A stretch of DNA of 19,664 nucleotides from a virus (taxonomy: Monodnaviria; Loebvirae; Hofneiviricota; Faserviricetes; Tubulavirales; Inoviridae), in IMG/VR virus record IMGVR_UViG_2529292909_000007, positions 1 to 19,664 of that record, one strand, 5' to 3'. The notes under the pieces were generated by a model. The model made no database searches and was not told the origin of the DNA. It worked only from the letters and a program-made list of their open reading frames with translations. Both the position numbers and the translations under genes were made by a program. Positions within the stretch are counted from its first letter, which is position 1. Every line of letters begins with the position of its first letter. Positions 1 through 19,664 of this stretch are shown in pieces.

Positions 1-238
1 AGTTCCGGGCTGAGCCGGTTCTGGTTTGCTCTGGCTGCGCGTCGGTTTTCGGTTCATTATCAGCATCACTGGCCGCTGCTGCTGGCCCAATAAGTTTTTC
101 CAGCACCTCATCAACGTAAGTGTCGATTTGTGCCTCAAAATCCTTGCGGACCTGCGCTTTCAGCAACTTATTTACTTCACCGGAATACAGTGCCTGTTTT
201 ACCAGGTCTTCAGTGACGGTGCCTTTAATTTCTGGCAT
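1..238 (-). CDS. hypothetical protein, 5' part only (ORF runs off the window start)
   Basis: ATG at 238-236 on minus strand preceded by GGAGG (RC of 246-250); frame open to position 1; begins MPEIKGTVTEDLVKQALYSGEVNKLL. Absent from the supplied track, presumably because no stop lies in the window. Confidence 0.4.
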   Translation of the reverse strand, partial: MPEIKGTVTEDLVKQALYSGEVNKLLKAQVRKDFEAQIDTYVDEVLEKLIGPAAAASDADNEPKTDAQPEQTRTGSARN

Positions 239-273
239 GTATATCCTCCTTATGCGGGAATAAAGCCCTGCAA

Positions 274-456
274 TCAGGGCTGGGTCGGGTCTTTTGGGAG
301 CGGAGTTACCTGCGCTGTTTTACTGAGTTTTTCAGCTGCTGCGTCCTCAATTTTGCGGCGAACATAATTTCTGATGGCCTTATAACCACCACTCACCAGA
401 TATAACGCACATACTGCCGTGCAGAAATACAATAAAATAAGCTGTAAAAATGTCAT
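274..456 (-). CDS. small membrane protein (~60 aa): N-terminal hydrophobic helix, charged C-terminal tail
   Basis: Track ORF 274..468 starts at TTG; an internal ATG at 456-454 follows GGGAGGG. Translation MTFLQLILLYFCTAVCALYLVSGGYKAIRNYVRRK. No family recognised. Confidence 0.4.
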   Translation of the reverse strand: MTFLQLILLYFCTAVCALYLVSGGYKAIRNYVRRKIEDAAAEKLSKTAQVTPLPKDPTQP

Positions 457-471
457 TATCCCTCCCAATTA

Positions 472-498
472 TTGACATGGTGTTGACACCGGTAATAT
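472..498 (+). promoter_or_regulatory. candidate sigma70 promoter (tandem TTGACA hexamers, TAATAT -10-like)
   Basis: TTGACA at 472-477 and 483-488, TAATAT at 493-498; sits about 60 bp upstream of a plus-strand intrinsic terminator. Spacing is not ideal. Confidence 0.3.
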
Positions 499-552
499 CT
501 GTTAGGTAAAAAGGTGCACTGCATTTTTTGCTTTGGATATAACGATCTTTTT

Positions 553-594
553 GCCGCCGGTTTCTTGTTTTCCCTTACCGGCGGCATTTTTTTA
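553..594 (+). terminator. rho-independent terminator (plus strand)
   Basis: GC-rich 9 bp stem GCCGCCGGT (553-561) / ACCGGCGGC (577-585), 15 nt loop, then ATTTTTTTA (586-594). On the minus strand the hairpin is followed by an A-run, so it is unidirectional. Confidence 0.5.
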
Positions 595-600
595 TCCTGC

Positions 601-2655
601 TTACGCGTTATTCACTTCCACCACGATACTGTCAATCAGTACCGGGTAAGTCGCATTTTTAGTGATATCGGTCACGCGCAACTTGTCTGCCGTAAACGTG
701 CCGACCGGAGACTGCGACAGCATGAATGGTGTCCCGTCCTTACCATCAATGACCGGCGTCACCTCAATACTGTTGTTACCGGCAAAACGGAAGCCCAGCG
801 TATGCCATTCGTTATTAAATGCGCCGAATGACCCCAGCTTCGTGTTCTGCGCCGTGTTTCCTTTGTGATACATCACGTTAAGGTCTGTGGCATCGCTCTG
901 TACGTAGAACGATGCCAGCAGGTTATGACCGGCATTTCCTTCCAGAGTAACCCCTTGCGGCAGGGCAGAAACCGGCCAGTACAGCGCCAGTGCGTACTGA
1001 TTAGCCGTAAGCGCGCCATCGAGTTTAAAACGACAACTGACAAGACCACCTTTACCCAGCAGGTCCGCACCATTACCAGCATCATGCTCAAGGTACCAGG
1101 GGGCTCTTCCTGTTTCCTTGGTCAGTTTCATTGCCTTACCCCCGCTGGCTCCGGCATCATCCACGATTTGAGCCTTGCCACCTCCGGCAGCCCAACCCTG
1201 TGGTGTCAACCGTCCTTCAGACTCAGATGCCCGGTAAGCAAATAGCGTACTCATCGTCGTGGTGTCTGCGGGTGGCGTGGACGGTTTTGATGGTGTATCA
1301 GGTGACGGCTTCTCATCCGGTGGTGTCACGGTCTGCCCGCGCATCAGTTCAGCCGTGCGCCCTGCATGGAGCATAATAGCTGAGGCCAGACGGTCTGAAA
1401 TGACGCCCCTGCGTGCCCATGAGCTGAAATGGCTGTCACGCTGTGTCGAAACAAAACTGCCCTGGGTTCGGGATGCTGCACCGTAATACCCGACAGCCAC
1501 AATATCCGGGTCTTCCGCCGGAGCATTCGTTGGCGTGCTCTGTCCATTCTCATCCGTCAGGAACGGTACAAAGAAAATTTTCTGTGCTTCCTTGCCTTTG
1601 TAGCCACCGTATACTGCCTCATATTTATCGGTGCCAGCGTTTTTCCAGTAATACGTGGTATCACCGCAAATCCACGGCACCGTGGTGGCATTTCCACTCA
1701 CGCACTGCGCAGCAAGCGGAGCCAGGTCAGTTCTGAACTGCTGAACCATGGCCGTGAATAAACTATTATGCTGCTGGCTTCCTGAGGCAAGGTCTGCCTC
1801 TCCCTGCATCCAGACCACAGCCAGAAGTTTGTTTTTCGGGTTTTTCGCCAGCGCGACTTTGGTGCGGCTTACCAGGTCCTGATACAGAGGTTTACCGGCC
1901 CCCCAGCGTGAAGAATCAGCGGAAGCACCGCTGGCCTCACTGAATGAGCCGTCGGCTCCAGTGGTGAATGCTGACCCGCCACGACAACAGGGCACCAGAA
2001 GTATCCCGGCATTCTGTGGGATATAGGGAAGCAGTTTTTTGGCAATATGCAACCCCTGACCGACAGTCCCGTACTGGCCTTTTGCCAGATCAGCTTTCGG
2101 GTGGTTTATCCCGCTCATATCCTGAACATCATGCAGGCAGTGGTCTGCCGGAATGATGTCGTTGTATGTACACGACGTACCGTTGGGCGTTACCGTACTG
2201 CGGCGTGCCAGTTGCTTAATGCGTGGGTCCGGGCGGTCAAACGAATCCGGTAACGGCAGCCCCTCGCCGTAGGCCATGCCATTTGACTGACCCGCGAGAA
2301 TGACAACAAAGTAATATTCCGGCTCTGAACTGCTGCCATTCGTGCTACCGGAAGGCCCGGCGTTATCCGGTGCATTCCAGTCGGAGGGCGTGAGCGTTCC
2401 GGCCACGTCAGATGTGATTGGAATGATGCCAGTCACGCCTGAACTGGTGATTTCTGCACTGGGATTACCGGATACCGGCATTACCCATAATGGCTCTTTC
2501 GTGCTGAAGCGGATCACGCAGTCTGCGAAGGTGATCCCCCCTTTATTACCCGAAGGGCGGAAAGGGCTTTCAATAAATGCCACCGTGCCACCGGCAACCT
2601 TGACTGAAAACTCTCCGGGCATGGCGGAGAGCATTTTCCACTTGGAGTCTGACAT
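601..2655 (-). CDS. prophage NanS-p-like sialate O-acetylesterase (SGNH/SASA-domain protein), 684 aa
   Basis: Long ORF containing VVILAGQSNGMAYGEG (GQSN active-site motif of the SASA/DUF303 esterase family) with a Pro/Thr-rich linker and C-terminal beta-rich domain. Family assignment is from recalled motifs. Confidence 0.7.
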   Translation of the reverse strand: MSDSKWKMLSAMPGEFSVKVAGGTVAFIESPFRPSGNKGGITFADCVIRFSTKEPLWVMPVSGNPSAEITSSGVTGIIPITSDVAGTLTPSDWNAPDNAGPSGSTNGSSSEPEYYFVVILAGQSNGMAYGEGLPLPDSFDRPDPRIKQLARRSTVTPNGTSCTYNDIIPADHCLHDVQDMSGINHPKADLAKGQYGTVGQGLHIAKKLLPYIPQNAGILLVPCCRGGSAFTTGADGSFSEASGASADSSRWGAGKPLYQDLVSRTKVALAKNPKNKLLAVVWMQGEADLASGSQQHNSLFTAMVQQFRTDLAPLAAQCVSGNATTVPWICGDTTYYWKNAGTDKYEAVYGGYKGKEAQKIFFVPFLTDENGQSTPTNAPAEDPDIVAVGYYGAASRTQGSFVSTQRDSHFSSWARRGVISDRLASAIMLHAGRTAELMRGQTVTPPDEKPSPDTPSKPSTPPADTTTMSTLFAYRASESEGRLTPQGWAAGGGKAQIVDDAGASGGKAMKLTKETGRAPWYLEHDAGNGADLLGKGGLVSCRFKLDGALTANQYALALYWPVSALPQGVTLEGNAGHNLLASFYVQSDATDLNVMYHKGNTAQNTKLGSFGAFNNEWHTLGFRFAGNNSIEVTPVIDGKDGTPFMLSQSPVGTFTADKLRVTDITKNATYPVLIDSIVVEVNNA

Positions 2656-2740
2656 CGTCTTTTCTGCCTGTTTCTGAATTAAACAGAGTCAGAATAGCGA
2701 CCGCTGAAAAATATGTGTTTTGCGGAAATTCAAAAAAGCG

Positions 2741-3313
2741 TCACGGTACTTTTGGTGACGGAGCTGGTGAGGCAGGAAAATAACGATAAAGGGTGGAAAG
2801 GCCAATATCAAATATCAGTGCGATTTGTTTACGGGACTCGCCATTAGCCAGCAAACGGGCGATTTGCTCCCGCTCTTTCTCTGTCAGTTTCTGAGGTCTG
2901 CCGCCATGACGCCCCTGAGCACGGGCAGCAGCAAGACCCGCGCGTGTACGTTCAATAATGAGTTCCCGCTCCATTTCCGCCAGCGCGCCCATTATATGGA
3001 AAAAGAAACGTCCCATGGGAGTGGATGTATCAATATTGTCCGTAATGCTGCGGAAGTTAACGCCGCGTTGCCGGAGTTCTTCTGTTAAAAGGACAAGGTG
3101 CTGCATACTGCGTCCAAGGCGATCCAGTTTCCAGACCAGCAGGGTATCCCCTGGCCGGAGTCGCTTTAATGCGCGTTTAAGTCCGGGACGCTCCCTTGTC
3201 TTACCGCTTATTCTGTCTTCGAAAAACAGCTCACATCCTGCACATTCCAGCGCATTTCTTTGTAGCGCCGTATTCTGGTCATTTGTTGACACCCTGATAT
3301 ACCCAATCAGCAT
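2741..3313 (-). CDS. serine DNA invertase, Gin/Pin/Hin/Cin family (190 aa)
   Basis: MLIGYIRVSTNDQNTALQRN...VWKLDRLGRSM...FFFHIMGALAEMERELIIERT is near-identical in pattern to Mu Gin / e14 Pin, with catalytic Ser in the YIRVST motif and a C-terminal HTH. Confidence 0.9.
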   Translation of the reverse strand: MLIGYIRVSTNDQNTALQRNALECAGCELFFEDRISGKTRERPGLKRALKRLRPGDTLLVWKLDRLGRSMQHLVLLTEELRQRGVNFRSITDNIDTSTPMGRFFFHIMGALAEMERELIIERTRAGLAAARAQGRHGGRPQKLTEKEREQIARLLANGESRKQIALIFDIGLSTLYRYFPASPAPSPKVP

Positions 3314-3378
3314 ACGATTTCCTTATTATAAAAAGCCGGAATTGTCGCATGAGGAATAAAACAGAGTTAATCCTGGCT

Positions 3379-3404
3379 TTCCTGAAAACCTCGGTTTACG
3401 GGAA
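3379..3404. other. left inversion crossover site (gix/hix-like 26 bp site)
   Basis: TTCCTGAAAACCTCGGTTTACGGGAA resembles Mu gixL (TTCCTGTAAACCGAGGTTTTGGATAA, recalled) and lies immediately next to the invertase gene. Confidence 0.7.
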
Positions 3405-3470
3405 ACGGTGAATAAGGCGGCGAATGCTCTGCCATCGGACGGCACCGCCGTTGCCGCGAATAGACTCGCC
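3391..3470. repeat. left arm of ~80 bp inverted repeat inside the invertible segment
   Basis: 3391-3470 matches the reverse complement of 4630-4709 with few mismatches; both encode ...[17 protein letters not shown]... Confidence 0.8.
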
Positions 3471-3752
3471 ACCCCAAGAAATATTAATGGGGTTCCCTTT
3501 GACGGGACGAAGGACATAAACATCACTTCTGGTATAACACAGCAGGATGCGGATTCCCGATATATCCAGGATATCAGGCTGGGAGCAGAGAACAGGCAGG
3601 TAATGTACGGTGGGGCATATTACTCTGCGTACGGTAATGTTATGGCAGGCCTGCAGATTGACAGTAAAGTTGATGCTTCAAACGATTTTATAGCATTCAG
3701 ACCCCTGCAAAAATTAGTCGGAGGTACATGGATTACGGTATCTCAGTTATAA
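3408..3752 (+). CDS. alternative tail-fibre C-terminal exon (silent in this orientation)
   Basis: Frame is open back to the crossover site; begins with the same IR-encoded peptide ([26 protein letters not shown]) as the expressed fibre, then diverges. Confidence 0.6.
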   Translation: MNKAANALPSDGTAVAANRLATPRNINGVPFDGTKDINITSGITQQDADSRYIQDIRLGAENRQVMYGGAYYSAYGNVMAGLQIDSKVDASNDFIAFRPLQKLVGGTWITVSQL

Positions 3753-3803
3753 ATAGTCAGTAAATAATATATTTTAAAACAGATTTATTTCCAGGAGGAT
3801 TTT

Positions 3804-4325
3804 ATGGAACTAAAAAATATAACCCGTTATTATCCTGAAAATATGCCATATGGTAATAATGTTCAGTATTTCCAGAGTGAAGATGGTAAGGATTTCTACG
3901 AATCCCTGCCATTATTCACCAAAAAATATAAACTTTGCATAACACCTGACAGCGGCGTTATCTGCTCAATATCACAGGACGCCTCGGCGCTGTATCCTGC
4001 GGGGTTTTCTGTGGTTGAGGTCGATGAACTCCCTGAAGGCACGGATATTTCAGGAAACTGGAAGTTTGATAATGGCATAATCTCCCGTATTCCGGTTAAC
4101 TACGCAAGAAAACTGGAAGCAATGCGCCAGTCATATCTTAATCAGGCATATGAAAAAATTAATGACTGGAGAACGGAGCTACAACTGGGCACCATCAGCG
4201 ATGAAGACAGAGCAGCACTTACCCAATGGATGGCATACATCAGTCAGGTGAAGAAAATGGAACTACCCGCCATTAAAACAGAAGCTGAATTTAACGCCAT
4301 TAAATGGCCTGAGCAGCCACAGTAA
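3804..4325 (+). CDS. tail fibre assembly protein (Tfa/U-like chaperone), 173 aa
   Basis: AGGAGG before the ATG; lies immediately downstream of the alternative fibre exon; C-terminal region resembles the Tfa family. Confidence 0.75.
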   Translation: MELKNITRYYPENMPYGNNVQYFQSEDGKDFYESLPLFTKKYKLCITPDSGVICSISQDASALYPAGFSVVEVDELPEGTDISGNWKFDNGIISRIPVNYARKLEAMRQSYLNQAYEKINDWRTELQLGTISDEDRAALTQWMAYISQVKKMELPAIKTEAEFNAIKWPEQPQ

Positions 4326-4328
4326 TAA

Positions 4329-4348
4329 AGAAGGCCGGAAGGCCTTCT
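4329..4348. terminator. hairpin between convergent genes, candidate bidirectional terminator
   Basis: Perfect 8 bp stem AGAAGGCC / GGCCTTCT with GGAA loop between the Tfa stop (4325) and the fibre stop (4357). Confidence 0.45.
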
Positions 4349-4356
4349 GAATATCA

Positions 4357-5238
4357 TTATATACTTGCAGCCGTCACCCATGCTCCATTTAACAGATACT
4401 GCAACGGCCGGTAATACACGCCGCCGACGTTATCTGCCGTATTCTTACCGACATCCTGTACTTTAATTCCGGTAAGAACATTGCCGCCCCCCAGATTCAG
4501 ATCCCAGCTTTCCCATGTTCCGGGCATATGTGCGGTCACCGACCCCAGTCTTATGGCGGTTACTGTTCCTGATGAGATAGTGATATCCTGCGTCCCGTCA
4601 AAGGGAACACCATTAATTGTGTGGGCATTTGCCAGCCTGTTCGCGGCAACGGCGGTGCCGTCCGATGGCAGGGCATTCGCCGCCCTGTTTACCGTTTCCC
4701 GTAAACCGACGTTATCGATAAAAGCCCCTTTATCCGGAATGTCTGCGCCGTTCTGCTCCCTGCGCAGGTAACGGTTATCACCTTCGCTTTTGCTGTAAAC
4801 ATCCAGATTATTACGGGCGGTTCCCTTATTCTCCAGGTCGGCGAGATTCTGATCCTTCGCCAGGGCATTAACGTCAGCGGGACCAAGACTGTTTTTTGTG
4901 GCAAGCGTCCCCAGACCAAGATAACCACGGGCCAGACGCTGGGCCTCCGCACCGGCATCAGCAATTTCTTTCAGGTTATTTTTCCGGGAAAAGGCATTCG
5001 CAGCGATAATGGCTTTAATGGACAGCGTAAGCTGGTTTAACTGCGCCTTATCCGGCTGAATACTGGCTTCAGCCAGAATATTCAGCAGTTCGGCCTGGAG
5101 AATATTCAGCCAGTCCTGACCAATCCAGCTGATACCTTTTTGTCCGTCACCTTCGGTAAACCAGGTGGTGGTATTACTCTGCGCCGGTGCCAGCGCAGGC
5201 ATATTCGCCACGCCGGAATTATTATCAACATGAAACAT
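4357..5238 (-). CDS. tail fibre protein (293 aa); constant N-terminal part outside, variable C-terminus inside the invertible segment
   Basis: N-terminus [10 protein letters not shown]...WFTEGDGQ is a tail-fibre-type N-terminus as recalled for Mu S-like fibres; the ORF crosses the right crossover site; GGAG RBS upstream. Confidence 0.75.
4630..4709. repeat. right arm of ~80 bp inverted repeat inside the invertible segment
   Basis: Reverse complement matches 3391-3470. Confidence 0.8.
4696..4721. other. right inversion crossover site (gix/hix-like)
   Basis: TTCCCGTAAACCGACGTTATCGATAA; its inner half is the reverse complement of the left site's inner half. Confidence 0.7.
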
Positions 5239-5378
5239 TAAATAGTCTCCTCTTCATGGCTGTTTGCATAAACGTAAATAAACGTCTGCCATGCAGGCTT
5301 ATAACGGTTCAGAATACATTCCAGCGCACCGCCTTCATAAATACGCAGCGGCGTGAGAATATCATCCAGCACATTCAT
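5238..5378 (-). CDS. small ORF (46 aa) whose stop overlaps the tail-fibre start (TAATG)
   Basis: Translation [46 protein letters not shown]. No clear SD; below the track's length cutoff. Confidence 0.25.
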
Positions 5379-5433
5379 ATTCCGGTAAATTCATTTTGTT
5401 ACCGCAGGATTGCATATTCATATAACACCTCAT

Positions 5434-5661
5434 TTAGCTGACTTGTTTCGCACCAACAGAACGGCATATTCCGCTGTAAACTTCTGTCGCACCTTCGCGA
5501 TCAAGTCCGGCAGATATCACCATTCGTGTGCGGTCATTAAATTCAAAAAGTAAATCGCCACATGCTTTATTTTCGGCCAGTGAAATCACCTTCACGTTAT
5601 CGAAATTAACCAGGTAAAAGCGTCCGTAAATATCAGGAATATTAAATACCGCCATAATCAC
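5434..5661 (-). CDS. hypothetical 75 aa protein directly downstream of the B-like gene (position of Mu kil)
   Basis: Start overlaps the B stop (ATGA/GTG at 5661-5658). Assignment is by position only; no sequence recognition. Confidence 0.4.
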   Translation of the reverse strand: MIMAVFNIPDIYGRFYLVNFDNVKVISLAENKACGDLLFEFNDRTRMVISAGLDREGATEVYSGICRSVGAKQVS

Positions 5662-6589
5662 ACCTGTGAGAGTAATTCAGGGTTGGTATAAACCTCTTTA
5701 AAGGCCGCATTAATATGTTTTTCTGTCAGCGCCGCGCCTTCACCGCTGGCGGTGAGCCACGCCTGGTTAAGCGTATGTGTCAGAACACGTAATGCTCCCG
5801 GCTTTTCAGCGATAGCCTGCATGACGGCCAGCTCGGCCTCACACTGATACCCCATGCCCTGGCAATGGCCAGCACATCCGCCTTTTTGGCCTTGCGAAGT
5901 TGTTTTGTACGGGCAAGACGGCTGAACAGGCGCGATAAATCATCAAAGGCGCGGCGTCCACCTTTAAACAATCCGCGCGGGTTACCAATAAGCACCATCC
6001 CGATCCCCGTGGCGTCCTGAATTGCCCGGAGTTGCTCCAGACCGTCAATACCAAGATGATCCGCCTCATCCACAATCACCAGTCCACGCGTTCCCGTCAG
6101 GCGACGGCGGATGGCGCGGGATAATGCCCCTTTGTTCGCGCGGGTGTAATCAATCCCCAGCGCATCGGCCAGCTCCAGCAGACACTCCGTGACGCTGGAG
6201 TGCGCGGGTGACAGGGTGATCATCCAGGTGTTTGGTTGCTCCTGGCAGTAATTACGGGCAGTGGCCGTTTTACCCACACCCGGTACGCCCACAATAACGT
6301 TAATACAGCCCATCAGGCGAACCGCCTGAAACAGTGCGCGCAGCTCCTGGACTGTCTGAGTTTCCACAAACTGCGGCGGTTCCGGCAGTGCGCTTTGTTT
6401 ATTCCAGTTCTCATACCAGGAGCGCAGGGAAGCAGCCACAGCGGCGTTATCGCCTTTATATTTCCCCTTGCGGAAAGCCGATAATGTGCCGTCGGAAATT
6501 CCCGCCTCTCTGGCGATGGCATACTGCGTCAGTACGCCGCCATCAATAAGTTCATCAATGGTCTTGATTACATCGTTTATATCGGTCAT
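5658..6589 (-). pseudogene. Mu B-like AAA+ transposition ATPase, split by an apparent -1 frameshift at C4 run 5850-5853
   Basis: Track ORF 5780..6589 carries Walker A GVPGVGKT and Walker B LVIVDEADHL. The C-terminal domain continues in ORF 5658..5855 (AEKPGALRVLTHTL), matching the recalled MuB C-terminus. One extra G/C in the run would give a single ~310 aa ORF. Confidence 0.8.
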
Positions 6590-6663
6590 ATTATTACCTC
6601 GCGTTTGTGTAGTTCCTTTGTTTAATCAAATAACCTGAGTCGCCGCTCGGGTTATTTTTTATT

Positions 6664-8751
6664 TCAGGCCAGAGGGTCATTTTCTTTTAATTTCGCTTCG
6701 AGCAACTGCAATCCCCGCTGGAAATTACGCTCGTATTCTTCATCAGGCTCATCATCAACGGCAGGTTGCTGAACGGTCACCGTATTACCCACAGGGCGGT
6801 ATATGTTTTCCAGCCAGGGCTCCTGCGGCTTGTGCTCCAGCACGTTGACAACCTCATCCTCGGCATCACGGATTTTTTCCTCTGCGCGTTTACGCATACC
6901 TTTAAGGCGTTGCTGCTGTTTGTAGTATTCCGCGCTGACCGGGAAGGCTTCGCGTTTATTGCCGTCCCATACCGCCTCGCAAATCACGCTGCCATCCGGG
7001 CGACGTACGGTAATTCGTTCGGCATCATGAATGTCATAGCTGATAAGCACCTTGCGGCCATGCTCATCACTCAGCTCGGGCGCGTAGTAAATATTATTCA
7101 GCCAGCGTATTTCACAGCGTCTTACAGGGCGTTTCACCATCGGCCGGAACATATCCCGCAGCTCAACATCGGACAGCCATTCAATTTCCGTGTCCTCTTC
7201 TGCCAGGCGTTTTTTTCTGAACTCCGCCGGGCTGTAATGCTTACCGTTCGGCTTCATGGGTAATTCATCGTGCGGCCGGTTGTTGTACCACTCAACACCG
7301 TCACGAATGGCATCAATCAGTTCAGACCAGGACGGTAAATCACGCATCGCTGACTGCTGCCGGGCGTTCAGCCGCTTACCCTGTTGCAGGGCATTAAATG
7401 CCGAGCGTAAATCGCGGTTGGTTTTGCGTAACGTCTCGCGATCTGCACCTTTTCCGAAATAGGTGCGGTATTTACGGGCTATGCGCATCGGTAATGTGCG
7501 GTTAAGCCGTTCGATAATGCCCCGTCCCTGCGGGTTACCGGCAATCCCGGTCGGGTGATTAATCCCCAGGCGCGGCAGGATCCCCACAACCTCCTTATCC
7601 AGGATGTCGGCGGTTTCCCCCGAGCCGTTATCCGAGTAATACAGAAACGGTTTGCCGTGATGGCGAATGCCGTGCTGTATGGCACCGGCTACAGCGAAAA
7701 CATTTTCAGCCAGATCAAGGCTCCAGCCCACCACAAAGCGCGTGCCACCGTCGATAACAAAGGTCACTTCCGGTGCGAATGGCCGCCCGTGAACCGGGTG
7801 CGCACATTTCAGCTTCATGCCGTGACCGTCACCAATCCAGACATAATTCACCGGCATTTTTGACCAGTCGCGGCGCGTGAATCCCTCAAGCTGGCGGTAT
7901 TCACTGCCGGTAACCCGTCCTTTTTGTTTCACCACTTCCGGCAGTTTCTTCATTGCGCGGCGAATGGTGTCATAAGACGGCATGATATCGAGCATATAAG
8001 GCTCATCAGCGTGCCGGTGCTGCCATTCGGCAACAAAATCCTCGTAAGCCTCGGTCATTGGTCGGCCGTTTGACTGGCGATACTGCGCCAGAAATTCGGG
8101 CAACCAGTTAATATCTTCGGCTTTTATTTCCTGGCGTTTACCTGGTGCCAGCAAAAGCAGGCGTTCAGCAGCGTTCTGTGCCTTATTAAAGGCCGCAATC
8201 CAGCGTTTCAGCGTGATTTCACTCAACACGCGACTGTTTCCCTTTCTGGCGTTCGCTATCTCAACCATTGCCACAATGCGCTCATCCAGTTGCGAGTGTG
8301 ACAGGCGGTCAACGATGAACCGGATAGCTTTAGCGCAGCTGAAACCGGGTTGTTGCGTGAATTTCAGCACCTCACTGACGATCGCAATGCGTGCGTCTGC
8401 CACCTGGCGCTGGTTTTCAGTCAGGGCATTGAGGCGTTCGACCATCAGTTGTGGTGATCCGCGATATGCCTCCACCGCATCAACCACGGCAGACGAGCGT
8501 CTGGCCTTTGTCACCACCGGAGCCGGTGATTCATCGGCTTTTTGCGTCATCAGTTGCAGGGCATAACGTTCGCGTAATGCCTGCTGTGTCACTTCAGGTA
8601 AACAGTCAATGCTGTATTCAAAACCTTTAGCGCCTTTCTTGCGGCGTCTGCTGGTTTCGCTGGTTGCATACTTCCTGATTGAATAGCGAACGCCTTGCTC
8701 CGTTCCCGGCATCCCCGGTAATCCAACCAGTTCTTTGACTGAAGCAAACAT
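6664..8751 (-). CDS. Mu-type DDE transposase (MuA-like), 695 aa
   Basis: Size and position immediately downstream of a Ner homologue and upstream of the B-like ATPase; long single ORF typical of MuA-family transposases. Confidence 0.85.
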   Translation of the reverse strand: MFASVKELVGLPGMPGTEQGVRYSIRKYATSETSRRRKKGAKGFEYSIDCLPEVTQQALRERYALQLMTQKADESPAPVVTKARRSSAVVDAVEAYRGSPQLMVERLNALTENQRQVADARIAIVSEVLKFTQQPGFSCAKAIRFIVDRLSHSQLDERIVAMVEIANARKGNSRVLSEITLKRWIAAFNKAQNAAERLLLLAPGKRQEIKAEDINWLPEFLAQYRQSNGRPMTEAYEDFVAEWQHRHADEPYMLDIMPSYDTIRRAMKKLPEVVKQKGRVTGSEYRQLEGFTRRDWSKMPVNYVWIGDGHGMKLKCAHPVHGRPFAPEVTFVIDGGTRFVVGWSLDLAENVFAVAGAIQHGIRHHGKPFLYYSDNGSGETADILDKEVVGILPRLGINHPTGIAGNPQGRGIIERLNRTLPMRIARKYRTYFGKGADRETLRKTNRDLRSAFNALQQGKRLNARQQSAMRDLPSWSELIDAIRDGVEWYNNRPHDELPMKPNGKHYSPAEFRKKRLAEEDTEIEWLSDVELRDMFRPMVKRPVRRCEIRWLNNIYYAPELSDEHGRKVLISYDIHDAERITVRRPDGSVICEAVWDGNKREAFPVSAEYYKQQQRLKGMRKRAEEKIRDAEDEVVNVLEHKPQEPWLENIYRPVGNTVTVQQPAVDDEPDEEYERNFQRGLQLLEAKLKENDPLA

Positions 8752-8753
8752 AA

Positions 8754-8984
8754 TTACGCGACCTTACGAATGTAGCGGCTGGGCCAAATCTCCTCGGGCG
8801 GCACCCCCAGGCATTCCGCGATAATCCCCTCATACTTGGGAACATGGCGGTATACCGCGTTGTACAGATTGTTCTGACCCACGCCAGCTTTACGGGCCAG
8901 CGCCCTCATGCTTCCTTCTCTGGCTCTGACTTCCCCCAAAATTCTTTGAGGATGCCAATCAGGCTTAACTTCATTTCTCGCCAT
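8754..8984 (-). CDS. ner: Ner-like DNA-binding regulator (76 aa)
   Basis: MARNEVKPDWHPQRILGEV...EEIWPSRY carries the DWH and IWPSRY motifs of Mu Ner / Nlp; divergent from the repressor. Confidence 0.85.
   Translation of the reverse strand: MARNEVKPDWHPQRILGEVRAREGSMRALARKAGVGQNNLYNAVYRHVPKYEGIIAECLGVPPEEIWPSRYIRKVA

Positions 8985-19664: not shown

Follow-up and report, generated by a model that had tools for sequence, protein, structure and literature searches.

Positions 483–593 (plus strand) of the window, by which we mean the whole 19,664-nt stretch of DNA that was analysed, very probably constitute a complete gene for a prophage-encoded regulatory small RNA (sRNA) of the Hfq type, the window allele of EcOnc33 (probability about 0.85). 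The window is a heavily deleted Mu-like prophage remnant of E. coli, and the feature is a new allele, carried by such a remnant, of an Hfq-associated prophage sRNA that has been catalogued but whose function is unstudied. The sequence features, homology, conservation and read mapping are computed here; the Hfq and RNase E binding, the Northern blot and the arcA hybrid come from papers on the homologue. The exact start site, and the expression and targets of the window allele, we infer.

In the proposed mechanism, a sigma-70-type promoter (−35 at 483–488, 18-nt spacer, weak −10 at 507–512) would start transcription near position 519, and an intrinsic terminator (552–593) would halt the RNA just before it enters the esterase gene in antisense. 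The product, an RNA of about 75 nt, would begin with an unpaired seed, continue with a U-rich stretch and close with the terminator hairpin and its U tail. This RNA would bind Hfq and use the seed for base pairing to host mRNAs in trans, with the arcA start region as one candidate, and the prophage, though degraded, would adjust host gene expression during lysogeny. The features of the locus are as follows.

274–456, minus strand: DUF1378 gene, 60 aa, with a hydrophobic helix at the N-terminus (Pfam PF07125, E 9e-32; PHROG 494, function unassigned).
461–467, minus strand: Shine-Dalgarno sequence GGGAGGG of DUF1378, from the sequence.
472–477, plus strand: upstream TTGACA copy, part of an 11-bp tandem duplication (TTGACATGGTG TTGACA).
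483–488, plus strand: −35 hexamer of the sRNA promoter, TTGACA, unchanged in all 15 distinct EcOnc33-type variants.
507–512, plus strand: −10-like box TAAAAA, 18 nt past the −35; agrees with TATAAT at 4 of 6 positions, without the T at the last.
About 519–593, plus strand: predicted sRNA of about 75 nt, window allele of EcOnc33 (homology, CLASH mapping, fold).
519–539, plus strand: predicted 5′ single-stranded seed CUGCAUUUUUUGCUUUGGAUA; the corresponding region is the sRNA half in both EcOnc33–mRNA CLASH hybrids.
546–551, plus strand: U-rich stretch UCUUUU immediately 5′ of the terminator hairpin, from the sequence.
552–593, plus strand: Rho-independent terminator with a 10-bp stem (UGCCGCCGGU/ACCGGCGGCA), a 15-nt pyrimidine-rich loop and a U7 tail (inverted-repeat search, folding).
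601–2655, minus strand: SASA/DUF6645 carbohydrate esterase gene, NanS-p-like, 684 aa, convergent with the sRNA (Pfam PF03629 and PF20350; RefSeq).

Genomic setting and anatomy of the predicted gene

The gene lies in a gap between the esterase stop codon (601–603) and the annotated DUF1378 ATG at 456. The first-pass annotation had placed a promoter-like element and a terminator in this gap between two minus-strand genes; the location of both is correct, and the length is 144 nt (457–600) rather than 145. The gap carries no annotation of any kind in every genome whose RefSeq record was checked, and it now becomes a likely regulatory RNA gene. Several complete E. coli chromosomes match the 461 bases around the gap at 100% identity. 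In E. coli JE86-ST05, which carries this allele at 810209–810352 of NZ_AP022815, the locus is inside a Mu-like prophage, with the minus-strand order gin-type invertase, DUF6645 esterase, gap, DUF1378, DUF826, and then com and mom. Deeper in the window, Pfam identifies a resolvase-type invertase, a tail-fibre assembly protein, and MuB- and MuA-like proteins. A megablast search against phage genomes returns a partial match to the esterase only.

Searched by itself, the gap has a match in 357 of 5,426 complete E. coli genomes; identity is ≥99% in 21 of these and about 81% in most others. The 81% class corresponds to the late region of an O157:H7 lambdoid prophage, in the order Q, TerB, DUF3927, SASA esterase, gap, DUF1378, DUF826, holin, YdfR and lysozyme; in strain Sakai it is prophage Sp6, between ECs_1527 and ECs_1528. 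The Mu-like Sakai prophage Sp18 has the gene order of the window (invertase, ECs_4993, gap, ECs_4994) and a different gap sequence.

Two TTGACA hexamers in tandem, the promoter-like element of the first-pass annotation, are indeed present at 472–477 and 483–488, and only the second is conserved among relatives. The first reads TTGATA in Sp6 and in locus L010, reads TTGGCA in L011, and is missing from L012, L161 and L195 owing to an 11-bp deletion; all three of the latter keep TTGACA-N17/18-TAAAA. Therefore, the working −35 is taken to be 483–488, the hexamer at 472–477 probably does not serve as one, and the tandem appearance in the window is a local duplication. The upstream copy could, together with TAATAT at 493–498 and a 15-nt spacer, form a weak alternative promoter. 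A lone TTGACA occurs at chance frequency in the window (11 found by pattern search, 11.75 expected), as opposed to the composite TTGACA-N17-18-TAAAA, which occurs once (483–511) where 0.04 are expected. TAAAA(A/C) stands 17–18 nt past TTGACA in all 15 variants, and TTGAC(A/T/G) is also present in the otherwise unrelated gaps of the Sp18, Sp5, PasA and PasC types. A consensus promoter scanner reports no promoter in the gap, because the −10 box has no T at position 6.

The RNA at 519–593 folds with −23.0 kcal/mol (z = −4.6), a value reached by none of 200 shuffles. Its 5′ part is mostly unpaired and is followed by a weak hairpin in the centre, by UCUUUU, and by the terminator hairpin with its U7 tail. 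A U-rich stretch, a hairpin and a U tail are the usual Hfq-binding module, and the same elements behind a 5′ seed are the customary layout of an Hfq-dependent sRNA. The 5′ end is predicted to lie within about 2 nt of 519, since the sRNA halves of the CLASH hybrids start at the Sp6 position that aligns with window 518–521, 6–7 nt past the −10 box, where a start is expected; the 3′ end is predicted to lie inside the U run. The edges of the Sp6 Hfq-CRAC and CLASH clusters reach about 6–8 nt upstream of the predicted start, which leaves room for a true 5′ end nearer 510 or for a longer precursor. The RNA region contains no credible open reading frame, only a GTG frame (514–831) and a TTG frame (533–649) that both cross the terminator. 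When 505–597 is folded, the A run of the −10 box pairs with the U tail; this is an artefact, since promoter DNA is then part of the fold.

The two arms of the terminator, TGCCGCCGGT (552–561) and ACCGGCGGCA (577–586), are 10 nt each, G+C-rich and 100% complementary, and TTTTTTT follows directly at 587–593. The terminator ends 7 nt short of the esterase stop codon on the opposite strand. Read on the minus strand, the hairpin precedes AAAAAG and has no U tract behind it, indicating that it terminates plus-strand transcription only, in agreement with the strong unidirectional terminator that had been noted. A terminator scanner missed the hairpin because its loop is longer than 8 nt. Across the 15 variants the stem is unchanged apart from G-U pairs and two loop-side mismatches. 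RNAalifold finds no compensatory changes in the terminator among the variants, and covariation is uninformative here because the stem is invariant; the 5′ hairpins that RNAalifold proposes over promoter DNA are irrelevant.

EcOnc33 of Sakai prophage Sp6 and conservation of the slot

The window gap and the ECs_1527/ECs_1528 gap of Sp6 share 80.8% identity. In the transcribed part, the window RNA agrees with EcOnc33 at 66 of 82 aligned positions (80.5%; blastn E 9e-35), and global alignment gives z of about 16, as compared with about 4–5 for the other sRNAs of this slot. EcOnc33 was listed by Tree et al. 2014 in Sp6, with a peak at 1557089–1557136 on the minus strand, in 5/5 Hfq-CRAC datasets, with a Rho-independent terminator nearby and a Northern size of about 71 nt; the entry for Hfq-dependence of stability is blank (PMC4104026 Table S2). 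The Northern estimate is shorter than the 81 nt that we predict for EcOnc33, whose 5′ and 3′ ends would fall at about 1557271 and 1557191 of NC_002695.2 on the minus strand.

The coordinates of PMC4104026 refer to an older Sakai record, and their shift to NC_002695.2 was calibrated with AsxR and Esr41. The shift is fixed at +141 by the CLASH fragment CCTGCATGTTTTGCTTTGGAT, reported at 1557130–1557110, which matches exactly at 1557271–1557251. With this shift the EcOnc33 Hfq peak falls on the antisense strand of the ECs_1527/ECs_1528 gap; it begins just past the TAAAAA box and reaches the 5′ terminator arm. All EcOnc33 RNase E-CLASH fragments (PMC5286369) match the Sp6 locus exactly (L006 3196–3272, minus strand). 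They include an intramolecular hybrid joining both terminator arms (Waters et al. 2017, PMC5286369) and two sRNA–mRNA hybrids (PMC5286369).

Thus, the plus-strand RNA that had been foreseen from the window sequence has been detected experimentally, by CRAC, Northern and CLASH, in its closest relative: the first-pass annotation had proposed a short transcript (about 60–90 nt) with its own promoter and terminator, and the homologous Sp6 stretch is the Hfq-bound sRNA EcOnc33. Position, promoter frame and sequence all place the window RNA in the EcOnc33 family. By analogy with the Sakai homologue, it would be expressed as a short RNA that most likely binds Hfq and may also bind RNase E. In the literature searched, EcOnc33 and EcOnc37 do not occur in main text; EcOnc33 occurs in supplementary tables only, is catalogued there, and has no name of its own, Rfam family or functional study.

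The 15 distinct variants of the EcOnc33-type gap (alignment A2) are conserved unevenly. Mean pairwise identity is 1.00 in the −35, 0.92 in the −10, 0.99 in the 5′ stem arm and 0.98 in the U tail, as against 0.55 in the discriminator and about 0.75 in the seed, linker and loop (range of this group 0.55–0.77). The frame is also found beyond this type. The 80 IMG/VR loci that encode DUF1378 yield 30 distinct upstream gaps, and 29 of the 30 have a −35-like hexamer 17–18 nt before TAAAA (L149, L158 and L192 judged by eye). The hexamers in these 29 are mostly TTGAC[AT], once TTGACG and once TTTACT. A hairpin and a T run touch the esterase stop in 29/30 gaps as well. Within this shared frame the RNA bodies of the 30 gaps fall into several unrelated types, and the same promoter and terminator frame surrounds unrelated bodies in Sp18 (EcOnc37), Sp5, PasA and PasC. 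The slot is present both in lambdoid late regions and at Mu-like right ends. A scan of genome contigs for DUF1378 gave no confirmed locus; a seed-pattern scan of IMG/VR returned mostly unrelated AT-rich contigs, and BLAST filtering was applied.

Between the window and Sp6, identity is 91% in the last 300 nt of the esterase, 81% in the gap and 69.5% in DUF1378; between the window and Sp18, it is 80% in DUF1378 and 48% in the gap. These values indicate that the sRNA cassette travels with the esterase end, not with DUF1378.

Candidate targets and alternative readings

The best-scored EcOnc33 hybrid is with ECs5359 (5 unique reads, in replicate datasets and in both orientations; FDR 2.7e-4; PMC5286369). 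ECs_5359 is arcA, and the mRNA half of the hybrid spans its Shine-Dalgarno sequence and start region. The sRNA half is CCTGCATGTTTTGCTTTGGAT in the hybrid with arcA and TGCATGTTTTGCTTTGGATA in the hybrid with ECs0890, and both are the same 5′ region, which favours an Hfq-assisted trans-acting sRNA with a seed at its 5′ end. The EcOnc33 CLASH counts are small.

Pairing of the Sp6 seed with arcA is predicted at −19.3 kcal/mol, a value that 0.4% of shuffled seeds reach, and pairing of the window seed at −14.8 kcal/mol, which 2.9% reach. The weaker duplex of the window allele results from a U in place of a G at one pairing position. This U525 allele is common to the window, L145, L194, L161, L195/196 and L012. 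For the window allele, arcA is a candidate target, a lead and not a finding.

The RNA is fully complementary to read-through transcripts of the apparent operon, so an effect in cis on the esterase and DUF1378 messages is possible. One could go further and regard the gene as a cis-antisense or transcriptional-interference element that cuts or silences esterase read-through into DUF1378, DUF826 and the genes downstream, the trans targets being incidental. The location of the sRNA gene inside the operon to which it is complementary would fit, as would a −35 only 16 nt from the opposite-strand DUF1378 Shine-Dalgarno sequence, the retention of the slot in both lambdoid and Mu-like settings, and the presence of the 3′ end of the neighbouring esterase mRNA among the RIL-seq partners of PasA. 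However, the RNA body is hypervariable between phages while its flanks are kept. Any antisense RNA would do the cis task, so selection on diverse trans seeds fits this pattern better; in addition, Hfq binding and trans hybrids are documented for EcOnc33. We therefore consider a mainly cis-acting element unlikely, and note that the cis and trans roles could coexist. A real RNA of other origin, processed from a longer upstream transcript or started from TTGACA 472–477 and TAATAT 493–498, seems to us a little less likely still. The upstream extension of the Sp6 read clusters is consistent with it, the 5′ end of PasA is reported to be a cleavage product of a longer transcript (bioRxiv 10.64898/2026.05.13.724894), the spacer motif TAAT has an invariant AAT and a first T kept in at least 90% of variants, and intact prophages have a plus-strand gene further upstream (L001 7317–7577). 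The alternative promoter is, however, destroyed in L012, L161 and L195, which keep TTGACA-N17-18-TAAAA; with its 15-nt spacer the pair exists in the window allele only, Sp6 reading TTGATA...TAATAC; and the CLASH sRNA halves start where the promoter with the 18-nt spacer predicts.

The layout of the locus had also been likened, as speculation, to a type I toxin–antitoxin pair, in which DUF1378 would be a small membrane toxin and the plus-strand RNA an antisense antitoxin acting as IstR-1 acts on tisB. The size of DUF1378 and its N-terminal helix suit this role, the sRNA is perfectly complementary to the esterase–DUF1378 intercistronic RNA, the promoter and terminator frame stands upstream of DUF1378 in 29 of 30 distinct IMG/VR loci, and RNase E CLASH contains sense-strand RNA of the equivalent Sp18 gap. 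The analogy nevertheless finds no support, there being no overlap with the ribosome site, no co-inheritance and no match to a toxin family. The RNA (519–593) is complementary only to −62 to −137 of the DUF1378 ATG, so that the complementarity stops 51 nt upstream of the Shine-Dalgarno sequence (461–467) and covers neither this nor the coding region, and the consensus scanner finds no separate DUF1378 promoter in the gap. The sRNA cassette co-varies with the esterase 3′ end, not with DUF1378; in EPEC, this slot is filled by the validated sRNAs PasA (PP2) and PasC (PP5), with no DUF1378 detected by tblastn at either locus. DUF1378 matches families of unknown function only (Pfam, PHROGs) and no toxin or defence family (NCBIfam, PADLOC), and the homologue EcOnc33 binds Hfq and pairs with unrelated host mRNAs. 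Therefore, the sRNA of the gap is probably not the antitoxin of such a pair, and we regard the type I reading as very unlikely, although the RNA may possibly act on the DUF1378 message in a standby-site mode. The relatives of the window RNA behave as trans-acting clients of Hfq and RNase E. Least credible of all is that there is no gene: the hairpin would then only stabilise or insulate the 3′ end of the esterase gene, and the TTGACA hexamers would have arisen by chance. The chance frequency of TTGACA in the window, the silent promoter scanner and the stem without covariation could be read in this way; but no U tract follows the hairpin on the esterase strand, the homologous antisense RNA is detected by Hfq CRAC, Northern and RNase E CLASH, and the composite promoter pattern is rare and kept across divergent bodies.

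Returning to the trans-acting sRNA, a broader proposal is that the gap 3′ of phage sialate-esterase genes is a modular seed-swap cassette that moves with the C-terminal domain of the esterase, and that its EcOnc33 branch represses arcA translation. We put it forward as speculation, more probably wrong than right. If it were true, freely exchangeable bodies of the EcOnc33, EcOnc37, PasA/PasC and Sp5 types would sit between a promoter (TTGACA-N17/18-TAAAA) and a terminator position that both stay fixed, and cassettes would be exchanged between lambdoid and Mu-like phages. The window allele would be included, and a prophage remnant would still rewire host respiration via arcA, the global aerobic/anaerobic regulator. 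If the arcA interaction alone holds, the sRNA would tie prophage carriage to the control of respiration in the gut. The main value added here is a slot and a promoter frame common to EcOnc33, EcOnc37 and PasA/PasC, sRNA sets of pathogenic E. coli that were described separately, together with arcA as a testable target. The slot occurs in Mu-like prophages too and survives in a heavily deleted one. A covariance model of the EcOnc33 family, missing from Rfam, would be easy to build.

Comparison with known systems

EcOnc33 is the nearest known RNA and occupies the same slot as the window RNA, antisense between the stop of a SASA/NanS-p-type esterase and the start of DUF1378. The two share the −35/−10 frame, the 5′ seed but for one base, the U tail, and the terminator stem (GCCGCCGG/CCGGCGGC). 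They differ at seed position 525, which is U in the window and G in EcOnc33; in the terminator loop, 6–7 nt shorter in the window RNA; in the upstream TTGACA duplicate, perfect in the window and TTGATA in EcOnc33; and in the carrier, a lambdoid phage for EcOnc33 and a Mu-like prophage remnant for the window RNA.

EcOnc37 of Sp18 (5077340–5077410, minus strand, 5/5 Hfq CRAC, with a terminator; PMC4104026 Table S2) resembles the window RNA in setting, and its CLASH fragments match the Sp18 gap exactly. It lies in the same kind of prophage, in the same order (gin-like invertase, esterase, antisense sRNA, DUF1378, DUF826, com/mom), with a TTGACT-N18-TAAAAA frame and a terminator by the esterase stop. 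In contrast, its body is unrelated to the window RNA (gap identity 48%), and EcOnc37, at about 95 nt, is longer and contains an additional hairpin.

PasA and PasC of EPEC E2348/69 (PP2 and PP5) are, like the window RNA, antisense and directly 3′ of a SASA esterase gene, with a TTGACA −35. Their terminators touch the esterase stop codon, comparable to the window RNA, the 3′ end of PasC touching the stop. Their levels are reported to be Hfq-dependent, and many trans partners are described (Pearl Mizrahi et al. 2021, PMC8550237; Zhu, Shabalina and Storz 2026 preprint). Beyond the shared ends they, with their GCCAGC-type seed and terminator, cannot be aligned with the window RNA (z 3.9–4.8, versus about 16 for EcOnc33), their terminator stem (GCCAGCG/CGCTGGC) is different, and the next gene is a holin gene or an IS element, where the window has DUF1378.

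Rfam at gathering thresholds gives no match in the window or in the homologous gaps, and none of the slot sRNAs EcOnc33, EcOnc37, PasA and PasC is in Rfam. Esr41 (RF02676; Sakai SpLE1) is, as the window RNA, a short Hfq-type sRNA of EHEC accessory DNA. Its covariance model matches 513–595 weakly, over a CAUUUU stretch and the terminator (22.2 bits, E 0.089). We reject the identity, since the gathering score is 102 and a genuine Esr41 scores 108.6 bits; Esr41 also lies on a different island with different neighbours. The anti-sRNAs AsxR and AgvB (Tree et al. 2014) are likewise convergent, very short, Hfq-bound and located in prophage moron regions, and their conserved 3′ parts and variable 5′ seeds resemble those of the window RNA. 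Both are found at the opposite end of the esterase gene, in the interval separating it from the moron (stx; AsxR at L008 2631–2682), and show no sequence similarity to the window RNA, which is not one of them. HnrS, a recently characterised phage sRNA, is EcOnc10-12, a different RNA, and is rejected as a relative.

The type I systems tisB/istR-1 and hok/sok have, as the window has, a small hydrophobic protein gene beside a small RNA gene on the opposite strand, and the complementarity of the window RNA to an upstream untranslated region recalls IstR-1. Unlike in these systems, the window RNA overlaps neither the ribosome site nor the coding region, and the two genes are not inherited as a pair.

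Mosaic structure of the esterase module

The esterase gene, the antisense sRNA, the DUF1378 gene, and the DUF826 gene constitute a four-part module, which is common to the late regions of lambdoid prophages and the right ends of Mu-like prophages. Comparison of window 274-2655 with the loci L006 (the lambdoid prophage Sp6 of O157:H7 Sakai) and L007 indicates that the module is mosaic: its identity to Sp6 versus the Sakai Mu-like prophage Sp18 changes over at a point lying between the promoter of the sRNA and the DUF1378 gene.

The spacer of the sRNA promoter (489-506) contains a TAAT motif (493-496). Among 15 distinct EcOnc33-type variants of the gap between the esterase and DUF1378 genes, AAT is invariant (15/15) and the first T is kept in at least 90%. 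The conservation persists even in variants in which the motif cannot act as a -10 box; it could reflect contacts made by the spacer, or the motif could belong to the leader of DUF1378, encoded on the opposite strand. In the mRNA read from the minus strand (457-500), a small hairpin, GGUG-UCAA-CACC, is built from the two TTGACA copies, and bases near it are predicted to pair with the DUF1378 Shine-Dalgarno sequence GGGAGGG. The structure may serve to control translation or may have arisen by chance.

sRNAs in the esterase slot

In the prophage PP2 of EPEC E2348/69 (L002 2480-2730, minus strand), two tandem promoter-plus-terminator units lie antisense to the end of the esterase gene. The distal unit is PasA, and the proximal unit, which is unnamed, touches the esterase stop codon. 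Fragments of CLASH reads from Sakai EcOnc51 (Sp12) are similar to the proximal unit, and those from EcOnc35 (Sp4) are similar to PasC, the corresponding antisense sRNA of the EPEC prophage PP5. Given the tandem units and these similarities, the family of sRNAs in the esterase slot seems larger than any single paper describes.

In O157 lambdoid prophages, STnc100 (RF02076, 94 bits) is located upstream of the esterase gene (L006 942-1108 and L004 6226-6392). A counterpart is missing in the window, along which no Rfam family reaches threshold.

Deletion remnant and its flanks

The Mu-like prophage in the window is a deletion remnant, as the stretch 3300-10000 shows. Near position 5386, the right-end module (DUF826, DUF1378, esterase, invertase, tail-fibre segment, and a 293-aa ORF) is joined directly onto the early region, from which it is separated by ~32 kb in intact relatives. 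This junction is absent from all complete E. coli genomes in the collection.

Features of the remnant and its flank
2741-3313, minus, gin-type serine invertase gene
3408-3752 and 3804-4325, plus, tail-fibre and tail-fibre-assembly ORFs
5780-6589, early region, MuB-like
6664-8751, early region, MuA-like
9168-9713, early region, HTH repressor-like
10319-11467, minus, 382-aa ORF with a fimbrial usher profile (C-terminal half only)

The 382-aa ORF matches positions 286-549 of 549 of PF00577, plus PapC_C, and looks like a truncated usher gene. It lies ~600 bases past the repressor-like ORF, the last prophage gene identified, and is possibly the insertion target of the prophage.

On the other side of the junction, the invertase gene adjoins the tail-fibre and tail-fibre-assembly ORFs, which are oppositely oriented (2741-4325). 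In gene layout, this segment is like the invertible host-range segment of phage Mu.

Follow-up and report, generated by a model that had tools for sequence, protein, structure and literature searches.

How can a switch that offers a phage two alternative tail-fibre tips make do with a single chaperone gene? For the fibres of Mu, P1, e14, P2 and the tailocins the textbook rule is one chaperone per tip, and host-range engineering usually moves tip and chaperone together. In the window (the whole 19,664-nucleotide stretch of viral DNA analysed here) we have studied a fibre locus that contradicts this rule: a natural, widespread and stable switch with two (or, in a relative, three) tips and one tail fibre assembly gene (tfa). 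Our answer, to which the comparative evidence leads us to give a probability of about 0.5, is that one Tfa serves both tips, T0 and T1. Either a single Tfa can act on knobs that share only ~40% identity, or some knobs do without Tfa altogether, and either outcome would ease the retargeting of phages and tailocins.

The limits of the switched segment are set by the following elements.

3379-3404: gixL, a 26-bp crossover site, TTCCTGAAAACC TC GGTTTACGGGAA, with its central TC at 3391-3392
4696-4721: gixR, inverted relative to gixL; its reverse complement is TTATCGATAACG TC GGTTTACGGGAA, with the central GA at 4708-4709 (TC on the - strand)
3384-3532, + strand: left arm of inverted homology, 86 nt (90%) followed by 50 nt (82%), encoding the start common to both tips
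4568-4716, - strand: right arm, partner of the left arm; ~150 nt in total

An earlier note on this DNA had described two inverted 26-bp gix-like sites around a segment of ~1.3 kb, with inverted repeats of ~80 bp that encode one shared peptide, and this description stands. Both sites are 26 bp long, lie in inverted orientation and have the central dinucleotide TC in common; the inner half-site of gixR equals that of gixL, its outer half-site is degenerate, and a pattern search placed AAACCNNGGTTTAC with 0 mismatches at 3386-3399, inside gixL. The 1.3 kb between them lie beside a Gin-like invertase gene. Just inside the gix sites the inverted repeat measures 86 nt at 90% complementarity (3384-3469 / 4631-4716), and a second inverted stretch adds 50 nt at 82% (3483-3532 / 4568-4617). 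The same peptide, and with it the same tip start, is read from both arms: ...LRETVN(R/K)[18 protein letters not shown]...INGVPFDGT.

The fibre gene spans gixR and is composed as follows.

5238-4357, - strand: fibre gene, 293 aa in the window's current state
4710-5238, - strand: constant part of the fibre (residues 1-176), a homologue of the Mu S constant part
4357-4709, - strand: joined tip, type T1 ("A"), fibre residues 177-293
3392-3752, + strand: silent tip, type T0 ("B"), giving a 296-aa fibre after inversion; homologous to the C-terminal knob of Mu S

The exchange of tips by inversion that the earlier note had proposed is borne out by a flipped copy, which encodes the 296-aa fibre and then tfa, and only the sizes of ~110 and ~97 residues had to be corrected. 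The crossover falls at codon 177, so that the switched part has 117 residues in state A and 120 in state B; with 26-27 nearly identical residues at its start, the parts that truly differ comprise ~90 and ~93 residues. To call the window's T1 tip "expressed" means only that it is in frame with the constant part. The solved structures 5yvq_A and 8ju3_A are matched over fibre residues 1-191/198 (E 1e-45 to 1e-47). When aligned to known fibre ends, as had been suggested, both T0 and T1 proved homologous to the terminal, chaperone-binding knob formed by the last ~70 residues of Mu S and S'. In SfMu, P1-like and P2-like phages the tips have counterparts at the fibre C-terminus with 43-52% identity, T1 being 52% identical to the P1-like fibre tip. 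Because the constant part and the terminal knobs match Mu S, the fibre (293 aa, against 504 in Mu) is, judged by homology, a shortened Mu S protein that lacks ~210 residues of shaft.

The recombination machinery lies next to the segment.

2741-3313, - strand: Gin/Pin-type serine DNA invertase, 190 aa, intact (Pfam Resolvase 1.6e-51, HTH_7 4.9e-15)
3181-3243, - strand: candidate recombinational enhancer: a pair of Fis-consensus-like sites, centres 48 bp apart, within the 5' part of the invertase gene

We found no inactivating change in the invertase: its 190 codons are intact, both the Resolvase and the HTH_7 domain are recognised, and the catalytic Ser9 sits in YIRVSTNDQ, MLIGYIRVSTNDQ, with the DRLGRS motif also there. 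It is 75% identical to Gin of SfMu. The first Fis-like site (invertase gene positions 71-85) is a good consensus match and is conserved in SfMu gin, a conservation that coding constraint alone could explain; the second, 48 bp from it, is a weak match. The pair is compatible with a putative enhancer.

Both orientations, which the earlier note had proposed to look for in reads or by PCR, are found among complete E. coli genomes, where 18 near-identical copies have the window's orientation and 4-5 are flipped. In E. coli NCCP 13983 the same prophage carries the segment exactly reverse-complemented between the sites: in the alignment the flanks match one strand and the interior the other, and the partner changes within 3391-3407, a 17-nt interval that includes the central TC. 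There the fibre is 296 aa long and is followed by tfa on the same strand. Strains DLI.5a, TOE17 and AST46 each harbour two prophage copies, one per orientation. Across the invertible loci of the lineage (non-independent samples), the tfa-less tip is joined to the fibre in 20 and the other tip in 7. In the Mu prophage of EPEC E2348/69, which possibly belongs to another lineage, inversion has been confirmed by sequencing and PCR (PMC4272514). As the segment is precisely reversed in a near-identical prophage of other E. coli genomes, it evidently inverts in nature. The intact recombinase, the natural flipped copies and the exchange point in 3391-3407 all agree with the invertase-driven switch that had been proposed. 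The 1.3 kb are flipped by the Gin-like serine invertase, which recombines the inverted gix sites at the central TC and so connects the constant 176 residues of the shortened Mu S fibre with the T1 tip (the current state) or with the T0 tip, each of ~118 residues. The locus is best explained as the miniature G segment of an Sp18-type Mu-like prophage, serving as its host-range switch.

The likeness to the Mu G segment (also in D108 and SfMu) extends to most of its parts. The constant part of the fibre is homologous to that of Mu S and the crossover falls at the same peptide, GL(Q/R)ETVN; the invertase is of Gin type, the inverted 26-bp sites are of gix type, the tips are homologous to the ends of S and S', and Tfa is homologous to U. 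The gene order of Mu and SfMu (baseplate, fibre, segment, invertase, then com and mom) is also shared, although in the window's lineage, unlike in Mu, a DUF6645/SASA esterase gene is placed between the invertase and com/mom. As in the Mu G and P1 C segments, a constant fibre N-terminus lies outside and alternative C-termini lie inside in opposite orientation, and with the P1 C segment/Cin and the e14 P segment/Pin the locus has in common a serine-invertase switch of the fibre C-terminus and the same tip family. There are also clear differences. The Mu segment measures ~3 kb and exchanges ~310 variable residues, against 1.3 kb and ~118 here. Fibre and tfa are separated by a 1-bp gap or overlap by 4 bp in SfMu, whereas in the Sp18-type lineage a spacer of 51-120 bp precedes tfa. 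The key distinction is in the number of chaperone genes, as Mu has U and U' and the window's locus has one tfa. The earlier note's statement that Mu and P1 carry one chaperone per tip agrees with our own comparison, in which SfMu and a P1-like phage each have two convergent tfa genes; in the latter (MH422554), unlike at the window's locus, there is a tfa for each tip of the C segment. In the e14 P segment a tfa per tip is indicated by the gene names tfaP and tfaE (PMC12529663). In carotovoricin Er, as its description by Nguyen et al. (2001) is relayed in PMC13195805, a small invertible segment with 26-bp repeats swaps only the C-terminal part of the fibre; unlike the phage studied here, it is a tailocin of P2/pyocin ancestry. 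By homology, the locus belongs to the Mu G / Gin kind but breaks its one-chaperone-per-tip feature, and does so consistently across a widespread lineage.

The chaperone gene and the sequence that separates it from the fibre gene are these.

3804-4325, + strand: tail fibre assembly gene (tfa), 173 aa, with an AGGAGG ribosome-binding site, 51 bp after the silent tip
4329-4348, - strand: hairpin between the convergent stops, 8-bp stem and 4-nt loop, terminator-like for the fibre transcript

The tfa product matches Pfam Caudo_TAP (PF02413; E 4.8e-19, 69.2 bits against a cut-off of 22.1) and the Mu U chain 5yvq_B (E 4.2e-16), and this 173-aa Tfa is, by homology, a Mu U homologue and putative chaperone. 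The gene is co-oriented with the silent tip T0 and convergent with the joined tip T1, and its stop codon lies 31 bp from that of the fibre. That a single Tfa gene sits behind the silent tip, as the earlier note had claimed, holds on closer inspection: 3804-4325 is the only Caudo_TAP gene, and tblastn returns one match per locus. A second Tfa-like frame on the side of the joined tip, looked for in the same way with three Tfa queries, is absent from the window, and none is present in the 26.6-kb stretch of the intact prophage copy of E. coli JE86-ST05 that runs from the host flank through the prophage right end to a head gene. A dedicated tfa directly downstream of each tip is therefore absent, with only one Caudo_TAP gene at the locus. 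The further claim that the expressed tip has no adjacent chaperone needs a qualification, since tfa adjoins this tip at 31 bp but points the opposite way. The recent deletion of a second tfa is excluded, as only 31 bp and a clean hairpin lie between the stops and alleles with 40-60% identity to one another retain this layout. On its tfa side the hairpin lacks a T-run, and other alleles have a different hairpin in the same place between the convergent stops.

The one-tfa layout is a property of the whole lineage. About 200 genomes, O157:H7 strains included, match at 80-90% and have the same annotated layout of fibre, tfa, tail-protein fragment, recombinase and DUF6645; judged from this layout in its relatives, the lineage is probably shared with Sp18, the Mu-like prophage of E. 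coli O157:H7 Sakai. We fetched 75 loci and typed them by tblastn, and ~30 of these belong to the Sp18-type Mu-like lineage. Each of the ~30 carries one tfa, and between them they represent five tip types and two Tfa types; wherever the module is complete in the DUF6645-carrying lineage, the one tfa lies between two convergent tips, and tblastn with three Tfa queries over the 75 loci found no second tfa in this lineage. The canonical two tfa genes occur in one relative (L046). In a Citrobacter braakii relative (L007) there are three gix-like sites and two silent tips with, again, a single Tfa-like gene, which runs convergently towards the joined tip. The two Tfa types are 73% identical in their N-terminal halves and 49% in their C-terminal halves. 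In the ~30 loci, tips T0, T2 and T4 are co-oriented with tfa, and T1 and T3 are always convergent with it. The modules have been reshuffled, as T4 and T3 each occur with both Tfa types and T1 stands opposite T0 or T4; T1 and T3 have been exchanged between lineages without any tfa. L003, a Mu-like phage inserted in an Stx2c phage, differs from the window (T0/T1) in its allele set T2/N1C1/T3 and its other Tfa type. The first ~20 tfa codons travel with the upstream spacer. Covariation between Tfa and tip was uninformative, because the Tfa variants strictly follow neither tip. From this comparison, the single tfa appears to be a conserved and stable design rather than a recent deletion. In the literature we found no mention of a single-tfa invertible segment or of the single chaperone of Sp18 relatives, nor any mention of DUF6645.

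If one Tfa serves both tips, tfa would be co-transcribed with the fibre in the T0 state, and in the T1 state it would need a promoter of its own, no more than a few hundred bases upstream of tfa, and be transcribed in opposition to the late operon; the single product would most likely chaperone both tips. Several observations argue for this. T1-like tips are followed by a Caudo_TAP gene 0-17 bp downstream in 6/6 other phages, namely SfMu (S'), P1-like MH422554, P2-like OU784549, Actinobacillus pPE4, Pectobacterium POP15 and Escherichia TH18, which suggests that tips of the T1 type are normally chaperone-coupled. With dN/dS of 0.06-0.17, the T1 and T3 tips evolve under purifying selection, which points to working rather than decaying tips. 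Furthermore, in seven "locked" loci the co-oriented tip, gixL and the greater part of the invertase gene are missing through one shared deletion, and the T1/T3 state is frozen. All seven have kept a full-length convergent tfa, with dN/dS of 0.11-0.23 at dS up to 0.43. As a gene that served only the deleted tip should decay, its retention suggests that Tfa is useful beyond that tip. Recombination with invertible relatives may have brought in the tfa alleles now seen in the locked loci, in which case the selection may predate the locked state. In these loci the 305 nt of non-coding DNA that separate tfa from the divergent DUF6645 gene are 94-96% conserved, against 79-84% for the third codon positions of tfa. 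The occurrence of T4 with both Tfa types also indicates that the pairing of Tfa and tip is loose in this lineage. Based on these comparative data, a shared chaperone is favoured over an expressed tip that goes without one. The fuller version, in which one promiscuous Tfa, transcribed whatever the orientation of the segment, folds (and perhaps caps) a family of interchangeable mini-tips, we would place just short of an even chance; if it is true, tips could be swapped between phages as chaperone-free cassettes of ~350 bp.

The locus poses a regulatory question, that is, how a chaperone gene aimed against the late operon is expressed. A consensus scan found no promoter on the tfa strand, and a PWM scan was borderline: the best scores were 10.5, 9.9 and 9.6 in three spacer types and 8.1 and 8.5 in two, against 7.0 +/- 2.0 in random pieces, which puts the candidates of the first three at about the 90th percentile of random pieces and leaves those of the other two unremarkable. 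An alignment of three types of tfa upstream spacer (51, 95 and 120 bp) contained no common motif beyond the ribosome-binding site. The lack of a convincing tfa promoter speaks against a shared chaperone, and so does the position of tfa in the T1 state, antisense to the late transcript with a terminator between.

The same features are accounted for by another reading, which we regard as unlikely though well worth weighing: Tfa would serve only the co-oriented tip, T1 and T3 would fold without a phage Tfa or borrow one from another prophage, and Tfa-capped and bare fibres would alternate. The convergence of tfa with T1, the terminator and the lack of a clear independent promoter all fit with it. 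Chaperone-independent tips would likewise fit the finding that T1 and T3 occur only in the tfa-less position and move between lineages as tip-only modules. In the North et al. 2019 model, Tfa is said to solve the register problem of the fibre, and this problem is possibly smaller in a fibre as short as 293 aa, compared with 504 in Mu. According to North and Davidson (2021), as cited in PMC11915804, Tfa of Mu remains attached to the fibre and binds to host surfaces, and given this the presence or absence of Tfa could itself alter host range. On such an account the T1/T3 knobs may represent the first case of Mu/P2-type fibre tips folding with no Tfa at all. However, the homologous tips of the six other phages each have a tfa directly downstream, T3 is 60% identical to the S' tip of SfMu, which has a dedicated Tfa, and the locked T1/T3 prophages keep an intact tfa under selection despite the loss of the co-oriented tip. 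The window's Tfa shows no special likeness to the Tfas found behind T1-like tips elsewhere, with 28-36% identity to all of them.

The lack of a co-transcribed chaperone in the T1 orientation could also mean that this orientation is an OFF state, in which the fibre misfolds and the particles are non-infectious, making the switch ON/OFF instead of A/B; the Sp18 tail fibre was indeed scored "atypical" in the Sakai study (PMC2669165). We consider this improbable, because purifying selection on T1 and T3 is as strong as on the other tips and the tfa-less orientation is in the majority, both among the complete genomes and among the invertible loci counted above. Moreover, a lineage fixed in the tfa-less orientation persists, on prophage contigs that are otherwise complete (35-36 kb). 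A shared chaperone continues to be our preferred reading.

The window's own copy of the prophage is incomplete. Its left 5387 bases correspond colinearly, at 99.8% identity, to the right end of the intact Mu-like prophage in E. coli JE86-ST05, and they include two further genes.

5239-5387, - strand: 3' remnant of a baseplate gene (YmfQ / Mu gp48-like), the last 149 bp of the gene
2655-601, - strand: DUF6645/SASA-esterase gene, 684 aa

The order on the - strand is baseplate remnant, fibre, invertible segment, serine invertase and DUF6645/SASA-esterase gene, with com and mom further on in the intact copy. At the junction 5387/5388 the baseplate remnant is joined to a Mu early region with two small ORFs, a MuB-like ATPase, MuA transposase, Ner and repressor; the deletion took all that lay between the early region and these final 149 bp of the baseplate gene, and no head or tail genes are left. 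The switch may still flip, but with neither these genes nor the late-operon context it cannot alter the host range of any particle here.

One could therefore ask whether the window's module is a domesticated remnant that works for the host, for example by blocking the adsorption of other phages, instead of a phage host-range switch. There is a precedent in e14, where inversion of the P segment by PinQ creates StfE2, which blocks adsorption of T2 (PMC12529663), and in the window the head and tail genes are gone, yet fibre, switch, invertase and DUF6645 gene are 99.8% identical to intact copies. We consider domestication very improbable, since that same near-identity to intact prophages goes together with a junction that occurs in none of the complete E. 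coli genomes of the collection, and since the fibre gene has no operon context. A locus (H2) that had been considered as a twin of the window's deletion was excluded, being a differently rearranged prophage. This junction and the 99.8% identity to intact prophages make the deletion look recent rather than a selected state.

Three E. coli strains each carry two copies of the prophage, at separate chromosomal sites and in opposite orientations of the invertible segment, with one copy in each state: NZ_CP103972.1 (hits H15 and H93), NZ_CP069093.1 (H16 and H94) and NZ_AP043639.1 (H5 and H95). This arrangement fits recent transposition together with independent flipping. Outside E. coli, the Citrobacter braakii ATCC 51113 locus (L007 6819-9223) has three gix-like sites, at 6819, about 8845 and 9212, and holds two silent tips in series and a single Tfa-like gene, in whose product DUF4376 makes up the C-terminal half. 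It is a version from another genus with three tips and one chaperone.

In some copies, frameshifts lie in a tip at two loci (T1 in L014, T0 in L053) and in the invertase at two (L006 and L014), and represent either decayed switches or sequencing errors.

Frameshifted copies of the switch
L014, 6221-6490
L053, 1178-1446
L006, 1535-2040

We also noted a "locked" derivative lineage comprising L018, L019, L020, L022, L025, L027 and L034 (example, L020 1074-2900). They have one deletion in common, through which gixL, the greater part of the invertase gene and the tip oriented like tfa were lost. What is left is a fibre carrying tip T1 or T3, a convergent tfa that is intact, and a 305-bp stretch reaching from tfa to the DUF6645 gene; this stretch contains a promoter-like site (TGGACA-17-CATATT) about 135 nt upstream of tfa. 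The locked loci share with L005, L006 and L043 a perfect 8-bp palindrome, CTGAAATA-TGCG-TTATTTCAG, approximately 60-85 nt upstream of tfa. It lies in the 120-bp spacer that separates the T4 tip from tfa, is kept among the loci sharing this spacer type, and is missing from the 51-bp spacer of the window.

The DUF6645 gene always directly follows the invertase in this lineage, and it adjoins the fibre gene also in the invertase-less relatives L052 and L054.

601-2655, - strand, DUF6645 gene (684 aa)

In its product, a linker rich in Pro and Thr connects a SASA (sialate-O-acetylesterase-like) domain to a C-terminal DUF6645. None of the papers found mentions DUF6645. The protein could be a carbohydrate esterase, either virion-borne or serving lysogenic conversion.

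The window's Mu-like prophage itself has an internal deletion (context 5239-9713), whose junction at 5387/5388 joins the early region to the final 149 bp of the baseplate gene; this junction was found in none of the collection's complete E. coli genomes.

Early-region genes past the junction, which also include small ORFs
5658-6589, - strand, region of the MuB-like ATPase ORF (269 aa, premature end)
6664-8751, MuA
8754-8984, Ner
9168-9713, repressor

The match of the MuB-like ORF to Phage-MuB_C stops at profile position 26 of 78, and a 65-aa ORF in a different frame overlaps its end; the early end is probably a frameshift.

Past the repressor end of the prophage, the region at 10319-16945 (- strand) includes half of a fimbrial usher gene as well as a secretin and a Zot-like gene, which are typical of filamentous phages.

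10319-11467, - strand, fimbrial usher gene, C-terminal half
12519-13517, - strand, secretin
13801-14925, - strand, Zot-like

Follow-up and report, generated by a model that had tools for sequence, protein, structure and literature searches.

Laboratory mini-Mu elements consist of both ends together with the A and B genes. The B protein of phage Mu (MuB) has a length of 312 aa and comprises an N-terminal HTH-like domain, an AAA+ core with the Walker A and Walker B motifs, and a C-terminal MuB_C domain. Phage Mu without MuB transposes in vivo at about 1/100 of the wild-type level, i.e., transposition is not abolished; in the delta-MuB phage cis-immunity is lost, while the protection against self-insertion is largely kept (PMC7350765).

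The sequence analyzed here (the window, 19,664 nt) is the whole of a draft contig of E. coli DEC6D (AIFY01000031.1, assembly GCA_000249655.2). It harbors a gene for a MuB-type AAA+ transposition ATPase on the minus strand (5658..6589). This gene shares with MuB the three-domain organization given above and nearly its length (310 aa in the repaired protein); unlike MuB, the deposited gene is interrupted after codon 249. The order repressor-ner-A-B is common to phage Mu and the element in DEC6D.

The split MuB-type gene

The recorded gene comprises 932 nt, a multiple of three minus one, whereas the gene in relatives comprises 933 nt and encodes 310 aa. The preliminary description of this DNA had reported a Mu B-like ATPase whose Walker A/B part and C-terminal part occupy two overlapping frames, and both parts are present as described. 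The upstream-frame ORF (5780..6589, minus strand, 269 aa) is deposited as EHV72856.1 [E. coli DEC6D] and contains the Walker A motif GVPGVGKT (residues 101-108; 6266..6289, minus strand) and the Walker B motif LVIVDEAD (residues 170-177; 6059..6082, minus strand). The downstream-frame ORF (5658..5855, minus strand, 65 aa) contains what remains of the MuB C-terminal domain. The two ORFs overlap in differing frames over 76 nt (5780-5855). Residues 1-249 of the 269-aa ORF are native, and residues 250-269 are an out-of-frame tail, VRPSWPSCRLSLKSREHYVF; the frameshift after codon 249 exchanges the final 61 residues of the protein for this 20-residue tail. The Phage-MuB_C domain (PF09077; 78 profile positions) is consequently divided in the deposited sequence: profile positions 1-26 close the first ORF, and positions 27-77 are found in the second.

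When the window was aligned to two intact 933-nt homologues, the B gene contained exactly one gap. The gap is located at 5842..5843, where the relatives have CC (GG in the coding strand, within GTGGTG) and the window has a single C (GTGTG). In the alignment with the homologues and the sister assembly (see below), the plus strand at this site reads CACCACTG in the relatives and CACACTG in the window; the corresponding coding-strand sequences are AGTGGTGAGG and AGT-GTGAGG. Restoring one G results in a single 310-aa protein. The lesion thus falls within a two-base run, 7 nt away from the run of four Cs (5850..5853) at which the preliminary description had located the split. Slippage in the C4 run was rejected as the cause, because Z869 and S1-CAM-01-A, relatives whose gene is intact, likewise have four Cs at this position. 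In one relative the run is a C5; this is due to a substitution and leaves the frame unaltered.

The repaired 310-aa protein aligns colinearly with the B protein of phage Mu (48% identity over 300 aa, E=2e-97). It has structure matches to MuB (8xvb, E=2e-84), to the MuB C-terminal domain (1f6v, E=3e-19), and to the N-terminal domain (2mqk, E=8e-7). The Pfam domain AAA_22 covers residues 98-207 (E=2.9e-18), and in the repaired and the sister sequence Phage-MuB_C is complete and scores above the curated cut-off (residues 223-299, E=2.5e-25). The gene directly follows that for a Mu-type DDE transposase A and belongs to an early operon with the order repressor-ner-A-B. Sequence, structure matches, and gene context all agree with the MuB-like identity proposed earlier, and at the level of sequence the gene is securely a true MuB homologue. 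Its product is predicted to be an ordinary MuB-type AAA+ target-DNA activator of a Mu-like prophage remnant. The family is diverged; at the DNA level, phages Mu, D108, and SfMu are only about 67% similar to the B region, over 257 nt.

The overlapping frames raise the question of a functional split, i.e., a programmed -1 ribosomal frameshift that restores B, or two separately made parts that cooperate. An ATG at 5855 opens the downstream frame within the overlap, and a -1 shift at any position from 5780 to 5855 would bring the two frames back together. However, B is a single uninterrupted ORF in every relative examined, including the otherwise identical sister locus, and the break runs through the folded C-terminal domain, between profile positions 26 and 27. 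Reading the sequence of the overlap (5780-5855) directly, we found no slippery heptamer of the form X XXY YYZ in the zero frame. Given that a slippery site is absent and that the split is not conserved, programmed frameshifting was rejected; we regard a functional split of either kind as extremely improbable.

Comparison with the sister assembly

A look-up with the transposase protein led to two further assemblies of the locus: the sister assembly (AIFZ01000020.1, GCA_000249675.2; a 278-kb contig), and a 5.4-kb Logan contig, which derives from run SRR094971 by a separate, independent assembly. B is intact in both of them and encodes 310 aa. The repaired protein from the window is identical to the protein encoded at the sister locus, and the transposase A proteins of the window and the sister assembly are identical as well. 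The sister locus also matches the window in the prophage-host junction at ydeS, in the internal deletion junction, and in the neighboring filamentous prophage; neither of the two junctions was found in 5,426 complete E. coli genomes.

Over the 14.4 kb from 5255 to 19664, the window differs from the sister assembly by eight one-base indels and by two adjacent substitutions within a multicopy IS1 (19599-19600). Seven of the eight indels are located in homopolymers of 5-7 bases (at 19486, 17810, 17717, 17383, 13541, 9085, and 6661), and the eighth is the lesion in B. Expressed by class of run, indels affect 7 of the 87 runs of at least five bases and 1 of the 2,135 two-base runs, the latter being the B lesion. 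The indel at 13541 (T5 vs. T6) splits the secretin gene of the filamentous phage into ORFs of 138 and 289 aa; in the sister assembly this gene is intact (426 aa). At positions 9085, 6661, and 5843 the third assembly sides with the sister assembly against the window, and no strain-discriminating substitution was found within the 5.4-kb SRR094971 contig. Near the end of the contig, at position 27, the window has an extra T (TTT, vs. TT in close relatives). The one-base differences at 27, 6661, 9085, 13541, 17383, 17717, 17810, and 19486 are probably assembly errors. The DEC6D contig that carries the locus measures 19.7 kb, against 278 kb for its counterpart in the sister assembly; this is consistent with a poorer assembly of DEC6D.

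Many indels in homopolymers combined with essentially no substitutions are the signature of consensus errors in flow-based sequencing chemistry, since diverging genomes would show substitutions too. Because the same locus is intact in the sister genome, we favor the same kind of explanation for B: the split is probably a consensus or base-calling error in a low-quality draft assembly, and the fault most likely resides in the consensus of DEC6D, not in its chromosome. The C missing at 5842/5843 would then be a consensus error, and the real gene would be a single 310-aa ORF, as it is in the sister isolate. Two observations count against an error. The B lesion is alone among the eight indels in being located outside a run of at least five bases, which makes it a less typical site for a homopolymer error; and frameshifts are common in decaying prophage remnants. 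B is also lost in relatives by other routes, as in AST198, where a deletion has truncated it.

Three points favor a real and recent frameshift private to DEC6D, which would cut B after residue 249 and remove two thirds of the MuB C-terminal domain: homopolymer-type errors are uncommon in two-base runs, the element is not viable and no selection obviously acts on it, and other remnants of the same prophage family have lost B. We nevertheless consider a private frameshift unlikely. The sister locus is identical and has an intact gene, and the absence of true substitutions over about 19 kb indicates a very low divergence between the strains; the assemblies themselves, in contrast, often disagree (8 indels over 14.4 kb). 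The 269-aa product is encoded on the DEC6D contig and on no other. A pseudogene is recognized by a lesion that is reproduced in an independent sequence of the lineage; here the gene is intact in the sister assembly as well as in the one from SRR094971. If the frameshift were real, the DEC6D element would be an 11.7-kb natural mini-Mu of the A-only type, with an intact transposase, both ends, a repressor, and a MuB truncated in its C-terminal domain, and the sister strain would offer a twin with intact B for comparison. By analogy with Mu, its transposition would be expected to be about 100-fold lower and its cis-immunity to be gone.

Under the favored explanation of a consensus error, the proposal in the preliminary description that the element is deprived of B does not hold. 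The description itself had named a single ORF of about 310 aa in the corrected sequence as the result that would speak against it, and the addition of one base produces this ORF, which is identical to the gene at the sister locus; exactly the same 310-aa protein is encoded on 523 public contigs. The split is present in the deposited sequence and most likely does not reflect new biology; the gene is most likely an ordinary MuB homologue from a common family of Mu-like prophages of E. coli. The corrected picture is that of a remnant in which both transposition genes are intact. Measured against the sister assembly, the contig has a single-base indel about every 2 kb, and breaks in its reading frames should not be taken as biology unless reads are at hand; the secretin gene at 13541 is a second cautionary case on the same contig.

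The prophage remnant and its deletion endpoints

The left end of the prophage (9930..9959; 5'-TATAACCAGGTGAATCATTTGATACCG on the minus strand) abuts a truncated host ydeS gene, which begins at 9960. Inward from this end follow a divergent c-like repressor gene (9168..9713, plus strand; 181 aa, with homologues of 181 aa), a gene for a ner-like regulator (8754..8984, minus strand; 76 aa, HTH_35), and the intact gene for the Mu-type transposase A (6664..8751, minus strand; 695 aa, HTH_Tnp_Mu_1 and Mu-transpos_C). The retained left part of the prophage thus consists of the left end, repressor, ner, A, B, and a 73-aa ORF, with a kil-like gene downstream of B. At the internal deletion junction (5386..5387), the kil-like gene runs up to codon 12 and is followed directly by the final 46 codons of the gp48/YmfQ baseplate gene. 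Beyond the junction lies the right-end module of the prophage (1..5386, minus strand), with genes for a tail fibre (4357-5238), fibre assembly (3804-4325, plus strand), a Gin-type invertase (2741-3313), and a DUF6645/SASA protein (601-2655), as well as DUF1378 and DUF826 genes. The genes com and mom and the right end are located past the start of the contig; they are present in the sister contig, where the element totals 11.7 kb.

Compared to full-length relatives, about 27 kb are absent, comprising the remaining early genes, the lysis genes, all head genes, and most tail genes. Judged from this gene content, the element is a deletion remnant that cannot form phage, be B split or intact. Since these 27 kb are already lost, a loss of B would not decide the viability of the phage; it would matter little for a prophage that is already non-viable, given that the loss of MuB in Mu lowers transposition and does not abolish it.

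Three clustered substitutions at 3410-3415 distinguish the window from the sister assembly; apart from the IS1 pair at 19599-19600 they are the sole ones. The cluster lies directly next to CCTCGGTTTACGGGAAACGGT, a gix-like crossover site that belongs to the invertible tail-fibre segment, and in the sister assembly both repeat arms of this segment share one version of the 3410-3415 sequence.

The termini in this prophage family have the sequence 5'-T(A/G)TAACCAGG...CGCCGCGCTATA-3', and TTTGATACCG repeats begin 18 nt from each tip. Two insertions for which both flanks are available have a 4-bp target duplication (TTCA and CTAA), or one of 5 bp given the ambiguity; Mu makes 5 bp. The left flank of the remnant (9960-10305) is the N-terminal part of ydeS. 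To the right of the element, the sister contig contains a truncated gene for a nitrate reductase gamma subunit (narV-like), followed by genes for a PhzF-family protein and an N-acetyltransferase. The flanks of the remnant show no target-site duplication (TATAG vs. AGTGG). The spacing of ydeS and the genes on the narV side, which lie about 45 kb apart on the K-12 map, suggests a deletion of host DNA adjoining the prophage. From about 12380 to 18700, a filamentous (inovirus-like) prophage adjoins the ydeT usher gene. It encodes a fragment of a pII-type replication protein, an ssDNA-binding protein, a 564-aa protein, a DUF2523 protein, Zot, and a secretin. Among complete E. coli genomes, even the nearest copies of this prophage share only about 87% identity with it.

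DNA homologous to the B region was detected in 233 of the 5,426 complete E. coli genomes, many of them O157:H7. The Mu-like prophages of E. coli and Shigella are 93-99% identical to the window in the DNA of the B region and share with it the early-gene order and the right-end module; in comparison, the DEC6D copy has lost approximately 27 kb in the interval from the kil-like gene to the end of gp48, and its deposited B gene is one base short. An intact 933-nt CDS for a 310-aa 'AAA family ATPase' is annotated in every relative examined (DLI.5a, Z869, JMF1, and S1-CAM-01-A). Members of the family are also inserted in the Stx phages LC727881 and LC727895. Deletions have affected related prophages in several ways: in AST198 the truncated B is joined to the fibre assembly gene, JMF1 contains an IS903B-associated deletion, and several related remnants have two to four internal junctions, which leave prophage islands of 150-430 nt.

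We gathered further junction contigs by a search with the 46-aa remnant of gp48. The right side of the 5386/5387 junction (...|TACCGGAATATGAATG) is nucleotide-identical across many contigs and is located 9 nt upstream of an internal Met codon of gp48/YmfQ. The search does not force this endpoint, because no in-frame start codon is present within at least 60 nt upstream of the 46-aa ORF. The left partners of the gp48 endpoint are the kil-like gene (DEC6D and DEC6E), transposase A, gemA, gp43, and gp41, making at least five types of junction; in the cases checked, different types were found at different host sites. At the gp48-type break both partners natively have TA, often flanked by CCGG. A second recurrent breakpoint, GGCCGGG|TA, is located in gene A at about 7913/7914; depending on the genome, its right partner is one of three: the gp48 site, a position within the major head gene, or a position in A that lies 279 nt downstream. 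The breakpoints mostly conform to G-N|T-A, in many cases with N-C following and with CCGG at the flanks; the 38.9-kb prophage contains 415 copies of this tetranucleotide, roughly double the expected number.

The preferred target pentamer of Mu is CYSRG (PMC7350765). Left arms that end in CCGGG match this pentamer, which is insufficient for a complete mechanism. At the recurrent gp48 endpoint we found no hairpin (z = -0.36), and no inverted or direct copy of the endpoint was found elsewhere in the prophage. A pseudo transposase end was unsupported: a PWM built from six TTTGATACCG end repeats ranks the endpoint at 0.33 among all TA positions. The Gin-type invertase was dismissed as the cause of the endpoints, its crossover core being TC, not TA; and cutting by quinolone-gyrase, which follows the rule of cleavage before G (PMC6379681), has no obvious fit to them. 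Searches for the nine junction sequences gave no match in the 5,426 complete E. coli genomes or in the metagenome collection, and only two further copies of a junction that was already known in IMG/VR. Recurrent, nucleotide-exact endpoints may be the trace of a site-directed process, so far undescribed, by which these prophages are dismantled. We regard this recurrence as a lead, not a finding, and it is not tied to B or to the transposase.

Comparison with mini-Mu elements

With B intact, the remnant, composed of repressor, ner, A, B, the tail-fibre/invertase module, com/mom, and the ends, would encode both transposition proteins, and it would in effect be a natural mini-Mu. Like laboratory mini-Mu elements, it has both ends (the right one seen in the sister contig) and the A and B genes, here accompanied by repressor and ner, and it is without the lysis genes and most morphogenesis genes. 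Unlike these elements, the remnant is natural and has kept com/mom and the inversion module of the tail fibre; its likeness to mini-Mu is one of gene content.
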